Sequence record: PZ154895.1
Source of the DNA: a phage
Reading direction: 5' to 3' (one strand)
Length of the DNA stretch: 64,000 bases
The notes under the pieces were generated by a model. It saw only the letters and a program-made list of their open reading frames with translations, was not told the origin of the DNA and did not search any database. Numbering within the stretch: the first letter of the stretch is position 1; each line of letters begins with the position of its first letter. Below, in pieces: positions 1 through 64,000 of this stretch. The position numbers and the translations under genes are program-made.

Positions 1-206
1 AAAAAGAAGCTATTATTTGCAGTATATCCTAAGTTAATCCATCTGTATTGATTACTCGGGAGATTTTCCCCCGAGTTTGTTTTTGTCTCAGCGATTTCTA
101 CAAAATAGTAGAAATTAGCACCAACGTCATCCCAGCGTACTTGCACCTGATTTGCGGATAACTTGGAAATTCTGAGACTAGTGACTGAAGGTGCTTTTAC
201 TGTCAT
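1..206 (-). CDS. 7: baseplate wedge protein gp7, N-terminal fragment (continues beyond window start)
   Basis: ATG at 206-204 overlaps gp6 stop (ATGA); reverse translation begins MTVKAPSVT; synteny 5-5.4-6-7. Confidence 0.7.
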   Translation of the reverse strand, partial: MTVKAPSVTSLRISKLSANQVQVRWDDVGANFYYFVEIAETKTNSGENLPSNQYRWINLGYTANNSFF

Positions 207-2185
207 TGTGATATAGGCTCCAAATCGATAGTTAAGTATTGTGGACGTAAGTCATTTTCAAATACAATCAATGAACCATCGCGAGTAAAGATAACATCAT
301 CGGTTGGGTCAGAATATAATTCAATAGTCTGAACTTCAAATTTTTCAGATGTTAAATTAATTTTAGCGATATTCCAGTAAATCACATCAGCTGGATAATT
401 TATTTCACCGATAACATAGTATTTGTCGCGTCCATCAGAATTTGCTAATTTATTAAAATCGTTGCCTGTATATGGCTGAATGTTTTCATTTTCTGTAACA
501 TCGCCAGAAGCAAATGGACCAATAATAACTTTACCAATTCCTTTAGAATCTCGGTCTGTTGATACTATACGAACGTCATATAATACATCTTCTTCTAAAC
601 CAGTATCAGGATTTACAACCTTTCGTCCGGAATTAAATGAAAACGTATTAGATTCCATAGAACGATCTTTTATTTGATTATTGTATTTAATACCCGCTTC
701 AGGCGTTTTATAGAAGTTTTGTACTTCACGTACTATTTGAATTGTCGCCGATGAGCCAATGATAGAATGATCTGCATCATCTACATATGTCAACATCTTA
801 GATTTAGCGAAAGATGAGTTAAAAATTTCTACATCTTCGGTATAATAACGATCAATTTTATCAATTATTTGACCTTCGAGCCACTGCTCAGATTCTTGCA
901 GCTTATTTAAAGCATATGTGACTTTTAAATTAGTCTTAATAAAAAGATAATTAGGAGAAATAATTGATGGCGTAATAGGAGCTAAATTATAGTCTTTGAG
1001 ATAATTTTTAATATCTTCGCGTTGTACAGTAGTTAAATACAGCCCTGATTTAGGTTTAGCAGCAATAAATGCATAACCAGGTTTAGTAGAATCAGTAAAA
1101 GTCTGAACTGCCTGAATAATAGAACCAAATCTCTCTGAAACGAATGTATCATAGTCAGTCGCAGTTACGCATCGTTGCTGGGTTTCACGTTTAATAGTAC
1201 CCAATTCGCGAATACGCTCAATATCTTCTGGATCACCGCCGCCATCTGCCCCAACAAAATCTGGGTCATCGTTTGGATTTTCATTAATATTGATGACAGT
1301 TATATTTGTTAATGTATCTGCGTATGAAAATCCGACTGCGCCATTCGCATCCGCGCCGTTAGTACTGATGTACTCAATAACAATCGTAGAGTTTTGGGTA
1401 GGCTTAAGACCTCCAATATAATTAGCAGTCAATGCTCCTTCTGCCGCGTTAACAGAAATCTCACCTTCACCAAAATAAAATTCAGTATTTCCATCAATAG
1501 TTTCACGCATGTAGTAAATTGTTGATGTAGAACCAGCATGAACCATTGACTTTCTTGTCCAGTTAATCCATTCTGCTCCATCAACATACAGCTTAACTTG
1601 GTTTCTATCTATATTTTTGTCATAAATGATAATAGGTGTTAATTTATCATAAACGATTTCAGTTCTTACTATACGTCCCTGGGCCAATTTTAAACGTGGA
1701 AAATATTGGTTATTTTTATCACGAATAGCAATAACATCTTCGGTAGAGACAAAGTTATAAGGATTAACAGAAGTATCCTTTGCATATGCTAAAAAGCGAG
1801 TACCACGAGGAATAGTAATGTAATTTCTATTCAATGCGTCTGTACAAGTTAGCATAATTTCAGTTTGAGCAGCTGATTTTGAAGTAGGTAAATATCCATT
1901 ATCTTGTGCAGCTTGAACTACTGAACTACGTAAGTTAGCAGTACGCATAAAGCTTTCATACACGGCAGCATTACCAAACTGCTGAATGTATAATGTGTTA
2001 TAAGCCAAAAGGTCGCACAGAACGTTTAATCTTGAGCCTTCAAAATCATAATCCAAAAATTCGTTTTGACCATTAAGCCATTCAATGAGGTTTTGTTTTA
2101 TTTCAGCAAATGTACCCCCGACGAATATCTCGGGAATAGCATTTGCTGTTCTTGTTAATTGATAATTTACAGGGGTATTTGCCAT
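203..2185 (-). CDS. 6: baseplate wedge protein gp6
   Basis: 660 aa ORF, same length as T4 gp6, position between 5.4 and 7. Confidence 0.9.
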   Translation of the reverse strand: MANTPVNYQLTRTANAIPEIFVGGTFAEIKQNLIEWLNGQNEFLDYDFEGSRLNVLCDLLAYNTLYIQQFGNAAVYESFMRTANLRSSVVQAAQDNGYLPTSKSAAQTEIMLTCTDALNRNYITIPRGTRFLAYAKDTSVNPYNFVSTEDVIAIRDKNNQYFPRLKLAQGRIVRTEIVYDKLTPIIIYDKNIDRNQVKLYVDGAEWINWTRKSMVHAGSTSTIYYMRETIDGNTEFYFGEGEISVNAAEGALTANYIGGLKPTQNSTIVIEYISTNGADANGAVGFSYADTLTNITVININENPNDDPDFVGADGGGDPEDIERIRELGTIKRETQQRCVTATDYDTFVSERFGSIIQAVQTFTDSTKPGYAFIAAKPKSGLYLTTVQREDIKNYLKDYNLAPITPSIISPNYLFIKTNLKVTYALNKLQESEQWLEGQIIDKIDRYYTEDVEIFNSSFAKSKMLTYVDDADHSIIGSSATIQIVREVQNFYKTPEAGIKYNNQIKDRSMESNTFSFNSGRKVVNPDTGLEEDVLYDVRIVSTDRDSKGIGKVIIGPFASGDVTENENIQPYTGNDFNKLANSDGRDKYYVIGEINYPADVIYWNIAKINLTSEKFEVQTIELYSDPTDDVIFTRDGSLIVFENDLRPQYLTIDLEPISQ

Positions 2186-2193
2186 TTTAAATC

Positions 2194-2487
2194 CTATTTA
2201 ATGAATACTTTAGATGATGCCTGAGCCACAGTATCACCGCATGATATTGGATCAGCCATTTGAACAGCTTTCTTTCCAGTGACATATACCTTAGAAGTTC
2301 TAGGTTGTGTCACTCCGCCATGTGTTTCATATGGCTTTTTAATTTCTGTATGTTCTGTAATTGGATCACCTGCTACGAGAACAGCAATTCCTCCGGTGAA
2401 TACTTTACTTTGTGTGGCATTCACAACTGTTGGAGGCCACGCTTCATGGCCAGCAGTAACACACTTATCATAACTTAATCCTGACAT
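2194..2487 (-). CDS. 5.4: baseplate spike tip protein gp5.4 (PAAR-like)
   Basis: 97 aa ORF immediately downstream of gene 5 cluster, same length and position as T4 gp5.4. Confidence 0.8.
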
Positions 2488-3045
2488 TTATGGCCTCTCA
2501 TACACATAGCTTCTCAATTTATTAGCCCAACGACTCCAATTTCCAACTATAGTTTTTGTATAATTTTTAACAAGAGTTTTTCTTATTGGAGCAGGAGGAT
2601 CAGTTGGTTCAGTAGTATCAGAAGATGACCTAGAATTACTGCCAGAACCTCCAGATTCACTTTGTTCTTGGTAGTCATATATTAATGTTACTTCGTAAGT
2701 GAATGTCTTCTGGAGGTTTTGAGGAGCTTTCCATAGATATAACTGAGTATTAGAATCAGTTGGAAGGTCTTCCCATGAAGCAGCAGTTTTAAATTCATTA
2801 TCTAAACGATATTTCAATGCGTCATTTCCAAATCCAAACACAGATTCATACGTTCCATATAAACGATTTTTTTCTACTAAAACCCCAGGAGTTTCTTCGT
2901 AACTAGTTATATTTATAGATACTAACGTTTCACCCGTTTCTAATTGAGCGGTAAAGGTGACGTCGATAGAAGAACCTTCCATGGATTCTCCTAAATCAGC
3001 GCTCATTGGAAGTATATTAGCCAATGTCAATCCTCGATCCATCAA
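2488..3045 (-). CDS. 5.1: gp5.1-like protein; start uncertain (internal ATG at 3006 would avoid overlap with gene 5)
   Basis: 185 aa ORF between gene 5 and 5.4; acidic Ser/Gly-rich C-terminal region. Confidence 0.55.
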
Positions 3046-4744
3046 TTGTGTATTGACCAGATGAAATAGAACTCATAGATGCCATTTTTTCTGTCCAATC
3101 ACCACCAACGTCCCAATCAACTGTCCCAGCAACTTTCCAAGAAAGATTTCCATTTACTGTATTAGTTTGATTTCCTTCAACTAAAGTGGTAGCATCCCCT
3201 TTAACTGTAATGTCAGCATTACCTTCAACTACAATAGTAACATTACCTTTGACTAGGATAGTTCCATTACCTTCAACTGTCTTAGTTTCATCGCCACGCA
3301 CAAATATTGTATTGCTTCCATCTATTTGGTGAAGACGATTATCCATGTTGTAATAAATTTCTGATCCACCGACGTTAGTCTTTTTATCGCCGGCTACTAA
3401 AAAATTACCGTCAGCATTTGTTATATCATACAAATTATCAACAGTTTTTCTTGTTCTTCTTCCTGATGGTGATACTTCCTCATACGTTCCAGTCGGATGA
3501 ACTAATCTGTATCGTTCTTGCCCAGGGGTATCATCAAATTCCTGAATATGACCGCTTTCAGTTTCCATTGTGTGAACATACGGATATTCACCTTTATATG
3601 AAGAAACAGGTTCTTTGAATAAAATTCTCGAATCATTCGGAATAGGAGGGTCAGCCGGGTCAGAAGACTTTGCTACAGTAGCAGCCATTGCTGACAAAGA
3701 CCTAGCTGGCGTTTTCACTTCAATACCGTATGATTCCAAATTCCCTGTAAGAATAATCATGGTAACACGGGATGCACGGCCTTTTGTTTGTTGATACCAC
3801 AATGAATCGCGTCCGGCTTTATATGCTTTTTCCCAATCTCCGGCTAACATAGCAGTTAACATTGTGTTAAATTTAGCTACACCGCCAACGCCCATTTGAA
3901 ATGCCATATTTTCTAACGCCATTTGACGAGAACGATTAACTGCCTGCCAAACTGGGCCAACTTTAGAATGTGATTTAATGTCACGTTGCATATCAGCCAA
4001 ATCACGTTCAAATAAAGCTACCGCTTCTTCCATTGTAATGGAACCTGGATTTCCGGTAATTTCACGACCAACTTGTTTTGATAAAACTTTATTAATTTGG
4101 GCCATATCACGAACTGGCTGCTTCATGATAAGATGACCAATACCAATTGTCGGATATCCTTCGGTATCCCAATAAACTTTTAGTCTTAATCCTTCATCAC
4201 GGCGAAGCATTTCAGCCATTGACATATTTGGATTATCATCAGTTGGAATCTCTGATAGTGGTCTATCATCGGGATTTATCGCAGTATCTAAATTGCTATC
4301 TTGGATAATATTAGAAGACGAATCATATCCTACTTCTCCGCCTTGGTTTAATACGTTAGTATCATTTCCTAGACGTCTAGGATACTGACCAGTTGGGTCA
4401 GAAAATCCTTCAAGTCTATTAGGTTTTTCGCGAACTATTCCGCCATACGTGCCAAGGACAATTCCGTTAGTTTTCCATTTGTCTAAAAAATGACCATAAA
4501 CTCTAGTTCCTTCTACCGGACCAGTAACGGAGCCTCCAATTCCAGACATTGCTGCAGAAGTTATAGGTTGAATAACTGACATCCATGGTAATTTATCAGT
4601 TGGAATACCCATTACGTCGCCTTGCGCTCTTTGAGGTGGATGCAGACCAACTACACGAACACGAACACGACCTAATTTTAATGGGTCCATTCTATCTTCA
4701 ACAACACCAACAAACCAATTAAGGTTATTACTTATCATTTCCAT
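3017..4744 (-). CDS. 5: baseplate hub/cell-puncturing protein gp5 with lysozyme domain
   Basis: 575 aa, same length as T4 gp5; internal T4-lysozyme-like motif GYPTIGIGHL; C-terminal VxGxxxxx beta-helix repeats. Confidence 0.95.
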   Translation of the reverse strand: MEMISNNLNWFVGVVEDRMDPLKLGRVRVRVVGLHPPQRAQGDVMGIPTDKLPWMSVIQPITSAAMSGIGGSVTGPVEGTRVYGHFLDKWKTNGIVLGTYGGIVREKPNRLEGFSDPTGQYPRRLGNDTNVLNQGGEVGYDSSSNIIQDSNLDTAINPDDRPLSEIPTDDNPNMSMAEMLRRDEGLRLKVYWDTEGYPTIGIGHLIMKQPVRDMAQINKVLSKQVGREITGNPGSITMEEAVALFERDLADMQRDIKSHSKVGPVWQAVNRSRQMALENMAFQMGVGGVAKFNTMLTAMLAGDWEKAYKAGRDSLWYQQTKGRASRVTMIILTGNLESYGIEVKTPARSLSAMAATVAKSSDPADPPIPNDSRILFKEPVSSYKGEYPYVHTMETESGHIQEFDDTPGQERYRLVHPTGTYEEVSPSGRRTRKTVDNLYDITNADGNFLVAGDKKTNVGGSEIYYNMDNRLHQIDGSNTIFVRGDETKTVEGNGTILVKGNVTIVVEGNADITVKGDATTLVEGNQTNTVNGNLSWKVAGTVDWDVGGDWTEKMASMSSISSGQYTIDGSRIDIG

Positions 4745-5318
4745 AAGATTTCTCCATTATACGTATAAGGTCGTTCATAAATGAATTGATGTCTGATTTT
4801 GCTATTATTTTTATTTGACGAAGTTTTTCATTTTCAAGAACAGCAGCTTCATACGTATCGACCGCGGCAAGTGCTCCTTCATATTGAGGATATTTTCTAG
4901 CTTTATCGCCTTTGTCATACCAAACATATGGATTATCATCGTATGATATTAAATTATAAAATTTTTCACCGTTTTCATTCACATGATATACTATTTGGTC
5001 TCCACCTACGTTTTTGTATTTTTGTATAGATGCTTGATAAGCAGCTTCCTGCGAAGTAATCCATCCATAATACGGATCATAATTATCATTACACATCAAT
5101 AAAACCCAATACAACTGCGGATTTCCATATATAGTATTTGCTAATTCTTCCGGGCGTGGTGAACCTTTAATATAATAAGTGCGTAAGCGGTATCCCGCAA
5201 GAGCACGTTTGAAATAGTCTTTATAGTTTCTAAAAATATCTGTCATAGGAATAGTCGGCGCGTTTTTATTCACCGTTTTGGCCGCATATTCAATCGGATC
5301 AAAAAATGTAAAGAGCAT
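4728..5318 (-). CDS. 53: baseplate wedge protein gp53
   Basis: 196 aa ORF upstream of gene 5, same length as T4 gp53; TATAAATA late promoter on minus strand upstream. Confidence 0.85.
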   Translation of the reverse strand: MLFTFFDPIEYAAKTVNKNAPTIPMTDIFRNYKDYFKRALAGYRLRTYYIKGSPRPEELANTIYGNPQLYWVLLMCNDNYDPYYGWITSQEAAYQASIQKYKNVGGDQIVYHVNENGEKFYNLISYDDNPYVWYDKGDKARKYPQYEGALAAVDTYEAAVLENEKLRQIKIIAKSDINSFMNDLIRIMEKSYGNDK

Positions 5319-5331
5319 GGGCCCTCCTGTT

Positions 5332-5339
5332 TATAAATA
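5332..5339 (+). promoter_or_regulatory. T4-type late promoter TATAAATA for gene 4
   Basis: exact TATAAATA 27 nt upstream of gene 4 ATG. Confidence 0.6.
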
Positions 5340-5346
5340 TATTATC

Positions 5347-5354
5347 TATTTATA
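5347..5354 (-). promoter_or_regulatory. T4-type late promoter TATAAATA (minus strand) for gene 53
   Basis: reverse complement reads TATAAATA about 30 nt upstream of gene 53 start. Confidence 0.55.
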
Positions 5355-5365
5355 AGGAGAATCCA

Positions 5366-5818
5366 ATGGCATATTCTGGAAAATGGGTTCCTAAAAATAT
5401 ATCAAAATATAGAGGTGACCCTAAAAAAATTACGTATAGATCAAATTGGGAAAAATTCTTTTTTGAATGGTTAGATAAAAATCCAGAAATTATTGCATGG
5501 GGTAGTGAAACAGCAGTAATTCCTTATTTTTGTAATGCAGAAGGGAAAAAACGTAGATACTTCATGGATATTTGGATGAAAGATTCTTCTGGACAAGAAT
5601 TTTTTATTGAAATAAAACCTAAAAAAGAAACACAACCACCAGTTAAACCAGCACATCTAACAACTGCAGCGAAGAAAAGATTTATGAATGAAATTTATAC
5701 ATATTCCGTTAATACTGACAAATGGAAAGCAGCACAAGCTTTAGCTGAAAAGCGTGGAATAAAATTTAGAATTCTAACAGAAGATGGATTACGAGCTCTT
5801 GGCTTTAAGGGGGCATAA
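5366..5818 (+). CDS. 4: head completion protein gp4
   Basis: 150 aa, synteny 53/4/2/3/1; late promoter TATAAATA upstream. Confidence 0.85.
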
Positions 5819-6642
5819 TGGCTATTTTTCAAATAATTAATGAAAGCACTCCCCAAGTTCCAAAGGTTAAGCAATCATTAAACGAAAAGAAATGGATTCA
5901 GATAGGTCTTGAATACAAAAAGGCCAAAGCAAAAGGAATGACAGGAAAGCAATTTGCTGAAGAAAGAGGAATCAAATACTCTACGTTTACTTCAGCAATG
6001 TCAAAATATGCTTCAGGAATTAAAACAGCTGAAAAGATTCAAAAGCTTGAATCAAAACCAATGAATAAACTCAATAAGCAAGAAAGACAACTGCTTATGA
6101 TAAATTCATTCAGGCAAACATTGCGTGATAAAATTCGTAATGAAGGTGCAGCAATTAATAATAAAACTAGAAAGTGGTTTGCTGAAACTATTAAGCAAGT
6201 AAAAGGACATAAAGTTGTTCGCCCGCAGCCGGGACGAATATATGCTTTTGCTTATGATGCTAAACACAAAGAAACTCTTCCTTACTGGGATAAATTTCCT
6301 TTGATAATTTATCTTGGTTTAGGTAAACATAATTTAATGTACGGATTGAACTTGCACTATATTCCACCTAAAGCTCGTCAGCAATTTCTAGAAGAGCTTT
6401 TAAAGCAATATTCAAATACACCTACTATTACTAATAAAACGAAATTAAAAATTGATTGGAGTCAAGTGAAAGGATTTAGGGGTGCAGACCAAATGATTAA
6501 GGCATATATACCCGGTAATATTATGGGTAGCCTTGTTGAAATCGCCCCGAAAGACTGGGCGAACGTTGTGTTAATGCCACTTCAGCAGTTCGTTTCAAAA
6601 GGAAAACGTTTCTCTGCAAACAAAGTCTGGTCAAATATCTAA
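5818..6642 (+). CDS. 2: DNA end protector protein gp2
   Basis: 274 aa, start overlaps gp4 stop, synteny with T4. Confidence 0.85.
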
Positions 6643-6748
6643 TTCTATTATCTTCCATTCTTTTCTATTGTTTGTTCTAATTGGAATTGAATGGAAGGGA
6701 CTTAGACCCATTATACCACCAACATTTATAAAGCATTATGAGGAATAT

Positions 6749-7279
6749 ATGTCGCAAGCACTGCAACAAATTTTTAACCAAGCAAATACAACTAACTTTG
6801 TAGTATCAATACCACATAGTAATACTACATCTGCTTTTACTTTAAATGCTCAGTCAGTTCCTATTCCGGGAATTAGAATACCTGTTACTGATACCGTGAC
6901 TGGGCCGTTTGGACTAGGCCGAGCACAACGTCCAGGAGTTACATTTGAATACGATCCACTCATCGTGAGATTTATAGTTGATGAAGAGCTTAAGTCGTGG
7001 ATAGGAATGTATGAATGGATGCTAGGAACTAGTAACTATCTTACAGGTGAAAATACTGCCCAAAAAACAGGTCCTGAATACATTACGCTTTACATTTTAG
7101 ATAACAGTAAAACTGAAATCGTGATGTCAATAAATTTTTATAAGCCTTGGGTTTCTGACCTGTCTGAAGTAGAATTTAGCTACACGGAAGATTCAGACCC
7201 AGCTTTAGTATGTACAGCAACGATTCCTTATACGTATTTTCAAGTAGAAAAAGATGGTAAAATTATAGCAGAAGTTTAA
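6749..7279 (+). CDS. 3: tail completion/sheath stabiliser gp3
   Basis: 176 aa from ATG 6749 with SD GAGGA; ORF-track start 6668 is an upstream extension. Confidence 0.8.
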   Translation: MSQALQQIFNQANTTNFVVSIPHSNTTSAFTLNAQSVPIPGIRIPVTDTVTGPFGLGRAQRPGVTFEYDPLIVRFIVDEELKSWIGMYEWMLGTSNYLTGENTAQKTGPEYITLYILDNSKTEIVMSINFYKPWVSDLSEVEFSYTEDSDPALVCTATIPYTYFQVEKDGKIIAEV

Positions 7280-7328
7280 TGCTTCAGTTTCATGTGTTAT
7301 AATCTTAACTAAATTTGAGGAGAAACAT

Positions 7329-8053
7329 ATGAAACTAATCTTTTTAAGTGGTGTAAAGCGTAGTGGAAAAGATACTACTGCAGATTTTATCATGAATAAT
7401 TATTCTGCAGTTAAATATCAACTTGCTGGTCCTATTAAAGATGCATTGGCTTATGCATGGGCTGTATTTGCAGCAAACACTGACTATCCTTGCTTAACTC
7501 GTAAAGAGTTTGAAGGAATTGACTATGATCGTGAGACTAATTTGAATTTGACTAAATTAGAAGTAATTACGATTATGGAACAAGCATTTTGCTATCTTAA
7601 TAGTAAAAGCCCAATTAAAGGCGTGTTTGTTTTTGATGACGAAGGAAAAGAATCAGTTACTTTCGTAGCATTTAACAAGATTGCTGACGTTATAAATAAT
7701 ATTGAAGATCAATGGTCAATCCGTCGTCTGATGCAAGCCCTAGGTACGGATTTGATTGTTAATAACTTCGACCGCATGTATTGGGTAAAATTATTTGCTT
7801 TAGATTATCTTGATAAATTTAACTCAGGTTATGATTATTATATCGTTCCTGATACTCGTCAAGATCATGAAATGGATGCGGCTAGGGCGATGGGTGCTAC
7901 AGTAATTCATGTAGTTCGTCCTGGTCAAAAATCCAATGATACTCATATTACAGAAGCTGGATTGCCAATTCATGATGGCGATTTAGTAATTACAAACGAC
8001 GGTTCTCTTGAAGAACTTTTTTCTAAAATTAAAAATACACTAAAGGTACTATA

Positions 8054-8054
<1 letters not shown>
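7329..8054 (+). CDS. 1: deoxynucleoside monophosphate kinase gp1
   Basis: 241 aa, P-loop-like GVKRSGKDT near N-terminus, synteny. Confidence 0.9.
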
Positions 8055-8751
<697 letters not shown>

Positions 8752-8763
8752 TTTCACAAAGTT

Positions 8764-8803
8764 GTTTACATGCTGATGAGGTAGTGATACTATTACCTCA
8801 TCA
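8764..8803 (+). promoter_or_regulatory. early promoter with stem-loop (PeSL-like): GTTTACA-N17-TACTAT inside 10-bp inverted repeat
   Basis: -35 8764-8770, -10 8788-8793; inverted repeat tgatgaggta (8774-8783) / tacctcatca (8794-8803). Confidence 0.6.
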
Positions 8804-8823
8804 AAATTAATTAGGAAAATAAA

Positions 8824-9081
8824 ATGAAAACTTTCAAAGAGTTTGCTACAAAAACTACTATCACTGAATCTTCACACGGTATGGAAGTAAAGCTTGGAAT
8901 GGCTTTAGCTGAAGCTGAGCGTCTTTTATCTCGTATTAAAGAACTTGCTGCTGCAGTCGATCCTTCATCTTTTAAAGGAGACCAAACTAAAGTTAAAGCA
9001 CTTTTAGCATTATGCTCCGATGCAGGAGAAATTGCTAAAAATGGTTCTAAGATGAAGAAACGATTAGAAGATTTAAAATAA
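8824..9081 (+). CDS. internal protein-like (N-terminal capsid targeting sequence MKTFKEF..ITE)
   Basis: 85 aa; CTS-like N-terminus; paralogous to ORF 17106-17387; early promoter upstream. Confidence 0.55.
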   Translation: MKTFKEFATKTTITESSHGMEVKLGMALAEAERLLSRIKELAAAVDPSSFKGDQTKVKALLALCSDAGEIAKNGSKMKKRLEDLK

Positions 9082-9093
9082 TTTCACAAAGTT

Positions 9094-9129
9094 GTTTACA
9101 GAAGGGTAGTAGTGTGATACTATTACCCT
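9094..9129 (+). promoter_or_regulatory. early promoter (PeSL-like), second copy of the same cassette
   Basis: identical 31 nt to 8740-8770 including -35; -10 gatactat; inverted repeat agggta/taccct. Confidence 0.6.
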
Positions 9130-9151
9130 ATCAACTACCGAGGAGAATAAA

Positions 9152-9337
9152 ATGAAACGTTGTGAATTAATTCGAAATGTTGCTATTGCAATTTCTGCTT
9201 CTGCATTTAGCTTTTCAATGTTTGTTGGATTTATATGTGGATTATTAACTACAGCAGAAAATGTGTTTTCACTTGTAGTAGCATTTTTAATTGGTTTAAT
9301 TGCTATCGTTATGGATAAAATTTCTAAAGGTGAATAA
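9152..9337 (+). CDS. small membrane protein
   Basis: 61 aa, two hydrophobic segments, SD GAGGAG upstream. Confidence 0.45.
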   Translation: MKRCELIRNVAIAISASAFSFSMFVGFICGLLTTAENVFSLVVAFLIGLIAIVMDKISKGE

Positions 9338-9738
9338 TGAACGTTGAATACTATGTATATGCGGATTACGAAAATAATCCATCTAAAGATGAAGATAATC
9401 GTTTAGGTGTAGATGCTTTCGATTCCCCTGCAGCGGCATGGCAATGGGTTGAAAGAACCGATATTCCTTACCGTTATATTGAAGTGGTTGACCACGCAGG
9501 AAACAAGTATCCTAAGGAAGCATATGTTCCTTCCGGGAAGGTAAATTTCCTTTTGTTTGCAGGTGATAATTATTATCCACGTGGTGGGTATACTGATTTA
9601 ATTGCGAAAGCCTCCACTGAAGATGAACTTCGTGACATTATCAAAGAAAATGAAAACAAACCGATGTGTGGTTCTAATCGCTTTGATTGGTGGCAAATTG
9701 TAAATGCCAATACGCACACTATTGTTGATGAAGGTTGA
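9337..9738 (+). CDS. hypothetical protein
   Basis: 133 aa ORF, start overlaps upstream stop. Confidence 0.5.
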   Translation: MNVEYYVYADYENNPSKDEDNRLGVDAFDSPAAAWQWVERTDIPYRYIEVVDHAGNKYPKEAYVPSGKVNFLLFAGDNYYPRGGYTDLIAKASTEDELRDIIKENENKPMCGSNRFDWWQIVNANTHTIVDEG

Positions 9739-10028
9739 TAATGATTCTTTATGCGAAAGTATCATCCATTGAAAATGGATATAAATATGATCAAGAAGCA
9801 GCTAAAGCCTTGATTGATGATTATGGCATTTTAACATATTTTGAAGTTGAAAAGGTTTACATTGACCGTTCATCTTCTCAAGTTAAATTAGTGAAGGAAG
9901 ATCGTAAATTTAATACAGTAAATTTTGATTTCTTTATTGAAACAGAAAAAGGTCCTCTTGAATATGATATTTTCAAGAATCCTTTGGGTCTTGAATGCAT
10001 CGTAAATATGTATTATCATAAATGGTAA
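9735..10028 (+). CDS. hypothetical protein
   Basis: 97 aa ORF, ATGA overlap with upstream gene. Confidence 0.5.
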   Translation: MIMILYAKVSSIENGYKYDQEAAKALIDDYGILTYFEVEKVYIDRSSSQVKLVKEDRKFNTVNFDFFIETEKGPLEYDIFKNPLGLECIVNMYYHKW

Positions 10029-10125
10029 ATATGCTTTAAGAATTATTTGTTATTATTAACTCATATCGCACTGATTAATACCCTCTATCATCAAGGGTTC
10101 TTGCTTAAGAGCCTTTGTTAATAAT

Positions 10126-10198
10126 TGGGAATTAGCCAAGTTGGTAAGGCACTGGATTTTGATTCCAGGATGCAAAGGTTCGAGTCCTTTATTCCCAG
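10126..10198 (+). tRNA. tRNA-Gln (anticodon UUG)
   Basis: 7 bp acceptor tgggaat/attccca, anticodon stem ctgga/tccag, loop ttTTGat, T-arm GGTTCGAGTCC. Confidence 0.85.
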
Positions 10199-10199
10199 C

Positions 10200-10286
10200 G
10201 CGAGAATGGTCAAATTGGTAAAGGCACAGCACTTAAAATGCTGCGGAATGATTTCCTTGTGGGTTCGAGTCCCACTTCTCGCACCA
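10200..10286 (+). tRNA. tRNA-Leu (anticodon UAA), long variable arm, encoded CCA
   Basis: acceptor gcgagaa/ttctcgc, anticodon stem cagca/tgctg, loop ctTAAaa, T-arm GGTTCGAGTCC. Confidence 0.85.
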
Positions 10287-10291
10287 AATTT

Positions 10292-10365
<74 letters not shown>

Positions 10366-10369
10366 ATTT

Positions 10370-11020
10370 ATGACTCGTCGTGAGACGCTCAGTTCTTTAT
10401 TAGGGACTGATATGCATTTTTATCTTTATAAAATAACAAATAAAATTAATAATAAAATTTATATTGGTGTGCATTCTACCGAAAATTTAGATGATGGATA
10501 TATGGGTTCTGGTAAATTATTAAAAAGAGCCCAAGACAAGTATGGTATAGAAAATTTTTCTAAAGAAATATTAGAGTATTTTGATGATAAAGAATCTATG
10601 CTTGAAGCCGAGAAAAATATTGTTACAGAAGAGTTTTTAAATAGACCAGATGTGTATAATTTAAAACTTGGCGGTGAAGGTGGATGGGACCACATAAATA
10701 ATTATCCTATGACAGATCAGCAACGCGAATTAATTTCATTGGGTGTTAAAAAGGCACATTCTAACGGAAAATTAAAAGGATGGTCTTCAAATGGATTAAT
10801 GAAGAATGGCTTTGCTGGTAAAACTCATTCTCAAGAAGCTAAACGTAAAATAGCAAAAGCAAACGAAGCAAAAGTTTCTGCGGATGAAAGAAAAAGAAGA
10901 ATAGAAATTTCTAAATTATATGATTTTTCTAAGCGTGGTGAATTATCTAAATATGCTAAGCATATTGGCGTAAGTCATACTCAAGCAAAAAGAATTCTAA
11001 ATCAAATTAACAATATATAA
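10370..11020 (+). CDS. segB: GIY-YIG homing endonuclease (SegB-like) inside the tRNA cluster
   Basis: 216 aa; GIY-YIG motif (FYLYKITN...KIYIGV); embedded between tRNA subclusters as T4 segB is. Confidence 0.8.
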   Translation: MTRRETLSSLLGTDMHFYLYKITNKINNKIYIGVHSTENLDDGYMGSGKLLKRAQDKYGIENFSKEILEYFDDKESMLEAEKNIVTEEFLNRPDVYNLKLGGEGGWDHINNYPMTDQQRELISLGVKKAHSNGKLKGWSSNGLMKNGFAGKTHSQEAKRKIAKANEAKVSADERKRRIEISKLYDFSKRGELSKYAKHIGVSHTQAKRILNQINNI

Positions 11021-11026
11021 ATATTT

Positions 11027-11116
11027 GGAGGCGTGGCAGAGTGGTTTAATGCACCGGTCTTGAAAACCGGCAGTCGCTCCGGCGACTCATAGGTTCAAAT
11101 CCTATCGCCTCCGCCA
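11027..11116 (+). tRNA. tRNA-Ser (anticodon UGA), long variable arm
   Basis: acceptor ggaggcg/cgcctcc, anticodon stem ccggt/accgg, loop ctTGAaa, T-arm GGTTCAAATCC, CCA encoded. Confidence 0.85.
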
Positions 11117-11121
11117 GTTTT

Positions 11122-11197
11122 GCTGATTTAGCTCAGTAGGTAGAGCAACTCACTTGTAATGAGAAGGTCGGCGGTTCGATCCCGTCAATCAGCACCA
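11122..11197 (+). tRNA. tRNA-Thr (anticodon UGU)
   Basis: acceptor gctgatt/aatcagc, D-arm AGCTCAGTAGGTAGAGC, loop ctTGTaa, T-arm GGTTCGATCC. Confidence 0.85.
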
Positions 11198-11198
11198 A

Positions 11199-11273
11199 GG
11201 CCCTGTAGCTGGAAGGTTCAAGCAAGCGACTCATAATCGCCAGATGGTGGTTCAATTCCACCCAGGGCCACCA
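11199..11273 (+). tRNA. tRNA with CAU anticodon (Ile-lysidine type or Met)
   Basis: acceptor ggccctg/cagggcc, loop ctCATaa, T-arm ggtgg-ttcaatt-ccacc. Confidence 0.75.
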
Positions 11274-11282
11274 AATTAATTT

Positions 11283-11369
11283 GGGGAGTTATCCCGTAGA
11301 GGTAGCGGTGTGGACTGTAAATTCATTGTCATTGCGACTCGGGTGGTTCGACTCCATCACTCCCCACCA
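11283..11369 (+). tRNA. tRNA with long variable arm, probable Tyr (anticodon GUA); D-arm non-canonical
   Basis: acceptor ggggagt/actcccc, loop CTGTAAA as in bacterial tRNA-Tyr, T-arm ggtgg-ttcgact-ccatc, CCA encoded. Confidence 0.55.
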
Positions 11370-11373
11370 ATTT

Positions 11374-11448
11374 GGATGTGTAGCTCAATGGCAGAGCGAT
11401 CGCCTGTTAAGCGATTGGTTATAGGTTCGAATCCTATCACGTCCGCCA
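11374..11448 (+). tRNA. tRNA-Asn (anticodon GUU)
   Basis: acceptor ggatgtg/cacgtcc, anticodon stem atcgc/gcgat, loop ctGTTaa, T-arm GGTTCGAATCC. Confidence 0.75.
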
Positions 11449-11452
11449 AATC

Positions 11453-11528
11453 CGAGGCATAGCTCAGAAGGAAGAGCAAGGACCTTCTAAGTCCTAGGTC
11501 GTAGGTTCGATCCCTACTGCCTCGACCA
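11453..11528 (+). tRNA. tRNA-Arg (anticodon UCU)
   Basis: acceptor cgaggca/tgcctcg, D-arm AGCTCAGAAGGAAGAGC, anticodon stem aggac/gtcct, loop ctTCTaa. Confidence 0.85.
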
Positions 11529-11544
11529 ATTAAGTGAGGAAAAT

Positions 11545-11895
11545 ATGAAAGGTAATGTTTATTTAGTAGTTCATGATTTAACATTCTATTTTAATCACAA
11601 TGACACTGTTATTTCTGAACGTGTAATTAATTTGCTTTATCAGCATGCAGATTATGTTTATGTCGAAAACGAATATGGTCATTGGCAATTTCTCAAAAAT
11701 CGTTCATTTGGTTTAGATGGTTACGAATACTTTGAACGTAAAGACCTTTTAGATAAAATTCCGTTATCTACACAATATCAAAATCATAAGTCTTTACATA
11801 AATGCCGTCAAATTCGAAATGCTGAATCTGCGTATGAAGCAATTGATTTATGGCGTAAACGCCGTGAACAGATTGATGCTTTAAAAGAATACTAA
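11545..11895 (+). CDS. hypothetical protein
   Basis: 116 aa ORF directly after tRNA-Arg with SD GAGGAAAAT. Confidence 0.55.
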   Translation: MKGNVYLVVHDLTFYFNHNDTVISERVINLLYQHADYVYVENEYGHWQFLKNRSFGLDGYEYFERKDLLDKIPLSTQYQNHKSLHKCRQIRNAESAYEAIDLWRKRREQIDALKEY

Positions 11896-12234
11896 GAAAC
11901 CGGGTAGCTACCGGTAAGTCGTCGGACTGATGTTCCCTGCGTAAGGACTGGTCTTAATAAATCTTTACGATTTGTTAATATCCCCTTACATCACAGCAGA
12001 AACGGCGCACCGAATTATCGATTCGAGGAAATATCTTTGCCGTAAGCCGAGTAGCGTTTTTGACGGAACGTTCGGATATGGTCGAGATATGGCCTTTTAA
12101 AAATATTGAGTAGCGTCAACTGCTTAATAACCGGGTTCGAATCCCGGCGTTTCGTACAAACACTTGCCTTAGCAGGTGGAACCCCGACAAGGTTGCCGCA
12201 AGGCTTAGCCCCAACCGAAAGGTTGGGGCTTTTT
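11896..12234 (+). ncRNA. candidate stable structured RNA(s), by position analogous to T4 species 1/2 RNAs; ends in terminator
   Basis: 339 nt with no ORF of 60 aa or more; perfect T-arm-like hairpin ccggg-TTCGAAT-cccgg at 12131-12147; palindrome ccgggtagctaccgg at 11899-11915; terminator at 12207-12234. Confidence 0.35.
12207..12234 (+). terminator. rho-independent terminator
   Basis: hairpin agcccca-accgaaaggt-tggggct followed by TTTT. Confidence 0.7.
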
Positions 12235-12284
12235 AGTATAAATATAGTAGTATATTAAATCTACGAATTAAAACAGGAAATAAG

Positions 12285-12758
12285 ATGAAATCATATGCTC
12301 AATTTTTAAATGAAGCGGTGTTAAATGAAGCATCTAGCACCGAAATTCAAGCTGTCGCAAAAGCAGCCATTGCAGCGGGTAAATATTCCTATAAAGATGC
12401 TTCTGACGAATCACGATTCCAATTTGCTCGCGACATGAAAGCAGAAGGATTTACGGGAAATGCGGTTAGTATGGCCTGGAAAAGTTTAGTTGCTACTGGT
12501 GCTGCTTTTGCAAAGGCTTCGGGTAAACCTGCTCCTAAAGCAGATCCTAAAGCTACACAAGAAAAAAATATTGTTAAAGGAATTATCGCTAAGTATGAAG
12601 CTATCCTTAAAGAGCTTTTAGTAATCAAAACCGAAGGCCAAAAGTTAGCCCGTGCCTATAGTTTCAAAGATAATCCACATGTTCACTCTCTTGAGTATGT
12701 TGAAGACATCCAAAAAATTATTAAAGACCGCATTTGGTCTGCTAAACAAATCAAATAA
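12285..12758 (+). CDS. internal protein-like (CTS MKSYAQFLNE-A), Ala/Lys-rich
   Basis: 157 aa; N-terminus resembles T4 internal-protein capsid targeting sequence; followed by terminator. Confidence 0.55.
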   Translation: MKSYAQFLNEAVLNEASSTEIQAVAKAAIAAGKYSYKDASDESRFQFARDMKAEGFTGNAVSMAWKSLVATGAAFAKASGKPAPKADPKATQEKNIVKGIIAKYEAILKELLVIKTEGQKLARAYSFKDNPHVHSLEYVEDIQKIIKDRIWSAKQIK

Positions 12759-12766
12759 CATTCTTA

Positions 12767-12793
12767 ACCCCGACCAAAAGGTTGGGGCTTTTT
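12767..12793 (+). terminator. rho-independent terminator (paralog of 12207 hairpin)
   Basis: ccccgacc-aaaa-ggttgggg followed by CTTTTT. Confidence 0.7.
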
Positions 12794-12914
12794 GGTATCT
12801 AGGCCTTTCCGCGCCTCTCTAGGCATCATTTAGTTTATACACTTTATAATATATTATCCTATCCTTTAATTGCCCATCCCTTCCCTAGAATTCCCTAAAA
12901 CTTTTAAAAAAAAA

Positions 12915-12973
12915 TTTTTCACAAAACTGTTTACATCTCTGTTCTTCCGTGGTACTATACAACTATCAACTAC
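12915..12973 (+). repeat. repeated promoter/leader cassette, copy A1
   Basis: about 58 nt near-identical to 56437-56494 (ttcacaaaactgtttacatc...ggtactatacaactatcaact). Confidence 0.75.
12929..12958 (+). promoter_or_regulatory. early promoter GTTTACA-N17-TACTAT
   Basis: A/T-rich upstream element, -35 12929-12935, -10 12953-12958. Confidence 0.6.
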
Positions 12974-13001
12974 TGATACAGAAAACAACTTGGAGAATGA
13001 A

Positions 13002-13265
13002 ATGGATAATTACGGCGAACTGTTCAACTTCTTTATGAAATGTGTTTCAGAAGATTTCGGTCGTACAGTGAATGATATTAAAGTTATCGGTCCTGACCAT
13101 CCGATGTTTGAAACTTACGCAGTAATGGGTAATGAAGACGGTCAGTGGTATACTGTAAAGGTTGTGATTAACATGTTCACAGCAGAAGGTTATGATAAAC
13201 TGTCTTCTAAAGTTTATCATGATAACGACGAAATCGCAGAAGAATATTTCAATAATATGAAATAA
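13002..13265 (+). CDS. hypothetical protein
   Basis: 87 aa from ATG 13002 (SD GGAG); ORF-track N-terminal extension lies in the repeated promoter cassette. Confidence 0.55.
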   Translation: MDNYGELFNFFMKCVSEDFGRTVNDIKVIGPDHPMFETYAVMGNEDGQWYTVKVVINMFTAEGYDKLSSKVYHDNDEIAEEYFNNMK

Positions 13266-13302
13266 GTTTACACAGGCTCATGATTGAGATATTATGAGCC
13301 TG
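13266..13302 (+). promoter_or_regulatory. early promoter with stem-loop (PeSL-like)
   Basis: -35 GTTTACA at 13266-13272, -10 TATTAT at 13290-13295; 9-bp inverted repeat caggctcat/atgagcctg. Confidence 0.6.
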
Positions 13303-13320
13303 TAATTTGAGGAGAACATT

Positions 13321-13656
13321 ATGAAACGTAACTTTAGTAAAGCTTTTTGTAATCGAAATTATTATCCCGAAGAGCTTTTTGAATCTAAGGAATTTAAAGA
13401 GTTTAACGAACGTTCTCAAAACATGCCTGTGCAGTGGGTATTGGATTATGCCAATCGTATCTTTGAAGGCGTGCGGGATATTTGTCCTGATGATGAAGCT
13501 CCTTATTTTAAAAAGGCTTGGGAACTTGCTAACCAAGCATATATCAATGCTTTAGAATTTTCTAAAGGCACTGACGATGATTTTACTTTATTGGCTATCA
13601 ATGATGCCGTTATCGAAGCCATTGACATCTTTATCGATGAGCTAGACGAAGAATAA
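13321..13656 (+). CDS. hypothetical acidic protein
   Basis: 111 aa ORF, SD GAGGAG, early promoter upstream. Confidence 0.55.
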   Translation: MKRNFSKAFCNRNYYPEELFESKEFKEFNERSQNMPVQWVLDYANRIFEGVRDICPDDEAPYFKKAWELANQAYINALEFSKGTDDDFTLLAINDAVIEAIDIFIDELDEE

Positions 13657-13686
13657 GTTTACAATCTATTAGAAACGTGATATTAT
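13657..13686 (+). promoter_or_regulatory. early promoter GTTTACA-N17-TATTAT
   Basis: -35 at 13657-13663, -10 at 13681-13686. Confidence 0.55.
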
Positions 13687-13713
13687 CTAATTATATCAAC
13701 CTAAGGAAATACT

Positions 13714-14307
13714 ATGAACACACTGAAGAAAATTGTTGAGTTTATTCGCACTAAACTTGGTTCTGCTATGGCTAAAAATTTATCTGTTGAAGAACAGTAT
13801 ACTGCTGCAGCAGCAAAACTACTTGATAAAATTAAAGACCTAAAAACTGCTTCTGTTAAATCTATTAATGAAGAAAAACGTATTCGTGAACTTGTTGTTG
13901 AAAAGAATCGACAGGCCGAATCAAAAGAGCGTGAAATTCGTAAACTTCTTTCCGAAGGTCAAGATGTAACAATGCATGCTAAACTTGGTTTACTATATCG
14001 TCGAACAGCTGAGCAGTTGACTACTAAAGCTGACGGTTATGCTGAAATGCGAATTGAAATCGCCAAGAAAGTAGTTGAGTTAGATGATGCTCGCCAAGAA
14101 CTTGCAGTTAAATTGGAATATATCCGTGAAACTCGTGCAGCAAATGCCCTTGGAATTAGTACTGCCGATGATGTAGTTGAAATCGCAGCGCTGACTAAGG
14201 TTGATATTGAAGATACCCTTGCTCGAGTTGAAACCTTTAACGGTAATATTTCCGGGGTTGAAACTACCTCTGCCGATGTCCAGGAATATATTAATTCTCT
14301 GAAATAA
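13714..14307 (+). CDS. coiled-coil protein of unknown function
   Basis: 197 aa, heptad-rich Lys/Glu sequence throughout. Confidence 0.55.
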
Positions 14308-14348
14308 TGATAAGGGGCTTCGGCCCCTATTACTTGGAGTAAATAGGA

Positions 14349-14957
14349 ATGAAAATGCAAAGTGATTTCAATTCAATGTTTGAAGAGTTCCAAAGACAGG
14401 TTGATGTTCCAGATCAATTATTAAATGCTCTTAAACGTATGGCAGAAGGACGTAATTACTATTGGGGGTCTTCATATGAAACTGATGAAAGTCTTTCTGG
14501 AAGATTTTCTAGAGGTAAAAAGTCTTTAATACGTCCTGGAATACTTATTAACAGTATTGAATCAATTCATTCATTGACGTGTGATTTTGATGTTGAATTT
14601 ACTGATTTCATTTCTCCTGAATGGACAGTATGTTATTTAAACGACGATTTTGATTATCTCGGTGTTTATAGTTTAAGTGACGCATGGTTTAAACGTAACT
14701 TACAAAAGTCAAATTTATTCTATATTGATACTACAGTAAAATTTCAGGGAAAGAAATATTTCTTTACTCTTATAGTTGATTCTGAAACGAAACATGAAAA
14801 TAAACGTATTCTTAGTAAAAGGAATATCTTGAATATTGTTGATGATCTTTTTGATAAATTCGTGGAAAATCCTAGTTTTGAAAGCGATTTATTACTAGAA
14901 AAATTTGTTAAGGAATGTAGAGAATATGTCAAAGCCATCACTATACCTTCCAAGTAA
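14349..14957 (+). CDS. hypothetical protein
   Basis: 202 aa ORF after UUCG hairpin at 14313-14328. Confidence 0.5.
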   Translation: MKMQSDFNSMFEEFQRQVDVPDQLLNALKRMAEGRNYYWGSSYETDESLSGRFSRGKKSLIRPGILINSIESIHSLTCDFDVEFTDFISPEWTVCYLNDDFDYLGVYSLSDAWFKRNLQKSNLFYIDTTVKFQGKKYFFTLIVDSETKHENKRILSKRNILNIVDDLFDKFVENPSFESDLLLEKFVKECREYVKAITIPSK

Positions 14958-15318
14958 ACCTTTGAAGTATGAATTAAAGCGCCAGCTAATTTCTACTGAT
15001 GTATTAATAGGTCCTGTTATACTCATATCATTTGTAATTCTATTGATTATTGGAGGTGTTTTAGATGTTATGACTGATATTGATTCTGGCGAAATACTTG
15101 TGTTAATGCTAATTCTTCCATTAATAGTTCCACTTTTATTAGTACCTGTAAATTGGATAGGATATTGGTATCAAGGAAGACATTATCGTAAACGTGTACG
15201 TGATTGGAAAGCACAGTGTAAAAAGATTAAAAAGGAACACCAGCTTAAACTTGCTGAGTATGAATTTAATGAAATTATGAAATTTGTTAAGGAATCACGA
15301 TGCAAAAGCCAAAACTAA
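14926..15318 (+). CDS. membrane protein (family of three tandem paralogs)
   Basis: hydrophobic helices; C-terminal tail ..KFVKESRCK similar to the next two ORFs; start chosen at ATG 14926. Confidence 0.5.
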   Translation: MSKPSLYLPSKPLKYELKRQLISTDVLIGPVILISFVILLIIGGVLDVMTDIDSGEILVLMLILPLIVPLLLVPVNWIGYWYQGRHYRKRVRDWKAQCKKIKKEHQLKLAEYEFNEIMKFVKESRCKSQN

Positions 15319-15662
15319 ATAAAGTCAAATATTCGTTCCCCGAGGCACTATTAATTCTTGCTGTGTCAGTATTTGCAGCTCTTGCTGGTAGTCTTATTGG
15401 ATTGTTAATTGACTGTATTATTTTAAACATCGATGGTTCAGCAATTATAACAGAGGTTTGGAGTGAACTTCGTTTTACTATAGCGATTACATTATTTTCA
15501 TTCTTTGGTACCATGCTATATTTTCATTATGATAATTTTAAAATAAATTGGCAAAGAAAAAAGGATTACAAAATACAATTAAAGGAATATAATAACTACA
15601 TGTCTTATATTGAAAAAGAATCAATGGAAGAGTTTGTGAGTGATTGTAGGAAAATTAAATGA
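15300..15662 (+). CDS. membrane protein (paralog family)
   Basis: 120 aa, two TM helices, C-terminal ..EFVSDCRKIK. Confidence 0.5.
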   Translation: MQKPKLNKVKYSFPEALLILAVSVFAALAGSLIGLLIDCIILNIDGSAIITEVWSELRFTIAITLFSFFGTMLYFHYDNFKINWQRKKDYKIQLKEYNNYMSYIEKESMEEFVSDCRKIK

Positions 15663-16147
15663 TTTTAAAAACTCGTTGGTATGATTTAGATGATGGGGAC
15701 GATGGCATTTCAGTTGATAGAGTTGACTGGAATGGCTGTTCCGAAGATATGAAAAATTTGCTGATTAGGGAGTTTAGAATGGGATATCAACCAGTTAAGC
15801 CATCTACTGCAACAGATGATAAATTCGTGTGTATTCATAATGGTCGCGCTAAATTAACGAACGCTGATTGGTTCACAGATAAGATTATGATTCTGTGGTA
15901 TATTATTAGTTTTCCTGTGACATCATTTGTATTTTGCTTCTTTGGAGAAAGTCCAGTAGGCAGAACGGGAGATTGGATTCTTTTAATCATACTTGTTAAT
16001 ATTTTTACAGCAGCAGTACTATCAGGAATATGGTGCGTGTTCATTGAAATGCCATGGCGTTTACGTAGGCAGCAAAAGATTTTTGATGAAAAGAAATATA
16101 CTCAAAATTTAAATAATTTTATCACCGAATGCAGGAAATTAAAATGA
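15659..16147 (+). CDS. membrane protein (paralog family)
   Basis: 162 aa, two TM helices, C-terminal ..NFITECRKLK. Confidence 0.5.
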   Translation: MILKTRWYDLDDGDDGISVDRVDWNGCSEDMKNLLIREFRMGYQPVKPSTATDDKFVCIHNGRAKLTNADWFTDKIMILWYIISFPVTSFVFCFFGESPVGRTGDWILLIILVNIFTAAVLSGIWCVFIEMPWRLRRQQKIFDEKKYTQNLNNFITECRKLK

Positions 16148-16584
16148 AAACATTATCAGCTGGTATTATCTTTATGACAGAAGATAAAGATTTATTCATG
16201 GGACGGGTTACTGGTTCTCGTAAGCCTGGAATGATGGCACATCGCTGGGATATTCCAAAAGGCCGTGTAGAAAATTCTGATTTGAGCGCACTAGATGCAG
16301 CACGAAGAGAATGCTTAGAAGAGACCGGTTTTAGCAATTATAATCCAGACCTTCTAGAAGACCTAGGTGTATTTAAATATTCTAGTAATAAAGACTTACA
16401 GTTGTTTTATTATACGATTCCAGTAGAGCATGAGATGTTTAGAAATTGCCATTGTGAGTCTTATTTTGAAAATAAAGATGGCGTTATGATTCCAGAAATG
16501 GATGCTTTTGCTCTTATTCCTCGTACTCAGTGGCAATATGTGATGGGTCCTTCACTTTACCGAATAATGAACAGCCTCTTTTAA
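16144..16584 (+). CDS. nudE: Nudix hydrolase NudE
   Basis: Nudix box (RECLEETGF); immediately upstream of lysozyme gene as T4 e.1/nudE; ATGA-coupled start at 16144. Confidence 0.8.
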   Translation: MKTLSAGIIFMTEDKDLFMGRVTGSRKPGMMAHRWDIPKGRVENSDLSALDAARRECLEETGFSNYNPDLLEDLGVFKYSSNKDLQLFYYTIPVEHEMFRNCHCESYFENKDGVMIPEMDAFALIPRTQWQYVMGPSLYRIMNSLF

Positions 16585-16586
16585 TT

Positions 16587-16607
16587 TATAAATACCTTCT
16601 ATAAATA
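16587..16607 (+). promoter_or_regulatory. two tandem late promoters TATAAATA upstream of e
   Basis: TATAAATA at 16587-16594 and 16600-16607, then SD AGGAGG. Confidence 0.65.
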
Positions 16608-16620
16608 CTTAGGAGGTATT

Positions 16621-17109
16621 ATGAATATATTTGAAATGTTACGTATAGATGAAGGTCTTAGACTGACTTTATACAAAGACACTGAAGGCTTTTGGACGAT
16701 TGGCATAGGCCATTTAGTAACAAAGAACCCGTCTTTAGCCGTAGCTAAAGCTGAACTTGACAGAATGATCGGACGTAAATGCAACGGTACAATTACCCTT
16801 GATGAGGCTGAAAAGCTATTTAATGAAGACGTTGATAAAGCCGTTCGCGGAATCTTGGGTAATGCTAAACTTAAACCGGTATATGATTCTTTAGATGCAG
16901 TTCGTCGATGTGCGTTGGTCAATATGGTCTTCCAAATGGGCGTAGCAGGCGTCGCTGGTTTTACTAATTCTCTTCGTATGCTTCAACAGAAACGTTGGGA
17001 CGAAGCGGCAGTAAATCTAGCCCAATCTAAATGGTATCGTCAGACACCTAATCGCGCGAAACGCGTAATCTCAACATTTAAAACAGGAACTTGGAAAGCG
17101 TATATATGA
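16621..17109 (+). CDS. e: endolysin (T4 lysozyme)
   Basis: 162 aa beginning [15 protein letters not shown]; near-identical to T4 lysozyme as recalled; two late promoters upstream. Confidence 0.97.
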
Positions 17110-17387
17110 AAACATATAGTGAATTTTTATCAGAATCTATTCTTAACGAAGCTACTGACACATTTGCAACTAAGTTAGGTGCAGCTTTGGTTGAAGCCGA
17201 AAGTCTATTAGCACGTATTTCTGAACTTGCTAGTAAGATAGATACTCGCAAATTTGAACGTACCAGCGATATCGTTAAGCTTGAAGCCTTGTTGCGTATG
17301 TGCGATAAACCAGAAGAAATCGCTAAGAACGGCTCGCTAATGAAACAACGTCTTGAAAAATATATTTCAGGCGCTTCAGAAAAATAG
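17106..17387 (+). CDS. internal protein-like ([17 protein letters not shown])
   Basis: 93 aa; paralog of ORF 8824-9081 (shared ..[13 protein letters not shown]..). Confidence 0.55.
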
Positions 17388-17388
17388 T

Positions 17389-17442
17389 GTTTACTTCCTC
17401 CAAGGACTTTGATACTATACATTCATCAACTACTTGGAGGAA
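17389..17442 (+). promoter_or_regulatory. early promoter with stem-loop (PeSL-like) upstream of denV
   Basis: -35 GTTTACT, -10 TACTAT at 17413-17418; 10-bp inverted repeat ttcctccaag (17394-17403) / cttggaggaa (17433-17442) that includes the SD. Confidence 0.6.
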
Positions 17443-17445
17443 GTT

Positions 17446-17862
17446 ATGACTCGTATCAATTTAACACTTGTTTCTGAACTGACCGACCAACATCTTATGG
17501 CTGAGTATCGTGAATTGCCGCGTGTTTTTGGTATAGTTCGTAAACATGCGGCAAATGGTAAGCGGGTTAAAGATTTTAAAATATCTTCCGAGTTTATTTT
17601 AGGCTCTGGTCATGTTACGTTCTTTTACGATAAGTTAGAATTTTTGCGAAAGCGCCAATCAGACATTATAACGGAATGCTTAAAACGTGGGTTTAGTATA
17701 AAAGATACTGAAGTTCCTGACATCAGCGATATTCCAGCAGAATGGAAAAACGATTATAATCCATGCAAATCAGCTATTAAATTGAGTCAACAACGACTCG
17801 ATGAAAAAATTTTAATGAAGCCACACTGGTACAAGTATTACGGCAAAAATATTTACATTTAA
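17446..17862 (+). CDS. denV: endonuclease V (pyrimidine dimer DNA glycosylase)
   Basis: 138 aa beginning [23 protein letters not shown]; matches T4 DenV as recalled. Confidence 0.92.
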
Positions 17863-17871
17863 AGGAAACAT

Positions 17872-18345
17872 ATGAAAACATATCAAGAATTTATCACTGA
17901 AGCAGCTATTAATTCTCAAATTATTGCTGAATCTTTTACTGATCTTTTGAAATTTAAAAAAGGACAGAAAATTACTGCTGTATTAGATGATGGTACAGAA
18001 GTTGAGATGGATGTACAAGGATATAATTATGCAGTAGATGGAAAACTGTATAATAAATCTCATGCTAAATTTGATTCATTTGACGACTTTGTTAATACAG
18101 TTGAAGATGAAAAAACTCGTAGATCCATTGCAACTGGCGATGCTAAGGTTCTTATGGCACACGGTCATGAACGTATTCGCGCTAAACAGAATAAAATGGG
18201 CGAAGATAATTTCGCATTAGTTGGTTATCAATCTGGTAAGCAAACTTATGGCTATCAGCGTACTGCTACCATGTATAATAAAAATGGTAAAATCGCTTTC
18301 GTGAATAGCAAAGGCTCTATTCAGTACGTCAAATCATTCAAATAA
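17872..18345 (+). CDS. internal protein-like (CTS MKTYQEFITE-A)
   Basis: 157 aa; N-terminal 10 residues match the T4 IPIII-type capsid targeting sequence. Confidence 0.6.
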   Translation: MKTYQEFITEAAINSQIIAESFTDLLKFKKGQKITAVLDDGTEVEMDVQGYNYAVDGKLYNKSHAKFDSFDDFVNTVEDEKTRRSIATGDAKVLMAHGHERIRAKQNKMGEDNFALVGYQSGKQTYGYQRTATMYNKNGKIAFVNSKGSIQYVKSFK

Positions 18346-18498
18346 GCAAATAAGAAATATGGGAACAAGCTGGACCTCATGATTCTATGAGGGATTCCCG
18401 CCAACCTGTAATAAGGTCGAGCCCAAGTGCGGTAATGGGTAAATACAGAAATGGACAATTCATGCGCCATGGAATGGCCCAAATTTAGAGAGAATAAA

Positions 18499-19038
18499 AT
18501 GAGAACATTTTTAACTGGTCCTTATCTATCCCTGATGAATGCTTTTACACACCATTCTGATGCTAGAGTAGAAGAAATTTGTAAAAACGATTATATCCCA
18601 CCATTTGAAGACTTACTTAAGCAGTATTGCACACTTCGTTTAGATGGTGGCAGACAATCCGGTAAATCAACTGCTGTGACTAACTTTGCTGCTAATTGGC
18701 TGTATGATGGTGGAACAGTTATTGTTCTTTCTAATACTTCAGCTTACGCTAAAATTTCTGCGGGCCACATTAAAAAAGAATTTTCTCGTTATTCTGGCGA
18801 TGATATTCGATTCCGCTTATTTACCGATTCTGTCCGTAGTTTTATTGGCAATAAAGGAAGCAAGTTCAGAGGTTTATCGCTTTCTCGAATTTTGTATATA
18901 ATCGATGAGCCTGTTAAATCTCCTGATATGGATAAAATTTACGATATTCATATTGAAACTGTGCAACACTGCTGCAATAGTAAATGCTGTACTGGTGGTA
19001 TTACTCGTCCACAGTTTTTCGTAATCGGAATGCAATGA
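18499..19038 (+). CDS. small P-loop NTPase-like protein
   Basis: Walker A GGRQSGKST, Walker B-like ILYIIDE; start taken at ATG 18499 with SD. Confidence 0.5.
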   Translation: MRTFLTGPYLSLMNAFTHHSDARVEEICKNDYIPPFEDLLKQYCTLRLDGGRQSGKSTAVTNFAANWLYDGGTVIVLSNTSAYAKISAGHIKKEFSRYSGDDIRFRLFTDSVRSFIGNKGSKFRGLSLSRILYIIDEPVKSPDMDKIYDIHIETVQHCCNSKCCTGGITRPQFFVIGMQ

Positions 19039-19364
19039 TGACAGATACGCAACTTTTCGAATATCTTTATTTTTCGCCAAAAACTATTAAAAATAAATTG
19101 GTGAATCATTTTGAAATTTTGGCAAATAACAACGTCTTGAGCGAATTTTATCCTAAGCAATACAAATTACAAAAAGGCGTATTCAAAGGATGCAGAGTTT
19201 TGTGCACTGCTCCTAATGCAAAGTTAATGAATAAAATTCCATATTTTACCATGGAATTTATTGATGGACCTTTTAAAGGACTAATTACCCAAAGTTTAAT
19301 GGCATATGATTCTGAGCCATTTTTAATTAAAGAGCAATCTTGGATAAATTTATTTTCTAATTGA
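19035..19364 (+). CDS. hypothetical protein
   Basis: 109 aa, ATGA coupling with upstream gene. Confidence 0.5.
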   Translation: MMTDTQLFEYLYFSPKTIKNKLVNHFEILANNNVLSEFYPKQYKLQKGVFKGCRVLCTAPNAKLMNKIPYFTMEFIDGPFKGLITQSLMAYDSEPFLIKEQSWINLFSN

Positions 19365-19370
19365 GGTTAT

Positions 19371-19733
19371 ATGAAAGCATATCAAATTCTTGAAGGCACA
19401 CATAAAGGTACTATTTATTTTGAAGACGGTATTCAAGCACGAATTATTGTCTCTAAAACTTTTAAAGAGGACTCTTTTGTAGACCCGGAAATTTTCTACG
19501 GTTTGCATGCCCGTGAAATTGAAATTGAAACACAACCTACAGTTAAAATTGAAGGTGGTCAACACTTGAACGTTAACGTTCTGCGTCGCGAAACTCTGGA
19601 AGATGCAGTTAAGCATCCGGAAAAATATCCGCAGCTGACCATCCGTGTATCAGGTTATGCAGTTCGCTTTAACTCTCTGACTCCGGAACAGCAGCGCGAC
19701 GTTATTGCTCGTACCTTTACTGAGAGTTTGTAA
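19371..19733 (+). CDS. autonomous glycyl radical cofactor (GrcA/YfiD-like)
   Basis: 120 aa; C-terminal glycyl radical motif RVSGYAVRF, same class as T4 Y06I. Confidence 0.75.
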
Positions 19734-19954
19734 TGGCAAAGATAATTATTGAAGGTTCTAAAGATGTGCTAAATGCTTTCGCCGAATGGTTTAGTAATTC
19801 AGGCGAGCAGCAATTTAATGAAGCGTGGACCATGGGTGATATTGATGGAATTTATCCTACGACAGAAATTTCTGTTCAAGGATATGGCATTCATGAACCT
19901 ATTCGTTTAGTTGAATATGATTTATGTACTGGTGAGGAAGTAAAATATGATTGA
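19733..19954 (+). CDS. hypothetical protein
   Basis: 73 aa ORF in vs.x region. Confidence 0.45.
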   Translation: MAKIIIEGSKDVLNAFAEWFSNSGEQQFNEAWTMGDIDGIYPTTEISVQGYGIHEPIRLVEYDLCTGEEVKYD

Positions 19955-20213
19955 AGATATTAAGGGTTATAAGCCACATACTGAAGAGAAAATCGGTAAA
20001 GTGAATGCTATCAAAGACGCTGAAGTTCGTTTAGGACTTATCTTTGATGCTTTATATGATGAATTCTGGGAAGCACTGGATAATTGTGAAGACTGTGAAT
20101 TCGCAAAGAATTATGCTGAAAGCCTCGATCAGTTAACTATTGCTAAAACTAAACTCAAAGAAGTCAGTATGTGGGCTTGTCGCGCAGTGTTTCAACCAGA
20201 GGAAAAATATTAA
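19947..20213 (+). CDS. hypothetical protein (contains CEDCEF Cys pair)
   Basis: 88 aa ORF. Confidence 0.45.
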
Positions 20214-20491
20214 TGGCTCAATTAAGCGCAGGGTTTGGTTATGAGTATTATACTGCCCCTCGTCGTGTATCTGTTGCTCCTAAGAAAATTCAAAGTCTTG
20301 ATGACTTCCAGGAAGTAGTCCGTAAAGCTTTCCAGGACTATGCACGTTATCTTAAAGAAGATTCACAGGACTGTCTCGAAGAAGATGAAATTGCTTACTA
20401 TGAGCAGCGTCTTGAACAGCTCAAAAACCTACATGAGGTTCGTGCAGAAGTTTCAAAGTCTATGAATAAATTGATTAGATTTAAAGAATAA
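20213..20491 (+). CDS. hypothetical protein
   Basis: 92 aa from ATG overlapping upstream stop (TAATG). Confidence 0.45.
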
Positions 20492-20493
20492 CT

Positions 20494-20542
20494 GTTTACT
20501 TTTCCTCTTGACTGTGGTATAATTTTTCTATCAGTTAAGAGG
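20494..20542 (+). promoter_or_regulatory. early promoter upstream of regB (GTTTACT-N17-TATAAT) with flanking imperfect inverted repeat
   Basis: -35 20494-20500, -10 20518-20523; cctctt / aagagg arms. Confidence 0.6.
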
Positions 20543-20550
20543 AGAATAAC

Positions 20551-21012
20551 ATGACTATCAACACAGAAGTTTTTATCCGTCGAAATAAGCTCCGTCGTCA
20601 CTTTGAGTCGGAGTTTCGTCAAATTAACAATGAGATTCGTGAGGCATCAAAAGCAGCAGGGGTCTCATCGTTTCATCTAAAATATTCTCAGCATCTTCTT
20701 GATCGTGCAATTCAACGGGAGATTGATGAGACATATGTTTTTGAATTATTCCATAAAATAAAAGACCATGTTTTAGAAGTTAATGAATTCCTGAGTATGC
20801 CTCCGCGTCCTGACATTGACGAGGATTTTATTGATGGGGTTGAATATCGTCCTGGGCGTTTAGAAATCACAGATGGAAATCTTTGGCTTGGATTTACAGT
20901 TTGTAAACCTAATGCGAAGTTCAAAGACCCGTCGCTTCAATGCAGGATGGCAATTATTAACAGTCGTCGTTTACCAGGAAAGGCTTCTAAAGCAGTAATT
21001 AAAACTCAATGA
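20551..21012 (+). CDS. regB: RegB site-specific endoribonuclease
   Basis: 153 aa beginning MTINTEVFIRRNKLRRHFESEF; matches T4 RegB as recalled. Confidence 0.9.
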   Translation: MTINTEVFIRRNKLRRHFESEFRQINNEIREASKAAGVSSFHLKYSQHLLDRAIQREIDETYVFELFHKIKDHVLEVNEFLSMPPRPDIDEDFIDGVEYRPGRLEITDGNLWLGFTVCKPNAKFKDPSLQCRMAIINSRRLPGKASKAVIKTQ

Positions 21013-21019
21013 GGTAAGC

Positions 21020-21565
21020 ATGAGAAAAGCACTACTCGCTGGTCTATTGGCCATTTCAATGATGGCGCATAGCTCCGAGCATACTTTCAGTAATGTCCAA
21101 CTCGATAACATGCGTTACGCGTATCAATTCGGGGAACAATTTTCTAAGGATGGAAAATATAAAACACACAAAAATATCCACAAGAGCGGATTAGGTCATA
21201 TAATGGCTGCTATTTTATGGCAAGAAAGCTCTGCCGGAGTTAATTTAAAATCTAAACCAAAGCATCATGCCTACGGAATGTTCCAAAATTATTTGCCAAC
21301 TATGCGAGCAAGAGTTAAGGAACTTGGTTATAATATGACTGATGCTGAAATAAAAAGAATGTTGAATAAACGGTCCAATTCAGCTTCCTGGGCGTACATT
21401 GAACTTTCTTATTGGTTAAATATACATAAGGGTGATATAAGAAAAGCTATATCCTCTTATAACTCGGGATGGAATGTTAAAGCTGGTTCTAAATATGCTT
21501 CTGAAGTCCTAGAAAAGGCTAACTACCTTAAAAATAATAAACTTTTGGAAATAGTAAATGACTAA
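21020..21565 (+). CDS. secreted lytic transglycosylase-like protein (vs.1 position)
   Basis: signal peptide; SLT-type motifs WQESS and AYGMFQ. Confidence 0.65.
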   Translation: MRKALLAGLLAISMMAHSSEHTFSNVQLDNMRYAYQFGEQFSKDGKYKTHKNIHKSGLGHIMAAILWQESSAGVNLKSKPKHHAYGMFQNYLPTMRARVKELGYNMTDAEIKRMLNKRSNSASWAYIELSYWLNIHKGDIRKAISSYNSGWNVKAGSKYASEVLEKANYLKNNKLLEIVND

Positions 21566-21899
21566 AATTTTGGTTTTATGTATAGGATTAATTTCATTTT
21601 CTGCGTTAGCAAATACATCATATACTGAAATTAGAGAGTATGTAAACCGTACTGCCGCGGATTATTGCGGGAAAAATAAAGCATGCCAAGCTGAATTTGC
21701 GCAGAAATTAATATATGCATATAAAGACGGAGAAAGAGATAAATCAAGCAGATACAAGAACGATACTTTATTAAAACGATATGCTAAAAAGTGGAATACC
21801 TTAGAATGTTCAGTTGCGGAGGAGAAAGATAAAGCCGCCTGTCATTCAATGGTTGACCGTTTGGTAGATTCTTATAATCGAGGATTGAGTACTAGATGA
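21558..21899 (+). CDS. vs: Vs-like secreted protein (valyl-tRNA synthetase modifier position)
   Basis: 113 aa, signal peptide MTKILVLCIGLISFSALA, synteny with regB and tk. Confidence 0.55.
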   Translation: MTKILVLCIGLISFSALANTSYTEIREYVNRTAADYCGKNKACQAEFAQKLIYAYKDGERDKSSRYKNDTLLKRYAKKWNTLECSVAEEKDKAACHSMVDRLVDSYNRGLSTR

Positions 21900-22375
21900 T
21901 TGTAAAATATATCAAGGGCGATATTGTCGCCCTATTTCTTCAAGGTAATATTATTGCGCACGGGTGCAACTGTTTTCATACTATGGGTTTAGGTGTAGCG
22001 GGTCAATTAGCAAGAGCCTATCCTAAAATTTTAGAAATAGATAAAACCACTACTGAGTACGGTTCTCGTGATAAATTAGGTGATATGTCTATTGTTTTTA
22101 AACATAATCCTGCAGGATTTGGTATATGCTATAACCTGTATACGCAATACGAACCGGGTCCTAATCTTGATTATGGTGCTTTAGTAAACTGCATGATAGA
22201 ATTAAATCTACAGGCAGAAACCCTTTTGTTTAAACCAGTAATTTACATTCCACGCATAGGTTGTGGTATTGCTGGCGGTGATTGGGATAAGGTTTCTAAA
22301 TTAATCGACATGTTTACTCCTGATATTGATTTAATAGTGGTGGATTATGAAAGTACATTACCCGCATCCGTTTGA
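21896..22375 (+). CDS. macro-domain protein (ADP-ribose binding/processing), tk.4 position
   Basis: motifs AHGCNC..GLGVAGQLA and IGCGIAGGDWD resemble the two glycine-rich macro-domain loops. Confidence 0.6.
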   Translation: MIVKYIKGDIVALFLQGNIIAHGCNCFHTMGLGVAGQLARAYPKILEIDKTTTEYGSRDKLGDMSIVFKHNPAGFGICYNLYTQYEPGPNLDYGALVNCMIELNLQAETLLFKPVIYIPRIGCGIAGGDWDKVSKLIDMFTPDIDLIVVDYESTLPASV

Positions 22376-22559
22376 TCCTAAAAATAAAGCGGAAATTATT
22401 CGACACTGGACCGAAACACGAGTAACTAAATGCCCTATAAAAAGTCAACACAATACCGATAAATGGTATATCGGCGAATATGTTGAATATACTTTTATAG
22501 ATAAAAATAAACGTAAACAGCATGTAGAAGAATATTGTTTAAAGGTGCAATGGTTATGA
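22347..22559 (+). CDS. hypothetical protein
   Basis: 70 aa ORF. Confidence 0.4.
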   Translation: MKVHYPHPFDPKNKAEIIRHWTETRVTKCPIKSQHNTDKWYIGEYVEYTFIDKNKRKQHVEEYCLKVQWL

Positions 22560-22741
22560 GTCTAAGCATTAGTCAGAAAAGTAGATTATTTGAGCTTATT
22601 CATGAGCTTTTGGATGAGCATACAGAAGCAAACACCTTTTATGATGAATACGGCCCGCTATCTCCCGAACAGCAGGAAGAATTTGCTGATCGGTTTGATA
22701 AGAAAGAAAATGAATTAATAGCTTATGTGAATACGCTTTAA
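22556..22741 (+). CDS. hypothetical acidic protein
   Basis: 61 aa, ATGA coupling. Confidence 0.4.
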   Translation: MSLSISQKSRLFELIHELLDEHTEANTFYDEYGPLSPEQQEEFADRFDKKENELIAYVNTL

Positions 22742-22750
22742 GAAGGTGAT

Positions 22751-23332
22751 ATGGCGAGTTTAATTTTTACTTATGCAGCAATGAATGCTGGAAAATCTGC
22801 TTCTCTTTTGACTGCTGCACATAATTATAAAGAACGTGGAATGAGTGTATTAGTTCTTAAGCCTGCTATTGATACTCGCGATTCTGTCTGTGAAGTCGTT
22901 TCTCGCATTGGAATTAAGCAGGAAGCGAATATTATTACGGATGATATGGATATTTTTGAGTTCTATAAATGGGCTGAAGCACAAAAAGATATTCATTGTG
23001 TATTTGTAGATGAAGCCCAGTTTTTAAAAACTGAACAGGTGCATCAATTAAGCCGAATTGTTGATACATATAATGTTCCTGTTATGGCTTATGGACTAAG
23101 GACTGATTTCGCTGGAAAATTATTTGAAGGTTCTAAAGAACTTTTGGCGATTGCAGATAAACTTATTGAACTAAAAGCAGTTTGTCATTGTGGTAAAAAA
23201 GCTATTATGACAGCTCGATTAATGGAAGATGGAACACCAGTTAAAGAGGGTAATCAAATCTGTATTGGTGATGAAATTTATGTTTCTTTGTGTAGAAAAC
23301 ATTGGAATGAATTAACTAAAAAGCTCGGTTAG
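22751..23332 (+). CDS. tk: thymidine kinase
   Basis: 193 aa; P-loop AMNAGKSAS; C-terminal Cys pairs (CHCGKKA, ICIGDE). Confidence 0.92.
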   Translation: MASLIFTYAAMNAGKSASLLTAAHNYKERGMSVLVLKPAIDTRDSVCEVVSRIGIKQEANIITDDMDIFEFYKWAEAQKDIHCVFVDEAQFLKTEQVHQLSRIVDTYNVPVMAYGLRTDFAGKLFEGSKELLAIADKLIELKAVCHCGKKAIMTARLMEDGTPVKEGNQICIGDEIYVSLCRKHWNELTKKLG

Positions 23333-23341
23333 TGCAAAAGT

Positions 23342-23349
23342 TATAAATA
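23342..23349 (+). promoter_or_regulatory. late promoter TATAAATA upstream of rI region
   Basis: exact TATAAATA 26 nt upstream of ORF 23375. Confidence 0.5.
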
Positions 23350-23374
23350 GGTTTATCTAACTAAAGGGGTATAT

Positions 23375-23587
23375 ATGCTACAATTAACTGAAAAGCAACT
23401 TCGCAATCTTACTGTTCTTCAATTAGATGAAATTCGTAGGGAAGTTGGAAATATCATTTCAGCTTTGCGTCGAGAAGTATCACTCAACCAATCTCCGGCA
23501 GACTATACTAGATTGCGAAATTTTGAAAAATACCTTGATAAAGTTAAGGCCGTGCATCGGCATAAAGTAAATACAGGACAAAAATGA
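23375..23587 (+). CDS. hypothetical protein adjacent to rI
   Basis: 70 aa; late promoter TATAAATA at 23342-23349. Confidence 0.5.
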
Positions 23588-23599
23588 TAGGAGGCCTTT

Positions 23600-23893
23600 A
23601 TGGCCTTAAAAGCAACGGCATTATTTGCCATGCTAGGATTAGCGTTTGCTTTATCTCCACCAATTGAAGCGAATGTCGATCCTCATTTTGATAAATTTAT
23701 GGAATCTGGTATTAGACATGTTTATATGCTTTTTGAAAATAAAAGCGTAGAATCATCTGAACAGTTCTATAGTTTTATGCGAACGACCTATAAAAATGAC
23801 CCGTGCTCTTCCGATTTTGAATGTATAGAGCGAGGCGCGGAGATGGCACAATCATACGCTAGAATTATGAACATTAAATTGGAGACTGAATGA
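23600..23893 (+). CDS. rI: lysis inhibition regulator RI
   Basis: 97 aa with N-terminal signal-anchor MALKATALFAMLGLAFALSPPIEA; matches T4 RI as recalled. Confidence 0.88.
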   Translation: MALKATALFAMLGLAFALSPPIEANVDPHFDKFMESGIRHVYMLFENKSVESSEQFYSFMRTTYKNDPCSSDFECIERGAEMAQSYARIMNIKLETE

Positions 23894-24276
23894 AATTCAG
23901 CGACTTTTCACAAAGCGGAAAACCTTCAAAGGCAGATGAATACTTAGGTTTATTAATGGCTGCGCAAGCTTATTTTCATTCTGCGCATTTTGAAACTAAA
24001 AGTTATGCTAGACACAAAGCATACGATTTTATTTTCTCTGAGTTGCCAGATTTGATTGATAAATTTGGTGAGCAATATTTGGGGTATTCTGGTAGAAAAT
24101 ACACGCCGTCAATTCCGGATGCCAGTAAACTTCCTACCGACACAATTAAAATGATTGATCGTATACTAGACCAATCTAACAGCATTTACAAAGAAATGCC
24201 TCCAGCCATTCAAAGCACGATAGATGATATTACTGGAATGTTTTACCAGAGTAAGTATCTTCTTTCCCTCGAATAA
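23890..24276 (+). CDS. hypothetical protein adjacent to rI
   Basis: 128 aa, followed by terminator at 24281-24304. Confidence 0.5.
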
Positions 24277-24280
24277 CATT

Positions 24281-24304
24281 AGTCTCCTTCGGGAGACTTT
24301 TTTC
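24281..24304 (+). terminator. rho-independent terminator
   Basis: agtctcc-TTCG-ggagact followed by T-run. Confidence 0.7.
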
Positions 24305-24371
24305 ATTTTACCGGTTTACTTTCCATTTGAGCTGTGATACTATACAACCATCAGATAAAGAGGAGAACATC

Positions 24372-24560
24372 ATGAAAATTGAAGCACTTAATCAAGAAGG
24401 AAATATCTACGTCATCATTAATGGTGATTTTTTCGTCGACATGGATGAAGTTACCAGTGAAGAACTTGAAGAACTTCTTAAGAAACGTTATGATATGTGT
24501 GATGAAGCTGCAACTCATATGGCGTGTGCAATATTCTCTCTTTCATATGTGGTGGAATAA
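24372..24560 (+). CDS. hypothetical acidic protein
   Basis: 62 aa from ATG 24372 with SD GAGGAGAA. Confidence 0.45.
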
Positions 24561-24763
24561 TGATTAGTATAGAACAAGCAGATAAAATTAAAGAATTGGT
24601 AGCTTTAATTCGCAAAGCAGACGAGGAACTTAGTGACTTTGCTTGGTTTTCGGCAGGCATTGCAAATAAAGGCGCTGAAGAACTTGAAGCTAAAGTTGAT
24701 AATGCTGTAGAAGCTTTAGATATGTTTCTTGATGAAATTATCGATCATAATACGAGAGTTTAA
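24560..24763 (+). CDS. hypothetical protein
   Basis: 67 aa, TAATG coupling. Confidence 0.45.
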   Translation: MISIEQADKIKELVALIRKADEELSDFAWFSAGIANKGAEELEAKVDNAVEALDMFLDEIIDHNTRV

Positions 24764-24765
24764 GT

Positions 24766-24960
24766 ATGCTAACACGTGAACAGTTTGAAAAAATCATTAA
24801 ATTAGCACGTGATATTGAAATAGATTCATACCAATTGGCAGTTGAGCATTGTGAAGGATATTCATACGATGGTATAGAAGCAGCTAAAAAGGATTTGGAT
24901 AAATCCAAAGCTAAGTTAGTTCAATATCTTGAAATGATTAGGTGGAATAATGAAAACTGA
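24766..24960 (+). CDS. hypothetical protein
   Basis: 64 aa. Confidence 0.45.
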   Translation: MLTREQFEKIIKLARDIEIDSYQLAVEHCEGYSYDGIEAAKKDLDKSKAKLVQYLEMIRWNNEN

Positions 24961-25123
24961 AAAGCAGATGTTTTTAATGAAGCTAATTGAAGAATATGCT
25001 AATGCAGTTTCTGACTATGAGTGTTCTTCTCGGGAAAGAGGTACAGCTTTCGCAAAGGAAGAAATGAAAATCATGGTTGATGCTCACACAAAGCTTCAGA
25101 ATTTTATTGAAAACGTCATTTAA
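24950..25123 (+). CDS. hypothetical small protein (not in ORF track, under 60 aa)
   Basis: 57-codon ORF overlapping upstream stop. Confidence 0.35.
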   Translation: MKTEKQMFLMKLIEEYANAVSDYECSSRERGTAFAKEEMKIMVDAHTKLQNFIENVI

Positions 25124-25290
25124 TGGTTTACAAGTTGGCAAGGTTATGGTATAGTAATCTTGTCAACTGCCAAGGAGAAGAGAATGAAAGTTTTGTTTGT
25201 TGTGTATGTGATGATTCAATATAATTACCCGATGTTTACTTATAATCTGGTGAACAACATTATTGATATTATTCAAAGGAGTATGTAATT

Positions 25291-25848
25291 GTGGGTGAGT
25301 CGAAGAGAATCAATATGAAACGATTAGTATTAGAAGTTAGTCCGCTTTTTGGTGAATTGGCTATAGAAAAAGTAAATAACATGTATCGTTTGACACAAGA
25401 AGACGATATGCTGTATTTTACGCCTAGTGAAATCATTCATTTAACCCAAATTGAATATCCTTATACTGATAAAATAGTAAGCATCAATGATGAGCACAAA
25501 ATTCATTTTTATTCTTCATGCCCAGGATTTAATATTAACAGTGAGTCAATGTGTTTATCAGTTATCCATTGGGATAGTTTTATAGCTAAGATTAAATATT
25601 TTTATTATTCTAATGAAAGAAAACATAGTTTAAAATGGCTTAAAAATTGCAATGCTATTATTACTAACGCTTGCAATCAGAATGATGAAACTCTTTTAAA
25701 TGTATCAAAATGTTATGAAGAGGGAGATGTCTTAACTATTCGTCAAATTGACGATTTTCGATCACATATTGTTACATTTACCAAAGACGAAGCTATTGCG
25801 CTAAAGACTTATCTTGATTCTGTCATTCCAACTATGATTTCAAAGTGA
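25291..25848 (+). CDS. hypothetical protein, paralog A (shared C-terminal motif)
   Basis: 185 aa; C-terminus DEAIALKTYLDSVIPTM similar to next ORF; GTG start with SD AAGGAG. Confidence 0.5.
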   Translation: MGESKRINMKRLVLEVSPLFGELAIEKVNNMYRLTQEDDMLYFTPSEIIHLTQIEYPYTDKIVSINDEHKIHFYSSCPGFNINSESMCLSVIHWDSFIAKIKYFYYSNERKHSLKWLKNCNAIITNACNQNDETLLNVSKCYEEGDVLTIRQIDDFRSHIVTFTKDEAIALKTYLDSVIPTMISK

Positions 25849-25854
25849 GGAAAT

Positions 25855-26376
25855 ATGTTTATTTCAAGTGAAAGCGGTTTAATTCGTGTTGAATTTAAAA
25901 ATGACATCTTCCTTATTCAAGGAGATGATATTATTAAAATGAGTTATGACGAAATCAAGAAAATTTGTCATGCTCTTGAAAGCCATGGAAAAGTAAATGC
26001 TACTATCGATATAGGTGATTTATGGGTGACACTTTATGAAGTATCCGAAGGATTTAACATTGAAGATGAAAATAACATCTTAGCTATTGATAAAAGAAGT
26101 GATTTGTTTGATGTGTTAAAAGTTTATGAACAGTCAAACGGTGGAAGAAAAGCTGCATTGATTTATCAAAAACCACATTCATGTGGAACTGCTTCAATCA
26201 TTTCAAATATTGAAGATGAAACTGATACTTATATGTGTGTTTTAAAGGCTGGTGGTGACCGTCATCCGGATTTTATTTCTATTCGTCAAAACAATGGAGA
26301 AATTTCATTATCAAAATCAGAAGCTGAAGCTATGATTAAGTATTTAACAACTGTTACACCTTCAATGAAAGGATAA
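25855..26376 (+). CDS. hypothetical protein, paralog B (shared C-terminal motif)
   Basis: 173 aa; C-terminus SEAEAMIKYLTTVTPSM. Confidence 0.5.
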   Translation: MFISSESGLIRVEFKNDIFLIQGDDIIKMSYDEIKKICHALESHGKVNATIDIGDLWVTLYEVSEGFNIEDENNILAIDKRSDLFDVLKVYEQSNGGRKAALIYQKPHSCGTASIISNIEDETDTYMCVLKAGGDRHPDFISIRQNNGEISLSKSEAEAMIKYLTTVTPSMKG

Positions 26377-26378
26377 TT

Positions 26379-26840
26379 ATGATTATTAATGAAAGCTCTT
26401 GGCACTATAAATTATTCAAAATGTTTAATGATGAATGGAAACGACCTAAGACACTGTGCGCGTATTTTTGGTCTATTGTTATTCCTACATTTTTCGTTTC
26501 TTTTTTCGGATGTACTATACTCGCAGGTCTAACTATCATCTGTGCAGAAATCATACAGAAATGGCTTATTTTTGGTAGTTTATGGACTCTTATTCCATCA
26601 GCATTTATACTTGCCATTTTGCTTGTTTTACTTATTATTGGTTCATTTGTTATTCCTGCACAACTGCGTGAAAAATATAAAGATTATAAATGGAAAAAGG
26701 ATTATGCTTTACATGTAGAAAATATTGATAGGGCGTATAAAGGTTTACCTCCTATTCAACCTAAGAAATCTATTATCGTCGAATTTTTAAAAGCGCGTAA
26801 AGCTAAAGTATGTCCTGTTATTGAATATAAGGCTGAATGA
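26379..26840 (+). CDS. membrane protein
   Basis: 153 aa with three hydrophobic helices, basic C-terminal tail. Confidence 0.5.
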   Translation: MIINESSWHYKLFKMFNDEWKRPKTLCAYFWSIVIPTFFVSFFGCTILAGLTIICAEIIQKWLIFGSLWTLIPSAFILAILLVLLIIGSFVIPAQLREKYKDYKWKKDYALHVENIDRAYKGLPPIQPKKSIIVEFLKARKAKVCPVIEYKAE

Positions 26841-27850
26841 TGAAAACAGTAATGAAAAGCTATTTTGGTAGTCATCTTTATGGAACTTCTACTCCAGAAT
26901 CTGATGTAGATTTTAAAGAAATCTTTGTTCCTCCTGCTCGCGATATTCTTATCGGAAATGTTAAAGAGCATATGAGTAAAAACACTAACAACACATCATC
27001 TAAAAACACTAAAGATGATATTGACCATGAACTATACAGTCTTAAGTATTTCTTTAAATTAGCAGCAGATGGTGAAACTGTAGCATTGGATATGCTCCAC
27101 ACTCCACCTGAGTTAGTGGTTAAATCTGATTTGCCTGATGTATGGAAGTTTATTCAAGACAATCGTTCTCGTTTTTATACGACTAACATGAAATCCTATT
27201 TAGGATATGTTCGCAAGCAAGCTTCTAAATATGGTGTTAAGGGTTCTCGTTTGGCCGCATTGCGTGATGTATTGAAAGTAGTTAATCAAATCCCTGATCA
27301 GTGGGTTGATTACCAAGAAGACGGTTCCATTAAGCAGCGTCGCACTAAAGTTGAAGATATTAAGCATCGTCTTCCAGAAAACGAGTTCTGTGAATGGGTG
27401 TTCCACAATCATGAGAAAACAGGCCCACAAACGTTCTATACTGTGTTGGGTCGTAAATATCAGACAACTCTTTCTCTTATTGAGCTTAAGCAGTCTTTGA
27501 ATAAACTTGATGCCGAATACGGTGAACGCGCTCGTAAGGCTGAAGCTAATGAGGGCATTGACTGGAAAGCTTTGAGTCATGCTTGTCGTGGTGGACTCCA
27601 ACTATTGGAAATTTACAAAACTGGTGACTTGGTTTATCCACTTAAAGATGCTCCATTTATTCTCGACGTGAAGTTGGGTAAACATCCATTTAAAACTGTT
27701 CAAGAGTTTTTGGAAGATGTGGTCGATCAAGTAGAAGCAGCATCCATTGAAGCTTCTAAGAACGGTATGCAGCAAAAAGTAGACATGGGTTTCTGGGATG
27801 ACTTCCTTGAGAGGGTTTATCTTGAAAACCACCGAAGTTATTATAAATGA
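26837..27850 (+). CDS. Pol-beta superfamily nucleotidyltransferase-like protein
   Basis: 337 aa; N-terminal hGS..G(x5)SDxDh motif (FGSHLYGTSTPESDVDF); strong terminator downstream. Confidence 0.6.
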   Translation: MMKTVMKSYFGSHLYGTSTPESDVDFKEIFVPPARDILIGNVKEHMSKNTNNTSSKNTKDDIDHELYSLKYFFKLAADGETVALDMLHTPPELVVKSDLPDVWKFIQDNRSRFYTTNMKSYLGYVRKQASKYGVKGSRLAALRDVLKVVNQIPDQWVDYQEDGSIKQRRTKVEDIKHRLPENEFCEWVFHNHEKTGPQTFYTVLGRKYQTTLSLIELKQSLNKLDAEYGERARKAEANEGIDWKALSHACRGGLQLLEIYKTGDLVYPLKDAPFILDVKLGKHPFKTVQEFLEDVVDQVEAASIEASKNGMQQKVDMGFWDDFLERVYLENHRSYYK

Positions 27851-27852
27851 TA

Positions 27853-27879
27853 GGGAGCCTTCGGGCTCCCTTTTTTTTT
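27853..27879 (+). terminator. rho-independent terminator
   Basis: gggagcc-TTCG-ggctccc followed by nine T. Confidence 0.8.
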
Positions 27880-27902
27880 GTTTAAAATGACGTCACAAAG
27901 TT

Positions 27903-27932
27903 GTTTACTTCTATCGCAAAGCATATTATAAT
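27903..27932 (+). promoter_or_regulatory. early promoter GTTTACT-N17-TATAAT
   Basis: -35 at 27903-27909, -10 at 27927-27932, preceded by tcacaaagtt UP-like element. Confidence 0.55.
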
Positions 27933-27978
27933 ATATGTGTAGTTAATTAATTGCTCTTTAAAAATTGAGGAGAATACA

Positions 27979-28269
27979 ATGCATATTTTAATGCAATGCC
28001 TTGGCAACAAAATTAATGATTTTAATCATAAGCGTGTTAATGATTACATTAAAGACAAACTTGAGATTAAAGACATACTTTTTAGAGGACTTACAATAGA
28101 GGAAGTGCTATCTTATAAGTTTGAAGTTAATAGGAGAATCAAATTTAAAAGAATAACTTCCTTTAGCAGTGAGTCTCATATAGCTGAAACGTTTGCAGCA
28201 GAACGCTATATGACTAATGCTTTAGTAGTGTTAAAAATGCAAACGTTTTCGACTATTCGACTGCTATGA
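27979..28269 (+). CDS. hypothetical protein
   Basis: 96 aa, early promoter upstream. Confidence 0.45.
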   Translation: MHILMQCLGNKINDFNHKRVNDYIKDKLEIKDILFRGLTIEEVLSYKFEVNRRIKFKRITSFSSESHIAETFAAERYMTNALVVLKMQTFSTIRLL

Positions 28270-28463
28270 TTGACATTTTAGAAAATTTAATCGCAATTGA
28301 AGAATCTGGCCAAACTGACGATGATAAGCTTAACAAGCTTTATGATAATCTTTGTATGGTAGATTATGAAAGAGAGTTTTTACTGCCAACTAATTCTGAG
28401 TTAATAGTTAAAAACATATATTTTGATAGCAAAAAGAACATGCATATAGTAGAAATGGAATAA
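28266..28463 (+). CDS. hypothetical acidic protein
   Basis: 65 aa. Confidence 0.45.
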   Translation: MIDILENLIAIEESGQTDDDKLNKLYDNLCMVDYEREFLLPTNSELIVKNIYFDSKKNMHIVEME

Positions 28464-28483
28464 ATCGACACAAAGGGGGCTAT

Positions 28484-28506
28484 GGTACTATACAACTATC
28501 AACTAC
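28484..28506 (+). repeat. 23-nt core GGTACTATACAACTATCAACTAC (partial cassette copy)
   Basis: exact match to cores at 12951-12973 and 29926-29948. Confidence 0.7.
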
Positions 28507-28528
28507 TGATACAGATTTGGAGAATAAA

Positions 28529-29497
28529 ATGAAAACTGTAACTATCAATAAGGGTATCTACTTTGGTAAAGAAATCTCTGGAACTTTTGAGCTCTTAGGC
28601 GAATGGTTCCCAGATAATGCTCCGGTAGATGCACAAGGAGATGGTAAAGTTTTTGTTGAAATTGACGGTAAACGTCGCGGTGTTTGGGTTTACAAATCAG
28701 ATATTTCATATGATGGTGTAAAAGTTGAAGAAGTTAAAGAATCGTATGAAGATATGAAAACCCGCATTAATAAAAGATTTAATGTTATGGGAATGATGAC
28801 GAACGGTATTATTAATGGAAATATTCGTTCATTAATTATCTCTGGCGCAGCAGGTATTGGTAAAACGTATTCTTTAGATAAAGCTTTAAATAAAGCAAAT
28901 GATATTGGATACATTGAATATAAAAGCATTAATGGTAAAATCTCTGGTATTGGTCTTTATGAGCAGCTTTGGAATAATCGTGAAGAGAATTCTGTCCTTT
29001 TGATTGATGATGTGGATGTTTTCTCTGATATGGACATTCTTAATCTTCTAAAAGCTGCTCTGGACACTGGAGAGACCCGTAAAGTCTGCTGGAGCACTGC
29101 GTCTTCTTACTTAGAAGAAAAAGGCATTGACCGTGAGTTTGAATTTAAAGGAACGATTGTTTTTATCACAAACGTTGACATTGACCGCGAATTAGACCGT
29201 GGTACTAAACTTGCTCCACATTTACAAGCATTAGTGTCCCGCTCAGTTTATTTGGATTTGGGTGTTCACACTAATGAAGAAATTATGGTCAGGGTTGAAG
29301 ATGTTATTCTTTCAACTGACATGATGCAAAAGCGTGGTCTTTCTGATGAAGAAACTTATAAAGCATTATCATGGATGAAAGTTAATGTTAATCGTTTACG
29401 CAATGTTTCACTGCGTACTGCTCTTTATCTTGCTGACTTTATTATGACCGACAAAAACGGTTGGGAAGAAATTGCTGAGGTTACTCTTCTGAAATAA
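28529..29497 (+). CDS. AAA+ family ATPase with N-terminal extra domain
   Basis: 322 aa from ATG 28529; Walker A GAAGIGKT, Walker B LLIDDVD. Confidence 0.65.
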   Translation: MKTVTINKGIYFGKEISGTFELLGEWFPDNAPVDAQGDGKVFVEIDGKRRGVWVYKSDISYDGVKVEEVKESYEDMKTRINKRFNVMGMMTNGIINGNIRSLIISGAAGIGKTYSLDKALNKANDIGYIEYKSINGKISGIGLYEQLWNNREENSVLLIDDVDVFSDMDILNLLKAALDTGETRKVCWSTASSYLEEKGIDREFEFKGTIVFITNVDIDRELDRGTKLAPHLQALVSRSVYLDLGVHTNEEIMVRVEDVILSTDMMQKRGLSDEETYKALSWMKVNVNRLRNVSLRTALYLADFIMTDKNGWEEIAEVTLLK

Positions 29498-29598
29498 TTC
29501 ATAAGAGGACTTCTATGACAAAAAGGCAGTTCAGAAATAGATTATATGGACTGCCATTAAAAAGATGACTAGAATTAAACTGGTGAATGGAGGTAGTG

Positions 29599-29901
29599 AT
29601 GTTATACTCAAAGGCTCGTGAAATTTACGAAACTAAAATTAAAGAAGCAGTATTTCAGTTCGCAACGACAATGCGATGGACAAATGACTGGGAGTATTCA
29701 AAAAATCATAAGAAGCCCATGGTGACAAGAAAGGCTCATATGTTAGTGTTAATAGACCGTGAGCAGATTAAAGCCCGAGAAGCCCTCCAGAATCATAAAA
29801 AGGCTGCCTTTGAATGGTTTATGGATAACACTGCTCCTGAGACTAAGAAAGCAGTGAGCGCATGGTTCAGTGGAAAAAATTGTGAAAGAAGTTTCTTTTA
29901 G
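29599..29901 (+). CDS. hypothetical protein
   Basis: 100 aa from ATG 29599 with SD GGAGG. Confidence 0.45.
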   Translation: MLYSKAREIYETKIKEAVFQFATTMRWTNDWEYSKNHKKPMVTRKAHMLVLIDREQIKAREALQNHKKAAFEWFMDNTAPETKKAVSAWFSGKNCERSFF

Positions 29902-29925
29902 TGGTTTACAAGACTGTTCCTCTGT

Positions 29926-29948
29926 GGTACTATACAACTATCAACTAC
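29926..29948 (+). repeat. 23-nt core GGTACTATACAACTATCAACTAC (partial cassette copy)
   Basis: exact match to cores at 12951-12973 and 28484-28506. Confidence 0.7.
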
Positions 29949-29961
29949 GGAGGAACAGAAA

Positions 29962-30489
29962 ATGAACGCTAAAGATATTTTCAACCTGGTAAATTACAAC
30001 GATGGTAAATTTAAATCTGAAGCACAAAGCAAGTTCTTTAACGACATCTCAATCGGAGGTGAAATCACTGTTGATGGAGGACAAATTTACAAATCCCGTT
30101 GGAACTGGATCGTTATTATTGATGAGATTGGTATTGTCGAAATTTACAAGAATACGAATAAAAATCGTACATTACACTGGTCTCGTGATACTAACGAACA
30201 GTACAAAAAAGATAAAGCATCTAAAATTTCTCGTGTAACTCAAGAAGATATTGAGTTTATCAAGAAAGATATTTTAATGTATGATAACTTAATTGCTGAA
30301 GAGCAAGCTGTTATTGATAAATTTGACGAGATTAAAGCTTCTCGTGAAATTCCTGATTTTATGAAAGAATCAGTAAATGAACGATACACTCTCATTTCAG
30401 AGCGTATTGAAACTTACAAAAAGCAAAGAGCTGAACGCCAAAATACTCTTCGGAAGTTTGAAGAACGGTTAAAGACGGTACTCGCATAA
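29962..30489 (+). CDS. hypothetical protein with C-terminal coiled coil
   Basis: 175 aa; promoter cassette upstream. Confidence 0.5.
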   Translation: MNAKDIFNLVNYNDGKFKSEAQSKFFNDISIGGEITVDGGQIYKSRWNWIVIIDEIGIVEIYKNTNKNRTLHWSRDTNEQYKKDKASKISRVTQEDIEFIKKDILMYDNLIAEEQAVIDKFDEIKASREIPDFMKESVNERYTLISERIETYKKQRAERQNTLRKFEERLKTVLA

Positions 30490-30544
30490 CCGCTTTATAC
30501 CAAGGATGGTATAATGGTTCTAAGCCCTTTTAATTGAGATTATT

Positions 30545-30952
30545 ATGAAACAGTTGATAATTAAAAGATTGAATTTATTGATATGTTGTTTATGTGTAGT
30601 AGTTGCATACGGTTATTACGCAATTAATGATTATATGCATTATAAAGATTATGATGTTACTGTAGTTAATACCATTACAGGAACACAAGGAAAGGGGTCT
30701 AGTTTATCGTTTATTGCCGTATATGAACTCAAAGACGGTTATAGATTTAGTGAATATATTTCCCCAGAGATGTATTTTTCAATAGAAAAGGGTGATAATA
30801 TTACTGTAAGTTTACGTCCTTTCGACGTAAAACAGACACTGTTTGATAATATTGTTTGGTTCTTTGGGATGGTATTAGTTCAATCCGTGTGTGGCGCTTA
30901 TGTAGTCTGTTCAATCATATTCTGTGTATTTAGTAAAATTGAAATTGAGTGA
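30545..30952 (+). CDS. membrane protein
   Basis: 135 aa, N- and C-terminal hydrophobic helices. Confidence 0.5.
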   Translation: MKQLIIKRLNLLICCLCVVVAYGYYAINDYMHYKDYDVTVVNTITGTQGKGSSLSFIAVYELKDGYRFSEYISPEMYFSIEKGDNITVSLRPFDVKQTLFDNIVWFFGMVLVQSVCGAYVVCSIIFCVFSKIEIE

Positions 30953-30959
30953 GGAAAAT

Positions 30960-31850
30960 ATGTCAGTAGTAATTAATAATGTCAATGCAGTAATTAAATC
31001 ATTAGTTAATAAAAAAATGATGAATGAATGGACTGTACTTCGCCGTGGAGAGCCAGATAAATTTTTTCATAGATTTAACCCAACTTTGGATTTGAATGTT
31101 ATCGACAAAGATGTTCATGCAGAAATTTTAGATAAGTTTAAAGTTGATATTGGATTTGGATTAGAAAAACATTTGCAGCGAACAACCGGGTCTGGAATGA
31201 GTTTATCTAATCGCATTATGAAAGCCCTTAATAAAATTGGAGCGTTGTCTCGTATTAATGCGAGCGAAATCCTTCGTAATTATAATAAAGGATATGACCT
31301 TTATGGTCGACTAATGCCAAAATTATCATTCGATCAAATGATTGCGGATTTGTGGGAAAATCAACGACGATTATTAGCATTGGGCGCTCGATTAGCTAAA
31401 GGTCTAGATAAACAAATGATTTTTAAGACCAATAATACAGAAGACCTTAAATGCTTTAAATTTAGTATTCGCGGAGATGATTATTACATCAGAGCTCGCT
31501 CTACAGATTATGTCAATATGGGTCATCATCTCTGTTTAGCTTTTGAAGTTTTAAAAGAAGCTGGAACACTAGAATATTCATCTGGTGCTAAATGCCCTAT
31601 TGGTTCAAGTTGTATTTTAATTTATCGCCCGGATGAATCCAGTTCAACTAAATTGCCTACAAAACCTGTACCAGTTCGTAGTAACGAAAAACATTCTGAA
31701 CAAATTGATTATTTTAATAAGCAGATTGAAGAGCTGAATATTTCTATTCAACAATATGACGATGAAATTTTCAGACTATCTGGACTGAGTAGTAAAGCTA
31801 AATCTGAGCGTGAAAAGTTAATTAAAATTGTTGATTTACTTAAATCTTAA
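30960..31850 (+). CDS. paralog-array protein 1 (C-terminal coiled coil)
   Basis: 297 aa from ATG 30960 (SD GAGGAAAA); about 45 aa heptad C-terminus. Confidence 0.55.
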   Translation: MSVVINNVNAVIKSLVNKKMMNEWTVLRRGEPDKFFHRFNPTLDLNVIDKDVHAEILDKFKVDIGFGLEKHLQRTTGSGMSLSNRIMKALNKIGALSRINASEILRNYNKGYDLYGRLMPKLSFDQMIADLWENQRRLLALGARLAKGLDKQMIFKTNNTEDLKCFKFSIRGDDYYIRARSTDYVNMGHHLCLAFEVLKEAGTLEYSSGAKCPIGSSCILIYRPDESSSTKLPTKPVPVRSNEKHSEQIDYFNKQIEELNISIQQYDDEIFRLSGLSSKAKSEREKLIKIVDLLKS

Positions 31851-31858
31851 GGAATACC

Positions 31859-32887
31859 ATGAAAACTCGTTCTCAAATTGAAGATATGGTTCGTAATGCC
31901 AGCTATACTCGTGATGTTATGACATTTTTGTGTGAAAATAATTTAGACCCTGATAAAGTTAATCGTGTTATTCATCACTTTAAGTATACGAATAGCAGTG
32001 AATGGGTGCGTAATTTTAATAAAGCGGGATATATTACACAAATGACTGCTCGTGAGCAGCTCACCGATTTCTGTAAAACTATTGATTATAAAAATCCTCT
32101 ATTTGTTCAAGGCGTTGGCCAAAGTAAGGTCGATTTATCATCTGGATTTTTCAATCCAAATCATTATCGTATTGAATGGAGATTTATTGCTCTGTTCCGT
32201 AGGCAATTAAAGCAAATTTTATCAACTGCGAGTCGATTAAAAGGTTCTGATATTAATTTAAAGAATCTGAAATTTGATGGTTATACTCTTCAGATGGAAG
32301 TAAGACCATTAAAAGAAAATAACAGAACTGCACGAATTAGCTTTAAACCTAATACAAAAAATTCTCTTTCAATTTGCGAATGCCTTAAATCACAGTTGAC
32401 AGAAGCATTTAAGTATATGGATGTTGTTGCTGCTGTTCAGTCTAAGATTTCACAACATTTCGAACGATTTAAATTAGACACAACAACATATGAACTTGAT
32501 ATGATCGTTTCATTTAAATACGATTTTTTGAGAAAGGACGAAGTCACGCAAGAGAAAAAGCAGGAAGTGCAAGATAACTTAAATTTAAATTTATCCAATT
32601 ACTTATCAAACGATCCTAAATTTTGGATGTATAGTTCAGGTAATAAGGATGAATGGAAATTCAATAAAGTGAATTTTCTTCCTGTTGAAAATCCGAGTCT
32701 TAAACCTGTTGAAAAATGGCATGCAGATGCGATTGAGAAGTCTATCAAGGCAGTAGATGATGAACTCGTTAAAGCAACTAATGAAGTGCTAGAAGCTGAA
32801 AAGATGCTAGAAAAAGCTCAAGAAAAAGTCAAAAATCTCACGAAGCAACGTTCTAAACTGAACAATGCACTAAATGCACTAAACTAG
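31859..32887 (+). CDS. paralog-array protein 2 (C-terminal coiled coil)
   Basis: 342 aa; N-terminus MKTRSQIEDM; C-terminal heptad repeats. Confidence 0.55.
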   Translation: MKTRSQIEDMVRNASYTRDVMTFLCENNLDPDKVNRVIHHFKYTNSSEWVRNFNKAGYITQMTAREQLTDFCKTIDYKNPLFVQGVGQSKVDLSSGFFNPNHYRIEWRFIALFRRQLKQILSTASRLKGSDINLKNLKFDGYTLQMEVRPLKENNRTARISFKPNTKNSLSICECLKSQLTEAFKYMDVVAAVQSKISQHFERFKLDTTTYELDMIVSFKYDFLRKDEVTQEKKQEVQDNLNLNLSNYLSNDPKFWMYSSGNKDEWKFNKVNFLPVENPSLKPVEKWHADAIEKSIKAVDDELVKATNEVLEAEKMLEKAQEKVKNLTKQRSKLNNALNALN

Positions 32888-32916
32888 TTTACTTTGCCAC
32901 AAGGATGTGGTATAAT
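32887..32916 (+). promoter_or_regulatory. early promoter GTTTACT-N17-TATAAT upstream of paralog 3
   Basis: -35 32887-32893, -10 32911-32916. Confidence 0.55.
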
Positions 32917-32944
32917 GTTCTTACTTTCTACTGAGGAGATTAAT

Positions 32945-33946
32945 ATGACTCGCAACGAATATATCAAATCGTTCAACAGCGTTATTGATGATAAAGTTAA
33001 ACCTATGTCTAGTCAGAATAGTTTGATTTCTATTATCAATCAATGGCTCAATAATACTGATGCAAGTATTGTTTCTTCTGGCAAATTTATTCATGAAGTT
33101 CGTGAAATTTCTAGTCGTACAGATAAAGAAGACATTAAGAAAACCTTTAAAGGGTCTCGTCTTCTTTCATACTTAGTCAACAGAGATATTCTTAGTAAAT
33201 TTGGGAAAGAAATTAAACGAACTAAAGATGTAGTAGGATATAATTGGTTCGGTGATGTTAATTCTTATCATCTTAATAATAAAGAAGACCCTGAGAATAT
33301 TTTTACTCGTCGTTGGATTAGTAATTTCAGACTTTTCAAAGGACAAATTCTAAAATCAGCTTCTAAATTATGCTATGGCGATTATCGTCAAATTCATCCT
33401 TTGGCTTCTGATATGATTATCGTAAAAGAATATGAGCTTGATAAAAATAAAGTAGCTATTTTTGTGAATTATGGATTTTTTACACCAAACGCTAACCAAA
33501 AGAATATTAATAAATTTTTCTCAATTGCTAGCACTATAACTTATCAATTAGAGGCGGCTTTGGGCTGTATGGAAACTGTAAAAAGTATTCATACATATCC
33601 TTTCAAAAATATGTGTGGTTGGGAAGGATATAAAATTATAATTAGCCTTCGTGAAGTAAAGCGTGCGTACTCACCGACTGATAAAGAAATTTATCAACAA
33701 AAATGCGAAGAAATTGTGAATACTCCTAAAGAAGAAACTACCCTTGAGGAACTAATGGAATGTCTTGACGATTCACCTGAACCGGTAGAAATTCGTCCAG
33801 AAGTTATTGCATTAGAAAAAGCTTATAAAGAAGCTCTAGAAATTTCTAATAAAGCACAGAAAGAATATGAGAAGACTAAAAGGATTTGGGAAGAATCTGT
33901 TAATCGTCTGGATCGTCTGGAACAAGCTTTACAATTAATTAAGTAA
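32945..33946 (+). CDS. paralog-array protein 3 (C-terminal coiled coil)
   Basis: 333 aa from ATG 32945 (SD GGAG); N-terminus MTRNEYIKSF; own early promoter at 32888-32916. Confidence 0.55.
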   Translation: MTRNEYIKSFNSVIDDKVKPMSSQNSLISIINQWLNNTDASIVSSGKFIHEVREISSRTDKEDIKKTFKGSRLLSYLVNRDILSKFGKEIKRTKDVVGYNWFGDVNSYHLNNKEDPENIFTRRWISNFRLFKGQILKSASKLCYGDYRQIHPLASDMIIVKEYELDKNKVAIFVNYGFFTPNANQKNINKFFSIASTITYQLEAALGCMETVKSIHTYPFKNMCGWEGYKIIISLREVKRAYSPTDKEIYQQKCEEIVNTPKEETTLEELMECLDDSPEPVEIRPEVIALEKAYKEALEISNKAQKEYEKTKRIWEESVNRLDRLEQALQLIK

Positions 33947-33998
33947 TTTAAAGCCAAGGATGGCTCGGAGTATAAATCATTAACCAAGTGAGAAGAAC

Positions 33999-34928
33999 AT
34001 GAAAACTCGTAAACATTATATTGATTATTTTGACAGTCTTATTACTAAACACCGTAATTATCAAATCGGGCACAGAGCAGTAATCAATAATATTCTTCGT
34101 GATTTCCTTCAATATGTTGGCCAGGAAAATCATATCTGTAAAGATACTCAAAACGCTTATTCTCATTCGTTAGGCAATTTGCTTGAATGGTTTAAACGTT
34201 CTCGTATGTTATCTTCTACTGTAGCTCGCGATAACATTAAAAACTTTATGAAGCCGAGCTTTATTAAATCTGAGACATCTATAACTGATTTGGTTGAATT
34301 TACTATTGTTAACGATGTTAAAAAGACTCATTTGGCTGATTGGTTATCTACCATTCCTGAAACTAAATTTGCTGATAAATTTGCTTGTCAATTCAATGAC
34401 CAAGTGAATATGCTTTTTAAGCATGCTCGCAAACTGTTTACCGCGGGTGATGACCGTACAAATACAGTTCATGTTAAGGATTGGGTTATTGCTGATGAAG
34501 TAACACACAAGCCAGGTGGTTCATCAGTATTAATTAATATCCAGGTTCCTTATTATTACTCACGTAATCTCGGCACCATGAATGCTAGAGAAATTAATAA
34601 GCATAACAAAACTATTCGTTCGTTGTCTTATAAACTCCGCATGATGCTAAAAATTATGGACGTAGTGGAAATGTATGACGAAACCGAAGATAATGGTTCA
34701 ATGTTATACAGTTCACGCATTCTAATTAAACTGAAGAACCCTAATACATATAAGCCAGATGTAAAAGAACCTAAAGTAGAAAAGGTTGATAACCTGAGTG
34801 AAGAACGTGAATATCTCAAATCTCGATTGGTTGAAGTTGAAGCCCAGATTGCCGAACACACCAAATTGTTAAAAGCTCTTAATGCAAAAGCAAATGGTTT
34901 ACGTAATGCTATTGAGGTATTGAAATGA
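33999..34928 (+). CDS. paralog-array protein 4 (C-terminal coiled coil)
   Basis: 309 aa; N-terminus MKTRKHYIDYF; C-terminal heptad repeats. Confidence 0.55.
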   Translation: MKTRKHYIDYFDSLITKHRNYQIGHRAVINNILRDFLQYVGQENHICKDTQNAYSHSLGNLLEWFKRSRMLSSTVARDNIKNFMKPSFIKSETSITDLVEFTIVNDVKKTHLADWLSTIPETKFADKFACQFNDQVNMLFKHARKLFTAGDDRTNTVHVKDWVIADEVTHKPGGSSVLINIQVPYYYSRNLGTMNAREINKHNKTIRSLSYKLRMMLKIMDVVEMYDETEDNGSMLYSSRILIKLKNPNTYKPDVKEPKVEKVDNLSEEREYLKSRLVEVEAQIAEHTKLLKALNAKANGLRNAIEVLK

Positions 34929-35242
34929 AAAAGCGTCTATTAGAAGACATTGCAGCTTCAAGTAATTCTAGTCTAATTAAAATTATTATGGCTGGTGAAG
35001 AAGACGATCTGGAAATGCGTGGAAAGATTCATGGTTGTGACGATTTAGATTTTAAACCTCCGGCATGGGATGCTATTATTGTTATGGTTGAACGCCGCGA
35101 AAGGGCTTCTAAGAATGTTCCGAACTGCCCAAAATGTGGTACTGAACAGGTACAATTAGTTCATTGGCAGACTAGTATTCTTCGTTATAAATGTCGTCAT
35201 TGCAAACACCGATTTGACCGAGAAGAAAATGAAAAAGCGTAA
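34925..35242 (+). CDS. zinc-ribbon protein
   Basis: 105 aa; CPKCG...CRHCKH four-Cys motif. Confidence 0.5.
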
Positions 35243-35471
35243 AGAATATATGGAGATTGCTGAAAAGGCAGTCCGTGAATTAGCAATAGCGTATTATAAT
35301 GAACACGGTAAATTTCCTGATAGATACAGCGTGCTTAAATCTGCTTTAACTCGTTCATATAAAAATATGCTATCAGAAGTAAGTGATATTATATACAAAC
35401 ATAAAGAACAAACGGGCCAAAGTCTTGATTACGACGAGACTTTTAAACAAGTACTAGGAATTAAGGAATAA
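35214..35471 (+). CDS. hypothetical protein (start uncertain)
   Basis: 85 aa ORF overlapping upstream gene end. Confidence 0.45.
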
Positions 35472-35472
35472 T

Positions 35473-35736
35473 ATGTTTAAAGTATATGGTTATGATAGCA
35501 ACATCCACAAATGTGTGTATTGCGATAATGCAAAACGTCTCTTGACTGTGAAGAAACAGCCGTTTGAATTTATCAACATTATGCCGGAAAAAGGTGTTTT
35601 TGATGATGAGAAAATCGCTGAGCTTCTGACGAAACTAGGTCGTGATACTCAAATTGGACTGACGATGCCACAAGTATTTGCTCCTGATGGAAGTCATATT
35701 GGTGGATTTGACCAATTGCGGGAATACTTTAAATGA
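35473..35736 (+). CDS. nrdC: thioredoxin/glutaredoxin NrdC
   Basis: 87 aa beginning MFKVYGYDSNIHKCVYCDNAKRLL; CVYC redox motif; matches T4 NrdC as recalled. Confidence 0.92.
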   Translation: MFKVYGYDSNIHKCVYCDNAKRLLTVKKQPFEFINIMPEKGVFDDEKIAELLTKLGRDTQIGLTMPQVFAPDGSHIGGFDQLREYFK

Positions 35737-35948
35737 TGCTCGAAGGAACTGATTATATCCATGACTACCGCGGAAGCGCGGTATATGTAGGTGATGAGGT
35801 TGCAGTTTATTATGGGTATGGAACTTTGATGACAGCAAAGGTTATTCAAATTAAAAATAATCGTGCTAAACTCGAAGTTTATTATTCTAATGGTGAAAAG
35901 TCTATTTCTAAATGGAAATATGGCGATTGCATGGTCAAACTGGGGTAA
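35733..35948 (+). CDS. hypothetical protein
   Basis: 71 aa, ATGA coupling. Confidence 0.45.
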   Translation: MMLEGTDYIHDYRGSAVYVGDEVAVYYGYGTLMTAKVIQIKNNRAKLEVYYSNGEKSISKWKYGDCMVKLG

Positions 35949-35950
35949 AT

Positions 35951-36121
35951 ATGATTTACGATATTAGTGTATCAAGAACTCCGTCAATGGTTACTATTCC
36001 AGCCGAAGAATTAGATCGTCTTCAGAAAATTGAAGAGCTTCTTTGGGAAATTGAATCTGATTTGCCATCAGGACTAGAATCCTGGATTGATTATGAAGAA
36101 CTTAATAAATTGCGAAATTAA
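35951..36121 (+). CDS. hypothetical small protein
   Basis: 56 aa from ATG 35951. Confidence 0.35.
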   Translation: MIYDISVSRTPSMVTIPAEELDRLQKIEELLWEIESDLPSGLESWIDYEELNKLRN

Positions 36122-36131
36122 TTGGTGACAA

Positions 36132-36452
36132 ATGAATATTGAAAATAAATTAGATGTTGATGCAGTTCTGAGTGAAATCATTGAAGACCATGATGCATTT
36201 TCAGAAAACTATGATTTCGATTTTTCCGATTATCTTAAACCTGTCGAAATAGAAGACTGGGTGCAAGACGGTAAATGTCAATATCGTCAGTGTGTTTATT
36301 TTAGTCCAAAACATAACGTTCATGTGTCTGTAAATGAATCTCGCTCAGGTTCTTACCATTCTGACTGGTATTATGCAGTTCCGACTGTTGAACTAGTCGA
36401 GCCCCGTGAACGTGTAGTAACTCAGACAATACGAGAATGGATTACGCTATAA
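36132..36452 (+). CDS. hypothetical acidic protein
   Basis: 106 aa. Confidence 0.45.
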   Translation: MNIENKLDVDAVLSEIIEDHDAFSENYDFDFSDYLKPVEIEDWVQDGKCQYRQCVYFSPKHNVHVSVNESRSGSYHSDWYYAVPTVELVEPRERVVTQTIREWITL

Positions 36453-36557
36453 AACCTTGGTGGGCGGCTAGATGGGAAACAGTAGAGCCAGAACCGGAAG
36501 AACCGGTTTACACTGATGAAGAAACAGTATATAATGAACCTACAATAAATGACATAA

Positions 36558-37022
36558 TTGATATGGAGATGGGACATGATTACAGTAGATAAGTGGTTTA
36601 GAATTAATCGTGCTGATAAAGGGCTGTGTAATTACTGGCCGGAACTTAGTGCAGGTACTGTCTTTAAAGTTCGTGAACTTGCAAAAGAATGTGAAGATGA
36701 TATAGAACCTGATACTGGAATTATTGAAATTGAACTTTCTGACGGAAAGGTTATTAACATCTATGATAAGCCAATTACATATTGGTGCCTATGGAATACT
36801 GAATCAGTAGAAAACGGCGAAATTGAAGAAGTTGTAGAACGAGTTGATCAAGCTATTCATAAACCTAAAGCCGCTTTTCAAGGTGAACGCATTTCATATG
36901 CATTAGCTAAATTAGCTGCGCAAGAAAACAATGATGGCTATGAAGGAAATTTGATGCAAGCTGCGGCAGAATATATTGAATGGCTTGAAACTCAAATTTC
37001 TTTTTCTGACCGAGCGTTTTAA
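36558..37022 (+). CDS. hypothetical protein at the position of T4 pin (Lon protease inhibitor); identity not verified
   Basis: 154 aa ORF immediately upstream of gene 49. Confidence 0.45.
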   Translation: MIWRWDMITVDKWFRINRADKGLCNYWPELSAGTVFKVRELAKECEDDIEPDTGIIEIELSDGKVINIYDKPITYWCLWNTESVENGEIEEVVERVDQAIHKPKAAFQGERISYALAKLAAQENNDGYEGNLMQAAAEYIEWLETQISFSDRAF

Positions 37023-37071
37023 TACTTGAAAATAATAAATACCCTTATCTATTCAAGGTAAGGGTTTTATT

Positions 37072-37545
37072 ATGTTATTGACTGGCAAATTATACAAAGA
37101 AGAAAAACAGAAATTTTATGATGCACAAAACGGTAAATGCTTAATTTGCCAACGAGAACTAAATCCTGATGTTCAAGCTAATCATCTTGACCATGACCAT
37201 GAATTAAATGGACCGAAAGCTGGAAAGGTACGTGGATTGCTCTGTAATCTCTGCAATGCTGCAGAAGGTCAAATGAAGCATAAATTTAATCGTTCTGGCT
37301 TAAAGGGACAAGGTGTTGATTATCTTGAATGGTTAGAAAATTTACTTACTTATTTAAAATCCGATTACACCCAAAATAATATTCACCCTAACTTCGTTGG
37401 AGATAAATCAAAGGAATTTTCTCGTTTAGGAAAAGAGGAAATGATGGCTGAGATGCTTCAAAGAGGATTTGAATATAATGAATCTGACACCAAAACACAA
37501 TTAATAGCTTCATTTAAGAAGCAGCTTAGAAAGAGTTTAAAATGA
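37072..37545 (+). CDS. 49: endonuclease VII (Holliday junction resolvase)
   Basis: 157 aa beginning MLLTGKLYKEEKQKFYDAQNGKCLICQRE; matches T4 gp49 as recalled. Confidence 0.95.
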   Translation: MLLTGKLYKEEKQKFYDAQNGKCLICQRELNPDVQANHLDHDHELNGPKAGKVRGLLCNLCNAAEGQMKHKFNRSGLKGQGVDYLEWLENLLTYLKSDYTQNNIHPNFVGDKSKEFSRLGKEEMMAEMLQRGFEYNESDTKTQLIASFKKQLRKSLK

Positions 37546-39359
37546 CAATTGAAAAAGAAATTGAAGGATTGATTCATAAAACTAATAAAGACCTTTTAAA
37601 CGAGAATGCTAATAAAGATTCTCGTGTTTTTCCAACTCAACGGGACCTTATGGCTGGTATTGTGTCTAAACACATTGCCAAAAATATGGTCCCGTCTTTT
37701 ATTATGAAAGCGCATGAAAGCGGAATTATTCATTTCCATGATATTGATTATTCCCCTGCTCTTCCATTTACTAATTGCTGTTTAGTAGATTTAAAAGGAA
37801 TGCTTGAAAACGGATTTAAGCTCGGCAATGCACAGATTGAAACTCCTAAATCAATCGGCGTTGCTACTGCAATTATGGCACAAATTACTGCACAGGTTGC
37901 TTCCCATCAATACGGTGGAACGACTTTTGCGAATGTAGATAAAGTCCTTTCTCCTTATGTTAAACGCACCTATGCAAAACATATTGAGGATGCAGAAAAA
38001 TGGCAAATCGCTGATGCGTTGAATTATGCCCAATCTAAAACAGAAAAAGACGTATACGATGCATTCCAAGCTTATGAATATGAAGTAAATACTCTCTTTA
38101 GTTCAAACGGACAAACGCCTTTTGTAACAATTACATTTGGTACGGGAACTGACTGGACTGAACGAATGATTCAGAAAGCAATTCTGAAAAATCGTATTAA
38201 AGGTCTTGGTCGTGACGGGATAACTCCTATTTTCCCTAAGCTTGTTATGTTCGTTGAAGAGGGTGTTAATCTTTATAAAGACGATCCGAACTATGATATT
38301 AAGCAGCTTGCTTTAGAGTGTGCAAGCAAAAGAATGTATCCTGACATCATTTCGGCTAAGAACAATAAAGCTATCACCGGTTCATCTATTCCTGTTTCTC
38401 CAATGGGTTGTCGTAGTTTCTTGAGTGTATGGAAAGATTCGACTGGTAATGAAATTCTTGATGGACGTAATAATCTTGGTGTTGTAACACTGAATCTTCC
38501 TCGTATTGCATTAGATTCTTATATTGGAACACAGTTCAATGAACAGAAATTTACTGAATTGTTCAATGAGCGAATGGATTTATGTTTTGAAGCATTGATG
38601 TGTAGAATTAGTTCCTTAAAAGGAGTTAAAGCGACTGTTGCTCCTATTCTTTACCAAGAAGGTGCATTCGGGGTTCGTCTTAAACCTGATGACGATATAA
38701 TTGAGTTATTTAAAAACGGTAGAAGTTCAGTGTCCCTAGGATACATCGGTATTCACGAATTGAATATTCTTGTCGGTCGTGATATTGGACAGGAAATTTT
38801 AACTAAAATGAATGCTCGTCTTAAGCAGTGGACTGAAAGAACTGGTTTTGCTTTTAGCTTGTATTCTACTCCTGCTGAAAACCTGTGCTATCGCTTCTGT
38901 AAACTTGATACCGAAAAATATGGAAGTGTAAAGGATGTTACTGATAAAGGCTGGTACACCAACAGTTTCCACGTTTCAGTAGAAGAAAATATTACTCCGT
39001 TTGAAAAGATTTCTCGAGAAGCCCCATATCATTTCATTGCGACAGGTGGTCACATTTCTTATGTTGAACTTCCTGATATGAAAAATAACCTAAAAGGTCT
39101 TGAGGCTGTATGGGATTATGCTGCACAACATTTAGATTATTTTGGTGTTAACATGCCGGTAGATAAATGTTTTACGTGTGGAAGTACCCATGAAATGACT
39201 CCTACTGAAAACGGATTTGTTTGTTCTATTTGTGGAGAAACTGATCCTAAAAAGATGAACACAATAAGAAGAACTTGTGGCTATTTGGGAAATCCGAATG
39301 AACGCGGATTTAATCTTGGCAAAAATAAAGAAATCATGCATAGGGTTAAACACCAATGA
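37542..39359 (+). CDS. nrdD: anaerobic ribonucleoside-triphosphate reductase NrdD, uninterrupted
   Basis: 605 aa; C-terminal glycyl radical region RRTCGYLG and Cys cluster CFTCGS...CSICG. Confidence 0.95.
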   Translation: MTIEKEIEGLIHKTNKDLLNENANKDSRVFPTQRDLMAGIVSKHIAKNMVPSFIMKAHESGIIHFHDIDYSPALPFTNCCLVDLKGMLENGFKLGNAQIETPKSIGVATAIMAQITAQVASHQYGGTTFANVDKVLSPYVKRTYAKHIEDAEKWQIADALNYAQSKTEKDVYDAFQAYEYEVNTLFSSNGQTPFVTITFGTGTDWTERMIQKAILKNRIKGLGRDGITPIFPKLVMFVEEGVNLYKDDPNYDIKQLALECASKRMYPDIISAKNNKAITGSSIPVSPMGCRSFLSVWKDSTGNEILDGRNNLGVVTLNLPRIALDSYIGTQFNEQKFTELFNERMDLCFEALMCRISSLKGVKATVAPILYQEGAFGVRLKPDDDIIELFKNGRSSVSLGYIGIHELNILVGRDIGQEILTKMNARLKQWTERTGFAFSLYSTPAENLCYRFCKLDTEKYGSVKDVTDKGWYTNSFHVSVEENITPFEKISREAPYHFIATGGHISYVELPDMKNNLKGLEAVWDYAAQHLDYFGVNMPVDKCFTCGSTHEMTPTENGFVCSICGETDPKKMNTIRRTCGYLGNPNERGFNLGKNKEIMHRVKHQ

Positions 39360-39826
39360 ATTACGACAGATTTTATCCCTGCGATTTTGTGAATGGCCCT
39401 GGATGCAGGGTCGTTCTTTTCGTTACGGGGTGTTTGCATAAATGTGAAGGGTGTTATAATAAATCAACATGGAATGCTAGAAATGGCGTTCCATTCACTG
39501 GTGAAACACTAGAACAATTAATTGAATGTTTGAATAATGATTATATAGAAGGATTAACTATAACTGGAGGAGACCCTCTTTATCCTGATAACCGGGATGC
39601 TGTTCATTGCATTGTTCAAACAGTAAAAAATCTTTATCCAAATAAAAGCATTTGGTTGTGGACAGGGTATAAGTTTGAAGATATTAAACAACTAGAAATG
39701 CTTAAATATGTTGATGTTATTATTGATGGGAAGTATGAGAAAAATCTTCCGACCAAAAAGCTGTGGCGAGGATCAGATAATCAGCGACTTTGGTCAAATA
39801 CCGATGGGGTGTGGAAACATGATTAA
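39356..39826 (+). CDS. nrdG: anaerobic RNR activating protein NrdG (radical SAM)
   Basis: 156 aa; CxxxCxxC-type motif CLHKCEGC; ATGA-coupled to nrdD. Confidence 0.9.
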   Translation: MNYDRFYPCDFVNGPGCRVVLFVTGCLHKCEGCYNKSTWNARNGVPFTGETLEQLIECLNNDYIEGLTITGGDPLYPDNRDAVHCIVQTVKNLYPNKSIWLWTGYKFEDIKQLEMLKYVDVIIDGKYEKNLPTKKLWRGSDNQRLWSNTDGVWKHD

Positions 39827-39916
39827 ATTGAATTATATTATGGACACTATAAATGATATGATTTTTCATTTTGGTCCAGAATTTTATTCGCAATATAGTT
39901 TAGTGCTTATCAATGC

Positions 39917-40156
39917 TTGGTTAATCAATTAAGGGTAAATATGTATAAATTTCGTAAAGGTTTAGCTGATTTTCTTACAACTGTAACATTCTTTTTGTTT
40001 ATGGCAGTTGGTGCTATTTTTCTTATTCCTTTTATTGTTATATTTTTCGTGATTAGTTTGATTTATCCAGAAAAAGGCTTATCTTCTAGCGAGTTCAATG
40101 AGCGTCTGGATAAAATTACTAACAAACTGAATTCTGTTCTTGACAAAAAGGCTTAA
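39917..40156 (+). CDS. small membrane protein
   Basis: 79 aa with one long hydrophobic helix. Confidence 0.45.
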   Translation: MVNQLRVNMYKFRKGLADFLTTVTFFLFMAVGAIFLIPFIVIFFVISLIYPEKGLSSSEFNERLDKITNKLNSVLDKKA

Positions 40157-40158
40157 TT

Positions 40159-40470
40159 ATGATTAGTTTTGAGCGGTACGTGGTAGAGAGTTGGAAGGGT
40201 TTTGATATGTTCGGTAATGACTATTATTTCTATGAATGTAGTCTAAATCCTAGTTTTTGGGCTGGACGAGAACGAGAACTCGAAGAAATTAATAACCGTG
40301 CTGAATTGTTAGGTGAATTACCTACGGTGTATTTTACCTTTGACGCATCTGGATTTGTTATCCAGGTTTATTTTCCTGAAGAAAATTCTGGCGATGATTC
40401 TGTTAACCCGCCATACTGGGCTTATCAAGGAATTATTTCTCGTGGAACAAAACTCGAACTTAAAGAATAA
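40159..40470 (+). CDS. hypothetical protein
   Basis: 103 aa. Confidence 0.45.
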   Translation: MISFERYVVESWKGFDMFGNDYYFYECSLNPSFWAGRERELEEINNRAELLGELPTVYFTFDASGFVIQVYFPEENSGDDSVNPPYWAYQGIISRGTKLELKE

Positions 40471-40765
40471 GATTGAAGTCTATGGAATTCCAGATGAAGT
40501 AGGTCGTTGTCCTGGATGTCAATCAGTTACAAAACTTCTAAAGGAGCTCAATGCTCCTTTTACTTTCTATAAAGTTCTTACAAATAATGGTAAGATTGAG
40601 TATGATCGTCCACTAATTGTATCTCTTGCTAAACGAGCTGGATTCACATCTCTTAACATTCGTTATCCAGTCATTTTCATTAATGATTCTAGACAAAAGA
40701 ACATTAAACACTTCAAAGAAACTCTCATTTCACTTGGATATGATAGAGATATCATAGAAGACTAA
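40394..40765 (+). CDS. glutaredoxin/NrdH-like redoxin; start codon uncertain (ATG 40394 or GTG 40442)
   Basis: thioredoxin-fold signature KIEVYGIPDEVGRCPGC; reading frame overlaps upstream ORF end. Confidence 0.55.
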   Translation: MILLTRHTGLIKELFLVEQNSNLKNKIEVYGIPDEVGRCPGCQSVTKLLKELNAPFTFYKVLTNNGKIEYDRPLIVSLAKRAGFTSLNIRYPVIFINDSRQKNIKHFKETLISLGYDRDIIED

Positions 40766-40767
40766 GA

Positions 40768-40790
40768 CGGGCCCTCTGGGCCTTTCTTTC
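40768..40790 (+). terminator. rho-independent terminator
   Basis: ggccc-tct-gggcc followed by TTTCTTT. Confidence 0.55.
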
Positions 40791-40861
40791 TCACATTCTG
40801 TATATTACCATTCTAACTATCATTCACTTCTTATCATTCCCTAAAATAATTTCACAAAGTT

Positions 40862-40891
40862 GTTTACAACAAGTTCAAACTGTGGTATTAT
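40862..40891 (+). promoter_or_regulatory. early promoter GTTTACA-N17-TATTAT
   Basis: 27 nt upstream block identical to 8744-8770. Confidence 0.55.
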
Positions 40892-40921
40892 TAACATATG
40901 AATTGCCTTTGAGGATTTGAT

Positions 40922-41104
40922 ATGGTTGTGGTTGATAAAGAAATTAAAAAGGGACAATATTATTTTATTAATGGTAATGTTGTTCGTGTTACTTACGTAA
41001 ACGGTTTTGAAGTTTATTATCTTATACTCAAGTTACATAAACAGATGATTTGTGATCGTGCTGTATTTAGTTCAGTTGCTAAGGAAATTAAACTCCATGG
41101 GTAA
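40922..41104 (+). CDS. hypothetical protein
   Basis: 60 aa; early promoter at 40863-40891. Confidence 0.4.
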   Translation: MVVVDKEIKKGQYYFINGNVVRVTYVNGFEVYYLILKLHKQMICDRAVFSSVAKEIKLHG

Positions 41105-41390
41105 AACGTATCGTCGTAAAGATTTAAAAGTACGTGATTATGACTATTTTGGAAAGCGCAAAGCTCCTGATGGTGTAAGTCATAAAGATATGGTTGAAAA
41201 CATTTTTCGCTCTGATAAATGGCGTAGAATGAAAGGCATTGATTCAGAAGTTAAAGATGAGCTAAATCGTCAATTACGTAGTGAAGTAAGAAAGTTGAAA
41301 AAATCAGTTTACATTGACGATGATTTTGATTATAATACTTCTCAACGAGTTGCTAAGCGTAAATCAAACGAGTGCTATCGTTACAGCTGA
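41097..41390 (+). CDS. hypothetical basic protein
   Basis: 98 aa from ATG 41097. Confidence 0.45.
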   Translation: MGKTYRRKDLKVRDYDYFGKRKAPDGVSHKDMVENIFRSDKWRRMKGIDSEVKDELNRQLRSEVRKLKKSVYIDDDFDYNTSQRVAKRKSNECYRYS

Positions 41391-41397
41391 GGAAAAT

Positions 41398-41529
41398 ATG
41401 AATATCAAACGAATGCTTTTTAAACAAGGATTATACACTTTAAATGTTGCTCCAAAAGGTGATACGACTAAGTGGTCAATAAATGACTGGATTAAATTCA
41501 TTGATGAAAACGGTAACTGGAAAATTTAA
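41398..41529 (+). CDS. hypothetical small protein
   Basis: 43 aa with SD GAGGAAAA. Confidence 0.35.
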   Translation: MNIKRMLFKQGLYTLNVAPKGDTTKWSINDWIKFIDENGNWKI

Positions 41530-41730
41530 ATGAATCCTGAATCTAAATTATCGCAACGAATTGCTGAAGCTCGTCGCCAGTTCTTTGAAAATATGATATC
41601 TCAAGGTATTGATGACGAAGTTTTTCTAAACTGGTTTTGGAATCACAAATATTCAAGTTGCTCAGGAGCAATATTAATATCAGCCGCAATGATGTACGAA
41701 GGCTGGAAGGGTGCCAAGAAGTTTAGCTAA
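41530..41730 (+). CDS. hypothetical protein
   Basis: 66 aa; terminator at 41731-41747. Confidence 0.45.
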   Translation: MNPESKLSQRIAEARRQFFENMISQGIDDEVFLNWFWNHKYSSCSGAILISAAMMYEGWKGAKKFS

Positions 41731-41747
41731 GGGCTTCGGCCCTTTTT
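41731..41747 (+). terminator. rho-independent terminator
   Basis: GGGC-TTCG-GCCC followed by TTTTT. Confidence 0.75.
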
Positions 41748-41782
41748 GGATAATAAAATTTTAATGTAATTGAGGATAATGT

Positions 41783-42109
41783 ATGACTATTCAAATTAAA
41801 AACGCCATCAATTCTTACGCATATGATAAAGTAGTTTCTTTGCTAGAAAAAGGCGATATTGTAACTCCTCAAATTTTGGATAAATGGGAAAAAGAGCTTC
41901 ATCAGACGATGAAACAGAATGATCAGAAAATTGGACGCAATACTGTCCGTGAATTGTTGGTTCAATATATCTTGTCAGAATTTGATGTTAAAGCTTTTGG
42001 TGTAGAATCTAAAGCTTATCAAAAACATGAAATTTCCGATAAAACTATTCGTCGTATGAAAAATCAACGCAAGAAAAAATTTGCTGACCTGAAAATTGCT
42101 AAGGTATGA
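41783..42109 (+). CDS. hypothetical protein
   Basis: 108 aa. Confidence 0.45.
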   Translation: MTIQIKNAINSYAYDKVVSLLEKGDIVTPQILDKWEKELHQTMKQNDQKIGRNTVRELLVQYILSEFDVKAFGVESKAYQKHEISDKTIRRMKNQRKKKFADLKIAKV

Positions 42110-42327
42110 ATATGAACGAAGCTCTTATTAACGATTTGCGTCTTGCCGGATATGAAGTAAATACAAATGGCATTGGTTTAACTCAAATTGAAGGAAATGG
42201 ATTCATCCTTGAGTATGAATTTAGCCAATGGTGGTTATACGCTAATTATGGCGAATTGATTGAATACGTTGACCAATTTGATTCACTAGATGCAGCTCTT
42301 GAAGCGGCTAAGTTGATGAATGTATGA
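42106..42327 (+). CDS. hypothetical protein
   Basis: 73 aa, ATGA coupling. Confidence 0.45.
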   Translation: MNMNEALINDLRLAGYEVNTNGIGLTQIEGNGFILEYEFSQWWLYANYGELIEYVDQFDSLDAALEAAKLMNV

Positions 42328-42593
42328 AATTTATTAATATTTCTATTACTATTGAAAATTATGGAATTTTCTATGTTGATCAATACATGAAAATTTCATT
42401 TTTCCCAAATAAGACTGGTGTTGGATATTGGGAAAGCCATGTTTCTGAATTAAATGAAAGTGAATATGCTAGCACACATGAAAAGTTTTTAGACTTTTTA
42501 TATCATGCTGATTTAACTAGTCATTATATAGATATTCATGAATTTAAAAAGATGATGGAGAAAGTGTTCCAAGCATACTGCTTACTTAGATAA
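42324..42593 (+). CDS. hypothetical protein
   Basis: 89 aa. Confidence 0.45.
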   Translation: MKFINISITIENYGIFYVDQYMKISFFPNKTGVGYWESHVSELNESEYASTHEKFLDFLYHADLTSHYIDIHEFKKMMEKVFQAYCLLR

Positions 42594-42671
42594 CTGATAT
42601 CCTCTATGCTTTAAGATAGATCTTCAAATATTATGATATAATAGATCTATGAATTGAGCTAAGAGGTGAAA

Positions 42672-43229
42672 ATGTCAGAAACTAAGCCTAAATATAATTA
42701 CGTAAACAATAAAGAGCTTTTACAAGCTATTATTGATTGGAAAACAGAATTAGCAAATAATAAAGACCCAAATAAAGTAGTTCGTCAGAATGATACTATC
42801 GGATTAGCCATTATGCTTATTGCAGAAGGTTTATCTAAACGTTTCAACTTTTCAGGATACACCCAGTCTTGGAAACAAGAAATGATTGCAGATGGTATAG
42901 AAGCTTCTATTAAAGGACTTCATAATTTTGATGAAACGAAATATAAAAACCCACATGCATATATAACTCAAGCTTGTTTTAATGCATTCGTCCAACGTAT
43001 TAAAAAAGAACGTAAGGAAGTTGCAAAGAAATACAGTTACTTCGTTCACAATGTCTATGACAGTCGTGACGACGATATGGTTGCGTTAGTAGATGAAACT
43101 TTTATTCAAGACATCTACGATAAAATGACGCATTACGAAGAATCAACCTATAGAACACCGGGGGCTGAAAAGAAAAGTGTTGTAGACGATTCTCCTAGTT
43201 TGGATTTTTTATATGAGGCTAACGATTAA
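42672..43229 (+). CDS. 55: late-transcription sigma factor gp55
   Basis: 185 aa beginning [23 protein letters not shown]; matches T4 gp55 as recalled. Confidence 0.92.
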
Positions 43230-43431
43230 CCTCTCCGGATTCTTGGAAGAAATACCTGAAGTTGAAGCTATTCCCTATTTACTTAAAATGTATCTCAGGG
43301 AAGTTTTAGCTCTTGACATTGATATTGATCCAGAAAATCCGTATGATACCGCTTTTAAATCTAATGGTGTAGAATTAAACTATCGGTATCATTTAACAGA
43401 TGATGATTTTTATTTTATATTAGAGAAATAA
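43213..43431 (+). CDS. hypothetical protein
   Basis: 72 aa. Confidence 0.4.
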
Positions 43432-43432
43432 T

Positions 43433-43750
43433 ATGACTGATAAACCCGAAATTAATGATGAAGTGGAAAAGCTTATTTCTTCTATTGAAGAAAAGAACCG
43501 TCTTGAAGCAGAAAGAAAAGCAAATAAGTTATTGTCTAAAAATAAACGCGAACTGAACCGTCTTTATAAGCACGCTCAGATTGCAGCTGAAAACAATAAT
43601 TTCGCTCAATACGAATATGCTATCAAGAAAAGTCGGGATATTCTAAAACAGCCATATAACGATGAACTCATTAGTATTCTTTGGAAGACTACTAGATCGC
43701 AGATTGAGGATATGATTGATGCTTACACGCGTAAAATTCAAGCGTCTTAA
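43433..43750 (+). CDS. hypothetical coiled-coil protein
   Basis: 105 aa. Confidence 0.45.
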   Translation: MTDKPEINDEVEKLISSIEEKNRLEAERKANKLLSKNKRELNRLYKHAQIAAENNNFAQYEYAIKKSRDILKQPYNDELISILWKTTRSQIEDMIDAYTRKIQAS

Positions 43751-43922
43751 AATTAATGCAGGATTTACTGAATCTTTGAATGGTCATCTTTGCGTGAAAA
43801 TTTCTGAAAAAGAATACCATGATAGTTCAATTAAAGAAGTTAATCCTCCTATTGTAAGAGCAGACCCTAATATGAAAGTGTGGGTTGATTCCTATCAAGT
43901 CAAAAAATGGTGGCAGCTGTGA
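43716..43922 (+). CDS. hypothetical protein
   Basis: 68 aa. Confidence 0.4.
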   Translation: MMLTRVKFKRLKINAGFTESLNGHLCVKISEKEYHDSSIKEVNPPIVRADPNMKVWVDSYQVKKWWQL

Positions 43923-44115
43923 AAGATGAACACCCAGACTTCTGAAATAGATTATAATAAAATTCGTTCCTCTAAAGTAGAAATGATGAGGCGCTTTAAA
44001 GAGTCTCATGATAAAGCTAAAGCAGAAGGAACTATAACACATAAACGTATAAAATTTAGAAGCTCTAATGAGCCTCTGTATGGCGTATTATGTGGATAGG
44101 AGCTTCGGCTCCTAT

Positions 44116-44141
44116 ATTGCTTTACAAATTTTTGGTAAAAT
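44116..44141 (+). promoter_or_regulatory. candidate MotA-dependent middle promoter for a-gt
   Basis: MotA-box-like ATTGCTTTA followed by -10 TAAAAT at appropriate spacing. Confidence 0.45.
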
Positions 44142-44165
44142 AAACCAAAACAATGAGGATATTAA

Positions 44166-45368
44166 ATGAAAGTATGCATTTTTATGGCTCGAGGTCTTGA
44201 AGGTTGTGGCGTAACTAAATTTTCTCTTGAGCAACGTGATTGGTTTATTAAAAATGGTCATGAAGTAACTTTGGTTTATGCTAAAGATAAATCATTTACT
44301 CGTAATTGCGCACATGATTATAAGTCATTTTCAATTCCGGTTTTATTGGCAAAAGAATACGATAAAACACTTAAGTTGGTAAATGATTGTGATATTCTAA
44401 TTATCAATTCAGTTCCTGCTACTTCAGTAGAAGAAGACACTATTAATAACTATAAAAAAATTATTGATAACATTAAACCTTCAGTTCGTGTTGTAGTTTA
44501 TCAGCATGACCATTCTTCTCTTTCTTTGCGCCGAAATTTGGGATTAGAAGAAACTGTTCGTCGAGCTGATGTTATTTTTAGTCATTCTGATAATGGTGAT
44601 TTTAATAAAGTTCTGATGAAAGAATGGTATCCGGAAACTGTTTCTCTGTTTGATGATATTGAAGAAGCACCGACCGTATATAACTTTCAGCCTCCTATGG
44701 ATATTGCGAAGGTTCGATCAACTTACTGGAAAGATGTTTCTGAAATTAACATGAATATCAACCGTTGGATTGGTCGTACTACTACATGGAAAGGCTTTTA
44801 TCAGATGTTTGATTTTCACGAAAAACATCTTAAACCTGCAGGACTAAGTACTATTATGGAAGGTCTGGAACGTTCTCCAGCGTTCATTCCTATTAAAGAA
44901 AAAGGAATTCCATACGAGTATTATCGTCTTCATCAAGTAGACCAAATTAAAATTGCTCCTAATTTGCCAACGCAAATTCTCGACCGTTATGTAAATAGCG
45001 AAATGCTTGAACGCATGAGTAAATCCGGATTTGGTTATCAGCTGAGTAAATTAGATAAAAAATATCTACAACGTTCTTTAGAATATACTCATCTCGAGCT
45101 TGGTGCATGCGGAACAATTCCAGTATTTTGGAAATCTACTGGCGAAAATTTAAAATTCCGTGTTGATAATACTCCGTTAATTTCTCATGATAGCGGTATC
45201 GTTTGGTTTGATGAAAATGACATGGAATCAACATTTGAGCGTATTAAAGAACTGTCATCTGACCGAGCTCTTTATGACCGTGAACGCGAAAAAGCTTATG
45301 AATTTTTGTATCAGCATCAAGATTCAAGCTTCTGCTTTAAAGAACAGTTTGACATTATTACAAAATAA
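44166..45368 (+). CDS. a-gt: DNA alpha-glucosyltransferase
   Basis: 400 aa beginning MKVCIFMARGLEGCGVTKFSLEQRDWFIKNGHEV; matches T4 AGT as recalled; MotA-box promoter upstream. Confidence 0.95.
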   Translation: MKVCIFMARGLEGCGVTKFSLEQRDWFIKNGHEVTLVYAKDKSFTRNCAHDYKSFSIPVLLAKEYDKTLKLVNDCDILIINSVPATSVEEDTINNYKKIIDNIKPSVRVVVYQHDHSSLSLRRNLGLEETVRRADVIFSHSDNGDFNKVLMKEWYPETVSLFDDIEEAPTVYNFQPPMDIAKVRSTYWKDVSEINMNINRWIGRTTTWKGFYQMFDFHEKHLKPAGLSTIMEGLERSPAFIPIKEKGIPYEYYRLHQVDQIKIAPNLPTQILDRYVNSEMLERMSKSGFGYQLSKLDKKYLQRSLEYTHLELGACGTIPVFWKSTGENLKFRVDNTPLISHDSGIVWFDENDMESTFERIKELSSDRALYDREREKAYEFLYQHQDSSFCFKEQFDIITK

Positions 45369-45369
45369 A

Positions 45370-45384
45370 GGGCTTCGGCCCTTT
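45370..45384 (+). terminator. rho-independent terminator after a-gt
   Basis: GGGC-TTCG-GCCC followed by TTT. Confidence 0.65.
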
Positions 45385-45544
45385 AGCTTTATACGGAGTT
45401 TGATATAATGATATTTCTTGGATATGTGATACTTTTTCTAGCGTTTTATTTGTTCACCAGAGCATGTTGGATTGGGTTCTTTAGTACTCCAGATGGATTT
45501 ATTTCAATAATTTTATTTTGCATTTCAATGACGGTTCTTGATAT

Positions 45545-46168
45545 ATGAAAAAATATATAACTTATTTAACAATATATAGTGGAGATAAACTTCCTCCTTT
45601 TTATATTGGATCTACATCTTTAGACAGGCATTTAGCCGGATATCATGGATCAGTTTTATCTAAAAAGTATAAGAAAATTTATAATGAAGAACTTTCAAAT
45701 AACCCACATTTATTTGATTCATGCATTTTAGATGAATTTGATACACGCGAAGAAGCTATTAAATGCGAGCTATATTATCAACGTTTGCATGATGCGGTTA
45801 AAAATCCATTATTCTTTAATATGTCATATGCTGCTCCAAAAGGTTCATTTGGAAGAGATATTAAAGGACAAAATCATCCATTATATGGTTCTCATAATTG
45901 TAAAGGAAACATACATTCACATGACCCATTAACAGGAAAATCTGCCTTTTTACCGTATATTCCAGAAGGTTATGTAAAAGGAAGGTCAAATAAATTTAAA
46001 GCTTCATCACATAATAAAGGTAAAAAATGGTATAATAACGGAGTTAAGCAAATGTTATGTCATGAACCTCCTGGTCCTGAATGGACAAAAGGAAAAATTA
46101 AAGAACTAGTTTCAAAAGCAGCTAAATTAGGATGGAAAAGACACCATGAAAATACTAAACTTGGGTGA
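45545..46168 (+). CDS. GIY-YIG family homing endonuclease-like protein (seg-like)
   Basis: 207 aa; N-terminal ITYLTIYS...FYIGSTS; inserted between a-gt and gene 47. Confidence 0.65.
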   Translation: MKKYITYLTIYSGDKLPPFYIGSTSLDRHLAGYHGSVLSKKYKKIYNEELSNNPHLFDSCILDEFDTREEAIKCELYYQRLHDAVKNPLFFNMSYAAPKGSFGRDIKGQNHPLYGSHNCKGNIHSHDPLTGKSAFLPYIPEGYVKGRSNKFKASSHNKGKKWYNNGVKQMLCHEPPGPEWTKGKIKELVSKAAKLGWKRHHENTKLG

Positions 46169-47165
46169 TTGGCATTTAGGCGTTAAAGCTGATGATGAAT
46201 GGATTCGCGGTATTCAAATTGATGGAATTAAGCAAGCGATAGAATATTCTAAGAAAAATGGAATTACTGTATGGATTCAATACGGTGATATTTTTGATGT
46301 ACGAAAAGCGATCACGCATAAAACTATGGAGTTTGCCCGTGAAATAGTTCAAATGCTTGATGCCGCTGGAATCACATTACATACTATTGTAGGAAATCAC
46401 GATCTCCACTATAAAAATGTAATGCATCCAAATGCTTCTACTGAGCTTTTGGCTAAATATCCTAATGTTAAAGTATATGATAAGCCTACTACAGTAGATT
46501 TTGACGGATGTTTGATTGATTTAATTCCTTGGATGTGTGAAGAAAATACCGGTGAAATTCTTGAACACATCAAAACTTCATCTGCTTCTTTTTGTGTCGG
46601 TCACTGGGAGCTGAATGGATTTTATTTTTATAAAGGAATGAAATCTCACGGTCTTGAACCTGATTTCCTTAAGACTTATAAAGAGGTGTGGTCTGGTCAC
46701 TTCCATACTATCTCTGAGGCTGCTAACGTCAGATATATTGGGACACCATGGACACTAACTGCAGGTGACGAGAATGACCCTCGTGGGTTCTGGGTGTTTG
46801 ATACAGAAACAGAACGAATGGAATTTATTCCAAACAACACTACCTGGCATCGTCGAATTCAATATCCATTTAAGGGAAAAATTGACTATAAAGATTTTAC
46901 AAATCTATCAGTGCGTGTTATAGTAACTGAAGTAGACAAAAATCTAACGAAGTTCGAATCTGAACTAGAAAAAGTTGTGCATTCATTACGAGTTGTGTCA
47001 AAGATTGATAACTCTGTCGAGTCAGATGATAGTGAAGAAGTTGAAGTTCAATCTCTTCAGACATTGATGGAAGAATACATTAATGCAATTCCAGACATCA
47101 CTGATTCTGACCGTGAAGCACTTATTCAATATGCAAATCAGTTATATGTAGAGGCAACACAATGA
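46146..47165 (+). CDS. 47: recombination endonuclease subunit gp47 (Mre11-like)
   Basis: 339 aa; phosphoesterase motifs (GDWHLG, GNHD). Confidence 0.9.
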   Translation: MKILNLGDWHLGVKADDEWIRGIQIDGIKQAIEYSKKNGITVWIQYGDIFDVRKAITHKTMEFAREIVQMLDAAGITLHTIVGNHDLHYKNVMHPNASTELLAKYPNVKVYDKPTTVDFDGCLIDLIPWMCEENTGEILEHIKTSSASFCVGHWELNGFYFYKGMKSHGLEPDFLKTYKEVWSGHFHTISEAANVRYIGTPWTLTAGDENDPRGFWVFDTETERMEFIPNNTTWHRRIQYPFKGKIDYKDFTNLSVRVIVTEVDKNLTKFESELEKVVHSLRVVSKIDNSVESDDSEEVEVQSLQTLMEEYINAIPDITDSDREALIQYANQLYVEATQ

Positions 47166-47425
47166 CTTTTGATGAATTTAAAAATGATATGATGAGTCAG
47201 CATTTTGAATGCGAAGTAAAAGATGATATTGGGCATAAAGAAATTATTGAATATTGGTTTGAACCGCTAGAAGTTGAAGATAATTGTATTAAAAAGGTTA
47301 CGGTCTGTACTGACTGGGCTGTATCTTTTAACTTCAACATTTTAGATAATGACACACCTAAATCATTACAAGATATGGCTGTATCTTGTATTAAGGATGC
47401 ATACTGTGAAGTTTTCGACATTTGA
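47162..47425 (+). CDS. hypothetical protein
   Basis: 87 aa between 47 and 46. Confidence 0.45.
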   Translation: MTFDEFKNDMMSQHFECEVKDDIGHKEIIEYWFEPLEVEDNCIKKVTVCTDWAVSFNFNILDNDTPKSLQDMAVSCIKDAYCEVFDI

Positions 47426-47612
47426 CATTAACGATGAATTCATAGCAAATATTGATTACACCGAAGAAGATTCTAGATATGTTGGAATAATTTATATCAC
47501 ATCAAAAGCAGCACAAGGTGTTGTTTGCATGGCTGAATTTGATGAATACTTTTTAGATTATGATGATATGATAGAATGGTCTAAAAGATACATTAAAAGG
47601 AATCTTTTGTGA
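47397..47612 (+). CDS. hypothetical protein
   Basis: 71 aa from ATG 47397. Confidence 0.4.
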   Translation: MHTVKFSTFDINDEFIANIDYTEEDSRYVGIIYITSKAAQGVVCMAEFDEYFLDYDDMIEWSKRYIKRNLL

Positions 47613-49297
47613 AGAATTTTAAACTAAACCGAGTTAGGTATCAAAATATAATGTCAGTAGGTGGAAATCCTATTGACATTCAACTAGATAAGGTTCAAAA
47701 AACTCTTATTACTGGGCGAAATGGTGGTGGTAAGTCTACTATGTTAGAAGCCATCACATTTGGGCTTTTTGGCAAGCCATTTCGTGATGTAAAGAAAGGT
47801 CAATTAATAAACAGCACAAATAAGAAAGAACTTTTAGTTGAACTGTGGATGGAATATGATGAGAAAAAGTACTATATCAAAAGAGGACAAAAACCAAACG
47901 TTTTCGAAATCACCGTTAACGGTACACGTCTTAATGAATCTGCCAGCAGTAAAGATTTCCAAGCAGAATTTGAACAGCTTATCGGAATGTCATATGCCAG
48001 TTTCAAGCAGATTGTTGTCCTTGGTACAGCAGGGTATACCCCTTTCATGGGTTTGTCGACCCCTGCGCGAAGAAAGCTTGTGGAAGACCTGCTCGAGGTA
48101 GGAACATTAGCTGAAATGGATAAGCTTAATAAAGCACTAATACGTGAATTAAATTCACAAAACCAAGTGCTTGATGTTAAAAAAGATAGTATTATCCAAC
48201 AAATTAAAATATATAATGATAACGTTGAACGCCAGAAAAAATTAACTGGTGATAACCTTACTCGTCTGCAGAACATGTATGATGATTTGGCAAAAGAAGC
48301 TAGAACGTTAAAATCGGAAATAGAAGAAGCTAATGAAAGATTAGTTAATATTGTTTTGGATGAAGACCCGACTGATGCATTTAATAAAATCGGTCAAGAA
48401 GCATTTTTAATTAAATCAAAAATTGACTCGTATAATAAAGTCATTAATATGTATCACGAAGGTGGATTATGTCCAACCTGTTTGTCACAATTAAGTTCCG
48501 GTGATAAAGTTGTTTCTAAAATTAAAGATAAAGTTTCTGAATGCACGCATTCATTTGAACAGCTTTCAACACATCGTGATAATTTAAAAGTTCTTGTTGA
48601 TGAATACCGAGATAATATTAAAACCCAGCAGACGTTGGCAAATGATATTCGCAATAAAAAGCAATCCTTAATCACGACGGTAGATAAAGCTAAAAAAGTT
48701 AAAGCGGCTATAGAAAAAGCATCATCTGAGTTTATTGACCATGCTGATGAAATAGCACTGCTTCAAGAAGAACTTGATAAAATTGTTAAGACAAAAACTA
48801 ATTTAGTAATGGAAAAATACCACAGAGGAATTTTGACTGATATGCTCAAAGATTCTGGTATTAAAGGTGCTATTATTAAAAAGTACATTCCATTATTTAA
48901 TAAGCAGATTAACCATTATCTTAAAATAATGGAAGCGGATTATGTGTTTACATTAGATGAAGAATTTAATGAAACAATTAAATCCCGTGGTCGTGAAGAT
49001 TTTAGTTATGCTTCATTTAGTCAAGGTGAAAAAGCACGAATTGATATTGCTCTTTTATTTACTTGGCGTGATATTGCTGAAAAAGTTTCAGGTGTTAAAA
49101 TAAGCTGTTTATTTCTTGATGAAGTATATGACGGTGCATTTGATGCTGAAGGTATTAAAAATGTAGCTAAAATTTTAGATGGTTTGAAGGATACCAACTT
49201 CTTCATAATTTCGCATAAAGACCATGACCCACAAGAATATGGTCAGCATATTCAGATGGAAAAAGTTGGTAGATTTAGTTTAGCTAAGATTAGCTAG
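47609..49297 (+). CDS. 46: recombination endonuclease subunit gp46 (Rad50-like)
   Basis: 562 aa; Walker A GRNGGGKST; central coiled coil with CPTC zinc hook; signature SQGEKARI; Walker B FLDE. Confidence 0.92.
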   Translation: MKNFKLNRVRYQNIMSVGGNPIDIQLDKVQKTLITGRNGGGKSTMLEAITFGLFGKPFRDVKKGQLINSTNKKELLVELWMEYDEKKYYIKRGQKPNVFEITVNGTRLNESASSKDFQAEFEQLIGMSYASFKQIVVLGTAGYTPFMGLSTPARRKLVEDLLEVGTLAEMDKLNKALIRELNSQNQVLDVKKDSIIQQIKIYNDNVERQKKLTGDNLTRLQNMYDDLAKEARTLKSEIEEANERLVNIVLDEDPTDAFNKIGQEAFLIKSKIDSYNKVINMYHEGGLCPTCLSQLSSGDKVVSKIKDKVSECTHSFEQLSTHRDNLKVLVDEYRDNIKTQQTLANDIRNKKQSLITTVDKAKKVKAAIEKASSEFIDHADEIALLQEELDKIVKTKTNLVMEKYHRGILTDMLKDSGIKGAIIKKYIPLFNKQINHYLKIMEADYVFTLDEEFNETIKSRGREDFSYASFSQGEKARIDIALLFTWRDIAEKVSGVKISCLFLDEVYDGAFDAEGIKNVAKILDGLKDTNFFIISHKDHDPQEYGQHIQMEKVGRFSLAKIS

Positions 49298-50006
49298 GTT
49301 TATATTTACAGTTATCATTATGCCATCTTGATAAATTTCCGAAAGTGGTAACTTTACCACAATGGACGCAAGTACCAGTCTTTTCAGTTTTCTTGCGTCC
49401 ATTTGGATTTTTCTTGCAGAAATTTCTATGCGCTGCGATAACGCATTTCTTGCCTATCATTCCACAGAATTCGCAGGATGTTTCTTCAAGAACGATTGCT
49501 TTAAGCCCGTTTGAGATATTATTTCTGTGTTCTTTAGACATTGGTGGTCTAACTTTAGGATTAGGGTGATTTGGACAGTTATCAAAATGCCAACGATTCA
49601 TATTCCCGCTTAATCCAGACTTACCGCAATGAGGACAAGTTAGTCTTGCTTTATTAGCTACTGCATCAGACATTTTCTTTCGTGTCTCCTGGGAGAATTC
49701 TTTGTTCTTTTCTATTTCCCAGAGTTTACGACGAATCCAACCGAAAGTTTTATTGTTGCGTTTAGCGTATTTCGTGGAAACTGTCATCATGTTAGCAGCA
49801 TAGACTAATTTTGGTTCAGAAGGATAAATTTTTACTAAAAGTTGATGAGCTACATAGTGCTCTTCTGGCGTTAAATCTACTAAGTTTGAAGCATCATCAC
49901 TACCGTTTAAACAGCGTGGTATAATGTGATGAGATTCAGTATAGCAATCAAGTTTTCGAGATTTAGCATTAGAGATTAACTTTTCATAAATTAGTTTATA
50001 ATTCAT
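49290..50006 (-). CDS. HNH homing endonuclease
   Basis: 238 aa on opposite strand; HNH motif ESHHIIPRCLNGSDDASNLVDLTPEEHYVAH; Cys-rich C-terminal repeats. Confidence 0.85.
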   Translation of the reverse strand: MNYKLIYEKLISNAKSRKLDCYTESHHIIPRCLNGSDDASNLVDLTPEEHYVAHQLLVKIYPSEPKLVYAANMMTVSTKYAKRNNKTFGWIRRKLWEIEKNKEFSQETRKKMSDAVANKARLTCPHCGKSGLSGNMNRWHFDNCPNHPNPKVRPPMSKEHRNNISNGLKAIVLEETSCEFCGMIGKKCVIAAHRNFCKKNPNGRKKTEKTGTCVHCGKVTTFGNLSRWHNDNCKYKPS

Positions 50007-50057
50007 AACATATCCTTTTGATACAGCGAGTGATAAACATATTTATACGGAGGAACT

Positions 50058-50249
50058 GTGGCAGAATATTTAACTGGACAGCATCTATTAACTATTCCTG
50101 AAATAAAACGATATATTCTGAGAAATAATTTTTCTAATGAAGAGCATATAGTTACTGAATCTATGCTTAAGAATGCATTTAAATCAGAATATACGAAAAT
50201 AATGTCCAACAGGAATGAAGCTTGGACTGTTACTGATTATTATGACTAA
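50058..50249 (+). CDS. hypothetical protein (45.2 position)
   Basis: 63 aa. Confidence 0.5.
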   Translation: MAEYLTGQHLLTIPEIKRYILRNNFSNEEHIVTESMLKNAFKSEYTKIMSNRNEAWTVTDYYD

Positions 50250-50258
50250 AGGTGTATT

Positions 50259-50648
50259 ATGACTAAAATTACTGTGAATTATACTGTTGATGTAAAAGAT
50301 ATTCAGCCAAAACACGTGCGTTCTGAATCAAATCCGCAAAACCAAAATAAAATTCGTCGAGCATGGGTTTTGTCTCTTTCTGATAACGCAATGGAAGTTA
50401 TTCAGAATAAAATTAAATCTGCACCTGCTCGTCATGCGTATTATGAAGCTATCGATCGTGAAGTGAGTGATAAATGGATTGAACTAATGCGCAAACATAC
50501 GACAGAATCTCTAAATGCTGGCGCTAAATTTATTATGACTTCATGCGGTGAACGCCTTGAAGATGATTATTGCGGTAATGCAGATGAACGTCTAATTGTT
50601 GCTGCTCAAATTGTTGCGGAAACAATTGCTGCTGATTTTAATCGTTAA
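50259..50648 (+). CDS. rpbA: RNA polymerase binding protein RpbA (by position and length)
   Basis: 129 aa directly upstream of gene 45. Confidence 0.6.
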
Positions 50649-50703
50649 TTGCTTTATTAAATTAGTTATAAAATTAAATCTCATTTGAATTGAAGGAAAT
50701 TAC

Positions 50704-51390
50704 ATGAAACTGTCTAAAGATACTACTGCTCTGCTTAAAAATTTCGCTACTATTAACTCCGGTATTATGCTTAAATCCGGTCAATTTATTATGACTCGCG
50801 CAGTTAATGGTACAACTTATGCAGAAGCAAATATTTCTGACACTATTGATTTTGATGTAGCAATTTACGATTTGAACGGTTTTCTCGGTATTCTGTCTCT
50901 AGTTAATGACGATGCAGAAATTTCCCAGTCAGAAGATGGAAATATTAAAATTGCTGATGCCCGTTCAACAATTTTTTGGCCAGCAGCCGATCCGAGTACA
51001 GTAGTTGCTCCTAATAAACCAATTCCATTCCCGGTAGCATCTGTTGTTACTGAAATTAAAGCTGAAGACCTTCAACAACTGTTGCGTGTATCTCGCGGTC
51101 TGCAGATTGATACAATTGCTATCACAGTAAAAGAAGGTAAAATCGTAATTAACGGTTTTAATAAAGTAGAAGATTCTGCTTTGACCCGTGTTAAATATTC
51201 TTTGACTCTTGGTGATTATGATGGTGAAAATACATTTAATTTCATTATCAATATGGCAAATATGAAAATGCAACCAGGAAATTATAAACTTCTGCTCTGG
51301 GCAAAAGGTAAACAAGGCGCTGCTAAATTTGAAGGTGAACATGCGAATTATGTAGTAGCTCTTGAAGCTGATTCTACCCACGATTTTTAA
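50704..51390 (+). CDS. 45: sliding clamp gp45
   Basis: 228 aa, synteny 45-44-62-regA-43. Confidence 0.9.
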   Translation: MKLSKDTTALLKNFATINSGIMLKSGQFIMTRAVNGTTYAEANISDTIDFDVAIYDLNGFLGILSLVNDDAEISQSEDGNIKIADARSTIFWPAADPSTVVAPNKPIPFPVASVVTEIKAEDLQQLLRVSRGLQIDTIAITVKEGKIVINGFNKVEDSALTRVKYSLTLGDYDGENTFNFIINMANMKMQPGNYKLLLWAKGKQGAAKFEGEHANYVVALEADSTHDF

Positions 51391-51394
51391 TAAA

Positions 51395-51410
51395 GGGCTT
51401 CGGCCCTTTA
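51395..51410 (+). terminator. terminator/attenuator hairpin after gene 45
   Basis: GGGC-TTCG-GCCC followed by TTTA. Confidence 0.6.
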
Positions 51411-51441
51411 TAATTTACACTAAAACTTGAATGAGGAAATT

Positions 51442-52401
51442 ATGATTACTGTAAATGAAAAAGAACACATTCTTGAACAGAAATATCGTCCATCTACTAT
51501 CGATGAATGTATTCTTCCCGCCTTTGATAAAGAAACCTTTAAATCTATTACAAGTAAAGGTAAGATTCCACATATTATTCTTCATTCTCCTTCTCCAGGA
51601 ACAGGTAAAACAACTGTAGCAAAAGCATTGTGTCATGATGTAAATGCTGATATGATGTTTGTGAATGGGTCAGATTGTAAAATTGATTTCGTTCGTGGTC
51701 CTTTGACTAATTTTGCTAGTGCAGCTTCATTTGATGGTCGTCAAAAAGTAATTGTTATTGATGAATTTGACCGTTCAGGGTTAGCAGAGTCTCAGCGACA
51801 TCTTCGTTCCTTTATGGAAGCTTATAGTTCAAACTGTAGTATTATTATTACTGCTAACAATATTGATGGTATTATTAAACCGCTTCAGTCACGCTGCCGA
51901 GTTATTACGTTCGGTCAACCGACCGATGAAGATAAAATTGAAATGATGAAGCAGATGATTCGTCGATTGACTGAAATCTGTAAGCATGAAGGAATTGCTA
52001 TAGCTGATATGAAAGTTGTAGCAGCTTTGGTTAAAAAGAATTTTCCTGATTTTCGTAAAACTATTGGTGAGCTCGATAGTTATTCATCTAAAGGTGTTTT
52101 GGATGCTGGTATTTTATCACTGGTTACTAACGATCGTGGTGCTATTGATGATGTTCTTGAGTCTCTCAAAAATAAAGATGTTAAACAGCTCAGAGCTTTA
52201 GCACCAAAATATGCAGCTGATTATTCGTGGTTCGTTGGTAAACTTGCCGAAGAAATCTATACACGTGTAACTCCGCAAAGTATTATTCGTATGTATGAAA
52301 TTGTTGGTGAAAATAACCAGTATCATGGAATTGCGGCTAATACGGAATTACATTTAGCATATCTTTTCATTCAATTAGCATGCGAAATGCAGTGGAAGTG
52401 A
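51442..52401 (+). CDS. 44: clamp loader large subunit gp44
   Basis: 319 aa from ATG 51442; Walker [11 protein letters not shown]; SRC motif. Confidence 0.93.
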
Positions 52402-52402
52402 T

Positions 52403-52966
52403 ATGAGCTTATTTGAAGATGATATTCAATTAAACGAGCATCAAGTTGCTTGGTATTCAAAAGATTGGACAGCTGTCCAATCTGCTGCTGATTCTTTCAA
52501 GGAAAAAGCTGAAAATGAATTTTTTGAAATAATTGGGGCTATCAATAATAAAACTAAATGCTCTATTGCTCAAAAAGATTATTCAAAATACATGGTTGAG
52601 AATGCATTATCACAATTTCCTGAATGCATGCCAGCTGTATATGCTATGAATTTAATTGGATCAGGTTTAAGCGATGAAGCCCATTTTAATTACCTGATGG
52701 CTGCTGTTCCTCGGGGTAAAAGATATGGTAAATGGGCAAAACTGGTCGAAGATTCTACTGAAGTATTGATTATTAAGTTACTTGCTAAGCGGTATCAAGT
52801 TAATACAAATGATGCAATTAACTATAAATCAATTCTTACTAAAAATGGAAAACTTCCTTTAGTATTAAAAGAACTAAAAGGTTTAGTCACGGATGATTTT
52901 TTGAAAGAAGTGACTAAGAACGTAAAAGAACAGAAACAACTCAAAAAACTAGCATTGGAATGGTAA
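52403..52966 (+). CDS. 62: clamp loader small subunit gp62
   Basis: 187 aa, ATGA-coupled to gene 44. Confidence 0.9.
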
Positions 52967-52967
52967 A

Positions 52968-53336
52968 ATGATTGAAATTACTCTTAAAAAACCTGAAGAT
53001 TTTCTGAAAGTAAAAGAAACTTTGACTCGCATGGGAATTGCTAATAATAAAGATAAAGTTCTGTATCAGTCCTGTCATATTCTTCAGAAAAAAGGACTAT
53101 ACTATATCGTTCATTTTAAAGAAATGCTTCGTATGGATGGTCGCCAGGTTGAAATGACAGAAGAAGATGAAGTTCGTCGTGATTCGATTGCATGGCTGTT
53201 AGAAGATTGGGGGCTGATTGAAATCGTTCCTGGTCAAAGAACTTTTATGAAAGATTTAACCAATAACTTCCGAGTTATTTCTTTTAAACAAAAACATGAA
53301 TGGAAACTCGTTCCAAAATATACGATTGGTAATTAA
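52968..53336 (+). CDS. regA: translational repressor RegA
   Basis: 122 aa, position between 62 and 43. Confidence 0.88.
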   Translation: MIEITLKKPEDFLKVKETLTRMGIANNKDKVLYQSCHILQKKGLYYIVHFKEMLRMDGRQVEMTEEDEVRRDSIAWLLEDWGLIEIVPGQRTFMKDLTNNFRVISFKQKHEWKLVPKYTIGN

Positions 53337-53337
53337 T

Positions 53338-53559
53338 ATGACTGCTATAACCCCGCAAGAATACATGGCGTCTCTTAAAGAAAAATATAATCTTTCTGCA
53401 ACAGAAACACTTTTTGATTTACCAGAAAATCTCCAACTAAAATTTCAGGTAGAATTTCAAAAATTAGTTCACCCAGAACAAAAACACTTTACCGCAGTGG
53501 TTAAGTCAATTAATGCAGATGGATTGACAATTTTTCACCGACAAATGGTATTAATTTAA
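53338..53559 (+). CDS. hypothetical protein
   Basis: 73 aa from ATG 53338; terminator at 53563-53583. Confidence 0.45.
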   Translation: MTAITPQEYMASLKEKYNLSATETLFDLPENLQLKFQVEFQKLVHPEQKHFTAVVKSINADGLTIFHRQMVLI

Positions 53560-53562
53560 GCA

Positions 53563-53583
53563 AGGGGCTTCGGCCCCTTATTT
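53563..53583 (+). terminator. terminator hairpin upstream of gene 43
   Basis: AGGGGC-TTCG-GCCCCT followed by TATTT. Confidence 0.6.
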
Positions 53584-53637
53584 AGAGTATAATATATCAA
53601 GAGCCTAATAACTCGGGCTATAAACTAAGGAATATCT

Positions 53638-56334
53638 ATGAAAGAATTTTATATCTCTATCGAAACAGTCGGAAATAATATTGTTGAGCGTTATATTGAT
53701 GAAAACGGAAAGGAACGTACTCGTGAAGTAGAATATCTTCCGACTATGTTTAGGCATTGTAAGGAAGAGTCAAAGTACAAAGACATTTACGGTAAAAATT
53801 GCGCTCCTCAAAAATTTCCATCAATGAAAGATGCACGAGACTGGATGAAGCGAATGGAAGACATCGGTCTCGAAGCTCTTGGTATGAACGATTTTAAACT
53901 CGCTTATATCAGTGATACATATGGTTCAGAAATTGTTTATGACCGAAAATTTGTTCGTGTAGCTAACTGTGACATTGAGGTTACTGGCGATAAATTTCCT
54001 GACCCAATGAAAGCAGAATATGAAATTGATGCTATCACTCATTATGATTCAATTGACGACCGTTTTTACGTCTTTGATTTGTTGAATTCAATGTACGGTT
54101 CAGTATCAAAATGGGATGCAAAGTTAGCTGCTAAACTTGACTGTGAAGGTGGTGATGAAGTTCCTCAAGAAATTCTTGACCGAGTAATTTATATGCCATT
54201 TGATAATGAGCGTGATATGCTCATGGAATATATTAATCTCTGGGAACAGAAACGACCTGCTATTTTTACTGGTTGGAATATTGAGGGATTTGACGTTCCG
54301 TATATCATGAATCGCGTTAAAATGGTTCTTGGTGAACGTAGTATGAAACGCTTCTCTCCAATCGGTCGAGTAAAATCTAAACTAATTCAAAATATGTACG
54401 GTAGCAAAGAAATTTATTCTATTGATGGCGTATCTATTCTTGATTATTTAGATTTGTACAAGAAATTCGCATTTACTAATTTGCCATCATTCTCTTTGGA
54501 ATCAGTTGCTCAACATGAAACCAAAAAAGGTAAATTGCCGTACGATGGTCCTATTAATAAACTTCGTGAGACTAATCATCAACGATACATTAGTTATAAC
54601 ATTATTGACGTAGAATCAGTTCAAGCAATTGATAAAATTCGTGGGTTTATCGATCTAGTTTTAAGTATGTCTTATTATGCTAAAATGCCTTTTTCTGGTG
54701 TAATGAGTCCTATTAAAACTTGGGATGCTATTATTTTTAACTCACTGAAAAGTGAACATAAGGTTATTCCTCAACAAGGTTCGCACGTTAAGCAGAGTTT
54801 TCCAGGCGCATTTGTGTTTGAACCTAAACCGATTGCCCGTCGATACATTATGAGTTTTGACTTGACATCTCTGTATCCTAGCATTATTCGTCAGGTTAAC
54901 ATTAGTCCTGAGACTATTCGTGGACAGTTTAAAGTTCATCCAATTCATGAATATATCGCAGGAACAGCTCCTAAGCCAAGTGATGAATATTCTTGTTCTC
55001 CGAATGGATGGATGTATGATAAGCACCAAGAAGGTATCATTCCAAAGGAAATCGCTAAAGTATTTTTCCAGCGTAAAGATTGGAAAAAGAAAATGTTCGC
55101 CGAAGAAATGAATGCCGAAGCTATTAAAAAGATTATTATGAAAGGTGCAGGGTCTTGCTCAACTAAGCCAGAAGTTGAACGATATGTTAAGTTCAGTGAT
55201 GATTTCTTAAATGAATTATCGAATTACACCGAATCTGTTCTTAATAGTCTGATCGAAGAATGTGAAAAAGCAGCTACACTTGCTAACACAAATCAGCTGA
55301 ACCGTAAAATTCTTATCAACAGTCTTTATGGTGCTCTTGGTAATATTCATTTCCGTTACTATGATTTGCGAAATGCTACTGCTATCACAATTTTTGGTCA
55401 AGTTGGTATTCAGTGGATTGCTCGTAAAATTAATGAATATCTGAATAAAGTGTGTGGAACTGATGGTGAAGATTTCATCGCAGCAGGTGATACTGATTCG
55501 GTATATGTTTGTGTAGATAAAGTAATTGAAAAAGTAGGTCTTGACCGCTTTAAAGAACAAAATGATTTAGTTGAATTCATGAATCAGTTTGGTAAGAAAA
55601 AGATGGAACCTATGATTGATGTTGCATATCGTGAGTTATGTGATTATATGAATAACCGCGAGCATCTGATGCATATGGACCGTGAAGCTATTTCTTGCCC
55701 TCCACTCGGTTCAAAGGGTGTTGGTGGATTTTGGAAAGCGAAAAAACGTTATGCTCTGAACGTTTATGATATGGAAGATAAGCGATTTGCTGAACCACAT
55801 CTAAAAATCATGGGTATGGAAACTCAACAGAGTTCAACACCAAAAGCAGTGCAAGAAGCTCTCGAAGAAAGTATTCGTCGTATTCTTCAGGAAGGTGAAG
55901 AGTCTGTCCAAGAATACTATAAGAACTTTGAGAAAGAATACCGTCAACTTGACTATAAAGTTATTGCTGAAGTAAAAACCGCGAACGATATAGCAAAATA
56001 TGACGATAAGGGTTGGCCAGGATTTAAATGTCCGTTCCATATTCGTGGTGTGCTAACTTATCGTCGAGCTGTTAGCGGTTTAGGTGTAGCTCCAATTTTG
56101 GATGGAAATAAGGTAATGGTTCTTCCGTTACGTGAGGGAAATCCATTTGGTGACAAGTGTATTGCTTGGCCGTCGGGCACAGAACTTCCAAAAGAAATTC
56201 GTTCTGATGTACTGTCTTGGATTGACTACTCAACTTTGTTCCAAAAATCGTTTGTTAAACCGCTTGCGGGCATGTGTGAATCGGCAGGTATGGACTATGA
56301 GGAAAAAGCTTCGTTAGACTTCCTGTTTGGCTGA
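53638..56334 (+). CDS. 43: DNA polymerase gp43 (family B)
   Basis: 898 aa; exonuclease and polymerase motifs (YGDTDS-like AAGDTDSVY). Confidence 0.96.
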   Translation: MKEFYISIETVGNNIVERYIDENGKERTREVEYLPTMFRHCKEESKYKDIYGKNCAPQKFPSMKDARDWMKRMEDIGLEALGMNDFKLAYISDTYGSEIVYDRKFVRVANCDIEVTGDKFPDPMKAEYEIDAITHYDSIDDRFYVFDLLNSMYGSVSKWDAKLAAKLDCEGGDEVPQEILDRVIYMPFDNERDMLMEYINLWEQKRPAIFTGWNIEGFDVPYIMNRVKMVLGERSMKRFSPIGRVKSKLIQNMYGSKEIYSIDGVSILDYLDLYKKFAFTNLPSFSLESVAQHETKKGKLPYDGPINKLRETNHQRYISYNIIDVESVQAIDKIRGFIDLVLSMSYYAKMPFSGVMSPIKTWDAIIFNSLKSEHKVIPQQGSHVKQSFPGAFVFEPKPIARRYIMSFDLTSLYPSIIRQVNISPETIRGQFKVHPIHEYIAGTAPKPSDEYSCSPNGWMYDKHQEGIIPKEIAKVFFQRKDWKKKMFAEEMNAEAIKKIIMKGAGSCSTKPEVERYVKFSDDFLNELSNYTESVLNSLIEECEKAATLANTNQLNRKILINSLYGALGNIHFRYYDLRNATAITIFGQVGIQWIARKINEYLNKVCGTDGEDFIAAGDTDSVYVCVDKVIEKVGLDRFKEQNDLVEFMNQFGKKKMEPMIDVAYRELCDYMNNREHLMHMDREAISCPPLGSKGVGGFWKAKKRYALNVYDMEDKRFAEPHLKIMGMETQQSSTPKAVQEALEESIRRILQEGEESVQEYYKNFEKEYRQLDYKVIAEVKTANDIAKYDDKGWPGFKCPFHIRGVLTYRRAVSGLGVAPILDGNKVMVLPLREGNPFGDKCIAWPSGTELPKEIRSDVLSWIDYSTLFQKSFVKPLAGMCESAGMDYEEKASLDFLFG

Positions 56335-56347
56335 TAGAATAAATCTA

Positions 56348-56368
56348 GGGACCTCCGGGTCCCTTTTT
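56348..56368 (+). terminator. rho-independent terminator after gene 43
   Basis: gggacc-TCCG-ggtccc followed by TTTTT. Confidence 0.75.
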
Positions 56369-56436
56369 CATACAAGTAATATAAATCTATACTTAGGAAA
56401 AATAGATGATTCTAGGTCCTGTAAATTCATTAAAAA

Positions 56437-56494
56437 TTTTTTCACAAAACTGTTTACATCCCCGTTCTTCCATGGTACTATACAACTATCAACT
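56437..56494 (+). repeat. repeated promoter/leader cassette, copy A2
   Basis: near-identical to 12915-12973; spurious upstream ORF extensions translate to the same peptide FFTKLFTS.FF.GTIQLST. Confidence 0.75.
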
Positions 56495-56515
56495 GATATG
56501 GATTTGGAGAATAAA

Positions 56516-56752
56516 ATGAAAATTGTTTATGGTTGTTTAGCAGTGTGTTTAGTTGCATTAGCAACTGTTCCATTTATTGATATTGAAAATGACACTCAGA
56601 ATGTGATTGAATCTAATACTATTATTCACATGAATGGTAAAGTATCAACAAAAATTGATGATAATCTTCATATGAATACTAATGGAACGTTGGGTGTTCA
56701 ATTAGGTAATACCTGTGTAAGCACTACTGGAGTAATTACTACTTGTATTTGA
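56516..56752 (+). CDS. small secreted protein
   Basis: 78 aa from ATG 56516; N-terminal signal peptide; preceded by repeated promoter cassette. Confidence 0.5.
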   Translation: MKIVYGCLAVCLVALATVPFIDIENDTQNVIESNTIIHMNGKVSTKIDDNLHMNTNGTLGVQLGNTCVSTTGVITTCI

Positions 56753-56762
56753 GGAAATTATT

Positions 56763-57143
56763 ATGAAAATCGCTATTTTGGTTATTGCATTAGGTCTTAC
56801 TGGCTGTGTAGCTCAAGGACCAGTAGTAAATCAGTCTGATGTAGGAAAAATTGTAAACTGTTCAAGCAAATTTTATAATCCTAACGTCAAGTGTTATAAA
56901 GAAGCTCCAAAACAGACAGTAGAACAAATGCAGGCGAATTTTGACGAAGCTATTCGTCCAGATGAATCTGCTCAAGCATATCGTAATTCAGATGTGATTA
57001 CACGTGAAGAAAAAATTGAAAACTACTGTGCTGAACTTTGGGCAAATTGGGCTAATAATTACCAATGGCGTACCGGTAAAAATGCTCCGATGGAGTATGT
57101 AGTAAATTCTTATAATTCATGCGTAAAAAATTTGACTAAGTGA
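56763..57143 (+). CDS. lipoprotein
   Basis: 126 aa; lipobox LTGC after hydrophobic signal. Confidence 0.55.
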   Translation: MKIAILVIALGLTGCVAQGPVVNQSDVGKIVNCSSKFYNPNVKCYKEAPKQTVEQMQANFDEAIRPDESAQAYRNSDVITREEKIENYCAELWANWANNYQWRTGKNAPMEYVVNSYNSCVKNLTK

Positions 57144-57150
57144 GGAAAAC

Positions 57151-57402
57151 ATGGAAACTTTAGTAGCAGGTTCAATTTTTATGGTTTTAGTTTCAGGCGT
57201 GTTGGCTATTATTATATACATGCTTCCATGGTTCATCGCCTTGATGCGTGGGTCAAAATCGACAGTAGGAATCTTTTTCACATCTTTACTGTTTAACTGG
57301 TCAATCATTGGTTGGTTTATTACATTTATTTGGTCAATTGCAGGTGAAACTAAAAAATCTGTACAGCAAAATCAAGTAATTATCATCAGAGAGAAGGAAT
57401 GA
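57151..57402 (+). CDS. imm: superinfection immunity membrane protein Imm
   Basis: 83 aa, two TM helices, position between 43 and 42. Confidence 0.75.
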   Translation: METLVAGSIFMVLVSGVLAIIIYMLPWFIALMRGSKSTVGIFFTSLLFNWSIIGWFITFIWSIAGETKKSVQQNQVIIIREKE

Positions 57403-57548
57403 AAAGCAAAATTTTAGCAGTATTGCTTTTAATCTTGATGATTATAATAAGTATATACTATAGCGTAACAGTTCCTTGTATGATTCCAACGCTTATTATA
57501 GGGTGGAGTTTATTACTGTTACAAGTTAAATATGAATGCATCAATTGA
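57399..57548 (+). CDS. small hydrophobic peptide
   Basis: 49 aa two-helix membrane peptide, ATGA-coupled to imm; not in ORF track. Confidence 0.35.
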   Translation: MKSKILAVLLLILMIIISIYYSVTVPCMIPTLIIGWSLLLLQVKYECIN

Positions 57549-57555
57549 GGTTTAA

Positions 57556-58296
57556 ATGATTAACGATTATATGACAGTTGAAGAAATCCGTCTTGATTTG
57601 GGTCTTGCATTAAAGGAAAAAGATTTCGTAATTGATAAAACCGGTGTTAAAACTATTGAAATTATTGGTGCATCATTTGTAGCAGATGAACCTTTTATTT
57701 TTGGCGCTCTTAATGATGAATACATTCAACGTGAACTTGAATGGTATAAGTCTCAAAGTCTGTTTGTTAAAGATATTCCAGGTGAAACGCCGAAGATTTG
57801 GCAGCAGGTAGCATCTTCTAAAGGCGAAATTAACTCGAATTATGGTTGGGCCATCTGGTCAGAAGATAACTATGCCCAGTATGATATGTGTTTAGCTGAA
57901 CTTGGTCAAAATCCTGATTCTCGACGCGGTATCATGATTTATACTCGTCCATCCATGCAGTTTGACTACAATAAAGATGGTATGTCAGATTTCATGTGTA
58001 CGAATACAGTACAGTACCTGATTCGTGATAAGAAAGTCAATGCAGTAGTAAGCATGCGTTCAAATGACGTAGTCTTCGGATTCCGTAATGATTATGCGTG
58101 GCAAAAATACGTACTAGATAAATTAGTATCTGATTTGAATGCAGGTGATTCAACTCGTCAGTATAAAGCAGGTTCCATTATATGGAATGTCGGGAGCCTT
58201 CATGTGTATTCCCGTCATTTTTATTTGGTTGACCATTGGTGGAAAACTGGCGAAACTCATATTGCGAAAAAAGATTATAACGGTGAGTGGAAATGA
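57556..58296 (+). CDS. 42: dCMP hydroxymethylase gp42
   Basis: 246 aa thymidylate-synthase-like fold signature, synteny. Confidence 0.9.
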   Translation: MINDYMTVEEIRLDLGLALKEKDFVIDKTGVKTIEIIGASFVADEPFIFGALNDEYIQRELEWYKSQSLFVKDIPGETPKIWQQVASSKGEINSNYGWAIWSEDNYAQYDMCLAELGQNPDSRRGIMIYTRPSMQFDYNKDGMSDFMCTNTVQYLIRDKKVNAVVSMRSNDVVFGFRNDYAWQKYVLDKLVSDLNAGDSTRQYKAGSIIWNVGSLHVYSRHFYLVDHWWKTGETHIAKKDYNGEWK

Positions 58297-59135
58297 TTCA
58301 ATTCGTAATTCCAAGCTATCAACGCGGAGGGGCAGTTTCTGCCCTTGATATGTTTCCGACTGATTATGAACCTCATATTGTAGTACGTGAACACGAAGAA
58401 AAAGCTTATTATGACGCTTACGGGTCTAGAGCTAAAATTATAACTATTCCTGATGATGTTAATGGAATTGCTGGTACTCGTAAAGCAATTACTGATATGT
58501 ATGCAGGTCAACGAATCTGGATGATTGATGATGATACTACTATTCGTATGAGTTCAATGCGAAAGAAAGATGATCGTCGCTGTGTAGATAAAATTAATCA
58601 ATTAACTCGTGAACAGTTCTATGAATTGATTCAATACGTGGAAGATGCCATGGATTGCGGGTATTATCACGGCCATGCTCGTCTACCTATTTTTAAAATT
58701 ACTTCATCTTGGGGTAATTATCGTGAAAATTCATACGGATTCACGAATACCTGGTATGATTTAGGAAAACTTACAACAGAACAAATTGGGTATGGAAAAA
58801 TTGATTTATGCGAAGATATGTATGCATTTCTCAATTTAATTAATCAAGGTTATCCGCATTTGGCCTTGTTCAAATATCTAGTTGTATCTGGAAAAGCGCA
58901 AGCTCCTGGCGGATGTAGTTCAATTCGTAGTAATTCAAAACATAATAGAGCTCTTGAGCAAATCAATAGAGAGTTTCCAGAGCAAGCTCGTTGGAAAACT
59001 TCTAATATTGAAAAACGAAAATCGTTGGGTGAAGAAGACGAGCCATTAAAGGTTCTTCGCATGTGTGTTTCGCGCAAAGAAAAGTCAGAAGCATTTCATA
59101 AGTTTAATGCTATTCATCCAATAGCAGTTGATTAA
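58287..59135 (+). CDS. DxD glycosyltransferase at the position of T4 beta-gt (possibly beta-alpha-glucosyltransferase of T2/T6 type)
   Basis: 282 aa; DxD motif WMIDDDTT; shorter than T4 beta-gt (351 aa). Confidence 0.55.
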   Translation: MEMIQFVIPSYQRGGAVSALDMFPTDYEPHIVVREHEEKAYYDAYGSRAKIITIPDDVNGIAGTRKAITDMYAGQRIWMIDDDTTIRMSSMRKKDDRRCVDKINQLTREQFYELIQYVEDAMDCGYYHGHARLPIFKITSSWGNYRENSYGFTNTWYDLGKLTTEQIGYGKIDLCEDMYAFLNLINQGYPHLALFKYLVVSGKAQAPGGCSSIRSNSKHNRALEQINREFPEQARWKTSNIEKRKSLGEEDEPLKVLRMCVSRKEKSEAFHKFNAIHPIAVD

Positions 59136-59212
59136 TGCCTAAATTTATTGTGTTATAATTACCCTATCTTTAACCAGTGAGGAAAATATAATGATGCCTA
59201 TGGAAAAAATGA

Positions 59213-60394
59213 ATGTCTATTGCAGATTTAAAATCCCGTTTGATTAAAGCTTCCACTTCTAAAATGACTGCTGAACTGACTACATCTAAATTCTTTAATG
59301 AAAAGGATGTAATCCGTACAAAAATCCCAATGCTTAATATCGCTATTTCCGGTGCGATTGATGGTGGAATGCAGTCTGGTTTAACCATTTTTGCAGGTCC
59401 TTCTAAACACTTTAAATCAAATATGTCTTTGACTATGGTTGCGGCGTATTTGAACAAATATCCTGATGCGGTTTGTTTATTCTATGATAGCGAATTTGGT
59501 ATTACTCCAGCTTATTTGCGATCCATGGGAGTTGACCCGGAACGAGTAATTCATACACCAATTCAGTCAGTTGAACAGCTGAAAATTGATATGGTGAATC
59601 AGCTTGAAGCTATTGAGCGCGGTGAAAAGGTTATTGTATTCATCGACTCAATCGGTAATATGGCTTCTAAGAAAGAAACGGAAGATGCCTTGAATGAAAA
59701 ATCTGTGGCAGATATGACTCGTGCTAAATCACTGAAGTCATTATTCCGTATTGTTACTCCTTATTTTAGTATCAAAAACATTCCATGTGTTGCGGTTAAC
59801 CATACAATTGAAACAATTGAAATGTTTAGTAAAACCGTGATGACAGGTGGTACAGGCGTAATGTATTCGGCTGATACTGTATTCATTATCGGTAAGCGTC
59901 AGATTAAAGATGGTTCTGATCTTCAGGGGTATCAATTTGTTCTAAATGTAGAAAAATCTCGTACCGTCAAAGAAAAAAGTAAATTCTTTATTGATGTTAA
60001 ATTTGACGGTGGTATCGATCCTTATTCTGGATTGTTAGATATGGCTCTTGAATTAGGATTTGTAGTAAAACCTAAAAATGGCTGGTATGCTCGTGAATTT
60101 CTTGATGAAGAAACCGGCGAGATGATTCGCGAAGAAAAATCTTGGCGCGCAAAAGATACCAACTGTACTACATTCTGGGGTCCTTTATTTAAGCATCAAC
60201 CATTCCGAGATGCTATTAAACGCGCTTATCAGTTGGGTGCTATTGATAGTAATGAAATTGTTGAAGCTGAAGTTGATGAATTAATTAACTCAAAGGTTGA
60301 AAAATTTAAATCTCCAGAAAGTAAAAGTAAATCAGCAGCTGATTTAGAAACTGACCTAGATCAGTTAAGTGATATGGAAGAATTTAATGAATAA
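59213..60394 (+). CDS. uvsX: recombinase UvsX (RecA-like)
   Basis: 393 aa beginning MSIADLKSRLIKASTSK; Walker A GPSKHFKS; near-identical to T4 UvsX as recalled. Confidence 0.95.
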   Translation: MSIADLKSRLIKASTSKMTAELTTSKFFNEKDVIRTKIPMLNIAISGAIDGGMQSGLTIFAGPSKHFKSNMSLTMVAAYLNKYPDAVCLFYDSEFGITPAYLRSMGVDPERVIHTPIQSVEQLKIDMVNQLEAIERGEKVIVFIDSIGNMASKKETEDALNEKSVADMTRAKSLKSLFRIVTPYFSIKNIPCVAVNHTIETIEMFSKTVMTGGTGVMYSADTVFIIGKRQIKDGSDLQGYQFVLNVEKSRTVKEKSKFFIDVKFDGGIDPYSGLLDMALELGFVVKPKNGWYAREFLDEETGEMIREEKSWRAKDTNCTTFWGPLFKHQPFRDAIKRAYQLGAIDSNEIVEAEVDELINSKVEKFKSPESKSKSAADLETDLDQLSDMEEFNE

Positions 60395-60731
60395 AGATGA
60401 TTTGGATTTAGATCTAGAAATTATCGACGAATCCCCCTCTTCGGAGGGGGAAGAAGAAAGAAAAGAACGTCTTTTTAATGAATCTCTTAAGATAATTAAA
60501 TCTGCCATGGAAAATGTTATCCAGGAGATTGTCATTAAACTAGAAGACGGTTCTACACACATTGTGTATGTGACAAAATTAGATTGGGTTGATGGAAAAG
60601 TCGTAATGGACTTTGCTGTTCTTGACCAAGAAAGAAAAGCTGAGTTAGCTCCTCATGTAGAAAAATGTATTACAATGCAACTACAAGATGCATTTAATAA
60701 AAGGTCAAAGAAAAAATTTAAATTCTTTTAA
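60387..60731 (+). CDS. 40: gp40-like protein (start uncertain, 60369 alternative)
   Basis: acidic ORF between uvsX and 41. Confidence 0.6.
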   Translation: MNKDDLDLDLEIIDESPSSEGEEERKERLFNESLKIIKSAMENVIQEIVIKLEDGSTHIVYVTKLDWVDGKVVMDFAVLDQERKAELAPHVEKCITMQLQDAFNKRSKKKFKFF

Positions 60732-60740
60732 GGAGTAAGT

Positions 60741-62168
60741 GTGGTAGAAATTATTCTTTCTCATCTCATATTTGATCAAGCTTATTTTTCAAAAGTTTGG
60801 CCATATATGGATTCAGAATATTTTGAAAGTGGTCCAGCTAAAAATACATTCAAATTAATTAAATCTCATGTTAATGAATACCATAGCGTTCCATCTATTA
60901 ATGCGTTAAATGTTGCATTAGAAAATAGTTCATTTACTGAAACAGAATATTCTGGTGTAAAAACACTTATTTCAAAACTGGCCGATTCTCCGGAAGACCA
61001 TAGCTGGTTAGTAAAAGAAACAGAAAAATATATTCAGCAAAGGGCGATGTTTAACGCCACATCTAAAATAATTGAAATTCAAACTAATGCTGAGCTTCCT
61101 CCGGAAAAACGAAATAAGAAAATGCCAGATGTAGGTGCTATTCCTGACATCATGCGCCAAGCATTATCAATTTCATTTGATAGCTACGTTGGTCATGATT
61201 GGATGGATGACTACGAAGCACGTTGGCTATCTTATATGAATAAAGCTCGTAAGGTTCCATTTAAACTCAAAATTCTAAATAAAATTACTAAAGGCGGAGC
61301 TGAGACTGGAACACTGAACGTTTTAATGGCTGGTGTTAACGTTGGTAAGTCATTAGGATTGTGTTCATTGGCAGCAGATTATTTGCAGCTCGGACACAAT
61401 GTTCTTTACATTTCCATGGAAATGGCAGAAGAAGTCTGCGCTAAGCGTATTGACGCTAACATGCTCGATGTTTCTCTTGATGACATTGATGATGGGCATA
61501 TTTCTTACGCTGAATATAAAGGAAAAATGGAAAAATGGCGTGAGAAATCTACTCTTGGACGTTTAATCGTTAAACAGTATCCTACTGGTGGAGCAGACGC
61601 TAATACATTTCGGTCGCTTTTAAATGAATTAAAGCTCAAGAAGAATTTTGTTCCAACAATCATTATTGTTGACTATCTGGGTATTTGTAAATCTTGCCGC
61701 ATTAGAGTTTATTCAGAAAATAGTTACACAACTGTTAAAGCCATCGCAGAAGAATTGCGTGCTCTGGCTGTTGAAACCGAAACTGTTCTTTGGACTGCAG
61801 CACAGGTTGGTAAGCAAGCTTGGGATTCTTCTGATGTTAACATGAGCGATATTGCAGAATCTGCCGGTCTTCCAGCAACAGCCGATTTTATGCTTGCGGT
61901 CATTGAAACCGAGGAGTTAGCAGCTGCTGAACAACAACTCATTAAGCAAATCAAATCACGATACGGTGATAAGAATAAATGGAATAAGTTTTTGATGGGT
62001 GTTCAAAAAGGAAATCAGAAATGGGTAGAAATTGAACAAGATTCTACTCCAACTGAAGTGAACGAAGTAGCAGGTTCACAGCAGATTCAGGCTGAACAGA
62101 ATCGCTATCAAAGAAACGAATCCGCTCGAGCTCAGTTAGATGCTTTGGCAAATGAATTAAAATTTTAG
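60741..62168 (+). CDS. 41: replicative DNA helicase gp41
   Basis: 475 aa, GTG start, beginning MVEIILSHLIFDQAYFSKVWPYMD; Walker A GVNVGKS; matches T4 gp41 as recalled. Confidence 0.95.
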   Translation: MVEIILSHLIFDQAYFSKVWPYMDSEYFESGPAKNTFKLIKSHVNEYHSVPSINALNVALENSSFTETEYSGVKTLISKLADSPEDHSWLVKETEKYIQQRAMFNATSKIIEIQTNAELPPEKRNKKMPDVGAIPDIMRQALSISFDSYVGHDWMDDYEARWLSYMNKARKVPFKLKILNKITKGGAETGTLNVLMAGVNVGKSLGLCSLAADYLQLGHNVLYISMEMAEEVCAKRIDANMLDVSLDDIDDGHISYAEYKGKMEKWREKSTLGRLIVKQYPTGGADANTFRSLLNELKLKKNFVPTIIIVDYLGICKSCRIRVYSENSYTTVKAIAEELRALAVETETVLWTAAQVGKQAWDSSDVNMSDIAESAGLPATADFMLAVIETEELAAAEQQLIKQIKSRYGDKNKWNKFLMGVQKGNQKWVEIEQDSTPTEVNEVAGSQQIQAEQNRYQRNESARAQLDALANELKF

Positions 62169-62207
62169 TTTACAAGCCGACAAGACTATGGTATAGTAGT
62201 CTTGTTG
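62169..62207 (+). promoter_or_regulatory. early promoter with stem-loop (PeSL-like) upstream of dmd
   Basis: -35 GTTTACA, -10 TATAGT at 62193-62198; inverted repeat acaagact/agtcttgt. Confidence 0.55.
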
Positions 62208-62226
62208 GTTAAATGAGGAGATTTTT

Positions 62227-62409
62227 ATGGAATTGGTAAAGGTAGTTTTTATGGGGTGGTTTAAGAATGAAAGCATGTTTACTAAAGAAATCACAATGAT
62301 GAAAGATGACGTTCAATGGGCTACTACTCAATATGCTGAAGTTAATAAAGCGCTAGTTAAAGCTTTCATTGATGACAAGAAAGTATGCGAAGTGGATTGC
62401 CGAGGATAA
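62227..62409 (+). CDS. dmd: Dmd-like antitoxin (inhibitor of RnlA/LsoA)
   Basis: 60 aa ORF immediately downstream of gene 41 beginning MELVKVVFMGW; length and position match T4 Dmd. Confidence 0.7.
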   Translation: MELVKVVFMGWFKNESMFTKEITMMKDDVQWATTQYAEVNKALVKAFIDDKKVCEVDCRG

Positions 62410-62410
62410 T

Positions 62411-62668
62411 ATGCATATTGTTTTATTTAAACCTACTCCGTATAACGTCAGGAAAAATACTCAATTCAAAGCACTTATCGCAGATACGTGGGAATTGGTA
62501 TTAGATATTCCAGCAGAAGAAAGCCCTCCATTTGGTCGAGTGGAATTTATTAAGTTTGCTGTGCGCCCTACGAAGCGACAGATTCGTCAATGCAAAAGAT
62601 ACTTTCGTAAAATCGTCAAGTTAGAGAAACAGTTTGTAACATGTGATTATACAGAAGTTTTAAAATAG
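62411..62668 (+). CDS. hypothetical protein
   Basis: 85 aa from ATG 62411 with SD GAGGA. Confidence 0.45.
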   Translation: MHIVLFKPTPYNVRKNTQFKALIADTWELVLDIPAEESPPFGRVEFIKFAVRPTKRQIRQCKRYFRKIVKLEKQFVTCDYTEVLK

Positions 62669-62670
62669 TA

Positions 62671-62713
62671 GTTTACAAGCTGATAGAGTTGTGTTATAGT
62701 AATTCTATCAGCT
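62671..62713 (+). promoter_or_regulatory. early promoter with stem-loop (PeSL-like)
   Basis: -35 GTTTACA at 62671-62677, -10 TATAGT at 62695-62700; 10-bp inverted repeat agctgataga/tctatcagct. Confidence 0.55.
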
Positions 62714-62731
62714 AATCGCGGAGAAAAGAAA

Positions 62732-62986
62732 ATGATGCTAGTTAATAGAGAATATCAGTTTAAATCAGAAGAAGATTTGGAAAAATTCGCGAGTGGTTGT
62801 GAACTGAATAGACGCACAGCTAAAGTCATAGGATTAAAACCCTTTACAGTTCTAGATTGTGAAGTTTCTAAATTCCGCAGAGGGTGTTCTATTAGCAGTC
62901 ATGCTCTGGTTGATGGGAACACATTTTTCTTTGTTTTTAGCGTCAGAGAACTTTTATTGATTAACGAACTTGAGGAAATAAAATAG
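62732..62986 (+). CDS. hypothetical protein
   Basis: 84 aa; early promoter upstream. Confidence 0.45.
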   Translation: MMLVNREYQFKSEEDLEKFASGCELNRRTAKVIGLKPFTVLDCEVSKFRRGCSISSHALVDGNTFFFVFSVRELLLINELEEIK

Positions 62987-63050
62987 TTTACTTTTGTTTT
63001 AAACATGTTATTATAGACCTATCAAAACAAACGAGTAAATGGAGAATAAA

Positions 63051-63230
63051 ATGTCTAAAGTATCAGGTTATCAATTATTAACACAAGAACAACGTTCAGA
63101 GATGGATTCTTTACAAGAACGGTGTCAGCATAGAAATAACGCACTTGATTCATTTTTATTAATTGAATATGAAAACTTGTGCTCTAGACTTGAAAAAGAA
63201 TATGTTCATCAACATGGAGGAGAAGAATGA
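63051..63230 (+). CDS. hypothetical small protein
   Basis: 59 aa from ATG 63051 with SD GGAG. Confidence 0.4.
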   Translation: MSKVSGYQLLTQEQRSEMDSLQERCQHRNNALDSFLLIEYENLCSRLEKEYVHQHGGEE

Positions 63231-63333
63231 AACTGAAATCACCAATTATTGTAATTTGTCTGTTTGCTTCTACTAGTGTTTACTTTTGTTGAAAATTGAG
63301 ATACTATAAACATAAACTACTGAGGAGATTATC

Positions 63334-63627
63334 ATGAAAAAATTTATCTTTGCTGCAATTTTTGCTTTATCTTCTTGCGCTGCTCAGCCTACTATGGCAG
63401 GCTATGATAAAGATTTGTGTGAGTGGTCTATGACTGCAGATCAGACTGAAGTTGAAACTCAAATTGAAGCCGATATTATGAATATCGTTGAGCGTGATCG
63501 TCCTGAAATGAAAGCTGAAGTGCAAAAACAACTTAAGTCTGGTGGTGTAATGCAGTATAATTATGTTCTGTATTGCGATAAAAACTTTAATAATAAAAAT
63601 ATCATCGCTGAAGTGGTAGGTGAGTAA
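63334..63627 (+). CDS. lipoprotein
   Basis: 97 aa; signal peptide with lipobox LSSC. Confidence 0.55.
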   Translation: MKKFIFAAIFALSSCAAQPTMAGYDKDLCEWSMTADQTEVETQIEADIMNIVERDRPEMKAEVQKQLKSGGVMQYNYVLYCDKNFNNKNIIAEVVGE

Positions 63628-63639
63628 ATAGAGGTTAGT

Positions 63640-63996
63640 ATGTATAGTTCTGAATTTTCATATTTAAAAATGGAAAAAATTTCATACGATTTCATAGATG
63701 AAAAGATTTATTACAGTTTCCATGAACCACGTTTTAATAGTGAAGTTGGGTTTATTGTAGTAAAAGACAATTTCATTTTAAAAATATATTCGGCATTAAA
63801 GGATTTTCACTACGAAAATATTAACCTAAAATTTGATAAAGAAAACGTTCGTAATTGCGCAGTAACAATTACAGGAAATAAAGGTACATGCGTTATGCTA
63901 TCTGATGAAATTAATGATTTGTTAAATGATGCCGAAAAGGTTGCTATTCCATCGATTGATGACCAAATTTTTAATGCTTTTATGAATAGAGGTTAA
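63640..63996 (+). CDS. hypothetical protein
   Basis: 118 aa ORF. Confidence 0.45.
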   Translation: MYSSEFSYLKMEKISYDFIDEKIYYSFHEPRFNSEVGFIVVKDNFILKIYSALKDFHYENINLKFDKENVRNCAVTITGNKGTCVMLSDEINDLLNDAEKVAIPSIDDQIFNAFMNRG

Positions 63997-64000
63997 TATG

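What the first reader, a model, noticed from the sequence alone, without database searches (positions are those of the whole stretch)
30545..34928. Tandem array of four divergent paralogs, each ending in a C-terminal coiled coil
Four consecutive ORFs (30960-31850, 31859-32887, 32945-33946, 33999-34928; 297-342 aa) share the same architecture: a divergent globular N-terminal region and a roughly 45-residue heptad coiled coil at the extreme C-terminus. Three of them have related N-termini (MKTRSQIEDM, MTRNEYIKSF, MKTRKHYIDYF). Paralogs 3 and 4, and the membrane protein just upstream of paralog 1, each carry a related CAAGGATG-tataat promoter/leader. This pattern indicates serial duplication with rapid divergence, as seen in phage host-takeover or anti-defence families. 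No enzymatic motif was recognisable by eye.
Basis: seen in the sequence. Interest (0 to 1): 0.75.

Follow-up and report, generated by a model that had tools for sequence, protein, structure and literature searches.

The report
T4 nrdC.3–nrdC.6 anti-defence paralog array
The four genes are nrdC.6, nrdC.5, nrdC.4 and nrdC.3 of a T4-like phage; they are very diverged copies of one ancestral gene, each with a globular head, a floppy linker and a C-terminal coiled-coil-type helix, and one of them (nrdC.5) is already known to disarm the bacterial Dsr1 defence, which makes the other three good candidates for inhibitors not yet characterised.

Summary
The window is a Tequatrovirus (about 97% identical to SA20RB, ime09 and HY01). 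The ORFs are nrdC.6, nrdC.5, nrdC.4 and nrdC.3.

- **Homology.** BLASTP links only nrdC.4 and nrdC.3 (E 8e-9). Profile comparison links nrdC.5 (E 1e-10, 97%) and nrdC.6 (E 1e-5, 81%) to the nrdC.4/3 profile. AlphaFold2 models of nrdC.4 and nrdC.6 have the same order of elements and find each other's family in BFVD.
- **C-terminus.** All four end in one unbroken heptad register of 48-53 residues, finishing in a hydrophobic residue at position d plus one more residue (L/I-K in three, L-N in nrdC.5).
- **CAAGGATG motif.** It is real. It forms the apex of a small hairpin inside three promoters, one of them the mapped T4 middle promoter PnrdC.7.
- **Function.** T4 nrdC.5 is a published counter-defence gene against Dsr1. 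Its neighbours nrdC.1 (anti-Septu) and gp49.2 (anti-OLD) are also inhibitors. All four genes are dispensable in T4.
- **Evolution.** Copy number runs from 1 (Marfavirus) through 3 (Dhakavirus and relatives) to 4 (Tequatrovirus). Natural chimeras, split genes and allele replacement occur. Gene-wide dN/dS is below 1.

Best reading: a modular family of direct inhibitors of host immune sensors. It is a new extension of a known kind and moderately interesting.

The parts
30488..30519 (+). Promoter and hairpin upstream of nrdC.7. It has a MotA-box-like GCTTTA (30492-30497), 12 bp of spacer and TATAAT (30510-30515). An 8-bp stem with an AGGA loop contains CAAGGATG (30501-30508).
   Evidence: Sequence. 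RNA fold -10.5 kcal/mol, z -2.7. A T4 middle promoter PnrdC.7 is listed in PMC2988021. SA20RB annotates a middle promoter and a terminator at this site. The sequence is identical in T4, ime09, Manna and JS10.
30545..30952 (+). nrdC.7, a 135-aa predicted membrane protein and first gene of the nrdC.7-nrdC.6-nrdC.5 unit (gaps of 7 and 8 nt). It is context only, not a paralog.
   Evidence: It matches phrog_2547 only. It is absent from JS10, where the same promoter sits directly upstream of nrdC.6.
30960..31850 (+). nrdC.6, paralog 1 (296 aa). N-domain residues 1-227, linker 228-242, C-terminal heptad helices 243-295 (31686-31844).
   Evidence: phrog_2257 and PF26899. AF2 model pLDDT 77. hhalign to the nrdC.4/3 profile gives E 1.2e-5, probability 81%. 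Foldseek cross-hits. Heptad test 2/5000.
31859..32887 (+). nrdC.5, paralog 2 (342 aa, Pfam DUF7235). Its T4 orthologue (96% identical) is the published anti-Dsr1 gene. The C-terminal heptad helix covers about residues 285-342 (32711-32884).
   Evidence: PF23882 E 5.8e-126. 96% identity to T4 nrdC.5. PMC9391042. hhalign to the nrdC.4/3 profile gives E 1.3e-10, probability 96.9%, over 250 columns. Heptad test 0/5000.
32887..32916 (+). T4-early-type promoter upstream of nrdC.4: GTTTAC (32887-32892), 18-nt spacer, TGgTATAAT (-10 at 32911-32916). The spacer holds a 7-bp hairpin with an AGGA loop (32895-32912) containing CAAGGATG (32900-32907).
   Evidence: SA20RB annotates a T4 early promoter here. 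Conserved in T4 and ime09. JS10 has a copy whose stem differs but still pairs.
32945..33946 (+). nrdC.4, paralog 3 (333 aa). N-domain residues 1-258, disordered linker 259-284, single C-terminal helix 285-332 (33797-33943).
   Evidence: phrog_1435 and PF26897. AF2 model pLDDT 83. BLASTP to nrdC.3 E 8e-9. Heptad test 44/5000.
33947..33976 (+). Promoter-like element upstream of nrdC.3. A 5-bp hairpin with an AGGA loop (33952-33965) contains CAAGGATG (33955-33962), and TATAAA follows (33971-33976).
   Evidence: It is not in the list of mapped T4 middle promoters. Its function is inferred.
33999..34928 (+). nrdC.3, paralog 4 (309 aa), in the same PHROG as nrdC.4. The C-terminal heptad helix covers about residues 262-309 (34782-34925). 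The allele here is only 61% identical to T4 nrdC.3.
   Evidence: phrog_1435 E 1e-116. BLASTP. Heptad test 6/5000. Allele divergence. The gene is absent from the JS10- and VR25-type genomes (Dhakavirus and relatives).

Best explanation
The region is the nrdC.6-nrdC.5-nrdC.4-nrdC.3 array of a T4-like phage (Tequatrovirus). The four genes belong to one very diverged protein superfamily that is confined to T4-like phages.

Each protein has three parts:
- an N-terminal alpha/beta domain of about 230-260 residues, made of a variable helical sub-domain followed by a conserved H-H-H-E-E-H-E-E core;
- a disordered linker;
- a C-terminal amphipathic helix of about 50 residues with an unbroken heptad repeat.

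The genes are transcribed before replication from a MotA-dependent middle promoter (PnrdC.7) and from an early-type promoter in front of nrdC.4. They are dispensable on laboratory hosts.

The most likely function is counter-defence. nrdC.5 neutralises Dsr1, a SIR2 NADase whose TPR sensor recognises the phage major capsid protein. I infer that nrdC.5 accumulates early and binds Dsr1 directly, before the late capsid protein appears. I also infer that the C-terminal coiled coil makes the inhibitor multivalent. By the same logic, nrdC.6, nrdC.4 and nrdC.3 would be sister inhibitors whose diverged N-domains target other host immune proteins or other Dsr1/Avs7-type sensor variants.

What is shown: identity of the genes, homology, architecture, heptad periodicity, promoters, copy-number variation, and the published nrdC.5 genetics. 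What is inferred: direct binding, oligomerisation, and any counter-defence role for nrdC.3, nrdC.4 and nrdC.6.
For: **Identity.**

**Homology.**
- BLASTP nrdC.4/nrdC.3, E 8e-9.
- hhalign nrdC.5 to the nrdC.4/3 profile, E 1.3e-10 (96.9%); nrdC.6 to the same profile, E 1.2e-5 (81%). Reversed-profile controls gave 0.15-0.48.
- The AF2 models of nrdC.4 and nrdC.6 have the same order of secondary-structure elements.
- The nrdC.4 model hits JS10 NrdC.6 in BFVD (E 1.7e-5, probability 1.0). The two models share six further targets, all from T4-like phages.
- Marfa gp080 is the only member at the syntenic site in that phage. It has an nrdC.4-like N-domain and an nrdC.5-like C-terminus (hmmsearch E 6e-11 to the nrdC.5 profile), so it bridges the two.

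**Coiled coil.** One register per protein, 0-44 of 5000 shuffles reaching the observed score. Between genera the C-helix is more conserved than the N-domain: 61-70% against 38-41% for nrdC.6, and 63% against 42-50% for nrdC.4 in two of three comparisons (the third, L011, aligned only 30 of 49 helix residues and gave 31% against 42%).

**Counter-defence.**
- T4 nrdC.5 restores plating on Dsr1 cells (PMC9391042).
- The Dsr1 sensor recognises the major capsid protein (PMC12803255).
- Neighbours nrdC.1 (anti-Septu) and gp49.2 (anti-OLD) are inhibitors.
- T4 nrdC.3-.6 are non-essential by transposon mapping.

**Signatures expected at an arms-race locus.**
- Copy number of 1, 3 or 4 at one syntenic site.
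- Hybrid genes, split genes and an internal duplication.
- nrdC.3 is 61% identical to T4 while the upstream genes nrdC.10-nrdC.5 and downstream nrdC.1/nrdC are 96-100% (nrdC.7 90%; the adjacent nrdC.4 and nrdC.2 are 89%).
- Variable sites cluster at residues 20-60 of the N-domain.

**No rival annotation.** No enzymatic or known domain was found.
Against: - Only nrdC.5 has a phenotype. Nothing is published for nrdC.3, nrdC.4 or nrdC.6.
- No binding or oligomerisation data exist, and no multimer prediction could be run.
- Gene-wide dN/dS is 0.04-0.29, so there is no gene-wide positive selection.
- nrdC.6 links to nrdC.5 only through the nrdC.4/3 profile and through structure. The direct comparison is not significant (P 0.08).
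- nrdC.5 itself was not modelled.
- The core residues of the nrdC.4 heptad are partly small or polar (A, S, T), so its helix may pack differently.
Confidence: 0.6

Rival explanations
1. The family has a host-takeover or physiological role unrelated to immunity, such as modulating a host process early in infection. The rescue of a Dsr1-sensitive phage by nrdC.5 would then be indirect, for example by changing NAD metabolism or the timing or availability of the capsid trigger.
For: The eLife experiment is genetic (plasmid expression rescues plating) and shows no direct interaction. Purifying selection is seen gene-wide. The central core is conserved, for example NKGYDLYGR and NQRRLLALGARLA in nrdC.6, which could be a site for a conserved host ligand.
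Against: All four genes are non-essential on the laboratory host. They vary in copy number and are pseudogenised or fused in natural phages. They sit among other proven inhibitors. No enzyme or metabolic domain was found.
Confidence: 0.2
2. The four proteins work as one hetero-oligomeric complex, assembled through their homologous C-terminal helices, and not as four independent inhibitors.
For: The helices share the same register to the last residue and a common end (A-L/I-x-x-L-K). The genes are adjacent and expressed together. Natural chimeras that swap the helix of one paralog for that of another remain intact ORFs (Manna nrdC.6::nrdC.4; P0056 nrdC.5::nrdC.3).
Against: nrdC.5 alone, expressed from a plasmid, suffices against Dsr1 in a phage carrying a deletion. 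Phages with 1, 2 or 3 members exist. Each helix is conserved within its own orthologue group but differs between paralogs.
Confidence: 0.12
3. The N-domain is a decoy that mimics a phage tail-terminator or tail-completion protein (gpU-like alpha/beta sandwich) and soaks up sensors that recognise structural proteins.
Confidence: 0.05
4. The four ORFs are unrelated proteins that share a C-terminal amphipathic helix by convergence, so there is no paralogy beyond nrdC.4/nrdC.3.
For: Pairwise BLASTP is non-significant for five of the six pairs. Pfam and PHROGs keep three separate families. The direct nrdC.6-nrdC.5 profile comparison gives P 0.08.
Against: Profile-profile E-values are 1e-10 and 1e-5, against reversed-profile controls of 0.15-0.48. 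The motifs are collinear. The predicted topology is the same. Foldseek hits are reciprocal. A bridging sequence exists.
Confidence: 0.03

Closest known systems
T4 NrdC.5 (Pfam DUF7235, PF23882), anti-Dsr1 counter-defence gene (Srikant, Guegler and Laub, eLife 2022)
   Same: The window's second ORF is its orthologue: 96% identity to the T4 protein and a full-length PF23882 match. The other three ORFs are remote homologues with the same three-part architecture.
   Different: nrdC.3, nrdC.4 and nrdC.6 do not match PF23882 and have no phenotype. The mechanism of nrdC.5 itself is unpublished. Its paralogy with the neighbouring genes is not stated in any paper found.
DSAD1, the SPbeta-phage inhibitor of the sirtuin defence protein DSR2
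   Same: It is a phage protein that blocks a SIR2-domain NADase activated by a phage structural protein. The papers retrieved describe binding to DSR2 that suppresses activation by the tail tube protein (abstracts). This is the functional model I infer for nrdC.5 and Dsr1.
   Different: No sequence or fold relationship was detected or tested. DSR2 and Dsr1 have different sensors and triggers (tail tube against capsid). DSAD1 is not known to occur as a tandem paralog array.
Other inhibitors in the same T4 region: NrdC.1 (anti-Septu) and Gp49.2 (anti-OLD)
   Same: They lie in the same early or middle transcribed, non-essential stretch a few genes downstream (35229-35471 and 36132-36452 in the window). 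This supports calling the region an anti-defence island.
   Different: They are small proteins (80 and 106 aa) with no similarity to the array and no coiled-coil tail.
Phage tail-terminator / tail-completion fold (lambda gpU-like)

Membership tests
DUF7235 / NrdC.5 family (PF23882) | Full-length match to the Pfam model above its gathering score | tested here: met
   nrdC.5 (31859-32887): E 5.8e-126, 420 bits against a cut-off of 30, residues 1-342. nrdC.6, nrdC.4 and nrdC.3 gave no match to this model, so they are not members at Pfam level.
DUF7235 / NrdC.5 family (PF23882) | Counter-defence activity against Dsr1 | not testable with these tools
   Shown only for the T4 protein by plasmid rescue (PMC9391042). 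The window's protein is 96% identical to it.
NrdC.4/NrdC.3 family (phrog_1435; PF26897) | Significant full-length match of both proteins to one family model | tested here: met
   phrog_1435: nrdC.4 E 3.9e-164 and nrdC.3 E 1.2e-116. All homologues carry the precomputed label PF26897. Direct BLASTP gives E 8e-9.
NrdC.6 family (phrog_2257; PF26899) | Significant full-length match | tested here: met
   phrog_2257 E 2.8e-152. All homologues carry the precomputed label PF26899.
Proposed superfamily uniting nrdC.3, nrdC.4, nrdC.5 and nrdC.6 | Statistically supported collinear profile-profile similarity | tested here: met
   nrdC.5 to nrdC.4/3: E 1.3e-10 (96.9%). nrdC.6 to nrdC.4/3: E 1.2e-5 (81%). 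Reversed-profile controls: 0.15-0.48. The direct nrdC.6 to nrdC.5 comparison is not significant at 0.08.
Proposed superfamily uniting nrdC.3, nrdC.4, nrdC.5 and nrdC.6 | Same predicted fold and order of elements | tested here: met
   Tested for nrdC.4 and nrdC.6 only. Foldseek against BFVD gave cross-hits with probability 1.0.
Coiled-coil proteins | Unbroken heptad (a/d hydrophobic) periodicity over at least 4 heptads in a predicted helix | tested here: met
   Seven heptads in one register in each protein; 2, 0, 44 and 6 of 5000 shuffles reached the observed score. Helices are predicted by AF2.
Coiled-coil proteins | Actual oligomerisation through the helix | not testable with these tools
   No multimer prediction or experiment was available.
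Phage anti-defence (counter-defence) accessory genes | Dispensable for growth on a permissive host | tested here: met
   From the literature only: in the HIDEN-SEQ supplement, T4 nrdC.3-.6 are classed non-essential, with 96-100% of insertion sites tolerated.
Phage anti-defence (counter-defence) accessory genes | Variable presence and rapid turnover among related phages | tested here: met
   There are 1, 2, 3 or 4 members at the syntenic site. Hybrids, split genes and allele replacement occur.
Phage anti-defence (counter-defence) accessory genes | Demonstrated inhibition of a defence system | tested here: inconclusive
   Published for nrdC.5 only. No data exist for nrdC.3, nrdC.4 or nrdC.6.
Thioredoxin / glutaredoxin (the label many GenBank records give these ORFs) | Thioredoxin-fold domain match and a CxxC active site | tested here: not met
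   None of the four matches a thioredoxin or glutaredoxin model in Pfam or NCBIfam. No CxxC is present in the translations. The label is carried over from the locus name nrdC.x.

The most novel reading that the evidence does not exclude
nrdC.6, nrdC.5, nrdC.4 and nrdC.3 are a modular inhibitor family scaffolded by a coiled coil. A conserved oligomerising helix would present rapidly diversifying N-domains, each tuned to a different host immune sensor. The targets could be different members of the Dsr1/Avs7 TPR-sensor family that recognise the capsid protein. Unequal recombination within the array (as in Manna and P0056) would then generate new head-tail combinations.
Probability: 0.3. Interest if true: 0.7.

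Novelty: new member of a known kind. Interest (0 to 1): 0.5.

Why it matters
nrdC.5 is one of the few known phage answers to a SIR2-type NAD-depleting defence, and its mechanism is unknown. Three neighbouring proteins of unknown function turn out to be its remote paralogs, with the same head-linker-coiled-coil build.

This gives three things:
- A structural frame for working out how Dsr1 is blocked: which part binds and which part oligomerises.
- Three concrete candidate inhibitors to screen against defence-system libraries and wild E. coli.
- A natural example of an anti-defence gene family expanding (1, 3 then 4 copies) and recombining at a fixed site in T4-like genomes.

It also corrects the widespread 'thioredoxin' annotation of these genes.

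Tried and rejected
- **Pairwise BLASTP among the four.** Only nrdC.4/nrdC.3 was significant. The first, shallow profiles gave weak links. Adding three distant members and more loci was needed.
- **nrdC.8 as a fifth paralog.** It also has a C-terminal heptad-like helix, but it was rejected: hhalign P 0.12-0.42 and heptad test 157/5000.
- **More paralogs elsewhere in the 64-kb window.** None found on either strand.
- **Known domains.** Pfam, NCBIfam, PADLOC and PDB sequence searches returned nothing meaningful. The weak hits (PHL, DUF3905, XerD N-terminus, caspase-3, designed helical repeats) are all below their cut-offs.
- **Exhaustive HMMER search of 1.84 billion representatives with the nrdC.4/3 profile.** It returned only 10 hits, all from the same family, so no cellular relatives exist.
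- **Gene-wide positive selection.** Not found.
- **The 8-mer count as a statistic.** Not significant on its own.
- **Marfa gp084 as a second family member.** Rejected.
- **Literature searches.** No follow-up work on nrdC.5 or on nrdC.3, nrdC.4 or nrdC.6 was found.

Full report
**What the region is**

The window is a T4-like phage of the genus Tequatrovirus. The stretch 28500-36000 is 96-97.5% identical to phages SA20RB, SH-1, ime09 and HY01, and 488 phage records cover at least 80% of it. By synteny with the annotated ime09 and T4T records, the four ORFs are nrdC.6 (30960-31850, 296 aa), nrdC.5 (31859-32887, 342 aa), nrdC.4 (32945-33946, 333 aa) and nrdC.3 (33999-34928, 309 aa). The membrane protein upstream is nrdC.7. 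The thioredoxin gene nrdC lies at 35473-35736.

**Are the four proteins related?**

By pairwise BLASTP, only nrdC.4 and nrdC.3 are related (24% identity over 314 residues, E 8e-9). The other five pairs are not significant. PHROGs and Pfam keep three families: phrog_1435/PF26897 for nrdC.4 and nrdC.3, phrog_2351/DUF7235 for nrdC.5, and phrog_2257/PF26899 for nrdC.6.

Profile-profile comparison changes this picture.
- After I enriched the nrdC.4/3 profile with distant members, nrdC.5 aligns to it with probability 96.9% and E 1.3e-10 over 250 collinear columns, C-terminal helix included.
- nrdC.6 aligns with probability 81% and E 1.2e-5 over 107 columns.
- The same profiles reversed, used as a control, give P 0.15-0.48.
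- The aligned motifs are visible by eye. One example is RWisnFrlfkgqILKSASKLcyGD (nrdC.4), EWRFIALFRRQLKQILSTASRLKGSD (nrdC.5) and DLWENQRRLLALGARLAKGLD (nrdC.6). A second example is the later helix qLEaALgcMetV, sQLTEAFKYMDVV and hhLCLAFEVLKE.
- The direct nrdC.6 to nrdC.5 comparison is not significant (0.08). nrdC.6 therefore joins through the nrdC.4/3 hub and through structure.

**Structure**

- The AlphaFold2 model of nrdC.4 has mean pLDDT 83. It shows a confident domain at 1-258, a linker at 259-284 with pLDDT below 50, and one helix at 285-332.
- The nrdC.6 model has pLDDT 77. It shows the same order of elements (H-H-H, E-E, H, E-E), a linker at 228-243 and helices at 243-272 and 278-295.
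- In BFVD, the nrdC.4 model finds JS10 NrdC.6 (E 1.7e-5, probability 1.0). The two models share six further targets.
- All significant hits are uncharacterised proteins of about 280-375 residues from T4-like phages of Enterobacter, Pectobacterium, Acinetobacter, Erwinia, Klebsiella, Serratia, Citrobacter and Yersinia.
- An exhaustive HMMER scan of 1.84 billion representative proteins with the nrdC.4/3 profile found only 10 hits. The family is therefore confined to this phage lineage.

**The C-terminal helix**

Each protein's last 48-53 residues fit one uninterrupted heptad register. Composition-preserving shuffles reached the observed score in 2, 0, 44 and 6 of 5000 trials for nrdC.6.5.4 and .3. 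All four end in the same register, with a hydrophobic residue (L or I) at position d and the last aligned residue at e (…L/I-K in nrdC.6.4 and .3, …L-N in nrdC.5). The a/d positions of nrdC.4 are partly A, S, T, Y and W, so its packing may be atypical.

Between genera the helix is generally better conserved than the N-domain: 61-70% against 38-41% for nrdC.6, and 63% against 42-50% for nrdC.4 in two of the three comparisons. In the third (L011) only 30 of 49 helix residues aligned and the helix scored lower (31% against 42%). Within Tequatrovirus, variable sites pile up at residues 20-60 of the N-domain and in the linker of nrdC.5. Oligomerisation itself could not be tested.

**The CAAGGATG elements**

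The 8-mer occurs three times on the + strand (30501, 32900, 33955). As a bare count this is not significant. Each copy, however, is the apex (CA-AGGA-TG) of a hairpin whose lower stem differs between copies while pairing is kept. Each lies just after the upstream stop codon and just before TATAAT or TATAAA.
- The first copy has a MotA-box-like GCTTTA 12 bp upstream of the -10. It corresponds to the T4 middle promoter PnrdC.7 listed in PMC2988021.
- The second copy fits the T4 early promoter consensus (GTTTAC … TGgTATAAT) and is annotated as such in SA20RB.
- The elements are conserved in T4, ime09 and Manna. They also occur in JS10, a different genus, where one has a different stem that still pairs.

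What the hairpin does is unexplained. It could be promoter-spacer structure, a 3'-end stabiliser for read-through transcripts, or a weak terminator.

**Function**

- Srikant, Guegler and Laub (eLife 2022) found that a T4 clone with a deletion could no longer infect ECOR17 because of the sirtuin defence protein Dsr1. Expressing the early gene nrdC.5 from a plasmid restored infection of cells carrying dsr1. The window's nrdC.5 is 96% identical to the T4 protein.
- A 2026 preprint reports that the TPR sensor of Dsr1, shared with Avs7, is triggered by phage major capsid protein.
- Two genes just downstream are also inhibitors: nrdC.1 against Septu and gp49.2 against OLD.
- Transposon mapping classes T4 nrdC.3 to nrdC.6 as non-essential.
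- I found no paper on nrdC.3, nrdC.4 or nrdC.6, and none on the mechanism of nrdC.5.

**Evolution of the array**

In 19 loci the order is fixed, but the number of members varies.

| Phage group | Members at the site |
|---|---|
| Tequatrovirus | nrdC.6-.5-.4-.3 |
| JS10- and VR25-type genomes (Dhakavirus and relatives) | nrdC.6-.5-.4 |
| Klebsiella phage Marfa | one member, at the syntenic site between nrdC.11 and nrdC.2 |

The single Marfa protein has an nrdC.4-like head and an nrdC.5-like tail.

Natural rearrangements are common.
- Salmonella phage Manna has an in-frame nrdC.6::nrdC.4 hybrid, joined at QQYDDEI|VNTPKE, and has lost nrdC.5.
- One 167-kb contig encodes an nrdC.5::nrdC.3 hybrid.
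- nrdC.4 is split in phage G8 and matches in two separate pieces in T2.
- Sf25 nrdC.6 carries an internal 82-residue tandem duplication.

The window's nrdC.3 is only 61% identical to T4's, while nrdC.10 to nrdC.5 upstream and nrdC.1/nrdC downstream are 96-100% identical (nrdC.7 90%; the immediately adjacent nrdC.4 and nrdC.2 are both 89%). This is an allele replacement. Against JS10 the array members are 29-51% identical, while nrdC.10, nrdC.8, nrdC.1 and nrdC are 68-85% identical. Gene-wide dN/dS within Tequatrovirus is nevertheless 0.04-0.29.

**Interpretation**

The array is an old, repeatedly remodelled family of early accessory proteins.

My best explanation (confidence about 0.6) is that they are direct inhibitors of host immune proteins. 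The variable N-domain would be the recognition module and the conserved coiled coil an oligomerisation module. nrdC.5 against Dsr1 would be the founding case. The steps from genetics to direct binding, and from nrdC.5 to its paralogs, are inference.

Rivals are:
- an indirect or non-immune role (0.2);
- one hetero-oligomeric complex (0.12);
- mimicry of a tail protein (0.05);
- convergence without homology (0.03).

**Novelty**

The genes and the nrdC.5 phenotype are known. The new points, as far as the searched literature and family databases show, are the unification of three database families into one superfamily with a common head-linker-coiled-coil build, its distribution (1 to 4 copies at one site), and the natural chimeras. 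This is a new extension of a known kind of system and is of moderate interest.

Noticed in passing
L004:4715-5752 (Salmonella phage Manna); P0056 (299 aa, from a 167-kb contig): There are natural in-frame hybrids between paralogs. Manna_094 joins nrdC.6 residues 1-267 to nrdC.4 residues 251-333 at the micro-homology QQYDDEI / QQKCEEI and deletes nrdC.5. P0056 joins nrdC.5 residues 147-273 to nrdC.3 residues 137-309.
   Followed up: partly
window 33999-34928 compared with L002:6557-7483 (T4T): nrdC.3 in this phage is only 61% identical to T4 nrdC.3 (dN 0.31, dS 1.13). The genes upstream from nrdC.10 to nrdC.5 and downstream nrdC.1/nrdC are 96-100% identical (nrdC.7 90%), while the adjacent nrdC.4 and nrdC.2 are 89%. 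Two deeply diverged alleles therefore circulate within Tequatrovirus.
   Followed up: partly
L009:8950-9982 (phage G8); PV958097.1 (T2); P0122 (Shigella phage Sf25): nrdC.4 is split into two ORFs in G8 and matches in two pieces in a T2 record. Sf25 nrdC.6 (378 aa) carries an in-frame tandem duplication of residues 177-259. Assembly error was not excluded.
   Followed up: partly
window 30488-30519, 32895-32912, 33952-33965; L003:3351-3387 and 5439-5475: A conserved hairpin has an invariant CA-AGGA-TG apex and a lower stem that covaries. It sits in the spacer of a middle promoter, an early-type promoter and a third promoter-like site. It is conserved in another genus (JS10). Its role is unexplained.
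   Followed up: partly
window 32915-32944: Several GenBank records (ime09, SA20RB) start nrdC.4 ten codons earlier, at an ATG that overlaps the -10 hexamer. The conserved MTRNEYI start and the GAGGAG Shine-Dalgarno sequence point to 32945 as the true start.
   Followed up: yes
window 28517-35471 (nrdC.10 to nrdC.1) and many public records: Many GenBank and UniRef entries call nrdC.1 to nrdC.11 proteins 'thioredoxin'. RefSeq calls nrdC.7 'Mur ligase domain-containing'. None of these has a thioredoxin match or a CxxC motif. The names are carried over from the locus label or from sub-threshold hits.
   Followed up: yes
window 28517-29497 (nrdC.10): This 322-326 aa protein has a Walker A motif (GAAGIGKT). 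It has weak, sub-threshold matches to AAA and STAND-type NTPase models (AAA_14, nSTAND3) and to clamp-loader PHROGs. It is highly conserved (79% identity to JS10, dN/dS 0.00-0.07).
   Followed up: no
window 29962-30489 (nrdC.8): This 175-aa protein also ends in a charged, weakly heptad-like helix (157 of 5000 shuffles reached the observed score). It shows no detectable homology to the array (hhalign P 0.12-0.42).
   Followed up: yes
window 35229-35471 (nrdC.1) and 36132-36452 (gp49.2 orthologue): These are orthologues of two published inhibitors, nrdC.1 against Septu and gp49.2 against OLD. They lie just downstream of the array, so the 30.5-36.5 kb stretch looks like an anti-defence island.
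   Followed up: partly
L019:5001-5948 (Klebsiella phage Marfa gp080): This is the only family member at the syntenic site in Marfavirus. Its N-domain is nrdC.4-like and its C-terminal 70 residues are nrdC.5-like (hmmsearch E 6e-11). It may resemble the ancestral single-copy state, or it may be a recombinant.
   Followed up: partly

Follow-up and report, generated by a model that had tools for sequence, protein, structure and literature searches.

The stretch of DNA analysed here, which we call the window, comprises 64,000 nucleotides (sequence record PZ154895.1) from a Tequatrovirus (T4-like) phage, and the segment of interest carries the gene order nrdD-nrdG-55.8-like-103-aa ORF-nrdH (Table 1). 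The question that this locus raises is where translation of nrdH begins. The glutaredoxin core of the gene product, KIEVYGIPDEVGRCPGC, is encoded from 40469 onward in frame 2, overlapping by 2 nt the TAA of the upstream ORF, which is read in another frame, and it runs to a TAA of its own at 40763-40765. Two potential start codons are in frame with the core: a GTG at 40442, 9 codons before it, and an ATG at 40394, 25 codons before it. A first-pass annotation made from the letters alone had reported this layout, and direct reading confirmed its coordinates. The same annotation described the gene as being without an obvious start codon, which was overstated, since the GTG is the start given in the T4 reference annotation and in those of relatives. 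Positions 40100-40800 (701 nt) were matched in 636 phage records, with at least 80% of the segment covered in 420.

Table 1. Features of the nrdD-nrdH segment, in window coordinates.
Feature	Position	Strand	Basis and remarks
nrdD	37542-39359		ORF list
nrdG	39356-39826		ORF list
55.8-like small membrane protein gene, 71 aa	39941-40156	+	ORF list; PHROG phrog_1930, E=2.3e-35; T4 gene 55.8 homolog
103-aa ORF, phrog_2749	40159-40470	+	Frame 1; ATG start, TAA stop at 40468-40470
Shine-Dalgarno AAGGA of nrdH	40427-40431	+	Sequence; SD scan; conservation; ribosome-binding site in Ge15 record
nrdH CDS, 107 aa	40442-40765	+	Frame 2; GTG start, TAA stop; annotation of T4 and relatives
Dual-coding overlap, 29 nt (3' end of 103-aa ORF, frame 1; 5' end of nrdH, frame 2)	40442-40470	+	ORF coordinates
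CPGC active-site motif of the glutaredoxin-like protein	40508-40519	+	Translation; both Cys invariant in a 13-sequence alignment
Intrinsic-terminator-like hairpin, GGGCCC-tct-GGGCCT plus T-rich tail, directly 3' of nrdH	40769-40783	+	Terminator scan

We propose that nrdH encodes a stand-alone 107-aa glutaredoxin-like protein that starts at GTG 40442, is served by the Shine-Dalgarno (SD) sequence at 40427-40431 and overlaps the preceding gene by 29 nt, and we put the probability of this reading at about 0.9. Direct reading and an SD scan of the window sequence, cAAGGAAttatttctcGTG, both place AAGGA before the GTG with a 10-nt spacer, correcting the first-pass entry that had listed this codon as having no SD. 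The motif is embedded in Gln-Gly codons of the 103-aa ORF. A spacer of 10 nt lies toward the upper end of the range of lengths that function well in E. coli. The equivalent AGGA is annotated as the nrdH ribosome-binding site in the GenBank record of phage Ge15, and independent annotators have placed the nrdH start at the same GTG in P922, Ge15, Lv5cm, EC.W14-2, SA79RD, HY126 and ATK48. What we describe is an ordinary start of an overlapping gene, already known and already annotated in T4 and in hundreds of its relatives. The suggestion of non-canonical initiation survives only in the trivial sense that the codon is not ATG, for GTG is a standard alternative start in bacteria and phages and here it has an SD.

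The T4 reference annotation starts nrdH (NP_049686, T4p072; formerly ‘uncharacterized 11.8 kDa protein in Gp55-nrdG intergenic region’) at a GTG that has TAAGGA ahead of it, reading ...AAGGAATagttGTGaaacaaaatAAGATTGAAGTC, that is, V-KQN-KIEVYG. This GTG aligns with window position 40442 (T4, AAGGAATagttGTGaaaCAAAA; window, AAGGAATtatttctcGTGgaaCAAAA), and the SD, the GTG and the next codons of the window, which reads AAGGAATtatttctcGTGgaacaaaactcgaacttaaagaatAAGATTGAAGTC, align with those of T4. The window has 4 additional nt in the spacer (10 nt versus 6 nt in T4) and 15 additional nt (5 codons) after the start, and 3 residues (KQN) separate start and core in T4 versus 8 in the window. The 98 residues of the core are 100% identical between the window and both T4 and T2, and in T4 as in the window nrdH comes after nrdD-nrdG-55.8 and is followed by the same terminator. 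T4 and T2 differ from the window in being without the 103-aa ORF; nrdH there stands directly after 55.8, and the SD and GTG are kept. Core identity, synteny (nrdD-nrdG-55.8-...-nrdH-55.6) and a GTG with an AAGGA-type SD place the window gene in the T4 nrdH orthologous group, and on these sequence comparisons its product is the T4 NrdH ortholog and a member of the glutaredoxin superfamily. The T4/T2 layout looks like a remnant from which the 103-aa ORF has been lost while the ribosome-binding site and start of nrdH were retained, a direction of change suggested by the presence of the 103-aa ORF in several other genera. Searchable literature yielded no direct evidence on the N-terminus or translation start of T4 NrdH, from either N-terminal sequencing or ribosome profiling.

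For about 30 loci spanning 13 genera we inspected the junction and recorded all in-frame starts with their SDs (Table 2). An IMG/VR search with the NrdH core gave 9 loci, mostly near-identical, and the diversity was taken from GenBank phage records. The pairing of SD and GTG is kept in Tequatrovirus, Mosigvirus, Gaprivervirus, Dhakavirus and Kanagawavirus. Upstream of the core, the nrdH frame stays open for 8 codons in Gaprivervirus RZ and 7 in T4/T2, which leaves 2-3 open codons before the GTG; as the GTG is the sole start codon in this open stretch, it is the only possible start in these phages.

Table 2. Start region of nrdH in T4-like phages. Codons are counted from the start codon, which is included, to the core, taken as (K)IE(I/V)YG.
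Phages	SD	Spacer	Start codon	Codons to core
Window-type Tequatrovirus, Mosigvirus	AAGGA	10 nt	GTG	9
Gaprivervirus RZ, Dhakavirus	AAGGAG	9 nt	GTG	6
Kanagawavirus (Kosakonia 305)	AAGGTG	9 nt	GTG	6
Karamvirus PG7	GAGGT	8 nt	ATG at homologous codon	6
T4/T2-type	TAAGGA	6 nt	GTG	4

The more distant phages JD18, EK29, STML-198, KLB10, Berthold and RB16 have an ATG 1-3 codons before (K)IEIYG. Among the more distant T4-like phages the nrdH start always overlaps or abuts whichever gene is upstream, the overlaps ranging from 4 to 41 nt. A short N-terminus and an overlapping start are, judging by these genomes, the norm for the nrdH family, and tight packing of nrdH against its upstream neighbor is normal for T4-like phages. 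Alignment of the proteins gave the same picture of a variable N-terminal extension, of 0-9 residues, in front of a well-conserved domain. The comparison with T4 and its relatives that had been recommended at first pass thus upheld an ordinary start that is conserved within an overlap, though the codon concerned is GTG 40442 and not ATG 40394.

Between the window and Mosigvirus UKE1, positions 40426-40467 are invariant, and a single difference falls within the 44 nt from the SD to the upstream stop (40427-40470), as against a divergence of 9% over the remainder of the 103-aa ORF and 20% over that of nrdH. The low divergence of this stretch fits a double constraint and is supportive rather than decisive, since, among the invariant runs in the 825 nt compared, this one of 42 nt ranks only second in length and is modest evidence on its own. 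Conservation of AAGGA could also partly reflect a conserved Tyr-Gln-Gly motif of the upstream protein; against this, T4 and PG7 have different upstream genes, yet an SD is present there too. Taken at the level of sequence, the comparisons establish where the SD and GTG lie and that both are conserved, that no other start is conserved, and that this start is independent of the gene upstream. Their main value is for annotation quality, in that they assign nrdH the start codon GTG 40442 and the SD 40427-40431.

From this arrangement we infer that ribosomes initiate at GTG 40442. The SD would direct ordinary initiation there and yield a 107-aa NrdH with the predicted N-terminus (f)M-EQNSNLKNKIEVYGIPDEVGR, that is, (f)Met-Glu-Gln-Asn-Ser, and residues 1-9 (V/M-EQNSNLKN) would form a short variable extension ahead of the first beta-strand (KIEVYG). 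The SD and the predicted start both lie within the 3′-terminal 44 nt of the upstream 103-aa gene, in a different frame and with the 29-nt overlap. Translational coupling of the two genes is plausible from this anatomy alone, with SD and start inside the upstream ORF, and ribosomes translating the 103-aa ORF may assist by keeping the nrdH start site unfolded. The predicted RNA fold of 40400-40500 around the start was no more stable than shuffled sequence (z=-0.68); the local RNA is thus not unusually structured, and neither strong occlusion of the site nor a strong dependence on upstream translation is indicated. No regulatory hairpin is put forward for the nrdH start. At the other end of the gene, the terminator-like hairpin would close the unit after nrdH, and the SA79RD and ATK48 records annotate a terminator at the equivalent site.

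We next weighed explanations in which nrdH does not have this start. NrdH could be fused to the product of the 103-aa ORF through a programmed +1 frameshift near 40442-40470, or the two could formerly have been one gene, and the first-pass annotation had raised a frameshift or fusion of this kind. A fold search with the AF2 model of the 103-aa protein found a deposit that favors it, from Pectobacterium phage PM2, in which a single 199-aa ORF annotated as ‘glutaredoxin’ comprises an ORF103 homolog (43% identity) and NrdH in one frame (locus L032:11902-12501, minus strand; KF835987 41901-42500; fused frame ...YQGIISSGKKYPKIEIYGIPETVSRCAGC...). The PM2 junction is, however, 1 nt shorter than in all other genera. 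Its distance from GTG to core is 17 nt, in an A7 run, whereas RZ, Dhakavirus, Kosakonia 305 and PG7 have 18 nt and the window has 27 nt. One added A would give PM2 an in-frame GTG (VEKKYP-KIEIYG) and an upstream TAA overlapping the first core codon, as in the window. Only one PM2 sequence, with no independent record, was present in the collections searched, and the ORF103 query found no fused homolog of about 200 aa among 1.84 billion representative proteins, the matches being 88-98 aa long except for one weak match of 269 aa. The PM2 fusion reflects a sequencing error in the homopolymer or else a genuine private 1-nt deletion, and either way it has no bearing on the expression of nrdH in the window.

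The overlap itself also argues against recoding. Its frame-1 codons, ACA AAA CUC GAA CUU AAA GAA UAA, contain no recognised slippery motif, whether +1 or -1, and neither an X XXY YYZ heptamer nor a CUU-stop type site occurs in 40442-40470. The upstream stop is not fixed, lying 6 nt further downstream in Mosigvirus than in the window, and because the T4/T2-type phages keep the same SD and GTG without any 103-aa ORF, neither a fusion nor a frameshift is needed. We therefore regard this explanation as very unlikely, and initiation at GTG 40442 as the preferred reading. HY126 and ATK48, in which only ‘glutaredoxin’ is annotated under the ORF103 match, were also considered as fusions and rejected; ORF103 is merely unannotated there, and nrdH is called from the usual GTG.

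There is likewise only a slim chance that a non-canonical codon at the core itself (e.g., ATT 40472) serves as the start of a protein beginning (M)IEVYG. The idea draws on JD18, EK29, KLB10, RB16 and Berthold, which have an ATG 1-2 codons before IEIYG where the window has AAG ATT, but such a start would have no suitably spaced SD, the window offering AAAGAAT and RZ, Dhakavirus and Kosakonia 305 offering nothing, and the conserved canonical SD and GTG stand just upstream.

Initiation at ATG 40394 would give a 123-aa protein and a 77-nt overlap with the upstream gene. This codon is in frame and occurs in the window and in several close relatives, but the SD scan detected no SD upstream of it, where a weak one had been noted at first pass, and the codon is AGG in Mosigvirus and absent from loci L005 and L012. 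In RZ and T4/T2, stop codons close the nrdH frame at this distance. The differences between the window and Mosigvirus at 40407, 40410, 40413, 40416 and 40425 all fall at position 3 in the upstream frame and at position 2 in the nrdH frame, and substitutions between 40394 and 40441 change the nrdH-frame reading from TRHT to ILLI. Since the differences at 40407-40425 occupy third positions of the upstream frame, they indicate that only the upstream gene, and not the nrdH frame, is constrained by coding there. On these comparisons a start at ATG 40394 is effectively refuted.

Finally, a sequencing or assembly indel near 40440-40470, which the first-pass annotation had wanted checked and for which nothing speaks beyond the change of frame between the two ORFs, has next to no probability and is ruled out as the source of this layout by the recurrence of the junction (40415-40500, 86 nt): 419 phage records match at least 80% of its length and 239 reach 99% identity or more, hundreds of independent genomes have it in identical form, and in several Mosigvirus genomes it is identical base for base.

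With the start at GTG 40442 as our preferred reading, we turned to the gene in which it is embedded. The 103-aa ORF, whose upstream neighbor is the 55.8-like gene, was assigned to phrog_2749 at E=1e-48 in a PHROG search. Homologs were found by tblastn in 527 phage records; they occur in many T4-like genera, with those of Mosig-, Gapriver-, Dhaka- and Kanagawavirus at the same position, and T4/T2 are without one. A word-indexed protein search with ORF103 gave only 4 clusters, and one with the PM2 fusion protein came back empty and carries no weight. The AF2 model of the protein has a pLDDT of 81.6 with a low-confidence C-terminal tail (residues 93-103), and no solved-structure match was found. 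As this tail is what the stretch bearing the nrdH SD and start encodes, the model suggests that the overlap costs the upstream protein little.

Whether the 103-aa protein is also a functional partner of NrdH, with coupled expression, is doubtful. The idea is allowed by the fact that the ORF adjoins and overlaps nrdH in at least six T4-like genera, by its unconstrained C-terminal tail, which carries the nrdH ribosome-binding site and start, and by the PM2 deposit that joins both in one 199-aa protein; if real, the PM2 fusion would be a ‘Rosetta-stone’ fusion hinting at shared function. Separately, a variant of the 103-aa protein from a Logan assembly cluster (P0002, 101 aa) ends in NYFSWNKTQT, a C-terminus read in the third frame of the overlap, implying a 1-nt indel between the nrdH SD and GTG in that assembly, with which the SD spacing would shift by one.

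Several database records differ from the picture above. In JS10 (locus L019:934-1200), the nrdH call begins at an internal ATG (+33) that lies 11 codons inside the core, so that the first beta-strand would be lost, and in UKE1 (locus L016:775-1197) it begins at an upstream ATG (-126) and takes in most of the overlapping ORF. The two GenBank starts conflict with the conserved GTG. Citrobacter phage PhiZZ6 (NC_054900; locus L015:901-1170) carries a 24-nt in-frame deletion in nrdH that removes IPDEVGRCP, including the first active-site Cys (KIEVYG-CGCQSV). The gene is unannotated in RefSeq, and from its sequence it is probably inactivated.

The segment upstream held further small differences among these phages. 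A 37-aa ORF (MIKLNYIMDTINDMIFHFGPEFYSQYSLVLINAWLIN) at 39819-39932 of the window overlaps the end of nrdG and occupies the interval up to 55.8. The records of P922, PhiZZ6 and HY126 annotate it, and small ORFs of similar size are annotated at its place in JD18, PG7 and dhabil, the likeness being one of position and size; the T4 equivalent has a different, shorter C-terminus and is unannotated. The window nrdD is a single uninterrupted 605-aa ORF with a 4-nt overlap with nrdG (37542-39826), whereas T4 nrdD is interrupted by the I-TevII intron and separated from nrdG by the mobC homing endonuclease gene, and the window phage is without both here.

As to the protein itself, its 98-aa core matched Pfam Glutaredoxin PF00462 at 24.1 bits, above the gathering cut-off of 22.9 (E=4.2e-5), and PHROG phrog_22, ‘thioredoxin domain’, at E=5e-16. 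A CxxC follows the first beta-strand, as in the glutaredoxin superfamily; both cysteines of this CPGC motif are invariant in 13 homologs from 12 genera, and the motif aligns with CVYC of T4 NrdC. The single-sequence AF2 model of NrdH reached a pLDDT of 48.5, too low for judging the thioredoxin fold. The nearest solved structure by sequence is the T4 glutaredoxin/thioredoxin NrdC (PDB 1AAZ, 1ABA; E=5e-4 to 8e-4), in an alignment that sets NrdH EVYG (residue 12) on NrdC KVYG (residue 3) and spans the CxxC site. Similarity to NrdC is low: NrdH has CPGC in place of CVYC and 107 aa in place of 87, with an extra N-terminal extension and a C-terminal helix.

Bacterial NrdH-redoxin, which reduces class Ib ribonucleotide reductase, shares with the phage protein its small size, the CxxC site, membership in the glutaredoxin superfamily, the name nrdH and a gene location close to those for ribonucleotide reductase. 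The NrdH-redoxin family has a C-V/M-Q-C active site and a WSGFRP motif. The phage protein has CPGC at its active site and no WSGFRP-like motif in its 107-aa translation, and no NCBIfam NrdH model matched it at E<=0.1, the only match being TIGR02196 (YruB family), whose 16.1 bits fall short of the 88.55 cut-off. Its gene neighbors are the class III genes nrdD and nrdG rather than nrdI-nrdE-nrdF. Given the lack of an NCBIfam NrdH match, the CPGC site and the class III nrdDG neighbors, phage NrdH is not a bona fide class Ib NrdH-redoxin, and the gene name is historical. In its layout, nrdH is akin to the coupled overlapping gene pairs of T4-like phages and bacterial operons, in which the SD and start of the downstream gene likewise lie inside the 3′ end of the upstream gene, though at 29 nt its overlap exceeds those of the common ATGA or TAATG kind.

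Follow-up and report, generated by a model that had tools for sequence, protein, structure and literature searches.

The beta-glucosyl-HMC-alpha-glucosyltransferase genes of phages T2 and T6 (ba-gt, also called g-gt or ggt, with TAGT as a further name) were cloned and sequenced in 1993 by Winkler and Ruger, as cited in PMC11946311. The two phages differ in the composition of their DNA: about 70% of hmC is alpha-glucosylated, 5% gentiobiosylated and about 25% bare in T2, while the corresponding values for T6 are about 3%, 72% and about 25% (PMC11078745; bioRxiv 10.64898/2026.02.25.707755). In T6 deprived of ba-gt, alpha-glucosyl-hmC alone remains and sensitivity to Brig1 is increased (PMC11078745); DNA of this deletion phage is cleaved by Brig1 and is also a substrate for BapA (PMC11078745; bioRxiv 10.64898/2026.02.25.707755). 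Tequatrovirus isolates have been described as well which, like T6, carry an alpha-GT and have a TAGT where, by synteny, T4 has its beta-GT, and gentiobiosyl-mdC (gentiobiosyl-hmC) was measured in them by HPLC/MS (PMC13390438). An AF3 model of T6 TAGT was assigned to the GT-A type, as a sister to GT2, and the usual combination was reported to be either an alpha-GT or a beta-GT together with TAGT (PMC13216743). The gene, its locus, the fold and the T6 deletion phenotype had therefore all been published, between 1993 and 2026, and the analysis described here adds no new biology to them.

We analysed a stretch of phage DNA of 64,000 nucleotides (hereafter the window), which bears a gene of this kind between gene 42 and uvsX (Table 1). 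Gene order in this part of the window is 43, imm.1, imm, 42, ba-gt, uvsX, 40, 41, and it is identical in PP01, T2 and T6. Two small membrane-protein genes lie on the same strand between the DNA polymerase gene and gene 42, and uvsX is followed by gene 40 and then by gene 41, encoding the helicase. The dCMP hydroxymethylase assignment of gp42 is also the annotation found in the syntenic regions of PP01, T6 and T4. In T4, the same slot after gene 42 is occupied by b-gt, followed by segA; thus, Pfam matches of the neighbours and the T4 record together bear out the position proposed in an earlier note on this DNA, namely that the gene sits between 42 and uvsX where T4 has b-gt.

Table 1. Coordinates of ba-gt, its motifs, its neighbours and its predicted pathway partner in the window
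Feature	Position	Strand	Evidence or remark
a-gt, DNA alpha-glucosyltransferase, 400 aa	44166..45368	+	PDB 1xv5/1y6f, E 5e-257, full length; Pfam AGT PF11440, E 2.4e-236
DNA polymerase (gene 43)	53638-56334	+	upstream of ba-gt
Gene 42, dCMP hydroxymethylase, 246 aa	57556..58296	+	Pfam Thymidylat_synt PF00303, E 1.1e-15; stop overlaps ba-gt start
GTG GAA, the two additional codons of the listed ORF	58287..58292	+	probably outside the translated ba-gt product
ba-gt / g-gt / TAGT (predicted beta-glucosyl-HMC-alpha-glucosyltransferase)	58293..59135	+	280 aa + stop; ORF, overlap with gene 42 stop, homology, PHROG 842, PF20691, GT-A model
DxD motif D79-D80-D81 (GAT GAT GAT)	58527..58535	+	invariant in 45/45 homologues; putative metal/UDP-sugar site
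E174-D175 'ED' motif	58812..58817	+	start of helix 174-184 (model); D175 in 39/45 homologues
uvsX, 393 aa	59213-60394		Pfam T4_UVSX_C, E 4.7e-39; RecA

The mechanically listed ORF (58287..59135, plus strand) has a GTG start and a length of 282 aa, and it includes RIWMIDDDTTIRM. However, an ATG at 58293 overlaps the stop codon of gene 42 as ATGA (the sequence reads GGT GAG TGG AAATGA), the annotated orthologues of PP01 and T2 begin at the corresponding ATG, are 843 bp long and have 4 nt in common with gene 42, and all full-length homologues have an N-terminus of the form M-IQFVIPSY or MxxIQFVIPSY. For these reasons we placed the gene as in Table 1, and its start is almost certainly the ATG, giving a product of 280 aa, as judged from the sequence. 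Residue 3 of the listed ORF is also where several tblastn alignments begin. The GTG was dropped as a start, since neither the annotation of orthologues nor the N-termini of homologues supports the two residues that it would add. The WMIDDDTT motif attributed in the earlier note to a protein of 282 aa is thus present, but in a protein two residues shorter. A scan of 57300-59400 for promoters and terminators gave counts not above those of shuffled sequence; its single terminator-like hairpin (58328-58346) falls within the ba-gt coding sequence, and we thus draw no conclusion from it. Self-tblastn of the 64-kb window matched ba-gt alone, with no paralogue.

That this reading frame is a real gene follows from its distribution. 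When 50,697 phage records were searched by tblastn, the ba-gt protein was found in 690 of them, with a coverage of at least 80% in 686, which is well beyond chance. Identity is at least 95% in 472 of the matching records, which come from Tequatrovirus phages of Escherichia, Shigella, Yersinia and Salmonella, and it is 60-80% in about 200 others, from T4-like phages of Klebsiella, Enterobacter and Citrobacter. A scan of IMG/VR yielded five loci, all nearly identical and therefore of little use for counting variants.

The comparison with the T2 and T6 enzymes, suggested in the earlier note together with the idea that the protein is of their type rather than a b-gt, speaks clearly in favour of that idea. 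The window protein is identical to the T2 enzyme at 275 of 280 positions and to the annotated T6 protein at 256 of 261, i.e. about 98% in both cases. Its only match in PHROGs is phrog_842, 'beta-glucosyl-HMC-alpha-glucosyltransferase' (E 2.5e-88, residues 2-277), and in Pfam it matches PF20691 (TAGT) with 37.0 bits against a gathering cut-off of 27.5, residues 7-209 aligning to positions 4-205 of the 205-position profile. On the basis of sequence and model we are therefore highly confident that the T2/T6 beta-glucosyl-HMC-alpha-glucosyltransferase has its Tequatrovirus orthologue in the window gene, which encodes a small DxD enzyme of the GT-A type.

The structure model of the window protein is a GT-A fold with a single Rossmann-like alpha/beta/alpha domain, like that of solved GT-A enzymes. 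D79-D80-D81 directly follows strand E74-78 of this model, and a DxD motif right after a core beta-strand is in the canonical GT-A position. The model and the invariance of the DDD triplet agree with the previous description of the protein as GT-A-like with a DxD motif, and D79-x-D81 is the putative site for the metal and the UDP-sugar. GT2 enzymes have a (T)ED motif, to which the E174-D175 pair may be likened; by this analogy, D175 is a candidate for the catalytic base, as expected for a GT2-like enzyme of the inverting kind. The ORF is intact and keeps the invariant or near-invariant residues I6, P7, Y9, R11, R32, Y39, T62, R63, D79-81 and R212. The only private residue of the window protein among 11 close sequences compared is G12 (58326-58328), the other ten having Val; this position adjoins the invariant R11 and varies in the wider family (V/A/P/G).

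As gene 42, alpha-gt and ba-gt are all present, the window encodes a hydroxymethylase, a maker of alpha-glucosyl-hmC and its extender. Gene 42 together with the replication machinery would bring hmC into phage DNA, and alpha-gt would add to it an alpha-linked glucose, thus producing the acceptor for ba-gt. The latter enzyme would hold UDP-glucose by means of D79-x-D81 and a divalent metal and, in an inverting reaction on duplex DNA, attach another glucose at the 6-OH of the one already present, the expected product being beta-1,6-glucosyl-alpha-glucosyl-hmC (gentiobiosyl-hmC). Because the route would lead through alpha-gt and then ba-gt, hmC in phage DNA should be alpha-monoglucosylated or di-glucosylated, and beta-glucosyl-hmC should be absent. 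The bases established here are the orthology and locus of the gene, the fold and conserved motifs of its product, the presence of alpha-gt and the fact that no beta-gt of the T4 type was detectable in the window; the chemistry, and a role in evading defences such as Brig1 and BapA, are proposed by analogy with the published T2/T6 work.

The gene may thus serve as an indicator of the cytosine hypermodification to be expected (alpha-glucosyl- and gentiobiosyl-hmC), and this modification matters for how sensitive the phage is to Brig1, BapA, enzymes of the GmrSD/BrxU type and CRISPR effectors; knowing its identity is of use in annotation and in the choice of phages. A hypermodification pattern different from that of T4, as anticipated in the earlier note, holds at the level of the gene set, but the arrangement in the window is the common one in the genus and it is T4 that makes the exception (PMC13216743). 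In other words, alpha-gt together with TAGT is the common Tequatrovirus state, and T4 is the outlier. On the other hand, the fraction of di-glucosylated hmC is not predictable from sequence, since the T2 and T6 values differ as widely as quoted above while both enzymes are about 98% identical to that of the window; the uncertainty which remains is quantitative only.

Database records of the T2 and T6 genes deserve a separate comment. Both T2 records, AP018813 (L003:3283-4125 (-)) and LC348380 (L006:3295-4137 (-)), have His at residue 11. Arg11 is invariant in 45 of 45 family members (in the window, its codon is at 58323-58325), and it is also present in PP01, in both T6 records and in five IMG/VR contigs. 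In the T6 record MH550421 (L002:3138-3980 (-)), codon 10 is TAG and not CAA, and a 261-aa product is annotated from Met20; such a product would be devoid of the first beta-strand and of the invariant IPSYxR motif. In the other T6 record, AP018814 (L005:3135-3974 (-)), one GAT of (GAT)3 is missing, which results in WMIDDTT and a 279-aa product. With a TAG codon in one record and a lost GAT in the other, the two public T6 sequences differ in the lesion of the very gene that defines T6 DNA modification.

We put forward, as a hypothesis only and one that we regard as possible rather than probable, that the T2 R11H variant is hypomorphic, and that the phage of the window, like most R11 Tequatrovirus isolates, has heavily di-glucosylated, T6-like DNA. 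If this were true, R11H hypomorphy would account for the contrast in gentiobiosyl-hmC, now 60 years old, between T2 (about 5%) and T6 (about 72%). It is also conceivable that the window bears the right orthologue in the form of a weak or inactive allele, so that its DNA would be essentially alpha-monoglucosylated, as in T2 or even less modified. The lesions in the two sequenced T6 records (TAG at codon 10; one Asp of DDD lost), the R11H change of T2 at an invariant position and the private G12 of the window would all fit this possibility. Nevertheless, we consider it improbable, as the window ORF is intact, all invariant and near-invariant residues checked are kept and V, A, P or G may stand at position 12 in family members.

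Even less probable, to the point of being hardly plausible, is a TAGT-family enzyme that uses a donor or an acceptor other than those of T2 and T6, for example another sugar or bare hmC. The TAGT family is indeed diverse, its members being found with alpha-GT, with beta-GT or alone (PMC13216743), and specificities must therefore differ somewhere within it. Nonetheless, 98% identity to the T2/T6 enzymes, the same neighbours and the presence of alpha-gt make a changed specificity very unlikely in this particular case, and the window protein departs from its relatives at few positions, mostly by conservative changes. An active enzyme of the T2/T6 type, extending alpha-glucosyl-hmC, thus remains our preferred reading.

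The claim that the gene is not T4 beta-gt was assessed by the full-length alignment check and stands. BLASTP of the window protein against the 351-aa T4 b-gt gave chance matches only (all with E above 3, the best one being E 3.3 over 8 residues), and T4 b-gt used as a tblastn query against the whole 64-kb window gave no match at E up to 10. The PDB contains structures of both T4 BGT and T4 AGT. A PDB sequence search with the window protein (phmmer, E up to 10) returned four chance matches with no glucosyltransferase among them, and hence by this search the protein has no relative with a solved structure. A divergent or truncated T4-type beta-gt, putting beta-glucose directly on hmC, is suggested by position alone, i.e. 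the slot after gene 42, and we regard it as refuted by the lack of similarity to T4 b-gt in BLASTP, by a GT-A model as opposed to the GT-B fold of T4 b-gt (PMC13216743), and by 98% identity to the T2/T6 enzyme, whose deletion from T6 takes away the second glucose and not the first.

Compared with PP01, the window has two additional ORFs, both outside the ba-gt locus. An ORF of 207 aa (45545-46168, plus strand) separates a-gt from gene 47, whereas nothing but the small gene 47.1 is present there in PP01; its Pfam match to GIY-YIG is weak (19.9 bits, under the cut-off of 22.6), and the insertion of a homing endonuclease gene of the seg type is its probable origin. Another one, of 238 aa (49290-50006, minus strand), separates gene 46 from the 45.2/rpbA/45 block and is on the strand opposite to all its neighbours; this interval is longer in the window than in PP01, by about 0.7 kb. 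The match of the ORF to HNH is faint (16.9 bits, under the gathering cut-off), and it may represent an insertion of a mobile or homing endonuclease gene.

Among the known systems, T4 b-gt (351 aa, GT-B) shares with the window gene its genomic position after gene 42, and is unrelated to the window protein in both sequence and fold. T4 b-gt uses UDP-glucose as a donor and forms a beta linkage, as the window enzyme is predicted to do; however, the acceptor of T4 b-gt is bare hmC, whereas the window enzyme would extend alpha-glucosyl-hmC. GT2-like GT-A enzymes (AvpGT 9jma, TarS 5tze, TarP 6h1j and SpsA 1h7l) are only 7-15% identical to the window protein, and they act on lipid, teichoic acid or protein, while the acceptor of the window enzyme would be a sugar on duplex DNA. 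In the PF20691 family (TAGT, for TET-associated glycosyltransferase), the invariant IPSYxR, TR and DDD motifs are common to the window protein and 44 homologues. Still, the window protein has about 70 aa more at the C-terminus than the PF20691 domain, and hmC would enter its pathway as a nucleotide made by gene 42 and not through a TET/JBP dioxygenase. The closest likeness is that to ba-gt of T2 and T6, with the same length of 280 aa, 98% identity, the overlap with the gene 42 stop upstream of uvsX and the alpha-gt partner. The window differs from these enzymes by few substitutions (K92 and I101 being common to it and some relatives), it keeps the R11 that T2 has lost, and it is free of the amber codon and of the DDD deletion that mark the two T6 records.
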